From a virus (lineage: Duplodnaviria; Caudoviricetes), in IMG/VR virus record IMGVR_UViG_3300037195_000714, positions 1 through 27,847 of that record: a DNA stretch of 27,847 bases. One strand, written 5' to 3'. Of the stretch, positions 1-27,847 are shown one piece after another. Below the pieces are notes generated by a model, which searched no databases, was not told the DNA's origin, and saw nothing but the letters and a program-made list of their open reading frames with translations. The position numbers were made by a program, and so were the translations under genes. The stretch's first letter is position 1. The number at the start of each line of letters is the position of its first letter.

Positions 1-66
1 TTTTTTTACTACTGGTCGTGATTGTGTTAATCCAACCTTTTCCTTTATTGTATCTATGATGCCCAT
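1..66 (-). CDS. 5' end of a gene running off the window (MGIIDTIKEKVGLTQSRPVVK...), probably the portal protein
   Basis: ATG at 66 with an open frame to the window edge. It lies downstream of terL and of the repeated promoter motif at 243-264. The portal call is from synteny only. Confidence 0.45.
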   Translation of the reverse strand, partial: MGIIDTIKEKVGLTQSRPVVKK

Positions 67-242
67 GATTATACTCTGTAAGGTTAATGGGTGCTAAGCA
101 CCCAAAAACACAGGGAGGTGAACTATGGGATTAAGTCCACGAATATGAAAGTGATGTCTCTTAGTTTAAACCCTGGTCGGCGGTAGCATTCGCGAACCCG
201 CCAACTGGGAAAAAGAGGTGATATTAATTATATACCCGTTAC

Positions 243-264
243 TACTATTTAAATAACATTATTT
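243..264 (-). promoter_or_regulatory. Repeated promoter motif AAATAATGTTATTTAAATAGTA (TATA-like core TTTAAATA), putative late promoter
   Basis: 22-bp identity with 25412-25433 and 20-bp identity with 15103-15122 (opposite strand). Confidence 0.65.
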
Positions 265-265
265 G

Positions 266-1582
266 TTAGCCGAAGAAGAAAGTTGTTGTCCTACCTTTTA
301 ACCCATGAACAGCACAAGCTAAAGCGTCAACATAATCGTCATGGCCACCATCAGAGTGGTGCAACTTAAGCTGTCCAGAAGCTGCAACCTCGTACCGAAA
401 ATCTTTCAACTCATAGATAAGTTTAGTAATATTAGGGTAAACTATCTTCTTCTGTTCCATTAGTACCTTTAGGTTAGAGAATATATCTTGCTTAGTCTTA
501 ATAGTAAAGTTTAACCCTACCACTATATCAGTTGGAGTATTACTTTGCCCGTATCCCGTATTCTTGTAAACAGGTTTCCTGTTAAAGTCTCGTGCAAGAA
601 TGTCTACTACGCCAGCACCTAGACCCGTCTGGTCACAACAAATCTTCTTAAACTTAAACTTCTGGTGTAAGAACTTAATATAGTCAATAGCTTGGTCCAT
701 AGTATTCTTCTTTAACTCTTTAACAAATACTACTCTATGAGGTTCACCTTTCTCTACTACTACAAAAGCTGAGGAGTCTTCACCCATACGAGCAAAGTCT
801 GCTCCAAGATAATACTGTTTATCAGCGTTTACTACTGAACCAGTTTCGTCCAATAAATCGTAATCAGATATACAATCTTCTACTAACTTATAAGGAAAAT
901 AAGCGTCCTCATCAGGTATAAACTCTGCCTCATACTCAGTCCGAAACTGGAGAGAAGAACATTGACTCTTTTGTTCATCAATAAACTCTTGTGAGAAGTG
1001 GCCAACCGCCACAGCATCTTCCCAAGTGTATCTATGTCCAACATAGTTACTATCAATGAATGAACGATAGAAATGGTTCATACCAAACGGTGTGCTAATC
1101 TTAATAATCTTACCTTTAGTTGCTGCAACCATCGGCGTTACAACTTGGTTAATAATATCATCCTTAACAAACGCTGCCTCTTCAACAATCAATACGTTAG
1201 CAGTAAGTCCTCTAATATTATCACCTGTGTCACCACAAGGGTAAGCTGATACCCTACACCCATTCTTCATCAACATCTGTCGTTGTGTAAACGATTGTAC
1301 TTCAGATTGAATTGGAGAACTTTTAATAAAGTTAGTAATCTTTTGAAATAATTCACCGGCTTGTCTATCAGTTGGTCCAACAATAACTATATGTCCCCCT
1401 GAATTCTTCAATGCTTCAATAATAGAAAGGATAGCGATAGTCATCGACTTCCCTGTTTGTCTACAGAATACGCCTACTACTCGTTGAGAGTTCATACAAT
1501 CGTACAGAAAAACTTGTTGATAATTATATAATTCTATGTTAAACAGATTCTTTACTACCTTCTTAAGACTCTTCTTCGTCAT
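266..1582 (-). CDS. terL: Terminase large subunit
   Basis: LYNYQ adenine-binding motif, Walker A CRQTGKS, Walker B LIVEEAA, motif III ISTP, RNase H-like nuclease GADFAR...DQTGLG...HDDYVDALA. Confidence 0.95.
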   Translation of the reverse strand: MTKKSLKKVVKNLFNIELYNYQQVFLYDCMNSQRVVGVFCRQTGKSMTIAILSIIEALKNSGGHIVIVGPTDRQAGELFQKITNFIKSSPIQSEVQSFTQRQMLMKNGCRVSAYPCGDTGDNIRGLTANVLIVEEAAFVKDDIINQVVTPMVAATKGKIIKISTPFGMNHFYRSFIDSNYVGHRYTWEDAVAVGHFSQEFIDEQKSQCSSLQFRTEYEAEFIPDEDAYFPYKLVEDCISDYDLLDETGSVVNADKQYYLGADFARMGEDSSAFVVVEKGEPHRVVFVKELKKNTMDQAIDYIKFLHQKFKFKKICCDQTGLGAGVVDILARDFNRKPVYKNTGYGQSNTPTDIVVGLNFTIKTKQDIFSNLKVLMEQKKIVYPNITKLIYELKDFRYEVAASGQLKLHHSDGGHDDYVDALACAVHGLKGRTTTFFFG

Positions 1583-1586
1583 AATA

Positions 1587-1685
1587 AATTCCCCCAGCCC
1601 TGTGGTATGCTTTGTTCTTCCTTAAAGGAGTTAGGGAAACCACCACAGGTTTACCTGTCTTGCTGACAAGTGCTGTCTAGGGTTT
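1587..1685 (-). ncRNA. Structured RNA motif, copy 1 (leader of terL)
   Basis: Homologous to 15016-15106 (+), with covarying stems; ends 4 nt before the terL ATG. Confidence 0.6.
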
Positions 1686-1796
1686 TTCTTCCTCCTCGTT
1701 CTCGTCAAACATAAACTGTCTACCACAAAATGTGCACCAATGATAATCTCTAAAAAAGTTATCAAAGTCACACCCGCAATTATTACACTTTGTCAT
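1677..1796 (-). CDS. Small zinc-ribbon protein, 39 aa (MTKCNNCGCDFDNFFRDYHWCTFCGRQFMFDENEEEEKP)
   Basis: Translated by hand (not in the ORF track); CxxC...CxxC; start overlaps the end of the upstream gene. Confidence 0.65.
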   Translation of the reverse strand: MTKCNNCGCDFDNFFRDYHWCTFCGRQFMFDENEEEEKP

Positions 1797-2172
1797 CTTC
1801 TATCTCACACTCATCAAACATCTTAGTCCAATCAACTATATGATGAACATTCTCAGTCTTAATCTTTTCGCCATGTACGAGTTTGTGCCAATTCATTAAA
1901 GAATTAGCATAAGCTATTCTTTGAGCAGGATGTAAATTTTCTTCAATCGTTTGTAAATATTTTAAGATTTGAAATGAACTACATTCAGACTTTTCCATCA
2001 TACGAACTAATCGTTCTACCTTATGTTTAGTAAATCCGTTTTTTTTAGCCCATCTAATTTCTTGTCCAATACTTTTACGAAGAGATTTAACGCTGCCCCC
2101 TTTTGATTGTATCACAAATCTTTCTTTCTTTGACCTTTGATTGAGTGGTATTAGATTTCCTTCGTTTGCCAT
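1783..2172 (-). CDS. Putative terminase small subunit
   Basis: N-terminal ANEGNLIP..QRS...IQSKGG motif common in terS-like phage proteins; just upstream of terL; GAGGAG Shine-Dalgarno (SD). Confidence 0.55.
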   Translation of the reverse strand: MANEGNLIPLNQRSKKERFVIQSKGGSVKSLRKSIGQEIRWAKKNGFTKHKVERLVRMMEKSECSSFQILKYLQTIEENLHPAQRIAYANSLMNWHKLVHGEKIKTENVHHIVDWTKMFDECEIEDDKV

Positions 2173-2207
2173 TTACTCCTCGTCTCCACCATTTACACAT
2201 GGATTCT

Positions 2208-2516
2208 TTAATCGTTCTCATTGTTACAAATTATACACTTTGGGGGTATATAATACCCTTTCTTGTTCTCTTCAACAAAGTTTTTACAAGTTTCAGGTCT
2301 ATCATTATAAATCTTACACTGGTTATTTTCGTCCAACTGTGGACACTTCATTGGTATTAAAATATGATAAGGTTTACCTTCAACCTTGTCTACTGTACAC
2401 CCATGTAATCTATAATATCTTACTAAATCTTCAGATAACGAATAGTGTTTAAACGATAACGTCTTACAACATTCAGCTTTACATTTATCCAAATTCTTTA
2501 TACATTCCATTTTCAT
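2208..2516 (-). CDS. YkgJ-family cysteine-cluster (Zn or Fe-S) protein
   Basis: CxxxCC ... CPQLDENNQCKIYNDRPETC signature; start moved to ATG 2516 (ATGA overlap with the upstream gene). Confidence 0.8.
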   Translation of the reverse strand: MKMECIKNLDKCKAECCKTLSFKHYSLSEDLVRYYRLHGCTVDKVEGKPYHILIPMKCPQLDENNQCKIYNDRPETCKNFVEENKKGYYIPPKCIICNNEND

Positions 2517-2743
2517 AATCTTAATGCTAGGATGAAGATAAATATTGCCATTACTACCACACCACCGAAGGCCATACTTGCCACCCACTTCCATGCCGGT
2601 TGCCATTGCACTGATTTATCATATATCTTCTTAAAAAGTTTAGGAGACTTAAATAATTGTTCCACAAATTTCGGAACATCATCTATAACAACCCACGGGT
2701 TACGTACCTTAATCTCCATACCTCTAGTCTTGATCCTTACCAT
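2513..2743 (-). CDS. Small membrane protein with a C-terminal TM helix
   Basis: Hydrophobic C-terminus WVASMAFGGVVVMAIFIFILAL; AGGAG SD upstream. Confidence 0.7.
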   Translation of the reverse strand: MVRIKTRGMEIKVRNPWVVIDDVPKFVEQLFKSPKLFKKIYDKSVQWQPAWKWVASMAFGGVVVMAIFIFILALRL

Positions 2744-2800
2744 TTTTACTCTCTCCTGATAGGCAAGTTGAGCCTAAGTTAGAGAGGACTTATCCTATCC

Positions 2801-2838
2801 CTTAGAGGGGTAAAGAGGGCTTCTAACACCCCTCTAAG
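2801..2838. repeat. Perfect 11-bp inverted repeat CTTAGAGGGGT...ACCCCTCTAAG (intergenic hairpin)
   Basis: Read directly from the sequence. Confidence 0.8.
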
Positions 2839-2856
2839 TTTTTGATGTTGTATATA

Positions 2857-3321
2857 TTAAATACTATCAAAGTCTACCTTAACTTTTTTGATGACTGGGT
2901 GTGCTACATCTAAACCTAACTTGTTAGCAATCTCTGCCAGGGTCTCAGCAGTTCGAACTATCTTTAAGTTTGTGTCAGATATTCTATCATACCCAATCTC
3001 GGCTTTCTTAGTTTTAACAAACTGTCTAATCTCTGTTTCAACTTTATCAAAATGCGGTTTTAAAGCGTTATCAAAGTCTACCTTAAGATTATGAAACTCA
3101 TCTGACTTCTTTTCCAGATCAGCTATATCTATCTCAATTTGATTATCTTTTTGCGCTTTCTTCATAGCTTCTAACTGTTGATCGTTCTTCATCTTGGTAT
3201 TGATTATGTTGTTTGTTAAAGCGATAGCTTCGTTTACGTCTGCGTATGAAATTGTGGTTTCTGTGAAAATGATAGTATCTCCATCACCCATTTCTACATT
3301 GTATTCTTTTACATGTTTCAT
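2857..3321 (-). CDS. Hypothetical coiled-coil protein
   Basis: 154-aa ORF; ATGA overlap with the upstream gene; GGGAG SD. Confidence 0.75.
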   Translation of the reverse strand: MKHVKEYNVEMGDGDTIIFTETTISYADVNEAIALTNNIINTKMKNDQQLEAMKKAQKDNQIEIDIADLEKKSDEFHNLKVDFDNALKPHFDKVETEIRQFVKTKKAEIGYDRISDTNLKIVRTAETLAEIANKLGLDVAHPVIKKVKVDFDSI

Positions 3322-3548
3322 TTTTTCTTCTCCCGTGTCTTCGGTTTCTTAACAGGTTTCATACCGTTTAACAACTCTTTACAGATTTGTTTAATTTCGT
3401 CTTCATTAAAGTACGAGCCGTTCTTTGGTGGTCTGTTTTGTCTAGTAATAAAATCTTGCCACTTCTCTTGCTTATACCAGGGATGATACTTTAAAACTTG
3501 TAACCTGTTAAGTCTGATTCTCATTCCTTTGATTTGTTCATCTTCCAT
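3318..3548 (-). CDS. Hypothetical basic protein
   Basis: 76-aa ORF overlapping both neighbours; GGGAGG SD. Confidence 0.7.
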   Translation of the reverse strand: MEDEQIKGMRIRLNRLQVLKYHPWYKQEKWQDFITRQNRPPKNGSYFNEDEIKQICKELLNGMKPVKKPKTREKKK

Positions 3549-3888
3549 TGTTCATTTCCTCCCTAAGTTTCCTTAGCTCTGTTAATATTAAAAAGTTTTG
3601 CAAATACTCTGGCCGGGCATGTGAAAACCTTTTTTCGCTTCTATACTCAGTAAACTCTTTACATATTGTTTCGAAGGCATTATCTTTAGGTATATATCCA
3701 ATAAGTTTAGTATTATGGTTAGTTTTACCTTTTACTAATTTAATAGAAATTTCATTATCTTTCTCTAGTGCCTTAATGTTAGATAACACTGTTTGCACTC
3801 TTAGATTTGTTAATTGTGCTAATTCTTTAGCTGAAAAAAACATTGCTGGATTTTTTACTAATATTGTATAGACATCATTCTGTCCCAC
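3538..3888 (-). CDS. Winged helix-turn-helix DNA-binding protein
   Basis: FSAKELAQLTNLRVQTVLSNIKALEKDNEI HTH pattern. Confidence 0.75.
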   Translation of the reverse strand: MGQNDVYTILVKNPAMFFSAKELAQLTNLRVQTVLSNIKALEKDNEISIKLVKGKTNHNTKLIGYIPKDNAFETICKEFTEYRSEKRFSHARPEYLQNFLILTELRKLREEMNNGR

Positions 3889-4063
3889 CTTTTACCACCT
3901 CGTATGGATTAAAGTTTCTTTTTTTCATTTCTTCGTCTAATTTAGTTTGTATAAATTTAGATAATTTAAATTTGGGGTTTAAGTTTTTTAAGTAGTCTAT
4001 AAAAAGTTGATTACGTACAGTGAGAGTAATTGATGTAACCATTTTAGCGTTTAAGACTTCCAT
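3875..4063 (-). CDS. Small DNA-binding protein, ribbon-helix-helix-like
   Basis: Alternating beta pattern VTSITLTV followed by two helices (LSKFIQTKLDEE); has its own TATA box. Confidence 0.55.
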   Translation of the reverse strand: MEVLNAKMVTSITLTVRNQLFIDYLKNLNPKFKLSKFIQTKLDEEMKKRNFNPYEVVKGGTE

Positions 4064-4080
4064 AATAATTAATTATTAAA

Positions 4081-4093
4081 TTAAGTTTATAAA
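4081..4093 (-). promoter_or_regulatory. Archaeal-type TATA box TTTATAAACTTAA, leaderless spacing
   Basis: Identical 13-mer at 13176-13188, at the same offset from the ATG. Confidence 0.65.
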
Positions 4094-4115
4094 TATATAT
4101 ATACTATAATATATA

Positions 4116-4547
4116 TTATATATTATATATCTTAGTATAACTCTTAAATATCTCTTTGATTATCTTTTTAGCCTCTATTCTGTTATTAGCAAAAAATATG
4201 TTAATGCCATACTTAATGTGCAAAGTGAACAAAATCGACGTTATTACATAACCACGCATTTTGCTATAATATGACCCAACGAAATCTTTTTCTAAACATT
4301 TTGTGTACGAACCTTCTATTACAATGGCAAAGTAATCATACGACCGAGATTTTTCTAACTCTTTCTTAAACCGTTTATGACCGCCGCCTAACGTTCCGAA
4401 CAAATCGATCAAACTTTTTCGTTCGATCGAAATTCTATCTTCAAAACCTTCAAGACTGTAATCTCCTACATTTAACTTTTTTGATACTATATTTTTAACC
4501 CATAAAGGTTTTTGTTCTCTGGTATCGACCACTATTTTTACATCCAT
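4116..4547 (-). CDS. ERCC4/XPF-family structure-specific nuclease (resolvase-like)
   Basis: VVDTREQ, VGDY, IERKS..DL and IEG motifs. Confidence 0.92.
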   Translation of the reverse strand: MDVKIVVDTREQKPLWVKNIVSKKLNVGDYSLEGFEDRISIERKSLIDLFGTLGGGHKRFKKELEKSRSYDYFAIVIEGSYTKCLEKDFVGSYYSKMRGYVITSILFTLHIKYGINIFFANNRIEAKKIIKEIFKSYTKIYNI

Positions 4548-7165
4548 TCTGTTAATAATGCGTTTTTGTTAAACAATGGCTTAAATCTGTCCAAAAATAG
4601 GCTCATTTTGTTTTTAATGAAAAGATCAATATATTTTTGATAGTTAACTTCCATTTCTTTTGGCAATTTTGTATTTTCGTTCAACATTACCGCCTCGACA
4701 GATTTTCCTTTAAACGAGTGTGGATATTTCTGCAAAATGTTTACATAACACATACCTCCTTTGTAGTTTGCTCGACTAAAATCTGTTCCAAGATATTTGT
4801 TTGAATACATCATTGCTGTTACATGTTGTGGAGTAACTTTGTATTCGTTTAATTCTCTCGAAATTTGTTTAGTGATTAGCAACTGATTATACGTTAGATT
4901 TTTGATAGCTTCTTCAGCTTCGGTTATTGAATATTTAAGACTTTTGTTATCTTCGGAATTTATAACATCAATCAATAGCTTTTTTAGTATAGGACGCATA
5001 GCAGCAGGTGTATCTTTTTTAACCAGATCTATACCACGTCCGTACGATTTATCCGAGTTAAACGTTTTGCCTTTGATATATTTTCCATAGCCATAGTATT
5101 TCTTTTTAGCTTTAGACATTAACAGTTTTTGAAAAAATGTTTCAAAGTCCATTTCTATATATTTGTTGTCTAATTCGTAATATTCTTTGATAAAGTCTCC
5201 TATTTTGTCGTTTATTTCGTCTTTGACGCCAAACATTCGTTTAAGAACTGTGTCGTAATCTCTATCATCTTTAATGTGTATAAATGCACTATCTGTGTCA
5301 GCATAAATAGATGTACAATCTTCGATTTCATCAGCTAGAGTTAACGATTTTTTAACCATAACTCTAGCTAAATGTGTAATACAACGAGCACAGTTAATCG
5401 AATATAACCTAAAGTATTTATATTTTGAAACACCATATATTCCATTAATAACAGTTTTGATAGCGTTGTATTTGACTGGTAGAGTGACATCATCGCTGTC
5501 CTCCATTTGTTTACTTAGATCATCTTTCATAAACATTAGCTTATCAACTACGATTGTCATTAATCCGCGTCTATCTTTACTCGTATAATATAAATTGTCA
5601 ATATTGATACAGTTGTCTTTTTTGTAGTCAGTTATAGTTTCGTAGCTAATATTGAACTGTCGTATTAGATTTGGATAAAGAGATTTAAAATCTACCACTC
5701 CGACATAATTATATATTTCTGCTATAGGTTTCATAACATACGCTCCTTCTAATTCTTCAGAAGGATTTTCTTTTTTAGAAGGAAATACATAATCTTTGCT
5801 AAAGTTGCAAAGAATGAAGAAATCTATTATTTTAGAATTATATAAACTCCATTTGATATTAAACGTACTCATTAGTTGTTTAAACGATAAAAGATAGTTA
5901 ACCATACCTACATACTCTTCCAATTTTCTACATAATTCTACATCTTGTATATTATATTCGTATAATTTGAGAACATCTTCACGCCATAATGTAGCTGGAC
6001 CACGCGAATCATGAACTTTTTGTCCTAAATTTAAGAATTCACCTAAGTAATCTAAATTGAATCGGTTTGGTTTGTCTAGAGAATAGATGAAGAATTTATC
6101 TTTAGCATATTTCATAGCGTCGATAACATCTACGCCTGAGAATTCTAGTTTACGTTCGTCGTTTCTATCGCTAGCTTCTTTAATATCGTTTCTTATTTTG
6201 CCAACTGGCGAATAATTGTTAGGGTCTAGTCCTAACATTTTAGCTCTGTTAACTAAATATATATTATCAAAGCCGGAAATATTAAAGCCGGTGACCACGT
6301 TAGATTCGCTGAATACCTTCATAAATGCTTTAATCATATCAGCTTCTTTTTCGTATACAATTACATCATCTTTTCCTTTAAGAGAGCTCAAATCTTGACC
6401 GTCGTTTAATATCATAAACTTTGTTTCGAAGTTGTTTTTATATACAATTGATATAATTCGTCCTGGAGTATTTATAACGTCTACCGAACTATCTGTTTCA
6501 ATGTCATAAGTCATATAATTGATTTCTTCTTTTTTGATTGGTTCGAAGTAATCATAATAGTCGATGATGAATCTGTAATTTTCTCGCAGATCTCTTTCAA
6601 AAACATTAGGGTCTTTGTAATCATAATTATATAATTTTTTGCAGGGAACTCCGGTCAAAGTATACTTTTCAACTTGTTCTGGTGGACATTCGATCCAGCA
6701 ATAATCCTCATAAAAGAATCTAGCTTTAAACATTATATGATTAGCCATAAATATTATAACTTTAGAATATTGGTTGTCCATACTAACATTGTATATTTTC
6801 ATATTGTTTATGTTAGCGAAATATTTTCTCATAGTTATTTCGCAAAGGAATGTCATATATTTACGTTTATAATCAATTAGCAAATCATATTTAAGACGAC
6901 TAGTTATATACTTTTCTCTAAATTTTTTATATATTTCCATACCTATCAAATCTTGGTCTAGATATAATATAGGACATTTAATATTAGTGTTGTCTAGAGA
7001 GAGTTGAGTTAATATAACATGTGGTTTATTGTTTTCTATTACTGAGTAATCGATTTCCCCATTTAATAGTATATAATCACCTTCCTTAATATCAAACAAA
7101 GCTATTAGTATTTTTCTTTCTTCAGCAGGTAATTCTTTCTTAGTTATAAAAACCACATTACTCAT
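4538..7165 (-). CDS. polB: Family B DNA polymerase with 3'-5' exonuclease and an extra N-terminal region
   Basis: ExoI YDIETD, ExoII GFNISGFD, ExoIII YNIQD; polymerase motifs DFKSLYP, KTVINGIYG, YADTDS, KKKYYG. Confidence 0.96.
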   Translation of the reverse strand: MSNVVFITKKELPAEERKILIALFDIKEGDYILLNGEIDYSVIENNKPHVILTQLSLDNTNIKCPILYLDQDLIGMEIYKKFREKYITSRLKYDLLIDYKRKYMTFLCEITMRKYFANINNMKIYNVSMDNQYSKVIIFMANHIMFKARFFYEDYCWIECPPEQVEKYTLTGVPCKKLYNYDYKDPNVFERDLRENYRFIIDYYDYFEPIKKEEINYMTYDIETDSSVDVINTPGRIISIVYKNNFETKFMILNDGQDLSSLKGKDDVIVYEKEADMIKAFMKVFSESNVVTGFNISGFDNIYLVNRAKMLGLDPNNYSPVGKIRNDIKEASDRNDERKLEFSGVDVIDAMKYAKDKFFIYSLDKPNRFNLDYLGEFLNLGQKVHDSRGPATLWREDVLKLYEYNIQDVELCRKLEEYVGMVNYLLSFKQLMSTFNIKWSLYNSKIIDFFILCNFSKDYVFPSKKENPSEELEGAYVMKPIAEIYNYVGVVDFKSLYPNLIRQFNISYETITDYKKDNCINIDNLYYTSKDRRGLMTIVVDKLMFMKDDLSKQMEDSDDVTLPVKYNAIKTVINGIYGVSKYKYFRLYSINCARCITHLARVMVKKSLTLADEIEDCTSIYADTDSAFIHIKDDRDYDTVLKRMFGVKDEINDKIGDFIKEYYELDNKYIEMDFETFFQKLLMSKAKKKYYGYGKYIKGKTFNSDKSYGRGIDLVKKDTPAAMRPILKKLLIDVINSEDNKSLKYSITEAEEAIKNLTYNQLLITKQISRELNEYKVTPQHVTAMMYSNKYLGTDFSRANYKGGMCYVNILQKYPHSFKGKSVEAVMLNENTKLPKEMEVNYQKYIDLFIKNKMSLFLDRFKPLFNKNALLTEWM

Positions 7166-8052
7166 TTTAAATGTAAACTCCCTATATTTATTTTAAACTT
7201 TATATCAGCCGCTTTAAATATATCCCTGTTTAAGATTTTAGCTGTGTATGTTAATCCTGCTATATCATAAGGTAAATAGTTTTTTATATCAGAGCTACGC
7301 ATATTCACAATAAAATATAGAGTACCTAATCTGTATAAACATTGAACCGAGGTTATACAGGCGTTTAGAGTATAAACATATTGTCTACTTTCGTTAATAT
7401 GTTGGTCATAAATCTTTTTTTTAGTTAAAATTTCGTTTTTCATTCCATATACGATAGCATCATATTCGTGTAATCGTTTATTAAATTCAACGTAATCTAT
7501 TTGGTTAAAGGCTTCAGCTTGTTTAAGATCAAATTCTAATTCTGCATTTATTATTTCTTTCCCTATAAATTTGTTATGTTTGTGTTTGTGCGTTATTCTG
7601 TTTAATATAGATTCATATACAAGGGATAATTTATTAGTTTCCCATGTTTTGATGAATGATTTCATAGTTTTTATACACTCTGATATAGATTTACTAGTAT
7701 CTATTTTAACGATGGGTATAGATGTATTATTGAATTCATCTTCATAAACCTTATATAATTTATTAATGTCACTTTCTTTTATATCTTTTTCATCGTGTTT
7801 TAGGATTCTTTTGATAGTTTCTTCTTTTCCGCATTTCAGGTAAAATATAATAGCTTTAGATGCTAGTTTATCATTTATTTTAGCATATTCAGAGTATGGT
7901 AGAGGTCTTTTCCTGTATTTCCCGTAACAAGTTGAGGTTAAAGTGAATCTATTGCATACAGGGTATATATAGCCTGTAGCTTTGTGGAATTCAGCAATTA
8001 GCGTATCTTTTCCTTGTTTGTCAATTCCGTCAAATATTAAAATTGGTTTCAT
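7162..8052 (-). CDS. Fusion of an N-terminal thymidylate-kinase-like dNMP kinase and a C-terminal compact thymidylate synthase / dCMP-hydroxymethylase-like domain
   Basis: P-loop FDGIDKQGKDT plus NRF; then SRQ, ACITSVQ (catalytic Cys), MRSSD....LPYD and IGSLH matching ThyA-fold motifs. Confidence 0.8.
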   Translation of the reverse strand: MKPILIFDGIDKQGKDTLIAEFHKATGYIYPVCNRFTLTSTCYGKYRKRPLPYSEYAKINDKLASKAIIFYLKCGKEETIKRILKHDEKDIKESDINKLYKVYEDEFNNTSIPIVKIDTSKSISECIKTMKSFIKTWETNKLSLVYESILNRITHKHKHNKFIGKEIINAELEFDLKQAEAFNQIDYVEFNKRLHEYDAIVYGMKNEILTKKKIYDQHINESRQYVYTLNACITSVQCLYRLGTLYFIVNMRSSDIKNYLPYDIAGLTYTAKILNRDIFKAADIKFKINIGSLHLK

Positions 8053-8924
8053 TTTTTGTTTTCCTTGTCTTGTACAGATTCTGGTATTCCCATTTCTGTT
8101 CGTTTTCTCGCATATAAGAAGTTATGTGGATTGAACTTAAATAGTTTTTCGTGATTAGCGTCGGGTTGGTATAATCTCGTGTTTCTGGCTACAGGCGAGT
8201 TGATAAAGTGGCATCCTTTGTTGCATTGAAGAGAGACTGTTTGTGATATTTCAGGGATAACCTCTGCGATGCAATCTCTTATCTTCTGAGCTATTAAATT
8301 ATCGGTATAGGGTTGGACCATCTGACATTTTCGTTGGTTTATGAAATTAATAGCATCCTTCAGATTCATTCCTACATAATAATAGTAGGTATGATTCCTA
8401 TTCAATACATAACGAGCATCCATAACTGACACATCTTTAGAATCTACCATATCTGAATACAACTTCTTAGCCTCTCTTGATACTCTTTCATACTCATCTT
8501 TAAACTTAGAACTTTTAATAGAATTAGGTATCAATACATCATCATGTCTTAAATCCCTATCTCCACTACACAAAGCATGTATACTAAAAAAATATCTATG
8601 CCTCAATAAATGAGAAATTTCTATATGAGTCAATCCCTCTAACAAAAAAACGAAGGTCAAACTTTCCATAGAATTTGTCAACGTCTTCTTTTCTAACAAC
8701 AATTTAAAAGTCGAATCAATCTCTTCTTGAGACAACTTCTCTGCAGGATTCTCTTTCCAAGTACTCCTAATCATACGAGTACACAACTCTCTAAAGTCAT
8801 GCATTGGATGAGATACCATCGTTACATTGATAGCTTCCTGTTCTGTTTTAAATTGTGTCTTTGGTTCTTCAAAAAATTTAAGTTTCATTGGAAACTCTTG
8901 TATTTCCATATAGTCTGAGTTCAT
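8049..8924 (-). CDS. thyX: Divergent FAD-dependent thymidylate synthase (ThyX-like)
   Basis: SMESLTFVFLLEG, HLLRHR, DARYVL and MNLK...FINQR motifs; altered signature RHRYFFSIHALCSGDR. Confidence 0.8.
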   Translation of the reverse strand: MNSDYMEIQEFPMKLKFFEEPKTQFKTEQEAINVTMVSHPMHDFRELCTRMIRSTWKENPAEKLSQEEIDSTFKLLLEKKTLTNSMESLTFVFLLEGLTHIEISHLLRHRYFFSIHALCSGDRDLRHDDVLIPNSIKSSKFKDEYERVSREAKKLYSDMVDSKDVSVMDARYVLNRNHTYYYYVGMNLKDAINFINQRKCQMVQPYTDNLIAQKIRDCIAEVIPEISQTVSLQCNKGCHFINSPVARNTRLYQPDANHEKLFKFNPHNFLYARKRTEMGIPESVQDKENKK

Positions 8925-9421
8925 TTTATTCTCCTTATTTGCATTTTAACATCGTTGTATATTTTAGTTGCGTCTTTGTTTATTTTTCTCATGTATTCAT
9001 TCCCTAAATTAGCCTCACGACTTGAATAACAAATAACAGATAATATATCAGCTAATTTAACTATTAAAGAGATTTTAGTTTTCTGCTCTTCAAATTCTTT
9101 AAATAGTCGTTGCTCATGTTCAGTCAATAATTCTTTAGCTGCTATAAATTCACAATCCTGAATAGCTTTTTTAATCGGTTTAAAGGCTTTCTTGACATTG
9201 TGAGGAATATCGCTGACTAATATTTCTGGAATATCGTGTACAATAGCCATCTCTATAGCTGTAGTTTTATCTTCTTTACTAAGTTTAAACTCATCGCATA
9301 ATATTTTAGTAAAAGCTACAACGAAATAACTATGTTCAGCTACTGTTTCTTTGTGTATAGTTGGAGTATTGTTAAATCTAACAAGATCTCCTAATTTATA
9401 TAATTCAGTATATAAATTCAT
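8921..9421 (-). CDS. HD-domain 5'-deoxynucleotidase (YfbR/DatZ-like)
   Basis: RF...ETVAEHS...IVHDIPE...SDIP...VKLAD pattern. Confidence 0.9.
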   Translation of the reverse strand: MNLYTELYKLGDLVRFNNTPTIHKETVAEHSYFVVAFTKILCDEFKLSKEDKTTAIEMAIVHDIPEILVSDIPHNVKKAFKPIKKAIQDCEFIAAKELLTEHEQRLFKEFEEQKTKISLIVKLADILSVICYSSREANLGNEYMRKINKDATKIYNDVKMQIRRIK

Positions 9422-9861
9422 TCTATATCTCCAATATAATTTTCATACGTCGGATTAATAACCCACTCTTTAAGCTCTTCCAATGATTGAAGAACTTTTA
9501 TACCAGCTTGAGCAAGCATTAGGTTAAACTTTTTCCCTTTAAGTTCCGTTGCTAAAAAAACTATAGGAGTTCCAACTGCGTATGAATAACCAATTTCAAA
9601 CATAGTTCCAGTGTCTTTGCCGTCTGTTATAGCCACTATTTTATCGCTGTATTTGATAGCTCTGATATTTTGTTTAAACACTTTTTGTCTATCTTTTAGC
9701 GAAGCTTTTGGTGGAAGATGACATTCATGCATAGGAGAAAATACTTTATACTTAGCATCTTCTAATATTTTTTTGACATCTTTAATTTTTTGAACTTCTT
9801 TTTCGTTGAAAAAAGGTCCTGCCAGATAAATCGATTCTTTGAATAATTTTGTTTGAGTCAT
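9418..9861 (-). CDS. Nucleoside 2-deoxyribosyltransferase (NDT) family nucleotide N-glycosidase (Rcl/DNPH1, MilB-like)
   Basis: IYLAGPFF, VFSP, DTGTMFEIGY (catalytic Glu), NLML. Confidence 0.9.
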   Translation of the reverse strand: MTQTKLFKESIYLAGPFFNEKEVQKIKDVKKILEDAKYKVFSPMHECHLPPKASLKDRQKVFKQNIRAIKYSDKIVAITDGKDTGTMFEIGYSYAVGTPIVFLATELKGKKFNLMLAQAGIKVLQSLEELKEWVINPTYENYIGDIE

Positions 9862-9894
9862 TTTTTGTTCTCCTGGTGAGTTGTAGGCAAATGC

Positions 9895-10230
9895 CTACAA
9901 CTGTTTCACCGAATATTGGGTATTGAATTGTTCGCCAACTTTAGTGATAGCTATCTTAACAATTTCTTTAGGGTTTTTCTTTTCTAAGATAGGCCTAAGT
10001 TTTTTCTTAAGTCTGTTGCTCGCTGTAGTGAATAGTTTTTCGCTGACAGGTTTGCCATCTTCTTCGGTTACATCTGCGATTAGTTCTACTGCTCCTGGCG
10101 CAATTCTCACATCTAGTGCTCGTTTTTCGAATCTCCAGTTAGTGATAGCTATCTTTTTTTCTACGTCTGTTTTAATAGCGACAAATCTACCCGATGTAGT
10201 CGCTTCTTCCCAACTTATATTTTCTGTCAT
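9895..10230 (-). CDS. Hypothetical beta-rich protein, possibly ssDNA-binding (OB-like)
   Basis: Start moved to ATG 10230 (AGGAGGT SD); beta-strand pattern ending TQYSV; lies in the replication operon. Confidence 0.55.
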   Translation of the reverse strand: MTENISWEEATTSGRFVAIKTDVEKKIAITNWRFEKRALDVRIAPGAVELIADVTEEDGKPVSEKLFTTASNRLKKKLRPILEKKNPKEIVKIAITKVGEQFNTQYSVKQL

Positions 10231-10666
10231 TTTTTGTGACCTCCTGTGTCTCATTTGACTTTTTTATGTCAGATGACCCTGATTTATGAAATCTCGTTAT
10301 AGCATAATAGGTTCGTATAGCCTTGACGGGTAAGAATCTTTCATTTCCACAGGAAATGAAGGTGTTCTTAACTACAGTATATGCTTTATAAAATATATTT
10401 TGTAAAAATGTTGAGATCGAGTTGTAATAGCCATAATAGGTCTGAGAGAGAATTATACCTTTCTGAGGTTCGTATAACCAATGTAGCGCGAACGGACCTA
10501 TTATCAGAATCTTGGTCTGCATAGGTATGTTTTTCATTAGGGGACCGTAACTTTTCCCTATAGTATCTATAAAATCTGATAATAGGTTCAAAACCACGTA
10601 CTTACATTCTGTTACATAATCGCAAGCCAACCTATTACAGACAAATCTGTGACTAACTTCCATCAT
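10187..10666 (-). CDS. Uncertain ORF spanning the repeat and structured element
   Basis: Open for ~160 codons in AT-rich DNA with a GAGGGGG SD, but no recognisable motifs and superimposed on repeats and hairpins. Confidence 0.35.
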   Translation of the reverse strand: MMEVSHRFVCNRLACDYVTECKYVVLNLLSDFIDTIGKSYGPLMKNIPMQTKILIIGPFALHWLYEPQKGIILSQTYYGYYNSISTFLQNIFYKAYTVVKNTFISCGNERFLPVKAIRTYYAITRFHKSGSSDIKKSNETQEVTKNDRKYKLGRSDYIG

Positions 10667-10696
10667 CGACCCCCTCAAATTGAGCTGTAATAGGTT
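10291..10696 (+). repeat. Six copies of TAATAGGT(T/C) in both orientations plus multiple hairpins; candidate replication origin or structured RNA
   Basis: Copies at 10304(+), 10433(+), 10495(-), 10575(+), 10629(-), 10685(+); AT-rich palindrome at 10385-10406. Confidence 0.7.
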
Positions 10697-13004
10697 TCAT
10701 AGTTTTTAACAACTCTGTATACTTTTCATTATAAAATTCCTTCAAATCTTCGCTTTTTGGCAATTTTATCACATTAACTATCTTATTTTCATTCAAAGCA
10801 TATAAAGTACTACGCCCTGGACTCTTATCTGCCATTATATAACCCAAATCTTCCAACTGTTTCAATTGACCCCACCAATAAGGCTGAGATTTACCCAAAT
10901 TTCTCATTATATCGCTTATTTGAAACTCCATATTCCAAGGACTCTTCTTAATATGATTAATCAAATCAATCTGTTCAATGGTTAAACCACTAAATGTTGC
11001 CCCTAAAATACCTGAACTATATTGTTTAGCTACATTATAATCATCTAAGTTACATATAATATACGTCCTCCCGTCCTTATCCTTTAATATAGGCCGTTGT
11101 TTTTGATGTAAATAGGCGTTAGAACGTATTAAAGTTTTAAACTTTTGATAATCTCTCCTTACCCTGACATCATTCAGAGGTATGTTAAGCCTTTTATAAT
11201 CAGAAAATGGTATAATGAAATGATGTTGCTCTAGTTGTTTTAAAGCATCTGAGATTAATCTTAATTTAGTTTCAATATCCTTTGAAATAGGTCTTTCTAA
11301 TGAATCCTGATATTCAAGAATTTGTCTAGTTTGGTCGTCTGAAACATCTAAACTTAATACCCAACTTCTATTATTAAGCTGATCTCCAACTAAACCTTCA
11401 GCTTGACAAGAAATAAAACAAGGTTGACCGATAGTAGATTTTTTGGAAAGCATATTAACTTCTTGTCCTTCCTCGTTTATAGTCTTTTCAACTGTGTTTA
11501 AAGTGATTTCTCCTTCAGACATCCAAACTCTGAGTTGCGATGTATTTTCATCTAAACCTTGCAATTCTTCGATAAATATGATTTTCCCATCAAAGTTAAT
11601 TTCAGTTAAGTAATTGATAGCAGATTTAGACATTCTACTTATAATGAAGTAATCTTCGTCTCTTTTGCCAAACAATTTTAATAGTTGTTTTATAATATAT
11701 GTTTTTCCAGAGGAACTGTCAGAAGACAAAATTATGTTCTGACTCATTGGATCATTTTCTATATTCCACTCTGGTCTTCCTCGTTTAGAAGGGAAATCTT
11801 TGCTTAATATTAAAAGGAATATCAGCATTTTGGTATCATCTTCGCCTACTATATATTCGTCTAATATTTCTTTAATCTGTTTTAATAACGTTGATTGAGT
11901 TAGCAAACGTAATGATTCTTTGTGATTTTTCTTACAAAACTCACACATAGTTTTGTTGTGTAATCCAGCAGATTCAGCTAGTCCACAATTCCAAAAGATT
12001 TTAGTTTGGGAATCAGTCCATTTAATCCACAATGCTGCTTCATCTATCGAGAATTTATCTCCTATCTGTGAGCAAGAGTTAACATATTCCTCCATTATTT
12101 TCATTTTGGAGTTATGTTCTAAGTTATCGTTTGCCATAGCAATTGATAATATTTGTGCTCCTAAAGATCGTTGTCCTTTATTTAGTCCCTCTCTTATTCT
12201 TTTGATACTTTCTAAGTTCATATAACCGCCATACTTTTCTAAATCGATTTCTGTGTATTTATATATGTTAGCTTGTTTACTAGATGATATATATTCTTGA
12301 AGATATTCTGATAGTTCATATATGCTTATTTGATAAAGATTTATACTAGTTGGATATCTGACTAAGTTAAAATCTTTGAGTTTAATTATTTTCTTTTTAA
12401 ATTCATCTTTAGGTATATATGTTTTATAAGTAACTTCAGTCGTATTGGATATTTTGTTTAATAATATTTTACGACCGCCAGCTATTCTGATTAACTTAGT
12501 TTTGTCTTTAAGATCATTAAAATTGATACAGCTGCTATCAACTATTTTCCCGTTGCCTCTTAGTTCATTCGAAATTCCAGCTTCGTCTAATATTTTGTTC
12601 CAAAACCAAAATCTGATATGTTTAAAAGAGAATCCATACGATGCTGCGCTTACGAACAATTCTTTAAATTCGCTTGTGACCAGCTGTGGTTTATCGAGCC
12701 AGCATTCGATATGGATTCCTTTTCCTCCACTAGAAAAAATATAATAAGGTATTTTTCTGTTGTCTAGAGAGTATAATATTTTAGTCGCTAATTCGTAATT
12801 AGCCGTGTAAGATTTAGCATCTAATTCAAATATAACTTGGTTAGATGCGACAGTTAAATAGTCTTTAAGAGTATAGAAATTAAGAGAGTATCTTTTGCCT
12901 GGAGTGTATTTATTTATTTTAGTATTAAGAAAGTTATTAGAACAGTAGATTGGATTAATAGCTGCAGTTTTTACTAGTTGTATATATTCATCTTGTAGAT
13001 TCAT
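10653..13004 (-). CDS. Primase-helicase: AEP primase, PriCT/PriL-like Cys region, P-loop ATPase and C-terminal wHTH
   Basis: FELD and SSGGKGIHI (AEP motifs), GQRS..., C..CEFC, Walker A SDSSSGKT, Walker B IFIEE; start moved to ATG 13004. Confidence 0.85.
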   Translation of the reverse strand: MNLQDEYIQLVKTAAINPIYCSNNFLNTKINKYTPGKRYSLNFYTLKDYLTVASNQVIFELDAKSYTANYELATKILYSLDNRKIPYYIFSSGGKGIHIECWLDKPQLVTSEFKELFVSAASYGFSFKHIRFWFWNKILDEAGISNELRGNGKIVDSSCINFNDLKDKTKLIRIAGGRKILLNKISNTTEVTYKTYIPKDEFKKKIIKLKDFNLVRYPTSINLYQISIYELSEYLQEYISSSKQANIYKYTEIDLEKYGGYMNLESIKRIREGLNKGQRSLGAQILSIAMANDNLEHNSKMKIMEEYVNSCSQIGDKFSIDEAALWIKWTDSQTKIFWNCGLAESAGLHNKTMCEFCKKNHKESLRLLTQSTLLKQIKEILDEYIVGEDDTKMLIFLLILSKDFPSKRGRPEWNIENDPMSQNIILSSDSSSGKTYIIKQLLKLFGKRDEDYFIISRMSKSAINYLTEINFDGKIIFIEELQGLDENTSQLRVWMSEGEITLNTVEKTINEEGQEVNMLSKKSTIGQPCFISCQAEGLVGDQLNNRSWVLSLDVSDDQTRQILEYQDSLERPISKDIETKLRLISDALKQLEQHHFIIPFSDYKRLNIPLNDVRVRRDYQKFKTLIRSNAYLHQKQRPILKDKDGRTYIICNLDDYNVAKQYSSGILGATFSGLTIEQIDLINHIKKSPWNMEFQISDIMRNLGKSQPYWWGQLKQLEDLGYIMADKSPGRSTLYALNENKIVNVIKLPKSEDLKEFYNEKYTELLKTMKPITAQFEGVDDGS

Positions 13005-13158
13005 CCTTAGTCCCTCTTTCAATGATTTTTATAGAGACTTCTAAAAGATCACCATCTTTTAAGTCTTTAACTTCGGCTAATTTCCTGGGTATAGTAATAC
13101 GTTTAACTCCGTTCATGTCTTTAACATTATCAAAAAAAAGGTATATTTTGTTTGTCAT
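12988..13158 (-). CDS. AbrB/SpoVT-like DNA-binding protein, 56 aa
   Basis: Hand translation MTNKIYLFFDNVKDMNGVKRITIPRKLAEVKDLKDGDLLEVSIKIIERGTKDESTR; ITIP...L..GD...V signature; missing from the ORF track. Confidence 0.85.
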   Translation of the reverse strand: MTNKIYLFFDNVKDMNGVKRITIPRKLAEVKDLKDGDLLEVSIKIIERGTKDESTR

Positions 13159-13175
13159 GCATAGTTTGAGAGTTT

Positions 13176-13188
13176 TTAAGTTTATAAA
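13176..13188 (-). promoter_or_regulatory. TATA box of the replication operon
   Basis: AAAAG-TTTATAAA (BRE plus TATA) ending about 23 nt upstream of ATG 13158. Confidence 0.7.
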
Positions 13189-13304
13189 CTTTTATATTTT
13201 GTAATAATTATTATACAAAAGTTATATCATTTTTGTATAGTTTAGTTACAAAAAAGTCATAATGCTGAGTTTGTTTATAAATGGTATATACTTCAGAATA
13301 TAAA

Positions 13305-13316
13305 CCTTTATAAAGG
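13305..13316 (+). promoter_or_regulatory. TATA box (palindromic CCTTTATAAAGG) of the plus-strand early operon
   Basis: Followed by hairpin TATGCC-TAAT-GGCATA (13335-13350), SD GGAGA and ATG 13364. Confidence 0.6.
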
Positions 13317-13363
13317 CTAATAATATATAATATATATGCCTAATGGCATAGGAGATACTAAAA

Positions 13364-13459
13364 ATGGGAAAATACGAACAAAAAACCGAACAGCTTCTAG
13401 TAGAAGCTCTAGCAAGACATATCTATAACTTTGAAGACACTAGGAGATATACAAAATGA
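13364..13459 (+). CDS. Micro-protein, 31 aa (MGKYEQKTEQLLVEALARHIYNFEDTRRYTK)
   Basis: AGGAGA SD; ATGA overlap with the next ORF. Confidence 0.6.
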   Translation: MGKYEQKTEQLLVEALARHIYNFEDTRRYTK

Positions 13460-13566
13460 AAACAATAACAGAAGAATTAAGTATAAGACTTAATAAACTA
13501 AGGTCTGAATTTCCAGAAGAGACATATATCTCTATAAGAGATTCTATCTTAGAGGTGGAAAAATGA
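13456..13566 (+). CDS. Micro-protein, 36 aa (MKTITEELSIRLNKLRSEFPEETYISIRDSILEVEK)
   Basis: AGGAGA SD; ATGA overlaps at both ends. Confidence 0.6.
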   Translation: MKTITEELSIRLNKLRSEFPEETYISIRDSILEVEK

Positions 13567-13721
13567 AAAACATACAATATATAAAAATAGCAGAGATTAT
13601 CTCTAGACATCCAGAGACTAGTACAGAGCTATTATACGACCTAGCAGCATACTTTGTAGAGGATAATCCAAACTTCTCTGCAAAGAGATTTATTACAGCT
13701 TGTGGAGTAGTAGAATGTTAG
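13563..13721 (+). CDS. Small viral protein, 52 aa, with a DNPNF...RF..AC motif
   Basis: GAGGTG SD; MKNIQYIKIAEII...LAAYFVEDNPNFSAKRFITACG resembles a small uncharacterised phage family (recalled, not searched). Confidence 0.7.
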   Translation: MKNIQYIKIAEIISRHPETSTELLYDLAAYFVEDNPNFSAKRFITACGVVEC

Positions 13722-13897
13722 AAATTACTAAAGAACAATTTTTAGCGTTTGAAAAGGTTAGAATCTCTGGTAAGACAAATATGTTTGATATTAGACAGGT
13801 AGAAATTCTATCTAGTCTTAAACCATATCAAATTAAAGAAATTATAAAAGGGTATATATTACTTAAAAGTAAGTATGGAGGTATTGAAAATGACTAA
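13715..13897 (+). CDS. DUF5049-like small protein
   Basis: EQFLAFEKVRISGKTNMFD motif; start moved to ATG 13715 (GGAG SD). Confidence 0.7.
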   Translation: MLEITKEQFLAFEKVRISGKTNMFDIRQVEILSSLKPYQIKEIIKGYILLKSKYGGIEND

Positions 13898-14069
13898 TTG
13901 GGATGAAGTAAATAGAAAGAAAAGAAAAGAAATTACTCTTGGACAATCGTTAAACCAAGCATTAAATTTTCTTTTAGAAACAAATCAAGGTATAACAGAA
14001 GAAAGCTATAAGTTAAGAGCTAAGGCTTTCTTTAAATGGAATACAGAGTTACAAGAGGAGTTACTATGA
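13890..14069 (+). CDS. Hypothetical protein, paralog A (MTNWDE...TELQEELL)
   Basis: GGAGGT SD; clear paralog at 14389-14553. Confidence 0.8.
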   Translation: MTNWDEVNRKKRKEITLGQSLNQALNFLLETNQGITEESYKLRAKAFFKWNTELQEELL

Positions 14070-14191
14070 AAATAAATACTTGCCAATATTGTGCAGGAGA
14101 ATTAAGACGAAATGGTAATAGTGAAACTGAGTATCTATGTAAGAATTGCTTTGCAACTTTTGATATAGATGACATACCAAGGAAATACTAA
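14066..14191 (+). CDS. Zinc-ribbon micro-protein, 41 aa (MKINTCQYCAGELRRNGNSETEYLCKNCFATFDIDDIPRKY)
   Basis: CxxC...CxxC; GAGGAG SD; ATGA overlap. Confidence 0.7.
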   Translation: MKINTCQYCAGELRRNGNSETEYLCKNCFATFDIDDIPRKY

Positions 14192-14239
14192 GATGGGAAC
14201 AGATATTTTAGGTGAAGCAAAAATAAGAGAGGCATTAAA

Positions 14240-14392
14240 ATGAATTACAATCCCAAATGTGTTGGCAAGGATGCCACACACCCTAATTCTAGGGTTTGGG
14301 AAAATCAAAACAATGGGAATGTTTTGGTGTGCGAAGATTGTCACACTATCCATTGGGTGAAAAAGAAACGAAAGAGGAAAAAACAAAAATGA
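14240..14392 (+). CDS. Cys/His micro-protein with a basic tail, 50 aa
   Basis: MNYNPKC...H...VCEDCHTIHWVKKKRKRKKQK; GAGG SD; ATGA overlap with the next ORF. Confidence 0.55.
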   Translation: MNYNPKCVGKDATHPNSRVWENQNNGNVLVCEDCHTIHWVKKKRKRKKQK

Positions 14393-14553
14393 CAAACTGG
14401 GACGAGATCAATGCAAAGAAGCAAAAAGCAATAACTTTAGGCCAAGCAATGAACTTAGCAGCAGATTATTCTGGCCTAACTGAAGAAATGTATAAACATA
14501 AAACAAGACAATTTTTTAAATGGATGACAGAGTTGCAAGAGGAGTTGTTATGA
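14389..14553 (+). CDS. Hypothetical protein, paralog B (MTNWDE...TELQEELL)
   Basis: Paralog of 13890-14069; start moved to ATG 14389. Confidence 0.8.
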   Translation: MTNWDEINAKKQKAITLGQAMNLAADYSGLTEEMYKHKTRQFFKWMTELQEELL

Positions 14554-14633
14554 GTAGAGAAGTTAAAAGAGAGTGTACGATTTTTGAAACCGGTAGATGT
14601 AATTGTAAGGATTGTATAGAAGATGACTCATAA
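14550..14633 (+). CDS. Cys-rich micro-protein, 27 aa (MSREVKRECTIFETGRCNCKDCIEDDS)
   Basis: GAGGAG SD; ATGA overlap; four Cys. Confidence 0.5.
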   Translation: MSREVKRECTIFETGRCNCKDCIEDDS

Positions 14634-14721
14634 CGATTCTTGCCCTATCGGTTTCGGCGATTGTCCGGATTGTATTTATTATATAGGCTATTGTTGTGAA
14701 TATAATGGAGAAGAAGAATGA
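14623..14721 (+). CDS. Cys-rich micro-protein, 32 aa (MTHNDSCPIGFGDCPDCIYYIGYCCEYNGEEE)
   Basis: Overlaps the previous ORF; five Cys. Confidence 0.5.
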   Translation: MTHNDSCPIGFGDCPDCIYYIGYCCEYNGEEE

Positions 14722-14755
14722 CAGACATAAAAAGAATGATTGAAAAAAATGAATA

Positions 14756-14944
14756 ATGGATATGAGTAAAACGGGTGCAATGTTTTGGAACATAACACCT
14801 AAAGGAAAATCAATGTATTTTGCAGAGTTAGTATTTTGTGTGCTTGAACAGTACGGGACGCGGTACGAACTTTCATTCGACAATTACATGGCAGAGACCA
14901 GCTGGTTGATAGACTTAGCCGAACAAATTGGTAAAGGAGAGTAG
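14756..14944 (+). CDS. Hypothetical protein
   Basis: 62-aa ORF ending the plus-strand array. Confidence 0.55.
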   Translation: MDMSKTGAMFWNITPKGKSMYFAELVFCVLEQYGTRYELSFDNYMAETSWLIDLAEQIGKGE

Positions 14945-15015
14945 TAACATTTTAAGTTCGTTAAAATAAAGTATCTCCAAAATTACTTTTAGCTACTCTT
15001 CGCCAAAAACAACAT

Positions 15016-15106
15016 AAACCCTAAACAGACTTGTACATGCAATGCAAGTAGCACCTGTGATGATTTCCACCGGCGAAAGCACAGAACACACAGGTCTGGG
15101 GGAAAT
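15016..15106 (+). ncRNA. Structured RNA motif, copy 2
   Basis: Homologous to 1587-1685 (-), with covarying stems. Confidence 0.6.
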
Positions 15107-15122
15107 AATGTTATTTAAATAG
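15103..15122 (+). promoter_or_regulatory. Late-type promoter motif pointing into a non-coding region
   Basis: AAATAATGTTATTTAAATAG identical to the copies at 245-264 and 25414-25433. Confidence 0.6.
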
Positions 15123-15144
15123 AACAAGACCCTTACTATAATTA

Positions 15145-15390
15145 GAAGGACCACACCTGAAATTGTGGGATGTACGACAATTGAGCCATAGCAGAAATCA
15201 TCTGTATAGGTGCTAAAATAATAATAACAGAGACCTACCAAAGTCAATGTATAACCGCAACAGGATTTGTATCCGTTGAGTGTTATATGTGATTTTATCA
15301 ATTCTTACAAAAAACAAATACAAGTATACAAATCAAGAGTGTCAACGGTATAATATAGACTGGCCATATACCAATAGCTACCGCCAAAAA
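15145..15390 (+). ncRNA. Candidate structured non-coding RNA
   Basis: Downstream of the promoter motif; only very short ATG-initiated frames; hairpins at 15151-15168, 15184-15213, 15240-15296, 15347-15372. Confidence 0.4.
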
Positions 15391-15400
15391 TAAACAATAG

Positions 15401-15426
15401 AATAAAGAAAATAAAAAAAGAAAAGG
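15401..15426 (-). terminator. Oligo-T tract, archaeal-type terminator of the late unit
   Basis: T-rich run immediately after the last minus-strand late gene, facing the converging unit. Confidence 0.5.
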
Positions 15427-15436
15427 CAATGCAGCT

Positions 15437-16015
15437 TTATGCATCCGCCAATAGATAGTCTTCAAGGTCATCACCATCTTCTAAGTCTTCTAAGGTATCC
15501 TCGTCAAACTCTCCAGATAGCAACATGTCTCTTACTTTGTAGTCATCTCTGCTGTCATCACAATAGAATTTAGTTTCAATTTCTACTTCGTAATTTCCTT
15601 CCTCGTCGTCCACGTCCCAGTTTACATCATAATCTTCAACCTCTACTTCTAACAAATCATCTTCATCGTACAATGTACAATTATATTCTGATTCGATAGT
15701 TGGGATAAGTTCGTCCTCAATAAAGTCTTCGTCTGCAATTAGTTCGTCGATGTAAACAATCATTGATTCTCTTACATCTTGCTCTTCTTGCAAGTCTTCA
15801 TCAACAACTGGACAAATAGCACATTCTTCACATACTACTTCTTCTACTACTGGACATTCTACATCAACATATTCTACTATAGTTTCTGTAATAGTCTCAG
15901 TTTCAATTACTACCTCTGGAGCTTCAAACATATCGTGAGCTGCTACTGCTATAAACAGTACACAAGCCAACACTGCTATGATTGAAATCCACAAAGGTGT
16001 TTCATGTTTTGCCAT
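15437..16015 (-). CDS. Membrane-anchored or secreted, very acidic protein
   Basis: N-terminal TM helix, ETIT/CPV linker, D/E-rich domain; GGAGG SD and its own promoter motif. Confidence 0.8.
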   Translation of the reverse strand: MAKHETPLWISIIAVLACVLFIAVAAHDMFEAPEVVIETETITETIVEYVDVECPVVEEVVCEECAICPVVDEDLQEEQDVRESMIVYIDELIADEDFIEDELIPTIESEYNCTLYDEDDLLEVEVEDYDVNWDVDDEEGNYEVEIETKFYCDDSRDDYKVRDMLLSGEFDEDTLEDLEDGDDLEDYLLADA

Positions 16016-16068
16016 GTTATTTTTCCTCCGTATTTTTGTATAAATACCCTATTTTAGTAGTTTTTAGA

Positions 16069-16085
16069 CTATTTAAATATTATTA
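16069..16085 (-). promoter_or_regulatory. Variant late-type promoter motif TAATAATATTTAAATAG
   Basis: Shares the TATTTAAATAG core; intergenic, upstream of ATG 16015. Confidence 0.5.
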
Positions 16086-16111
16086 TAGCCAAATTCACTA
16101 CATAGTGATAA

Positions 16112-16297
16112 CTATTTCCACTTCAGTTTACCGCTTGCATCTCTTAGACCTATTAATCCAAGACCTGCACCAATACTTCCTAAAGTTGCTGCGACTTCTA
16201 AGTACCCTAAACTTGCTAGAATACCGCTAATTACTACTACAAACGCACCCCAAAAGGTTTTGGATTGTAGATAACTTTTTGCATCAATCTTTGCCAT
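16112..16297 (-). CDS. Small two-TM protein, holin-like
   Basis: KSYLQSKTFWG N-terminus, two hydrophobic segments, GLRDA plus a basic C-terminus; follows the tail genes. Confidence 0.65.
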   Translation of the reverse strand: MAKIDAKSYLQSKTFWGAFVVVISGILASLGYLEVAATLGSIGAGLGLIGLRDASGKLKWK

Positions 16298-16388
16298 TGT
16301 GTTTCCTCCTATTATTTTCTGTCATACAAATCAACATTGCGTATAATGCTTGTTCGTACTTAGTGTTAATTGTCCAACTGAATATCAT

Positions 16389-16928
16389 CTAATTGTAATA
16401 GTTCCTCAACTTGAAAACCATAACTCTTGCAAACGAGTTTTGACCCGCGAAAGCGTTCTGGATTGAAACTGTAACTGTTAGCTGTTTAGTCAAAAAGTTC
16501 GCTATACAAGTGTTACTGCCTCTAACCTCTGCCATAGCTGCATCTACATGTTGGTAAGTGATGAATCCATACTGGTTTGTAGTTGTATTAGGATTTTGTC
16601 CAAACTTACCTTCTATGAAATAGGTTGTATTAACTGTACCAGTAGTTCCACAAGATACGTCATAGTTGTTAGTATTAGTACCATCGTCTATAATTATTCG
16701 TAAGGTGAACGAATCGTTACCTCCTCTAGTGCTCATAGCTTCTGCTACTACCTTAACTACATCATTTGCTTGCATCTCTCCCGCTTGGAATACATGAGTT
16801 CCTATAACAGTATAACTTCCATCTGTTGTAGACGTTCCGTTAAACTCTGCCCTAAATGCTCGTATACTGGGCTTAAGCGCGTTATATGATATTTGTTTTG
16901 TGTCGTTCAATTGTGGCCAATCTACCAT
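16389..16928 (-). CDS. Putative tail-associated beta-sandwich protein
   Basis: T/G/N-rich beta-strand pattern; in the tail operon. Confidence 0.6.
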   Translation of the reverse strand: MVDWPQLNDTKQISYNALKPSIRAFRAEFNGTSTTDGSYTVIGTHVFQAGEMQANDVVKVVAEAMSTRGGNDSFTLRIIIDDGTNTNNYDVSCGTTGTVNTTYFIEGKFGQNPNTTTNQYGFITYQHVDAAMAEVRGSNTCIANFLTKQLTVTVSIQNAFAGQNSFARVMVFKLRNYYN

Positions 16929-17191
16929 TGTGCTACCCCCGTAAGCTGTAAAGTGCTAGTTAATGTTGCGTCACATATACCGTGTATATTTGCCACACCA
17001 TCTACTCCTAAAGTAAAAGTTTCTCCTGGTTCTAAAAAGAAGTGCGAAGTTGTTGCTGTTGCATCTACTTCAAAGTATATTCTATTAGCTCCAACATTTT
17101 CCATATAAACTTTGTCAACTACTGGAGAGAAAGCTGCATGTGTACCACTAACTGCAGTTACTGCTAATTGTATTGTTTGTGCTGCTGCCAT
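16922..17191 (-). CDS. Small virion beta-sandwich protein, paralog 2
   Basis: Shares NxG...Y...DA.ATTS...GE...IHGICD with 17193-17525. Confidence 0.7.
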   Translation of the reverse strand: MAAAQTIQLAVTAVSGTHAAFSPVVDKVYMENVGANRIYFEVDATATTSHFFLEPGETFTLGVDGVANIHGICDATLTSTLQLTGVAQW

Positions 17192-17192
17192 T

Positions 17193-17525
17193 TTATCTAA
17201 ATCCTATTATCCTTATAGTTCCTGTTTCGCCAGTGTCACAGATACCGTGTATTGCTGTAGCGTTAGTTTGGAACGATTTATATTCTCCCTTTTTAATGGG
17301 TACGTCTGATGTTGTCGCTGCCGCATCAAAATTCACATAAACTGTATCATTGCCCATGTTTCTAATGATATGGTAATCAGCTTCAGCCGAGTAAGACACA
17401 GAACTTGTAGCCTGTGTTGCACTCAACGTTTCTTGTTCGGACGCGCTAAATACTCCATGAATCTTGTTAAAGTCTCCATCAAATAATATATCACCATCCG
17501 CCTTTGGTACTTCTGTTTCTGCCAT
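17193..17525 (-). CDS. Small virion beta-sandwich protein, paralog 1
   Basis: Same motif as 16922-17191; N-terminal PKADGD shared with 17540-18601; AGGAGG SD. Confidence 0.7.
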   Translation of the reverse strand: MAETEVPKADGDILFDGDFNKIHGVFSASEQETLSATQATSSVSYSAEADYHIIRNMGNDTVYVNFDAAATTSDVPIKKGEYKSFQTNATAIHGICDTGETGTIRIIGFR

Positions 17526-17539
17526 TGTTTATCCTCCTA

Positions 17540-18601
17540 TTATACTGCTCCGTCGTATCTTTCGTCAAACTTTAACATGGTAGCGTTTCCTCCACCAAGC
17601 AAAATTACTCCGGAATGTTCAGCTAACAAGCTCCTTGCGAAAAATAGTTGTAAGTCTGTATCTAGACTAACTGTTACACTTCTGCCAACTTGCCAATTTT
17701 GTCCACTATCTATACTTCTATAAAGTGTTGCAGTACTATAATTTCTTACTGATGAATCCTCATTGTTAGTGAACGTAGCAAAGTATATGTATCCTGTATC
17801 AGTCAATACAAAGTTTGTAGTATAGATTGTACCTGTCCCAAGGTTTAACTTTTCAGAAATTGCTACTAAGTTGGTTCCGTAACCTACAGACAATGCTGTT
17901 GATGGTCCACCGTTATTACCAGTAACGAAAACATATTCTGTTGAAGATATTGCTTTAATATGGTTATCTGTCCTATGTGTAACACCAAATGTTGTATCTG
18001 TCCAATTATCTCCACCATCAGTTGTATACCAAACATTACCCGCAGAGTCTGCTGCAAAGCCGTAAGTTGCGTCATACATATCAATTGTCCAAACATCTGC
18101 TGCTGGTCCAGTTGTACAAATTGTCCATGTGTCACCCTGATCAGTACTTCTGAATATACCCCTTGCTGCTGCTCCTAAGTCACAAGCACATACTGCGACA
18201 CCAGTTGTTGGGAACGATACGTCATGTATCTTTGTTGTTGCTGCTGGTGGTGTTGAAATCTGTGCCCAGTTATCACCACTGTCTGATGTAATATATCCGT
18301 CTAATGCATCATGATCAAAACTTATTGCGTTTGCTCTGGTTCCTTCACATCTAACAGTTGCACCAGTCATTGCTGCATTATCTACTGATGCTTCTGTCCA
18401 GTTTGCTCCACCGTCTGAAGTTATCCAAGAGCCTGCTCCATTCGCTATTGACCAAGCTGTTGTTGTGTGCATTAACACATTACGCATTGAGGTATTAACC
18501 CAATACATCGGTACAAATCGTGTACCAGAATATACGTGATTTATCTCAGATGCATAACCTATGTCTCCCGCTGATTTGGGGAATACTCCTTCTGCTGCCA
18601 T
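17540..18601 (-). CDS. BNR/Asp-box beta-propeller, putative receptor-binding protein
   Basis: Five Asp-boxes: TSDGGANW, TSDSGDNW, STDQGDTW, TTDGGDNW, SIDSGQNW. Confidence 0.85.
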   Translation of the reverse strand: MAAEGVFPKSAGDIGYASEINHVYSGTRFVPMYWVNTSMRNVLMHTTTAWSIANGAGSWITSDGGANWTEASVDNAAMTGATVRCEGTRANAISFDHDALDGYITSDSGDNWAQISTPPAATTKIHDVSFPTTGVAVCACDLGAAARGIFRSTDQGDTWTICTTGPAADVWTIDMYDATYGFAADSAGNVWYTTDGGDNWTDTTFGVTHRTDNHIKAISSTEYVFVTGNNGGPSTALSVGYGTNLVAISEKLNLGTGTIYTTNFVLTDTGYIYFATFTNNEDSSVRNYSTATLYRSIDSGQNWQVGRSVTVSLDTDLQLFFARSLLAEHSGVILLGGGNATMLKFDERYDGAV

Positions 18602-18625
18602 TTTTATTCAATTCTCCTTATCATT

Positions 18626-19510
18626 TTATACTATCCTATGTTTACAGATAAACAAAAATTCATCTGTATCAGACTTTGATTCGTCCGTAAACGTGTTCTC
18701 TGTACCCATTAACTCTGTACTATCAGTATTGAACCAAGCAAAGCCGTCAATATCGTACCCATTACCATGAGTTGTTGGTAATGTACCTCTTAACTCTACC
18801 TCGTTGTTAGTCTCGTCAATTGAAGGGTAACCACTATCAATAGTTACAAAGTAATCTGTTGCACTTGCCACTTTCCAATCGTCCATTACTAAATCGTTTA
18901 CGCTCCAAGTTATAGCCGCGCCTGTTGCTTTGATTGCTATATAACTATAATCGCAAGCAGTTATTACCGGCGCACCAGTTGTACTGTCAGCTGTTGCACT
19001 TGTAAACCGAATTACGTTCCATCCTGTTGCTAAGTCTGCTGCGTCTCTAGTATAAACGTAATAGTTTGCATTGTCTGACCCGAACCGTATGGTCACACAA
19101 TCTGTTGCCGCTAACTTTGCCAACATTGCCACGTCAATAATGTATAACCAAACAAACAATTCTTTGCTAGTAAAGTCTACACTGGTAGTTGTTTTATCGG
19201 TTGAAGCTGTATCGCTCCCCCCTGCGTCTTTAGTTAAATCTAAACCTGTCGTACCTTCTTTAAAGTAGGTCGCGTTAGTTGCTGTTGTCATGTCAGCCGA
19301 GTCTGTCCAGTCTGCTGCTTCACAATCGTCCACTGCTTCTGTATCATGTGTAGCTATTGGAAAGTCCAAGTCGGTTGACGCCACTGCTGGTGTACCATTA
19401 TCATACCCCACCTTAAATTGTGACATTACTGTATAATCCGGCGACGATTTGTATGCTCGGTTTAATACAATGATTTTACCATTGTTAGTTATAATACTTC
19501 CTGTTGCCAT
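18626..19510 (-). CDS. Baseplate or tail-fibre-associated protein with an inserted carbohydrate-binding-like domain
   Basis: IITNNGK...VG...TPAVASTDL N-terminus typical of tail-fibre and baseplate proteins; LATGWN-containing middle domain. Confidence 0.65.
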   Translation of the reverse strand: MATGSIITNNGKIIVLNRAYKSSPDYTVMSQFKVGYDNGTPAVASTDLDFPIATHDTEAVDDCEAADWTDSADMTTATNATYFKEGTTGLDLTKDAGGSDTASTDKTTTSVDFTSKELFVWLYIIDVAMLAKLAATDCVTIRFGSDNANYYVYTRDAADLATGWNVIRFTSATADSTTGAPVITACDYSYIAIKATGAAITWSVNDLVMDDWKVASATDYFVTIDSGYPSIDETNNEVELRGTLPTTHGNGYDIDGFAWFNTDSTELMGTENTFTDESKSDTDEFLFICKHRIV

Positions 19511-19513
19511 TTT

Positions 19514-21481
19514 TTATTCCTCCATAAATAACTGAATTGCTGGTGCAGTTCTTTGCCCATAAGCGTCTGTGGTGTTTGCCACTCTAGCTGCCCCTGCCGC
19601 ATCTTCAGTTAATCTAATATAAACTCCTGTTCCGTCAGTGTTAGTTAATACTGTTTGTACTCCTTCAGTTAATGTTTGCCAATTAATTTTACCATCAGCC
19701 GAAACTTCTATTGTAACTGAACCAGTAAGTGTGCCAAGAGTAGCTGTAGCCTTAGTATAAGTTGCACCCAAAAACAAAATATCTGAATACCATACTTGAC
19801 CTGCAGTAAAATCTATCCTAAAGTTACCTGTATCGAAAGTTGCATTAGAACTAGCTGCATCGTCAAAATCTGTATCGTAACAAAGTTCTTTATAAGTGTT
19901 ATTACCTTGGATAAGTTTAATTGTAGCAAACGCGTCAAACCCTGCCCCACCTAGTCTGCCAGTACCTAAAACTCCTAACGTTGCACTACCTATTACAAAA
20001 CCGCCGTCATGTGACCAAGTGCTAGTATCAAATATAGCATAACTTGCATTACCCCAAAGCCAAACTCCGGCACCGTCAATAGACCGTTTTTGAACCATTA
20101 AATATCTTTTCTCATAATCTATGTCAACAGTTAAGTCAATAATCTGAATCAAGATGTCTTCGTTCTTTGTAAACTCTTCTTCTAACCTTTTAATCTTATC
20201 AAGGGTTAATCTATTATACTCAGCCTCTTTGTAAGTTTTATCACCTAAACTAATCTCATCATACTTGTGAGGCCATTTCTTTTTAATACTATTGATTACC
20301 AAGGATTCGTTTTTGTTGTTATAAGTGTCAACTACTGTAACAGTTTCACCCACCCTATAATCGTTGTCAATCTCTGGCACATTAACTGTTACGCTTAAGA
20401 AAGGAGTAGCATAAGTTGCTAAATAAACGTCTCCTCTATAAATTGCATCTTCTACAGTTTTAATATCACTATACTTTTTGTTAATATAACTTTCCCAGTA
20501 TGCAGCAATTGAAACATCATTCTTTCTTACAACCGGAATAGGTCTTGGAAACGTGTACTGAATCTCTACAAAGTCTGAACCACCTGGTGTGTATTGTGCA
20601 GTGTTCCAAGTAATAGTATTCAATTCTTCATCAACAGAATAATCAAAGGTAGTGGTCGAGCCTATAATTCCCCGTGCCCTTAACGTAGTTGGGGGATTAG
20701 CTGCGTCACAGAATACTTTGGTTGAGAAGGGTGAATTTAATAAGTCTATTGTTGATGTTGTATAGCCTGTGGTAACGCCTATCTGTCCACTTTCAGTTGT
20801 TTCTGCATAAGCTTCCGCACCGTCTACCCTAATCTTGTTCACTAACTGTGTAGCATCTTCTTCCCAAGTTGGAATACCTGTAACATTAACACCTACCTCA
20901 AGCTGTGTCACATTGGTCTGGTATCCAATAGGTTCAACATAAACGTAATCGTCGTCATAGTTATAATACATTTGATAATCGTGAACATCTAAAATAGTTT
21001 TAACTCTTTCATAAATATCCGTTTGCCTACAAACAAACTTTTCCCAAGTAACAACTGCTCCAGTTCCAATAACAGTTGCACCACTATTGGTTGATAACCC
21101 ACCATACTCAGTAATTAATGTGTCAACTATCGCTGAACCTACTCCAGCTTCAGGGTCTACATTAATATCAAAAGAAGTATTAACACTTTTCCTAACCAAA
21201 TCAATTAACGGATTCTTAGCCATTACTTCAACATAAGGTTTAGTTTTACTAACATAATCAATGGTGCCAGTGAACACATTATTCTCTTGTCCAGTAGTTT
21301 CCCCTCGCTTAATTACAATAGTATCACCAATATCGAAAGATGCCGCTGCCAGTATTGCCCAACTAAAAGTTACAACTGCTTCAGGTATCTCGTCACCAAA
21401 AGTATCAGTCTGTTCCCATTCATAGACATAACTAGAAACGTCTACTCCTCCAATTGTAACATGTGTTAATATCTTTGTCAT
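19514..21481 (-). CDS. Baseplate hub / tail-tip protein
   Basis: VFTGTID, NKIRVDG, SIAAY and VGETVTV hub-type motifs; follows the tape measure and Dit-like genes. Confidence 0.75.
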   Translation of the reverse strand: MTKILTHVTIGGVDVSSYVYEWEQTDTFGDEIPEAVVTFSWAILAAASFDIGDTIVIKRGETTGQENNVFTGTIDYVSKTKPYVEVMAKNPLIDLVRKSVNTSFDINVDPEAGVGSAIVDTLITEYGGLSTNSGATVIGTGAVVTWEKFVCRQTDIYERVKTILDVHDYQMYYNYDDDYVYVEPIGYQTNVTQLEVGVNVTGIPTWEEDATQLVNKIRVDGAEAYAETTESGQIGVTTGYTTSTIDLLNSPFSTKVFCDAANPPTTLRARGIIGSTTTFDYSVDEELNTITWNTAQYTPGGSDFVEIQYTFPRPIPVVRKNDVSIAAYWESYINKKYSDIKTVEDAIYRGDVYLATYATPFLSVTVNVPEIDNDYRVGETVTVVDTYNNKNESLVINSIKKKWPHKYDEISLGDKTYKEAEYNRLTLDKIKRLEEEFTKNEDILIQIIDLTVDIDYEKRYLMVQKRSIDGAGVWLWGNASYAIFDTSTWSHDGGFVIGSATLGVLGTGRLGGAGFDAFATIKLIQGNNTYKELCYDTDFDDAASSNATFDTGNFRIDFTAGQVWYSDILFLGATYTKATATLGTLTGSVTIEVSADGKINWQTLTEGVQTVLTNTDGTGVYIRLTEDAAGAARVANTTDAYGQRTAPAIQLFMEE

Positions 21482-21852
21482 TATCCTGTTGTACCCTGTA
21501 CTAATCTAATAGTATAATCTATCTTATTATCTAAAGTGTCCCATGTATAATCAAAAGTATCAACTAATACTGCAATGGTTCCTTCTTGATCAGTAACTAA
21601 GTTTACTGTTGAAGATTGTAACCCGTCTATCAAAGCCTTTATTGTAGTTGCAAAGGTGATAAGTGTTGCTAAGGTTGCATTAGTTTGTGTACCAGTTATA
21701 GTTATATACTGAGTTACACCGAAAGCATCATAGATAAATGTACTATCAGAATCTTGTCCAGGCATAGGTAATGCTACAATATTTCCGGACTTGGATATGT
21801 TGATTGAAGATACATTTCCTAAACCTGTTCCGTTAAGTGTTGCTTCTGCCAT
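21481..21852 (-). CDS. Distal tail (Dit-like) protein
   Basis: Size and beta pattern; lies between the tape measure and hub genes. Confidence 0.6.
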   Translation of the reverse strand: MAEATLNGTGLGNVSSINISKSGNIVALPMPGQDSDSTFIYDAFGVTQYITITGTQTNATLATLITFATTIKALIDGLQSSTVNLVTDQEGTIAVLVDTFDYTWDTLDNKIDYTIRLVQGTTG

Positions 21853-21853
21853 T

Positions 21854-23035
21854 TTATACTCCTACTCCATAAGTTGTTCTACCAGCCATCTGTCTGCTAG
21901 TTTGTTGTGCTATCTGTTGCGCAATATTTTGAATCACGCTCCGTGAAATGCTAGTTGTGTCCAAGGTTGACATGTTTACTGTAACATTAATATTGCTACC
22001 ACCACCAAAGCCGTTCTTTGAAGCCATGATATTGTCAGCAGGGTCGAACTTAATTACTCTACCACTAGACGTAATCATTGCATCTTCAACAACTGTAGTA
22101 CCCGTTACCGCCGAGGAAGCTCTATCCCACAAACTGGAAATGCTAGACTTAACAGACTCGTACCATGCAAACATACCATCAATCTTAGCAGTTACTGCAT
22201 CAACTAACCCTGTCCACGCAGTCTTGATAGGATCAATAATAGTTGTAGTAAACTCGTCAGCAATAGTTTGCCAAGCCGCTTTTACAGGGTCAATAATATT
22301 TTCAGTGAACCATTCAACAATAGATAACCATAAGTCCATGATTGGCGTAAGAACGTTTTCCGAGGACCAAGTTACAAACTCTCCCCAATATTCTTTTATT
22401 GGACTAATAATGTTAGAATCAACCCATTCAGCAAAGTCTGACCAATAACCCTTTATCGGTTCTATCACATTTTCAGATAACCAGGTTCCCAAAGGTTCCC
22501 AGACCAATTTGAAAAATTCTACCAAAGTTAAGAATGTTAACTTTAACTCGTCCCAAGTTGTAACTGCAAAATCTTTAACTGCCTCCCACATTCCTGCCCA
22601 ATCTATACTAAGAAATGCATCAGTCATTTGACTCAATGCTAAGGGAGGAAACGTTGCTGGAGCTATTACATCTTCAGTAAACGATTTAACTGCCTTACCA
22701 GAATCGGAACCGGTAAAGTTGTTCCAAGCGACCAGTATAGGCATTAAGTATTTGAGAAGCATGAGTAAAACAGGTTTAAGTATCCAAAGCATAATATCAG
22801 ATATAGGCTTCAAGAACATTAACAAGACCTTAAAAATTTGTGAAAGCATTGCTAAGGGCGCTGTAAAGGCTTCTAATATCCCTGCAATTATTCCTAACCA
22901 TTTGGAAAGTTTACCAACTGAGCCACCAGCAGCAGCTAAGCCACTAGCTTCACTACCAGCTGAAGCTCCAGCTCCGCCTAATCCTCCACTGCCTGTGTCT
23001 AATACTAATTTTGCCTTTATCGTTGGCTCCGCCAT
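21854..23035 (-). CDS. Tape measure protein (393 aa)
   Basis: G/A-rich N-terminus, hydrophobic segment, Trp-periodic repeats, INVTVN C-terminal motif; start moved to ATG 23035. Confidence 0.8.
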   Translation of the reverse strand: MAEPTIKAKLVLDTGSGGLGGAGASAGSEASGLAAAGGSVGKLSKWLGIIAGILEAFTAPLAMLSQIFKVLLMFLKPISDIMLWILKPVLLMLLKYLMPILVAWNNFTGSDSGKAVKSFTEDVIAPATFPPLALSQMTDAFLSIDWAGMWEAVKDFAVTTWDELKLTFLTLVEFFKLVWEPLGTWLSENVIEPIKGYWSDFAEWVDSNIISPIKEYWGEFVTWSSENVLTPIMDLWLSIVEWFTENIIDPVKAAWQTIADEFTTTIIDPIKTAWTGLVDAVTAKIDGMFAWYESVKSSISSLWDRASSAVTGTTVVEDAMITSSGRVIKFDPADNIMASKNGFGGGSNINVTVNMSTLDTTSISRSVIQNIAQQIAQQTSRQMAGRTTYGVGV

Positions 23036-23272
23036 TTTTTGTTTAACTCCTGACATTCAACCTCGACTTCGTTTAACCTACCATCTAAAAGTAGCAAGTT
23101 TTGAATCTCGTGAACGTTCGCTTCTTCATACGGTTTGCCCGAACCAAAAGCCTTTATATACCTATACTTTTCCATTAACAGGATAAATTCATAGTCTTCC
23201 TTTGCAGGTTCTATGAAAGGTACAAAACCGTTTAAGGTTCTTCTTGGTCTGATTCGGGTTTTAATTTTTTTT
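23017..23272 (-). CDS. -1 frameshift extension of the tail assembly chaperone (GT-like)
   Basis: Slippery A AAA AAA within the A8 run at 23265-23272; the -1 frame is open to TAA 23017-23019 and fills the gap before the tape measure gene. Confidence 0.7.
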
Positions 23273-23546
23273 GTAAATCGTCTTTAGGTTTAAGCAATTC
23301 TGTTAATGCGTTAATTAGTGCATCATATTCGTTACACTTTAAACCTTCAATCGCATCTTTAACATTTTGTCTATCAAATGGGTGGCTAGTTATACACTGT
23401 GGTAATAATCTAGTCATCATTAACATCTCGTCTAGTTTACCGTCTACACGAGATTCCATCATGATTTTATTTCTTCGTCTTGCTATCGGTGCTTCTAGTG
23501 TGACTTCACCCACCGATAGAGTTACTGTTTTCGTGTTATCTACCAT
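23232..23546 (-). CDS. Tail assembly chaperone (G-like)
   Basis: Between the tail tube and tape measure genes; GGAGG SD; slippery site near the 3' end. Confidence 0.75.
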   Translation of the reverse strand: MVDNTKTVTLSVGEVTLEAPIARRRNKIMMESRVDGKLDEMLMMTRLLPQCITSHPFDRQNVKDAIEGLKCNEYDALINALTELLKPKDDLQKKLKPESDQEEP

Positions 23547-23579
23547 CTTGGTTTTCCTCCTTAGCCTACTTGGCTATGA

Positions 23580-24596
23580 TTATGCTATTGTGTACCATCT
23601 AATAGGAACGTTTACTGCTCCATCAGTTAGTCCTGCTAAACCGAACCCTTCAACTGTAACTTCAATTACTCCACCTTCAAGCGAAATAGGTTCTGTCCAG
23701 TTTGTAAAGTAACAAGTTTCTAAATCAATGTTTACTACTCTATCACCGGAAGCTGCACCTTCAGTAATATCTAAACTTACTGCGTATGCTGTTGAACTTC
23801 CACTAGTAGTTGGTGTGTTAGCTGCCCCATAAAAGTAATCCATCAATTCTAAACCGCCTAACGTTGACGCGGTAGTATCTTTCTTAAACTTGAATGTAAC
23901 AGTAAAATCGTACCTTCTTGTACCTGTCACTGGTTGTACAATAAACCTACTACCCAAATCTCTATGAGTTTGTGTGTTATTGTTCAAAGTTAAACTAAAG
24001 CTCATACATTGGAACGCGTCAGTTCCAATAGCAACTGTACCTTGCTGAAATACAAAAACTTTGTCAGTTGGTGCTGTATAAGCTTCTAATACTGTAGCAT
24101 TGGTCATAGTTTGTCCAATCCAATCACAAGAAGCTTTCAAGGTTTCTCCCTGTGACGCTGTAAGTGTTAAAGAATTAACCACTAAACCAGATACAGTTTG
24201 CGTTAAGTCTGTAGTATCACCTTCACTTCCAAACTCTAAAGCGAGTGACGGAATGTTAGCTGCGTCATACCCAATGTTAGCTGCTTCTTCAAGTTGGTAA
24301 GGGTTGGCAATAATTCCTGCTCCAGTTAGAGTTCCAACTGCGTATTGCATGAAAGTAAAATCGTCTACATCCCAATCAATTGTTCCGTTAATATCAAAAG
24401 CACCATTAAATGCCCCTGTTGCGTTTCGTCCTTCACCAAGACCTTGTGTCCTAAACATGTTGTTAGCCATGTTGATTGTTGCGGATTGTACCCTGCCTAT
24501 TCTGTTACCTGCTGCTGGTGTTCCGCCTGTACCATATCCAGATTCTTCTCCATATATGATGTATGTATCATGTCCTTTAAAATATTCTACTGTCAT
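23580..24596 (-). CDS. Major tail tube protein
   Basis: YGEESGYGT N-terminus, SFSLTLNNN...LGSR motif, synteny. Confidence 0.85.
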   Translation of the reverse strand: MTVEYFKGHDTYIIYGEESGYGTGGTPAAGNRIGRVQSATINMANNMFRTQGLGEGRNATGAFNGAFDINGTIDWDVDDFTFMQYAVGTLTGAGIIANPYQLEEAANIGYDAANIPSLALEFGSEGDTTDLTQTVSGLVVNSLTLTASQGETLKASCDWIGQTMTNATVLEAYTAPTDKVFVFQQGTVAIGTDAFQCMSFSLTLNNNTQTHRDLGSRFIVQPVTGTRRYDFTVTFKFKKDTTASTLGGLELMDYFYGAANTPTTSGSSTAYAVSLDITEGAASGDRVVNIDLETCYFTNWTEPISLEGGVIEVTVEGFGLAGLTDGAVNVPIRWYTIA

Positions 24597-24614
24597 TTTT
24601 CTTTATCCTCCGAT

Positions 24615-25364
24615 TTATAATCCTTCTCCTGCGTTAAATGCTCTAAACTGGTATTCAATTATCCATCTATATACGCCATACTCTTCCATATAGCCTCCAC
24701 TATTGCTAGATATTTTTAACGGATAGAATAACCCCTTTAGGCTTGCATGAGTTCTCCAGTTGTTTCTTATTGCCTTAATAAGTTCTCGAGATATATGCTT
24801 AACGCATTTTTCTCCTTCAAGTACATAAGTATAAGTTGATGTGATAGCTTCACCGTCGTCACCGGACACGTCAGTAGCACTAAAGTTTAAGTTGCCGGTA
24901 CTAAACGACCATTCAACTTCGTCCACTGATAAACTTCCAGGTGTAGTAAAACTGTCGTCTGTTACCTGTCTAGTAACTGTACCATACAATGTTCCATCAT
25001 GTTTAATATTAGTTACTGTTGTTGGCACATAATTGTAAACCATTCTATTTGAGTTAGCTGATGCAGACATTGTTCCAAGAGCTTCATCTGTTACAGTAAC
25101 CGTATGTAAATGGTCTTTCTTTGCCCAAACGTCAATCTGAAAAGTAATATTTTCGTATTGCGTATCATCAAAGATTCCCATAGATTCACCCGATTCAGTC
25201 AGCTTTGTAACAGAAATTCTTGGAAATGAAGCATCTCCCAAACTTTCAATTCTAGGGAAATCGTCATAAATCCATTGGCCAGACCGAGAACCGTTTACAT
25301 CAGTCAATGCTGCTCTAAGAAAATTTACTAAGATTCTCTCTGGCTCTATCTTGATTTGTGTCAT
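24615..25364 (-). CDS. Tail completion/terminator protein with an inserted beta domain
   Basis: FPRISV and FQIDVWAK motifs; precedes the tail tube gene. Confidence 0.7.
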   Translation of the reverse strand: MTQIKIEPERILVNFLRAALTDVNGSRSGQWIYDDFPRIESLGDASFPRISVTKLTESGESMGIFDDTQYENITFQIDVWAKKDHLHTVTVTDEALGTMSASANSNRMVYNYVPTTVTNIKHDGTLYGTVTRQVTDDSFTTPGSLSVDEVEWSFSTGNLNFSATDVSGDDGEAITSTYTYVLEGEKCVKHISRELIKAIRNNWRTHASLKGLFYPLKISSNSGGYMEEYGVYRWIIEYQFRAFNAGEGL

Positions 25365-25411
25365 CTTAACAATAATAAGTCCTGCTTGGACATTATATTA
25401 ATACCTCCTTG

Positions 25412-25433
25412 TACTATTTAAATAACATTATTT
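25412..25433 (-). promoter_or_regulatory. Late-type promoter motif upstream of the tail genes
   Basis: 22-bp identity with 243-264. Confidence 0.65.
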
Positions 25434-25952
25434 AGATGCAGCTTTAACTGCTCTATTAATAATATTACTCATCTTTGCTTCGTTGTATAATACCCGACGA
25501 AACGGTGCTCTTGGTTCTAATCCATGAGTTTGAATATACTTTGCTAATAGGAATTGTTTATCTTTAGTTTGAAATCCATGCCGTTGTGCCCACTTATCTA
25601 ACCCACCAATAAGTTTCCATTCGTTACCTACCTTTTTCATAGGCATCTTCCTGGTAGGGTTAGGTCCACGGTTCCTCTCACCAAACGGGTCGGTTACACC
25701 TTTCTTTGTACCTGGTGTGCCAAACTCCAGATATTTGCCGTGAGGGGAGTTAGAAGTAATAACTAACCCCTCATCATCGACAGACATATCTATACTCCCC
25801 TTAAATGCCCCAGTATCGACTAAACCTAGCCGATTTATTTCTTTGATAATCTCGCTTTCTACTTGAAACCCGATAGCCAATAATAACTTCTTTCTAAACT
25901 CTTCAAAATTAGTAATCTCGTAAGATTGGCCGTTATGATTAATTATCACCAC
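25428..25952 (-). CDS. HK97 gp10-like neck/tail-completion protein
   Basis: VDTGAFKGSI, YLEFGT and PRAPFR motifs; likely GTG start at 25952 (AAGGAG SD). Confidence 0.8.
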   Translation of the reverse strand: MVIINHNGQSYEITNFEEFRKKLLLAIGFQVESEIIKEINRLGLVDTGAFKGSIDMSVDDEGLVITSNSPHGKYLEFGTPGTKKGVTDPFGERNRGPNPTRKMPMKKVGNEWKLIGGLDKWAQRHGFQTKDKQFLLAKYIQTHGLEPRAPFRRVLYNEAKMSNIINRAVKAASK

Positions 25953-26349
25953 TGTTAATTCTCCTTCTACATCTATAAGAATAATGACAAACTGTACCAC
26001 CCAGTTCAGGTGCTTCAATTTGTTCGATTATTTCCCAATCACTACTACCGTCAACAATAATATCTTGAGGGTTAGGTAATGTGGTTAATGCAGTAGGATG
26101 AATGTATAAGACACCTTCACCAACTTCAACGATACCCATTTCTAACATCTTTTGATCTAGGTCTCTACCAAACTGTAAATCGCCAATGAACGTTGTATTA
26201 GCAGTACTTAATGCGGATAGTTGCCCATGTTCATCAATAGTCCGTGTAGAAACCTGAATAGTTAAAGTTCTACCAAAAACTTCTTCAATCATTTCCTTAG
26301 TAGCTTTCCTATTAGTTGTAGCATGTTTGCCTATTCTAGTTCGTACCAT
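25939..26349 (-). CDS. Head closure (stopper) protein
   Basis: FG..LTI...D..G and D.I..DG..W.I patterns; between the adaptor and gp10-like genes. Confidence 0.65.
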   Translation of the reverse strand: MVRTRIGKHATTNRKATKEMIEEVFGRTLTIQVSTRTIDEHGQLSALSTANTTFIGDLQFGRDLDQKMLEMGIVEVGEGVLYIHPTALTTLPNPQDIIVDGSSDWEIIEQIEAPELGGTVCHYSYRCRRRINSGDN

Positions 26350-26350
26350 T

Positions 26351-27679
26351 TTATATTGCTATAATGTCAGCTCTTTTACCTATTGATTTCAAGATTTCGT
26401 CTATTCTTGTCTTAAACTGTGAGATAACTTCTCGAATATTAACATAAACTTCACCTATTGTTACAGACTTACTACCCAGAGTGTAACTAGTAGCATCATC
26501 GTATGACCCACCAGATAAGTTAATATAAGCTTTAACTGATGCCATCATGATAGATAGTTCTGTAATATACGTTGGTGTACTAGATGATCCGTATTGGTAG
26601 TCTATCCGAATATTATCAGTACCAGACAAAACTTCTTTACCTCTAAAGTGTAAGATACCGTTAGTTCTAAAACTATACTGTCTTGGTTCAAGAGTTTCGC
26701 TAATAGAGTCTAAGATTGTAACTGTTGCAATCTGCGGGTCTGTAGTAGACCAAACACTAGTAACATTACCTCTTATCCAATAATAGTTAGATGAACTATT
26801 GACTGAAGTTGTATCCCAACCATAAGGGTAAGTCCAAGTAAACTTACCTGAAGCTTCAAAAGTACTAGCTCCAGTGTCAACATCTGTCTCAGTTATATCT
26901 GCCCAAGTTGTACCATTATAATATTCCCAGTCTATTGCCGGTGTTCCACCCGCTCCGTCAGTATCTAAATTAACATCTAAACCTAAGAACCGTTGTGAGC
27001 TACCAATATAAATGTAGTCAGCGGTCGCAGGCGAATCGTCGAATGGTATAAAAGGTGCTTCAGTTGAACTATTAACATCGTCAGTCTTGTCAGTATAAGT
27101 TGTATTATCATCATTATAGTTATAAAATAAACTTACTGCTATTGGTTCAGCTAAGAAGAATACTTGGTCAACCTTGATAACTGGATACTCTTTCAATATT
27201 ATCTTATCCGGTTCGTCCCAATCAGTTTGGTAAGGTTCATCAGTTGTTGGATAATCGCTATTAGACCTGCCGCTTCTATACTCAGAAACTGAGGTAGTTG
27301 CGTTCCATGTTCTGTTAGTCAATAACTGTATCTCCGAATCTGCCGCAGCTATCAATGCTGTTATGACTGAATCTGAGAACGAGTCTGTATACCAGTAAGT
27401 AGCATATACTATATTAGTTCCAACTGCAGTTACACCTGCCGCTTCTAATACTATACGTCCACTTTCTTTATGAATTGTGTAATGTGTAGTTTCAGTTAAT
27501 GCTGTGAAAGTGTTACTACCTGAAGCAGCATAAGAAATAGTAAAACTTCCATCAACCACGTTGCCCTTATCTAAATCAAAATCTGTCTCAGCGTTGTCAC
27601 CAGTTCCAACATTCTCGTCCACTATCCTTAGTCCTAGTCCGCTCCTTTGAGCAAATTGTAAGTTTGTTGCGTATGCCAT
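26351..27679 (-). CDS. Head-tail adaptor (gp6/gp15-like), enlarged by inserted domains (442 aa)
   Basis: MAYAT start at 27679 (GGAGG SD), LIAAADSEI..LTNR, IRIDYQYG...P motifs. Confidence 0.75.
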   Translation of the reverse strand: MAYATNLQFAQRSGLGLRIVDENVGTGDNAETDFDLDKGNVVDGSFTISYAASGSNTFTALTETTHYTIHKESGRIVLEAAGVTAVGTNIVYATYWYTDSFSDSVITALIAAADSEIQLLTNRTWNATTSVSEYRSGRSNSDYPTTDEPYQTDWDEPDKIILKEYPVIKVDQVFFLAEPIAVSLFYNYNDDNTTYTDKTDDVNSSTEAPFIPFDDSPATADYIYIGSSQRFLGLDVNLDTDGAGGTPAIDWEYYNGTTWADITETDVDTGASTFEASGKFTWTYPYGWDTTSVNSSSNYYWIRGNVTSVWSTTDPQIATVTILDSISETLEPRQYSFRTNGILHFRGKEVLSGTDNIRIDYQYGSSSTPTYITELSIMMASVKAYINLSGGSYDDATSYTLGSKSVTIGEVYVNIREVISQFKTRIDEILKSIGKRADIIAI

Positions 27680-27681
27680 TA

Positions 27682-27846
27682 TTATCCTCCAAATATTGTC
27701 CAGCCAAAGAATGCAATAAGTACGGTTACACCTGTGCCAAGTATCCACCATATCCTTTTGATAGACTCTCTATTTACTGCAATCTTGCCTGAACCCTCCC
27801 TCAATATTGTTTTCACTTCTTTTATATCTTGCCGATTTTCTCGAAC
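27682..27846 (-). CDS. 3' part of a coiled-coil protein with a C-terminal TM helix (partial)
   Basis: Hand translation ...VRENRQDIKEVKTILREGSGKIAVNRESIKRIWWILGTGVTVLIAFFGWTIFGG*. Confidence 0.65.
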   Translation of the reverse strand, partial: VRENRQDIKEVKTILREGSGKIAVNRESIKRIWWILGTGVTVLIAFFGWTIFGG

Positions 27847-27847
27847 T

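Follow-up and report, generated by a model that had tools for sequence, protein, structure and literature searches.

We report a folded RNA element that occurs twice in a virus genome, is real and more than a chance resemblance, and represents an uncatalogued RNA family. Judging from its predicted fold and from its variants in other viruses, we give about an even chance to the proposal that it is an RNA cassette which the host tRNA-splicing endonuclease (EndA) excises as a circle. The window, i.e., the whole stretch of 27,847 nucleotides that was analysed, comes from a tailed virus; its record is linear and 72% complete, with genes for a terminase, a family B polymerase, an ERCC4 nuclease, ThyX and tail proteins. 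The initial annotation placed the two copies at 1685-1587 on the minus strand and at 15016-15106 on the plus strand; the positions and sequences are as it gave them, and so is the location of the G-run of copy 1, 13-9 nt before the terL ATG at 1582. Should the proposed cuts prove real, the tRNA-splicing machinery of the host would serve viruses for producing a conserved circular RNA, and the message would be remodelled in front of the packaging genes; if the element cleaves by itself, it is a new ribozyme class. The element is short, nine natural variants with compensatory changes are available, and exact cut sites are predicted (Table 1).

The outermost part of the fold is a 4-bp helix between the 5' block and the G-run. 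Next come a bulge of 3 nt (A-R-A) and an inner stem, which has 4 bp (5 bp in L202). Further in there are an arm of variable length (19-63 nt), a joint rich in A, a 6-bp stem that is conserved, and a loop that measures 29-79 nt and opens with a pyrimidine strand. The three-way junction proposed in the initial annotation is present; the 4-bp helix and the 3-nt bulge below it, which use the same G-run, had been missed. The GCAA loops to which it drew attention are not conserved: the third arm, which varies in length, is absent in one variant.

Table 1. Positions of the element, its parts and the neighbouring features in the window (predicted items follow from the proposed excision)
Feature	Position	Strand	Remark
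Terminase large subunit (terL)	266..1582	-	Gene directly behind copy 1
Putative terminase small subunit (terS)	1783..2172	-	Assigned by position; homologues precede terL in relatives
39-codon Cys-rich ORF	1677..1796	-	Between terS and copy 1; stop codon inside the 5' block of the element
Copy 1 of the element	1587..1685	-	99 nt; 4 nt between its end and the terL ATG
4-bp central helix H, 5' strand	1679..1682	-	Pairs with 1594-1591
3-nt bulge	1676..1678	-	A-R-A in 9/9 members
Inner 4-bp stem, copy 1	1675-1672 with 1598-1595	-	
Variable hairpin arm, copy 1	1671-1653	-	Followed by the A-rich joint
Conserved 6-bp stem, copy 1	1649-1644 with 1604-1599	-	Variable insert within
Pyrimidine loop strand	1634..1640	-	Pairs with the G-run and next purines (pseudoknot of the initial annotation)
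G-run and second A-R-W trinucleotide	1588..1595	-	At the terL Shine-Dalgarno position
Predicted 5' cut, copy 1	1677/1676	-	Right behind the stop codon of the small ORF
Predicted 3' cut, copy 1	1589/1588	-	6 nt would remain up to the terL ATG
Predicted excised and circularised part, copy 1	1589..1676	-	88 nt
Copy 2 of the element	15016..15106	+	91 nt; at the end of the plus-strand small-gene block
Predicted cuts, copy 2	15024/15025, 15104/15105	+	Would give an 80-nt circle
BRE/TATA-like 20-mer	15103..15122	+	Abuts copy 2
BRE/TATA-like motif, further copies	245-264, 16070-16087, 25408-25433	-	

The central helix has exactly 4 bp and is paired in 36/36 cells, with a double change in L202 and a change from U-G to U-A in L166; the inner helix is 100% paired in the nine members, and the bulge is exactly 3 nt long in all nine, L202 with its extra inner pair included. 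In a model-fitted alignment of the nine, which leans toward the structure and whose fixed stems were partly selected by the search patterns, 95.7% of cells pair and 5/21 pairs show double changes, against 36-48% of cells paired in slid controls. The compensatory change in the closing stem reported initially, from C-G to A-U, is confirmed. In the two fixed inner stems, all six changes on one side of a pair lead to G-U and none to A-C, so the transcribed strand is favoured. Comparison with shuffled sequences also agrees with the earlier view of an RNA structured on that strand: z is -3.4 on the transcribed and -1.0 on the other strand for copy 1, and weaker, -1.75 and -0.84, for copy 2.

The loop strand and the G-run region covary, with changes from U-A to C-G in three members and from C-G to G-C in L202. 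The pseudoknot of the initial annotation therefore stands as a covarying contact, but as written for copy 1 it contained a U-U mismatch, and it shares two G positions with the 4-bp helix, so that the two cannot both form fully. In L202 the base that covaries with the loop strand also covaries with the 5' block.

The nine distinct full-length members are copies 1 and 2, L086, L090, L135, L138, L166, L193 and L202, counted after dropping repeats as well as L100 and L108, which are other assemblies of the same virus. Three partial members are L014, cut by a contig end, and two from DNA contigs of the sequencing runs X4, X6 and X7. Pattern scans returned members in 1/26 (L014), 6/39, 3/50, 5/58 and 4/109 stretches, the last with a mid-plus-3' pattern and all already known; two other viral patterns gave none (0/1 and 0/39 stretches). 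The nine members are related, and 7/9 were fetched by patterns fixing parts of the core. Two members fetched by the 3' block alone also bear the 5' block, which was absent from the pattern, and three fetched by the 5' block alone bear the remaining element. The window has 0 Rfam matches at E<=5, and seven homologue loci have seven weak ones at E<=10, none of them on the element; the earlier statement that it belongs to no known family is upheld. Among 67 pattern matches in cellular genomes there were 0 members, which is a weak negative because the pattern fits 5/9 members. A blastn search of cultured phages and of plasmids returned no member, and a model search of five whole virus records found 0/5; one of the five was the L014 record, in which the contig end truncates the copy. 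Neither this family nor any EndA-cut viral RNA is described in the literature considered, in which two large catalogues were covered in part. One core motif and the carrier contig numbers gave no match in seven supplementary files of PMC10690425; the family could be an unnamed entry in that catalogue or in bioRxiv 10.64898/2026.10.21.760802.

The carriers form two groups, larger viruses like that of the window and viruses of 11-13 kb whose terL is 29-32% identical to that of the window; across this distance a 40-nt core of the element remains 78-95% identical. All members lie in archaeal-looking viruses, mostly just 5' of the terminase genes, and their positions concentrate either upstream of terL or where the early gene block ends. 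Presence is sporadic. A model search found the element in 3/80 small-virus terL loci, all three known before (these are the best 80 of 261 relatives of an alignment built from carriers; in 38/80 the sequence upstream of terL exceeds 1300 nt, and 31 are near-complete), and in 0/13 large-virus loci related to the terL of the window. Relative to terS, the element is placed differently in the window, G001 and L014. Pieces from runs X6 and X7, which belong to two studies, have 1-2 differences from copy 1 over 39-56 nt, variable insert included, with different flanks and the variable arm absent; we infer that the two X6 pieces belong to one molecule. That such a nearly identical copy has other flanks points to horizontal spread, and the sporadic presence fits a dispensable mobile cassette, not an essential terminase control. 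Relatives show no enrichment of joined-exon "empty sites" (19, against 23-44 in shuffled sequences). This puts reverse splicing into a fixed empty site out of favour and suggests that the unit travels as DNA; most likely the cassette moves between viruses in this form, together with short exon bits. In a 12-kb virus (L460:2550-3190), a GC-rich, gene-poor stretch of about 600 nt with short repeats lies between the element and the terminase cluster.

The geometry of the outer part is the inner half of the archaeal bulge-helix-bulge motif. The EndA signal is described as a 4-bp helix flanked by 3-nt bulges, with relaxed HBh' forms cut by lenient enzymes (excerpts of PMC4090602); a strict EndA requires the full motif (PMC7714728, in part). 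The cut separates the second bulge base from the third (PMC2738675, PMC12397907, both in part), and the excised introns become circular (PMC7714728); the only EndA-spliced archaeal messages named in the covered part of PMC7714728 are cbf5 and HVO_1309. In minimum-energy folds the combination of helix, bulge and inner helix occurs in 9/9 members, compared with 6/1960 random stretches of the same viruses, and A-R-x on both sides occurs in none of these six. It persists in 8/9 members with 5-nt flanks and in 7/9 with 12-nt flanks.

The proposed mechanism is as follows. In the precursor, the 5' strand would hold the G-run in the 4-bp helix and hide the Shine-Dalgarno position of the next gene. A lenient EndA would cut after the second nucleotide of each A-R-x trinucleotide, and the released inner part of 80-168 nt would probably be ligated into a circle. 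Its 7-nt junction loop (the G-run plus the first intron base), now freed from the 5' strand, would pair with the pyrimidine loop strand. The precursor helix and the product contact would thus be two stages rather than two states of a switch, which would explain why both partners covary with the same G. The message would keep a short scar, or acquire a new 5' end 2-6 nt before the AUG, so that the cassette would be harmless or the next gene would depend on splicing. A U-A-R triplet, serving as the upstream stop codon in copy 1 and L135, directly precedes the predicted 5' cuts. In 6/9 members the predicted 3' cut is followed after 2-6 nt by the AUG of a real ORF.

As for the circle, the core cells of the loop strand are paired in 45/45 cases with the circular junction and in 43/45 with the linear tail, a margin of two cells, and the junction pair that favours the circle never varies and proves nothing alone. 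The two covarying pairs of the loop strand are both internal to the predicted intron, and each of the two pairs involving exon bases is disrupted in 2/9 members; in the partial member from run X4 the tail likewise mismatches the loop strand. Copy 2 speaks against the circle, its linear tail making 6 Watson-Crick pairs and the circular junction 5. An outer exon-exon helix receives no support: own flanks are no better than swapped ones (mean -0.71 vs -0.76 kcal/mol, p 0.53), and the helix is present in 1/9 constrained folds, with the first outer pair possible in 8/9. The element therefore has no strict hBHBh' motif, only the relaxed HBh' form (as defined in the excerpts of PMC4090602), and a lenient enzyme would be needed. 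We think that a self-serving or decoy role of the circle is likelier than essential control of the terminase. It is tempting to go further and propose a protein-free mobile circular RNA whose loop-loop form becomes active only once circular and whose catalytic or decoy core favours spread between unrelated viruses; we consider this extension doubtful.

Twister and HDV-like self-cleaving ribozymes have a compact conserved core, variable arms, a pseudoknot and a patchy presence in viruses, and the element is like them in all these respects; its helix order and catalytic consensus differ from theirs, and no Rfam ribozyme model matches it. A new class of self-cleaving ribozyme, whose core would cut itself, probably near the 5' bulge, after which the loop strand would take the G-run, is in our opinion improbable. 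The patchy spread, the two copies in one genome, the invariant core with free arms, the multi-stem junction and the pseudoknot match the criteria of section 17 of PMC10085705, where, however, ten candidates chosen by such criteria failed to cleave; moreover, self-cleavage leaves the exact geometry of 4 bp and 3 nt unexplained. Among the functions offered in the initial annotation, the processing element came closest, with a host protein enzyme fitting better than self-cleavage. That annotation also suggested riboswitch-like control of terL. Such a translational switch (a riboswitch or a protein-bound operator) would hide the ribosome-binding site of the first packaging genes by alternating between the pseudoknot and the 4-bp helix. 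A real ORF does have its AUG 8-12 nt past the first G in 6/9 full members and in L014, the position of the G-run is that of GGAG-type sites in other window genes, both pairings covary, and the clustering of carriers upstream of terL or at the end of the early block would suit it. Yet both supported pairings bury the G-run, so neither frees the ribosome site. No AUG is found there in L086, L193 and the X4 member, and the ATG behind copy 2 opens just 4 codons and belongs to a promoter-like motif. The downstream genes also differ: in the same genome zone, the next gene is terL in 2/9 members and a small ORF in 4/9, with no real ORF in 3/9. Absence from 77/80 and 13/13 terminase relatives, together with the lack of members among the cellular matches, weakens the claim further, and we regard a switch as unlikely.

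An element resembling exoribonuclease-resistant RNA (xrRNA) would let a 5'-to-3' nuclease strip the 5' strand of the helix, whereupon the pseudoknot would close, block the enzyme and protect the packaging message. The three-way junction, the loop-to-3'-tail pairing, the mutually exclusive pairings and the frequent location upstream of ORFs are shared with class 1 and plant-virus xrRNAs and with co-degradational folding, as far as PMC8374639 was covered. According to the same source, xrRNAs have a continuous ring of 15-16 nt around the 5' strand, which the element lacks, and a joint of 0-1 nt instead of an A-rich one of 3-5 nt; there is no sequence match, and the element occurs in DNA viruses that look archaeal. 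An insert whose length varies greatly breaks the ring path (the stem loop has 29-79 nt), the tail pairing is lost at exon-side bases, the block would leave the ribosome site paired, and some members have no downstream gene; we hold this explanation to be very unlikely. Smaller still is the chance we allow to a DNA-level site (a single-stranded transposon end, a cassette recombination site or a packaging signal) that merely resembles RNA. It would account for the position between a stop and a start codon, the change of flanks at the edges and the nearness of terminase genes, but the element is always oriented with local transcription, its covariation is of the pseudoknot type, no recombinase is tied to it, and a packaging signal could not be absent from most relatives. 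The patchy presence likewise makes the packaging-related RNA of the initial annotation unlikely. Further candidates were dropped. Read-through or a +1 frameshift in the 5' block is one of them, since only in copy 1, L086, L135 and perhaps L202 does the stop share its frame with a sizeable ORF upstream. The kink-turn, the attC site, SRP Alu and the phi29-type packaging RNA, compared by their general features, disagree with the element on inspection or in view of its patchy presence.

Returning to excision by EndA, the nearest precedents are archaeal mRNA introns, in cbf5 of Crenarchaeota and in the 5' UTR of Haloferax HVO_1309 (PMC2738675 and PMC7714728, as far as covered). Like them, the element has a 4-bp helix and a 3-nt bulge at the boundary, lies outside tRNA, has a predicted circular product, and is located just before or between coding sequences; its predicted intron is within the size range of archaeal tRNA introns, 11-175 nt (PMC2738675, in part). 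Unlike them, it is viral, forms one sequence family at many unrelated insertion places, has no supported outer helix, and contains a predicted intron with a conserved core and tertiary pairing; its splicing is predicted. The circular SRP RNA of Thermoproteus is an example of a functional circle (PMC4731332, in part). As with that RNA, the functional structure of the element would become complete only once EndA had cut and the ends were ligated, and the joint would fall in an important loop; the element is far smaller, viral and sporadic and has no match to SRP models. In its presumed working it is closest to EndA introns and to this circular RNA, but, as it lacks the strict motif and its splicing is predicted, we do not file it as a proven EndA intron.

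The host appears archaeal from the sequence features. Among the cultured-virus matches listed for terL, the lowest E-value belongs to a haloarchaeal virus; the ERCC4 family matches in just the four archaea of 14 control genomes. The BRE/TATA-like 20-mer is found repeatedly in the window, and records G001 and G003 have it at orthologous places. In the non-coding parts of the 31 near-complete small viruses (12-kb group), archaeal TATA boxes number 98 against 34 in shuffled sequences, and sigma-70 boxes are not enriched. Against an archaeal host, one small-virus carrier contig is filed under a genome labelled Parcubacteria bacterium. The four-copy motif is a putative late promoter, two of its copies being at places orthologous in G001. 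No tRNA gene surrounds the element: none was found in the window or in 14 loci.

Several observations concern the surroundings of the copies. The putative terS has no Pfam match. In the 13 terL relatives the Cys-rich ORF was not seen directly before terL. The first three residues of this ORF are identical to those of terL, and the first nine bases nearly so (window positions 1587-1604 and 1783-1796, minus strand); the terL start may thus have been duplicated by an insertion made up of the ORF and the element. The gene that comes next has a conserved structured leader at 222-45 (minus strand), behind the promoter-like motif after terL. An anti-Shine-Dalgarno-like octamer opens this leader and is identical in the window, G001, G003, L030 and L039; the first hairpin of the leader shows a compensatory change between the window and G003. 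The strands at the hairpin base are complementary to the two ends of the element, which may be chance. Behind the motif after copy 2, the stretch 15145-15290 (plus strand) is ORF-poor and moderately structured (z -2.0 to -2.5) and is a possible late non-coding RNA; among the fetched loci it has a homologue only in the same virus. The plus-strand small-gene block that carries copy 2 (about 13300-15300) is inverted relative to G001, and it includes a pair of paralogous small ORFs (13890-14069 and 14389-14553) with a 42-nt repeat in common, of which G001 has one homologue. Elsewhere in the window, a minus-strand cluster at 7162-9861 comprises genes for a thymidylate kinase-like protein, ThyX, a YfbR-like HD protein and a nucleoside deoxyribosyltransferase, and could produce a modified DNA base.

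Follow-up and report, generated by a model that had tools for sequence, protein, structure and literature searches.

A predicted minimal ThyA-fold domain with a cytosine-type active site, joined to a kinase and paired with a rewired ThyX paralog in viral genomes

Results

The window, a stretch of 27,847 nucleotides from a Caudoviricetes virus, carries on one strand the genes of a nucleoside 2'-deoxyribosyltransferase (NDT), an HD phosphohydrolase, a ThyX-like protein, a fusion of a kinase with a minimal ThyA domain (hereafter mini-domain) and a family B DNA polymerase (viral PolB), with overlaps of 4 bases each (Table 1). With a synthase, a kinase, a canonical-nucleotide hydrolase and a polymerase of its own, this block has the gene content of pre-replicative base replacement, the substrates being predicted. 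The NDT residues Pro43, Asp83, Glu89 and Asn113 were present in 97/97 representatives. The window, part of a record that is 72% complete, showed no MazG-type dCTPase, no DNA glucosyltransferase family and none of the arabinose genes of AfhB-type systems.

Table 1. Genes and active-site codons of the block in the window
Feature	Position	Strand	Remark
Family B DNA polymerase	4538..7165	(-)	4-base overlap with the stop of the fusion gene
Kinase::mini-ThyA fusion ORF	7162..8052	(-)	296 aa, C-terminal end GSLHLK
Minimal ThyA/dCMP-hydroxymethylase fold, aa ~141-296	7165..7632	(-)	predicted from alignment and Foldseek
His294 (ThyA His207 position)	7171..7173	(-)	87/88 representatives; two residues before protein end
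Asp263 (ThyA Asn177/T4 Asp179 position)	7264..7266	(-)	codon GAT; 87/88, the miss being a cut contig
Arg252-Ser253 (ThyA Arg166-Ser167)	7294..7299	(-)	87/88 representatives
Cys232 (ThyA Cys146 position)	7357..7359	(-)	codon TGT; 88/88 representatives
Arg223 (ThyA Arg126 position)	7384..7386	(-)	86/88 representatives
dNMP-kinase-like P-loop domain, aa 1-140	7633..8052	(-)	YorR/TMK fold
ThyX-fold protein with rewired site	8049..8924	(-)	RHR kept; fold by sequence and structure matches
YfbR/DatZ-like HD nucleotide phosphohydrolase	8921..9421	(-)	phrog_7076
Nucleoside 2'-deoxyribosyltransferase	9418..9861	(-)	transferase-type residues

The kinase half of the fusion reaches the Pfam Thymidylate_kin cut-off and has the P-loop GK, the (D/N)R motif and the fold of TMK/YorR-like dNMP kinases; its residues G14, K15, R35 and R82 were invariant in 40/40 fused relatives. 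Structure comparison (VIA) matched it to YorR (Z 16.2, rmsd 2.4, 141 aligned), and the ranked rows for the model of the fusion were kinases only. The top Foldseek matches of the AlphaFold2 model (mean pLDDT 92.4) were the HY126 dCMP hydroxylase AfhB (9iqu) and T4 dCH. Pfam, structure comparison and Foldseek thus bore out the kinase-fused ThyA fold proposed in the initial annotation, which had named the predicted fold as a test; the domain measures about 155 residues. The accompanying idea that the fusion channels its product stands as an option only, because several viruses encode kinase and mini-domain separately. A search of 7999 candidates for longer fusions, for example of mini-domain and ThyX paralog, gave none, although this negative carries little weight.

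In profile alignments, RSSDIKNYLPYD of the mini-domain fell on RSCDVFLGLPFN of E. coli ThyA, which places Asp263 on Asn177, and on RSNDVVFGFRND of T4 gp42 (probability 95.9). The family profile matched wild-type T4 dCMP hydroxymethylase at E 2.1e-6 and its D179N mutant more weakly, at E 1.1e-4. An Asp at position 177 is described as a mark of dCMP use in the available text of two papers (PMC13326640; PMC8670742). The mini-domain has this Asp, and not the Asn177 of ThyA dUMP methylases, together with the catalytic Cys, as in dCMP hydroxymethylases of the T4 gp42 type. The Arg, Cys, Arg-Ser, Asp and His positions were invariant in 32/32 mini-domain sequences sharing only ~20% likeness, and the fold and the Cys/Arg-Ser/His core are those of the ThyA superfamily.

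The cofactor side of the domain is strongly reduced. The Arg126 equivalent and the Cys are separated by 8 residues in 84/88 representatives, and the stretch after the His207 equivalent has a median length of 3 residues (88 representatives), whereas loop and tail are much longer in E. coli ThyA, T4 gp42 and RB69 gp48. Leu229, three residues before the Cys in this 8-residue loop, stands at the position-143 site. Against Pfam PF00303, the mini-domain scored 18 bits (cut-off 24.3), the full loop and the C-terminal tail being absent. It has neither the acidic residue 143 in a long loop nor the folate-binding region of the T4 gp42 type; of the AfhB/gp48 type (N177D plus L143E in a protein of ~235 residues) it has the Asp, though not the loop or the length. 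The Asp at the Asn177 position, the retained Cys and an apparent loss of much of the folate-binding region and tail had all been noted in the initial annotation and were found again here. The cytosine-type specificity that it had proposed remains a prediction, backed by alignment, model and co-occurrence. Together, these data support a ThyA fold with a putative cytosine-type active site, an intact catalytic core and lost cofactor-binding parts.

Compared with T. maritima ThyX, the neighbouring paralog shows Ser88 changed to Cys, Arg90 to Gly/Ala, Tyr91 to Asp, His53 to Leu and Arg74 to Thr/Ser, and does not have the canonical RHR-x7-S arrangement with Arg90, Tyr91 and His53. It retains a conserved Cys of its own, the equivalents of Arg147 and Arg174 and an invariant Asp; therefore, it probably binds a nucleotide itself. 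Its active-site residues are mostly identical with and without the mini-domain. One residue of the paralog tracks mini-domain loss (Thr249 in 46/47 versus Ser in 11/12), a lead only, as it is confounded by kinship. The tree was a quick version, from which L203 and L211 were left out for length.

The paralog was found in 28/29 tested mini-domain contigs (E <= 6e-72), and a more divergent Thy1 gene adjoins the mini-domain in the 29th. This upheld the link between the mini-domain and its ThyX-like neighbour, many of the contigs being related jumbo phages, so that the counts overstate independence. Conversely, only 24 of 50 paralog contigs also have the mini-domain. The 26 contigs without it are mostly fragments; a sensitive local search found no mini-domain in the complete genome G034 or in three contigs that are 63-75% complete. 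Ordinary thymidylate synthases are located elsewhere in several genomes: 8/10 of the second ThyX genes fetched read canonical, and the full-length ThyA of G053 is of the Asn type.

A Zn deaminase is present within about 9 kb in 71/90 clustered sequences (89 loci with the mini-domain plus the window). Zn dCMP deaminases occur with and without the mini-domain: in G025, G031, G072 and the jumbo phages the two are found together, G034 has neither, and GR1 and G053 have the mini-domain only. A general replacement of the Zn deaminase by the mini-domain found no support in these genomes. In the mini-domain-less loci L108, L110, L118, L199, L201 and L211, a Zn deaminase gene directly follows the paralog, and the modules of mini-domain-less loci contain tailoring genes (FkbM methyltransferase, SPASM-domain protein, glucosyltransferase-like gene). 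Deamination repair was rejected as a general trait of the module (UDG in 2/30 genomes). Members bearing a dUTPase (GR1; 9/90 clustered sequences) are unlikely to be uracil-DNA viruses.

A word-index search for homologs of the fusion returned the protein itself only, and a full HMMER search was needed; locus scans with a single protein as query gave no matches. One fusion subfamily has 152 viral-contig matches, and the paralog occurs in 246 viral and at least 539 metagenome stretches. Cellular genomes are nearly devoid of the module (1 match, phage-like). None of six Pfam accessions was present in the MetaGPA supplements, and our literature search found no description of the mini-domain family.

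The cultured Geobacillus phage GR1 (OK896991) has the entire module, arranged around an alpha-glucosyltransferase-like gene. The gene inside the modules of GR1 and G053 belongs to the alpha-glucosyltransferase family (phrog_2888, E 6e-55 and 6e-53); the GR1-type glycosyltransferase had no PDB sequence match. GR1 showed no full-length thymidylate synthase match, no C5-methyltransferase match and no TET-like annotation; beyond the module, no source of hydroxymethylcytosine could be detected in its sequence. The available part of the GR1 paper contains no biochemical or DNA-chemistry content; it reports successful PCR on GR1 DNA and its sequencing by Illumina.

Discussion

The module likely builds a modified cytosine into viral DNA. 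As to how, our preferred reading, which we hold tentatively, is that dCMP is activated covalently by the mini-domain, receives a one-carbon or oxygen unit from the flavoprotein and, now bearing a C5-hydroxyl, is phosphorylated by the kinase. The positions for phosphate, sugar, base and nucleophile are kept in the mini-domain, and the loop and tail that surround the cofactor site are lost. Cys232 would attack C6 of dCMP, with Asp263 reading the cytosine, and C5 would become nucleophilic. The ThyX paralog would then provide a formaldehyde-level carbon to give 5-hydroxymethyl-dCMP (our first choice) or, alternatively, an oxygen equivalent to give 5-hydroxy-dCMP. The kinase would convert the modified dCMP to the diphosphate, the HD enzyme and the deoxyribosyltransferase would deplete or recycle the unmodified nucleotide, and the viral PolB would incorporate the new base, whose hydroxyl some viruses then likely glycosylate.

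Several findings count against this cytosine-activation reading. The paralog has lost the His53 position, a folate contact, which makes its role as carbon donor less certain. Its probable nucleotide binding, the paralog-only G034 and the three incomplete contigs, the scarcity of DNA glucosyltransferase families (only 2/46 and 1/46 genomes) and the absence of the HD gene from most jumbo phages (18/35 overall) also count against it. In its favor are the invariant active-site positions with the Asp at 177, the 4-base gene overlaps, the company of the paralog in 28/29 contigs, the ordinary thymidylate synthases elsewhere, the glucosyltransferase-family gene in the GR1 and G053 modules, the lack of other matches in GR1 and the parallel of HD and NDT genes with the Z-genome pathway. 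The equivalents of S88, R90 and Y91, which serve methylene transfer in ThyX according to the accessible text of PMC8316439, are also all three altered. A wider version, in which two unrelated thymidylate-synthase folds form a split enzyme in viruses that include both small PolB viruses and jumbo phages, the cofactor-less ThyA core activating dCMP, the ThyX-fold flavoprotein delivering carbon or oxygen for a non-canonical cytosine and the NDT swapping pool bases, is doubtful. Among the three chemistries suggested in the initial annotation, the best fit is an activation of C5 on behalf of a partner. Flavin hydroxylation by the domain on its own is less likely, given that RB69 gp48 has retained an N-terminal region and a loop that are missing in the mini-domain. 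Deamination feeding an ordinary ThyX is weakened because the neighbour is no ordinary ThyX and Zn deaminases occur with and without the mini-domain.

We considered the possibility that the paralog alone makes a first modified pyrimidine and that the mini-domain then acts on this cytosine nucleotide in a second step that needs no cofactor, exchanging a group at the C5-methylene or N4, or removing a C5 group, via a Cys-C6 adduct. Cofactor-free chemistry of Cys-activated cytosines exists, and such a sequence would account for the one-way dependence (28/29 against 24/50, with the complete G034 having the paralog only) and for the tailoring genes in mini-domain-less modules. Yet no conserved second-substrate pocket is evident past Glu166 (83/88) and Tyr197 (84/88), and the near-constancy of the paralog's active site with and without the mini-domain also speaks against it, so that we regard it as rather unlikely.

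A cofactor-free dCMP deaminase, in which the Cys-C6 adduct would speed C4 hydrolysis and the paralog would turn the dUMP into a modified uracil nucleotide replacing thymine, appears still less probable. It would require no cofactor site, and the paralog keeps the equivalent of Arg174, which in ThyX activates uracil N3 (PMC8316439, available part); the Zn deaminase directly following the paralog in several mini-domain-less loci, and missing from GR1 and G053, fits as well. Against it stand the genomes with both enzymes or, like G034, with neither, the frequency of nearby Zn deaminases (71/90) and the canonical thymidylate synthases kept by several genomes. That the genes merely raise dTTP or dCTP pools, the mini-domain being a remnant that binds dCMP and regulates the kinase, is highly improbable: viruses commonly carry TK, dUTPase, dCMP deaminase, NDT and TMK for nucleotide supply and GR1 DNA is amenable to PCR and sequencing, but the Cys is kept throughout, the mini-domain stands alone as a gene in several viruses, genomes with a second, canonical ThyX or ThyA do not need the paralog for dTMP, and the GR1 module contains a DNA glucosyltransferase-family gene.

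The pre-replicative cytosine modifications known to us rely on full-length ThyA homologs that themselves bind folate or flavin. The mini-domain family appears as a catalytic core without the cofactor parts, paired with a rewired ThyX, and under any of these readings one or both folds would be carrying out a chemistry new to them. Current annotations label the module genes simply thymidylate synthase or kinase, and in GR1, a phage cultured on a harmless thermophile (G. stearothermophilus ATCC 10149), a modified base would be directly measurable.

T4 gp42 (PDB 1b49, 1b5d), the best PDB sequence match of the family, has a ThyA fold whose SRR, Cys, RS, Asp179 and GSLH all align with the mini-domain. 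The T4 system (dNMP kinase, DNA glucosyltransferases) likewise pairs with a kinase, and GR1 has its alpha-glucosyltransferase-family gene. The mini-domain differs in its ~155 residues versus 246, its 8-residue loop without the Asp145 region and the lack of a post-His tail; unlike in T4, the kinase is often fused, the ThyX-fold neighbour is near-obligate and no dCTPase is seen in the window. HY126 AfhB (PDB 9iqu, 9iqc), RB69 gp48 and DLP3 gp80 are flavin-dependent 5-hydroxy-dCMP synthases, folate-independent ThyA folds acting on dCMP with Asp177, according to the available text of PMC13326640, which makes no mention of ThyX. AfhB-type enzymes have a short tail and an SAH-type motif, as do most members of the mini-domain family, and a YorR/TMK-like kinase gene nearby. 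They bind flavin themselves and, at 234-238 aa, keep the long loop with Glu143 and the N-terminal region, both of which the mini-domain lacks.

T. maritima ThyX (TM0449) and PolB (4p5b) share with the neighbouring paralog the fold and the positions of RHR, Glu58, Arg147 and Arg174; unlike T. maritima ThyX, the paralog is changed at 88, 90, 91, 53 and 74 and co-exists with a canonical ThyX. Finally, the Z-genome pathway (PurZ, DatZ, DmtZ) modifies a purine, whereas the present module would act on a pyrimidine, and the NDT of the window has retained the Asp and Asn characteristic of 5'-OH nucleoside binding, two residues absent from DmtZ; both pathway and module place a base synthase beside an HD phosphohydrolase and an NDT-family enzyme (PMC12884076, available part).

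A minimal ThyA-like domain fused to a kinase

The window is a partial genome of a tailed virus (completeness of its record, 72%) with terminase, tail tube, PolB and ERCC4 nuclease genes. It carries the small PolB-virus form of the module, in which five contiguous genes (NDT, HD, ThyX-like, fusion and PolB) follow one another with successive 4-base overlaps. Among the 12 polymerase matches listed, the window PolB had its top bit score with a Halorubrum virus (26% identity), from which one might guess at an archaeal host. Close relatives of this PolB have a longer N-terminus; in one of them the extra segment is a uracil-DNA glycosylase (UDG)-family domain in the same 969-aa frame. The window PolB, about 65 aa shorter at this end, gave no UDG match, and locus L003 has a separate UDG gene immediately before its fusion gene. 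The 789-aa and 119-aa proteins have same-order homologs upstream of the module in locus L104 (E 2e-166 and 1e-22); our guess is a primase-helicase and an ssDNA-binding protein. The sole plus-strand gene block holds the two small paralogous ORFs, and the sign of the GC skew flips there (13-15 kb).

Coordinates of the features discussed
Source	Position (strand)	Feature
Window	4538-7165	PolB
Window	7162-8052 (-)	Fusion, 296 aa
Window	8049-8924 (-)	ThyX-like paralog
Window	9895-10254 (-)	119-aa protein, no Pfam family
Window	10653-13022 (-)	789-aa protein, no Pfam family
Window	13875-14069 (+)	Small ORF, MTNWDEV...
Window	14296-14553 (+)	Small ORF, MTNWDEI...
Window	15437-16015 (-)	Strongly acidic protein, hydrophobic N-terminal segment
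Window	17540-18601 (-)	BNR/Vps10-like repeat protein, tail-gene region
L203	1489-4362	Longer PolB relative, 53% identity
G038:C1	9936-10298	UDG-family PolB N-terminus
L183 (GR1)	13286-13885	Nitroreductase-family flavoprotein
L160	8186-9133	Kinase-NDT fusion
L172	5812-6759	Kinase-NDT fusion
L182	7800-8738	Kinase-NDT fusion
L105	8220-10002	FkbM methyltransferase and unassigned 242-aa gene
L107	8884-9831	SPASM-domain protein
L108	8852-9694	TAGT/glucosyltransferase-like gene
L003	7019-7888	Class I methyltransferase

The initial annotation had described a kinase fused to a minimal ThyA fold with a catalytic Cys and, at the position of ThyA Asn177, an Asp; translation of the ORF identified the codons it pointed out as Cys232 and Asp263. 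The N-terminal 140 residues reached the Pfam thymidylate kinase cut-off and matched the YorR structure (Z 16.2, rmsd 2.4 over 141 residues). The AlphaFold2 model of the fusion (pLDDT 92.4) had the HY126 dCMP hydroxylase and the T4 dCMP hydroxymethylase as top Foldseek matches, in keeping with a predicted ThyA-like fold. Profile alignment with sequences taken from records placed Arg223, Cys232, Arg252, Ser253, Asp263 and His294 on E. coli ThyA Arg126, Cys146, Arg166, Ser167, Asn177 and His207, with Asp263 also on T4 Asp179. The family profile scored the wild-type T4 enzyme above its D179N mutant.

Conservation of the mini-domain

A HMMER search of 1.84 billion representatives yielded 188 matches at E ≤ 0.001. 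From the best 150 listed of these, 54 sequences covering the TS half were aligned, and 40 fused sequences were aligned separately. Conservation was assessed on 127 matches across all fetched loci, which collapsed to 88 representatives sharing less than 90% identity. Cys232 was kept in all 88, and Arg252, Ser253, Asp263 and His294 in 87 each, the sole miss being a cut contig; Arg223 (86/88), Tyr197 (84/88) and Glu166 (83/88) followed. Residues at the Asp169 position varied (D 42, N 30, E 13), and there was no conservation at the Tyr209 position. The Arg223-Cys232 loop had 8 residues in 84/88 representatives and a median of 3 residues followed the terminal His, whereas T4 gp42, RB69 gp48 and E. 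coli ThyA have a far longer loop and N-terminal region, which bears out the description of the domain as minimal. These missing parts are classically assigned to folate binding. Since all nucleotide and nucleophile positions are kept at about 20% identity while the cofactor parts are lost, the mini-domain is, as far as sequences can tell, under selection for covalent nucleotide chemistry.

The ThyX-like paralog and the source of thymidylate

Of the 89 fusion-family loci, 30 were chosen for a whole-record search, the longest contigs making up most of them, and 29 were searched. The ThyX-like alignment matched in 29/29 (28 at E ≤ 6e-72), several of the matched proteins being themselves part of the query alignment. 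In contig G029 the match scored as a canonical ThyX, and the gene next to the mini-domain gene is a more divergent Thy1. ThyA above the Pfam cut-off was found in none of the 29 contigs.

The paralog retains the ThyX fold and RHR motif, but Ser88, Arg90, Tyr91 and His53 are replaced by Cys, Gly, Asp and Leu, respectively; its best PDB match, 3g4c, is the sequence with Cys at the Ser88 position. According to PMC8316439, S88, R90 and Y91 of ThyX serve methylene transfer and R174 serves dUMP activation. The Arg174 equivalent was kept in 59/59 paralogs. Ten contigs carried a second ThyX; all 10 were fetched, and 8 had the canonical RHRTW(S/A)YNEISRRY with the preceding His, the other 2 giving no motif readout. 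Contig G053 encodes a ThyA of the Asn type. The paralog is therefore unlikely to be what supplies thymidylate. Residue 249 of the paralog (window numbering) is Thr in 46/47 sequences from contigs with the mini-domain and Ser in 11/12 from contigs without it, and residue 121 is Gly in 46/47 and Ala in 8/12, respectively; both patterns are confounded by kinship.

A cultured member of the family

Of 50,697 phage genomes, only that of Geobacillus phage GR1 (OK896991) matched the paralog and mini-domain of locus L141. Its block runs NDT, thioredoxin, HD, glycosyltransferase, unknown, kinase, RNase H, nitroreductase, ThyX-like, mini-domain, unknown, polymerase, dUTPase. The GR1 mini-domain has the motif residues intact. 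The nitroreductase-family gene lies directly upstream of the paralog, as in G053, and could supply reduced flavin in both.

The GR1 glycosyltransferase matched the PHROG alpha-glucosyltransferase family (E 6e-55), a family name that conveys a predicted function. DNA glucosyltransferases require a base hydroxyl. Since GR1 gave no match to full-length TS or C5-methyltransferase and its annotation names no TET-like gene, the module is, on this gene content, the only visible source of such a hydroxyl. Of 46 genomes, 2 carried the alpha-glucosyltransferase family and 1 a further glucosyltransferase family; neither occurred in the window, which argues against generalising from GR1. Complete base replacement fits awkwardly with the integrases that GR1 also encodes and with the classification of two records as proviruses.

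Proposed chemistry and alternatives

The mini-domain probably acts on a cytosine deoxynucleotide within a base-modification pathway. More tentatively, it would covalently activate dCMP, the ThyX-fold flavoprotein would provide the reagent, and the product would be a dCMP bearing a C5-hydroxyl. We favor hydroxymethyl over hydroxy because the mini-domain is nearest in sequence to T4 gp42, because GR1 has an alpha-glucosyltransferase-family gene and because ThyX carries a formaldehyde-level carbon on its flavin (PMC8316439).

The composition of the module bears on whether the two proteins form one enzyme. The paralog had 246 viral matches, 80 of them fetched. The mini-domain was present in 24 of 50 paralog-bearing records (49 behind fetched paralogs, plus GR1), most of those lacking it being short fragments; a filter-free local search over the whole length found none in the complete 51-kb G034 or in G030, G033 and G039. 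Its presence or absence changes four times on a quick tree of 59 paralogs. This one-way dependence of the mini-domain on the paralog weighs most heavily against a strict two-subunit enzyme and in favor of sequential tailoring, an alternative we nevertheless consider rather unlikely.

Loci L104, L109, L112, L141, L160 and L182 encode kinase and mini-domain separately, the mini-domain also stands alone in L134, and three loci have the kinase fused to NDT instead (Table). HD was present in 18/35. Because the paralog occurs without the mini-domain and the kinase is separate or NDT-fused in several loci, the core of the module is the ThyX-like protein with NDT, usually joined by HD and kinase; the mini-domain often accompanies this core as a dependent partner. 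NDT Pro43, Asp83, Glu89 and Asn113 were found in 97/97 representatives, and the nearest structure is a bacterial NDT. Judged by the criteria of PMC12884076, these residues predict a nucleoside transferase, not a monophosphate hydrolase. The tailoring genes inside the module differ between loci (Table), which suggests several end products. The sole GTDB match, L282 (PBHZ01000014.1), is a jumbo-phage-like block (NDT, HD, ThyX-like, DnaE, fusion, deaminase) in an archaeal MAG, probably a virus contig binned there.

Cofactor-free deamination by the mini-domain seems less likely still; Cys-activated cytosine has precedents both for this reaction and for cofactor-free aldehyde addition. Zn deaminases (17/30) are seen alongside the mini-domain, in its absence and in its place, and so do not decide between the readings, of which plain salvage appears very improbable.

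Relation to known pathways

Searches of the open-access literature, with little coverage of subscription papers, found no description of the mini-domain or module. The module would operate in the manner of the T4 and RB69 pathways, yet lacks features that define those. We therefore file it as a variant of pre-replicative pyrimidine modification, with enzymology that is likely to be new.
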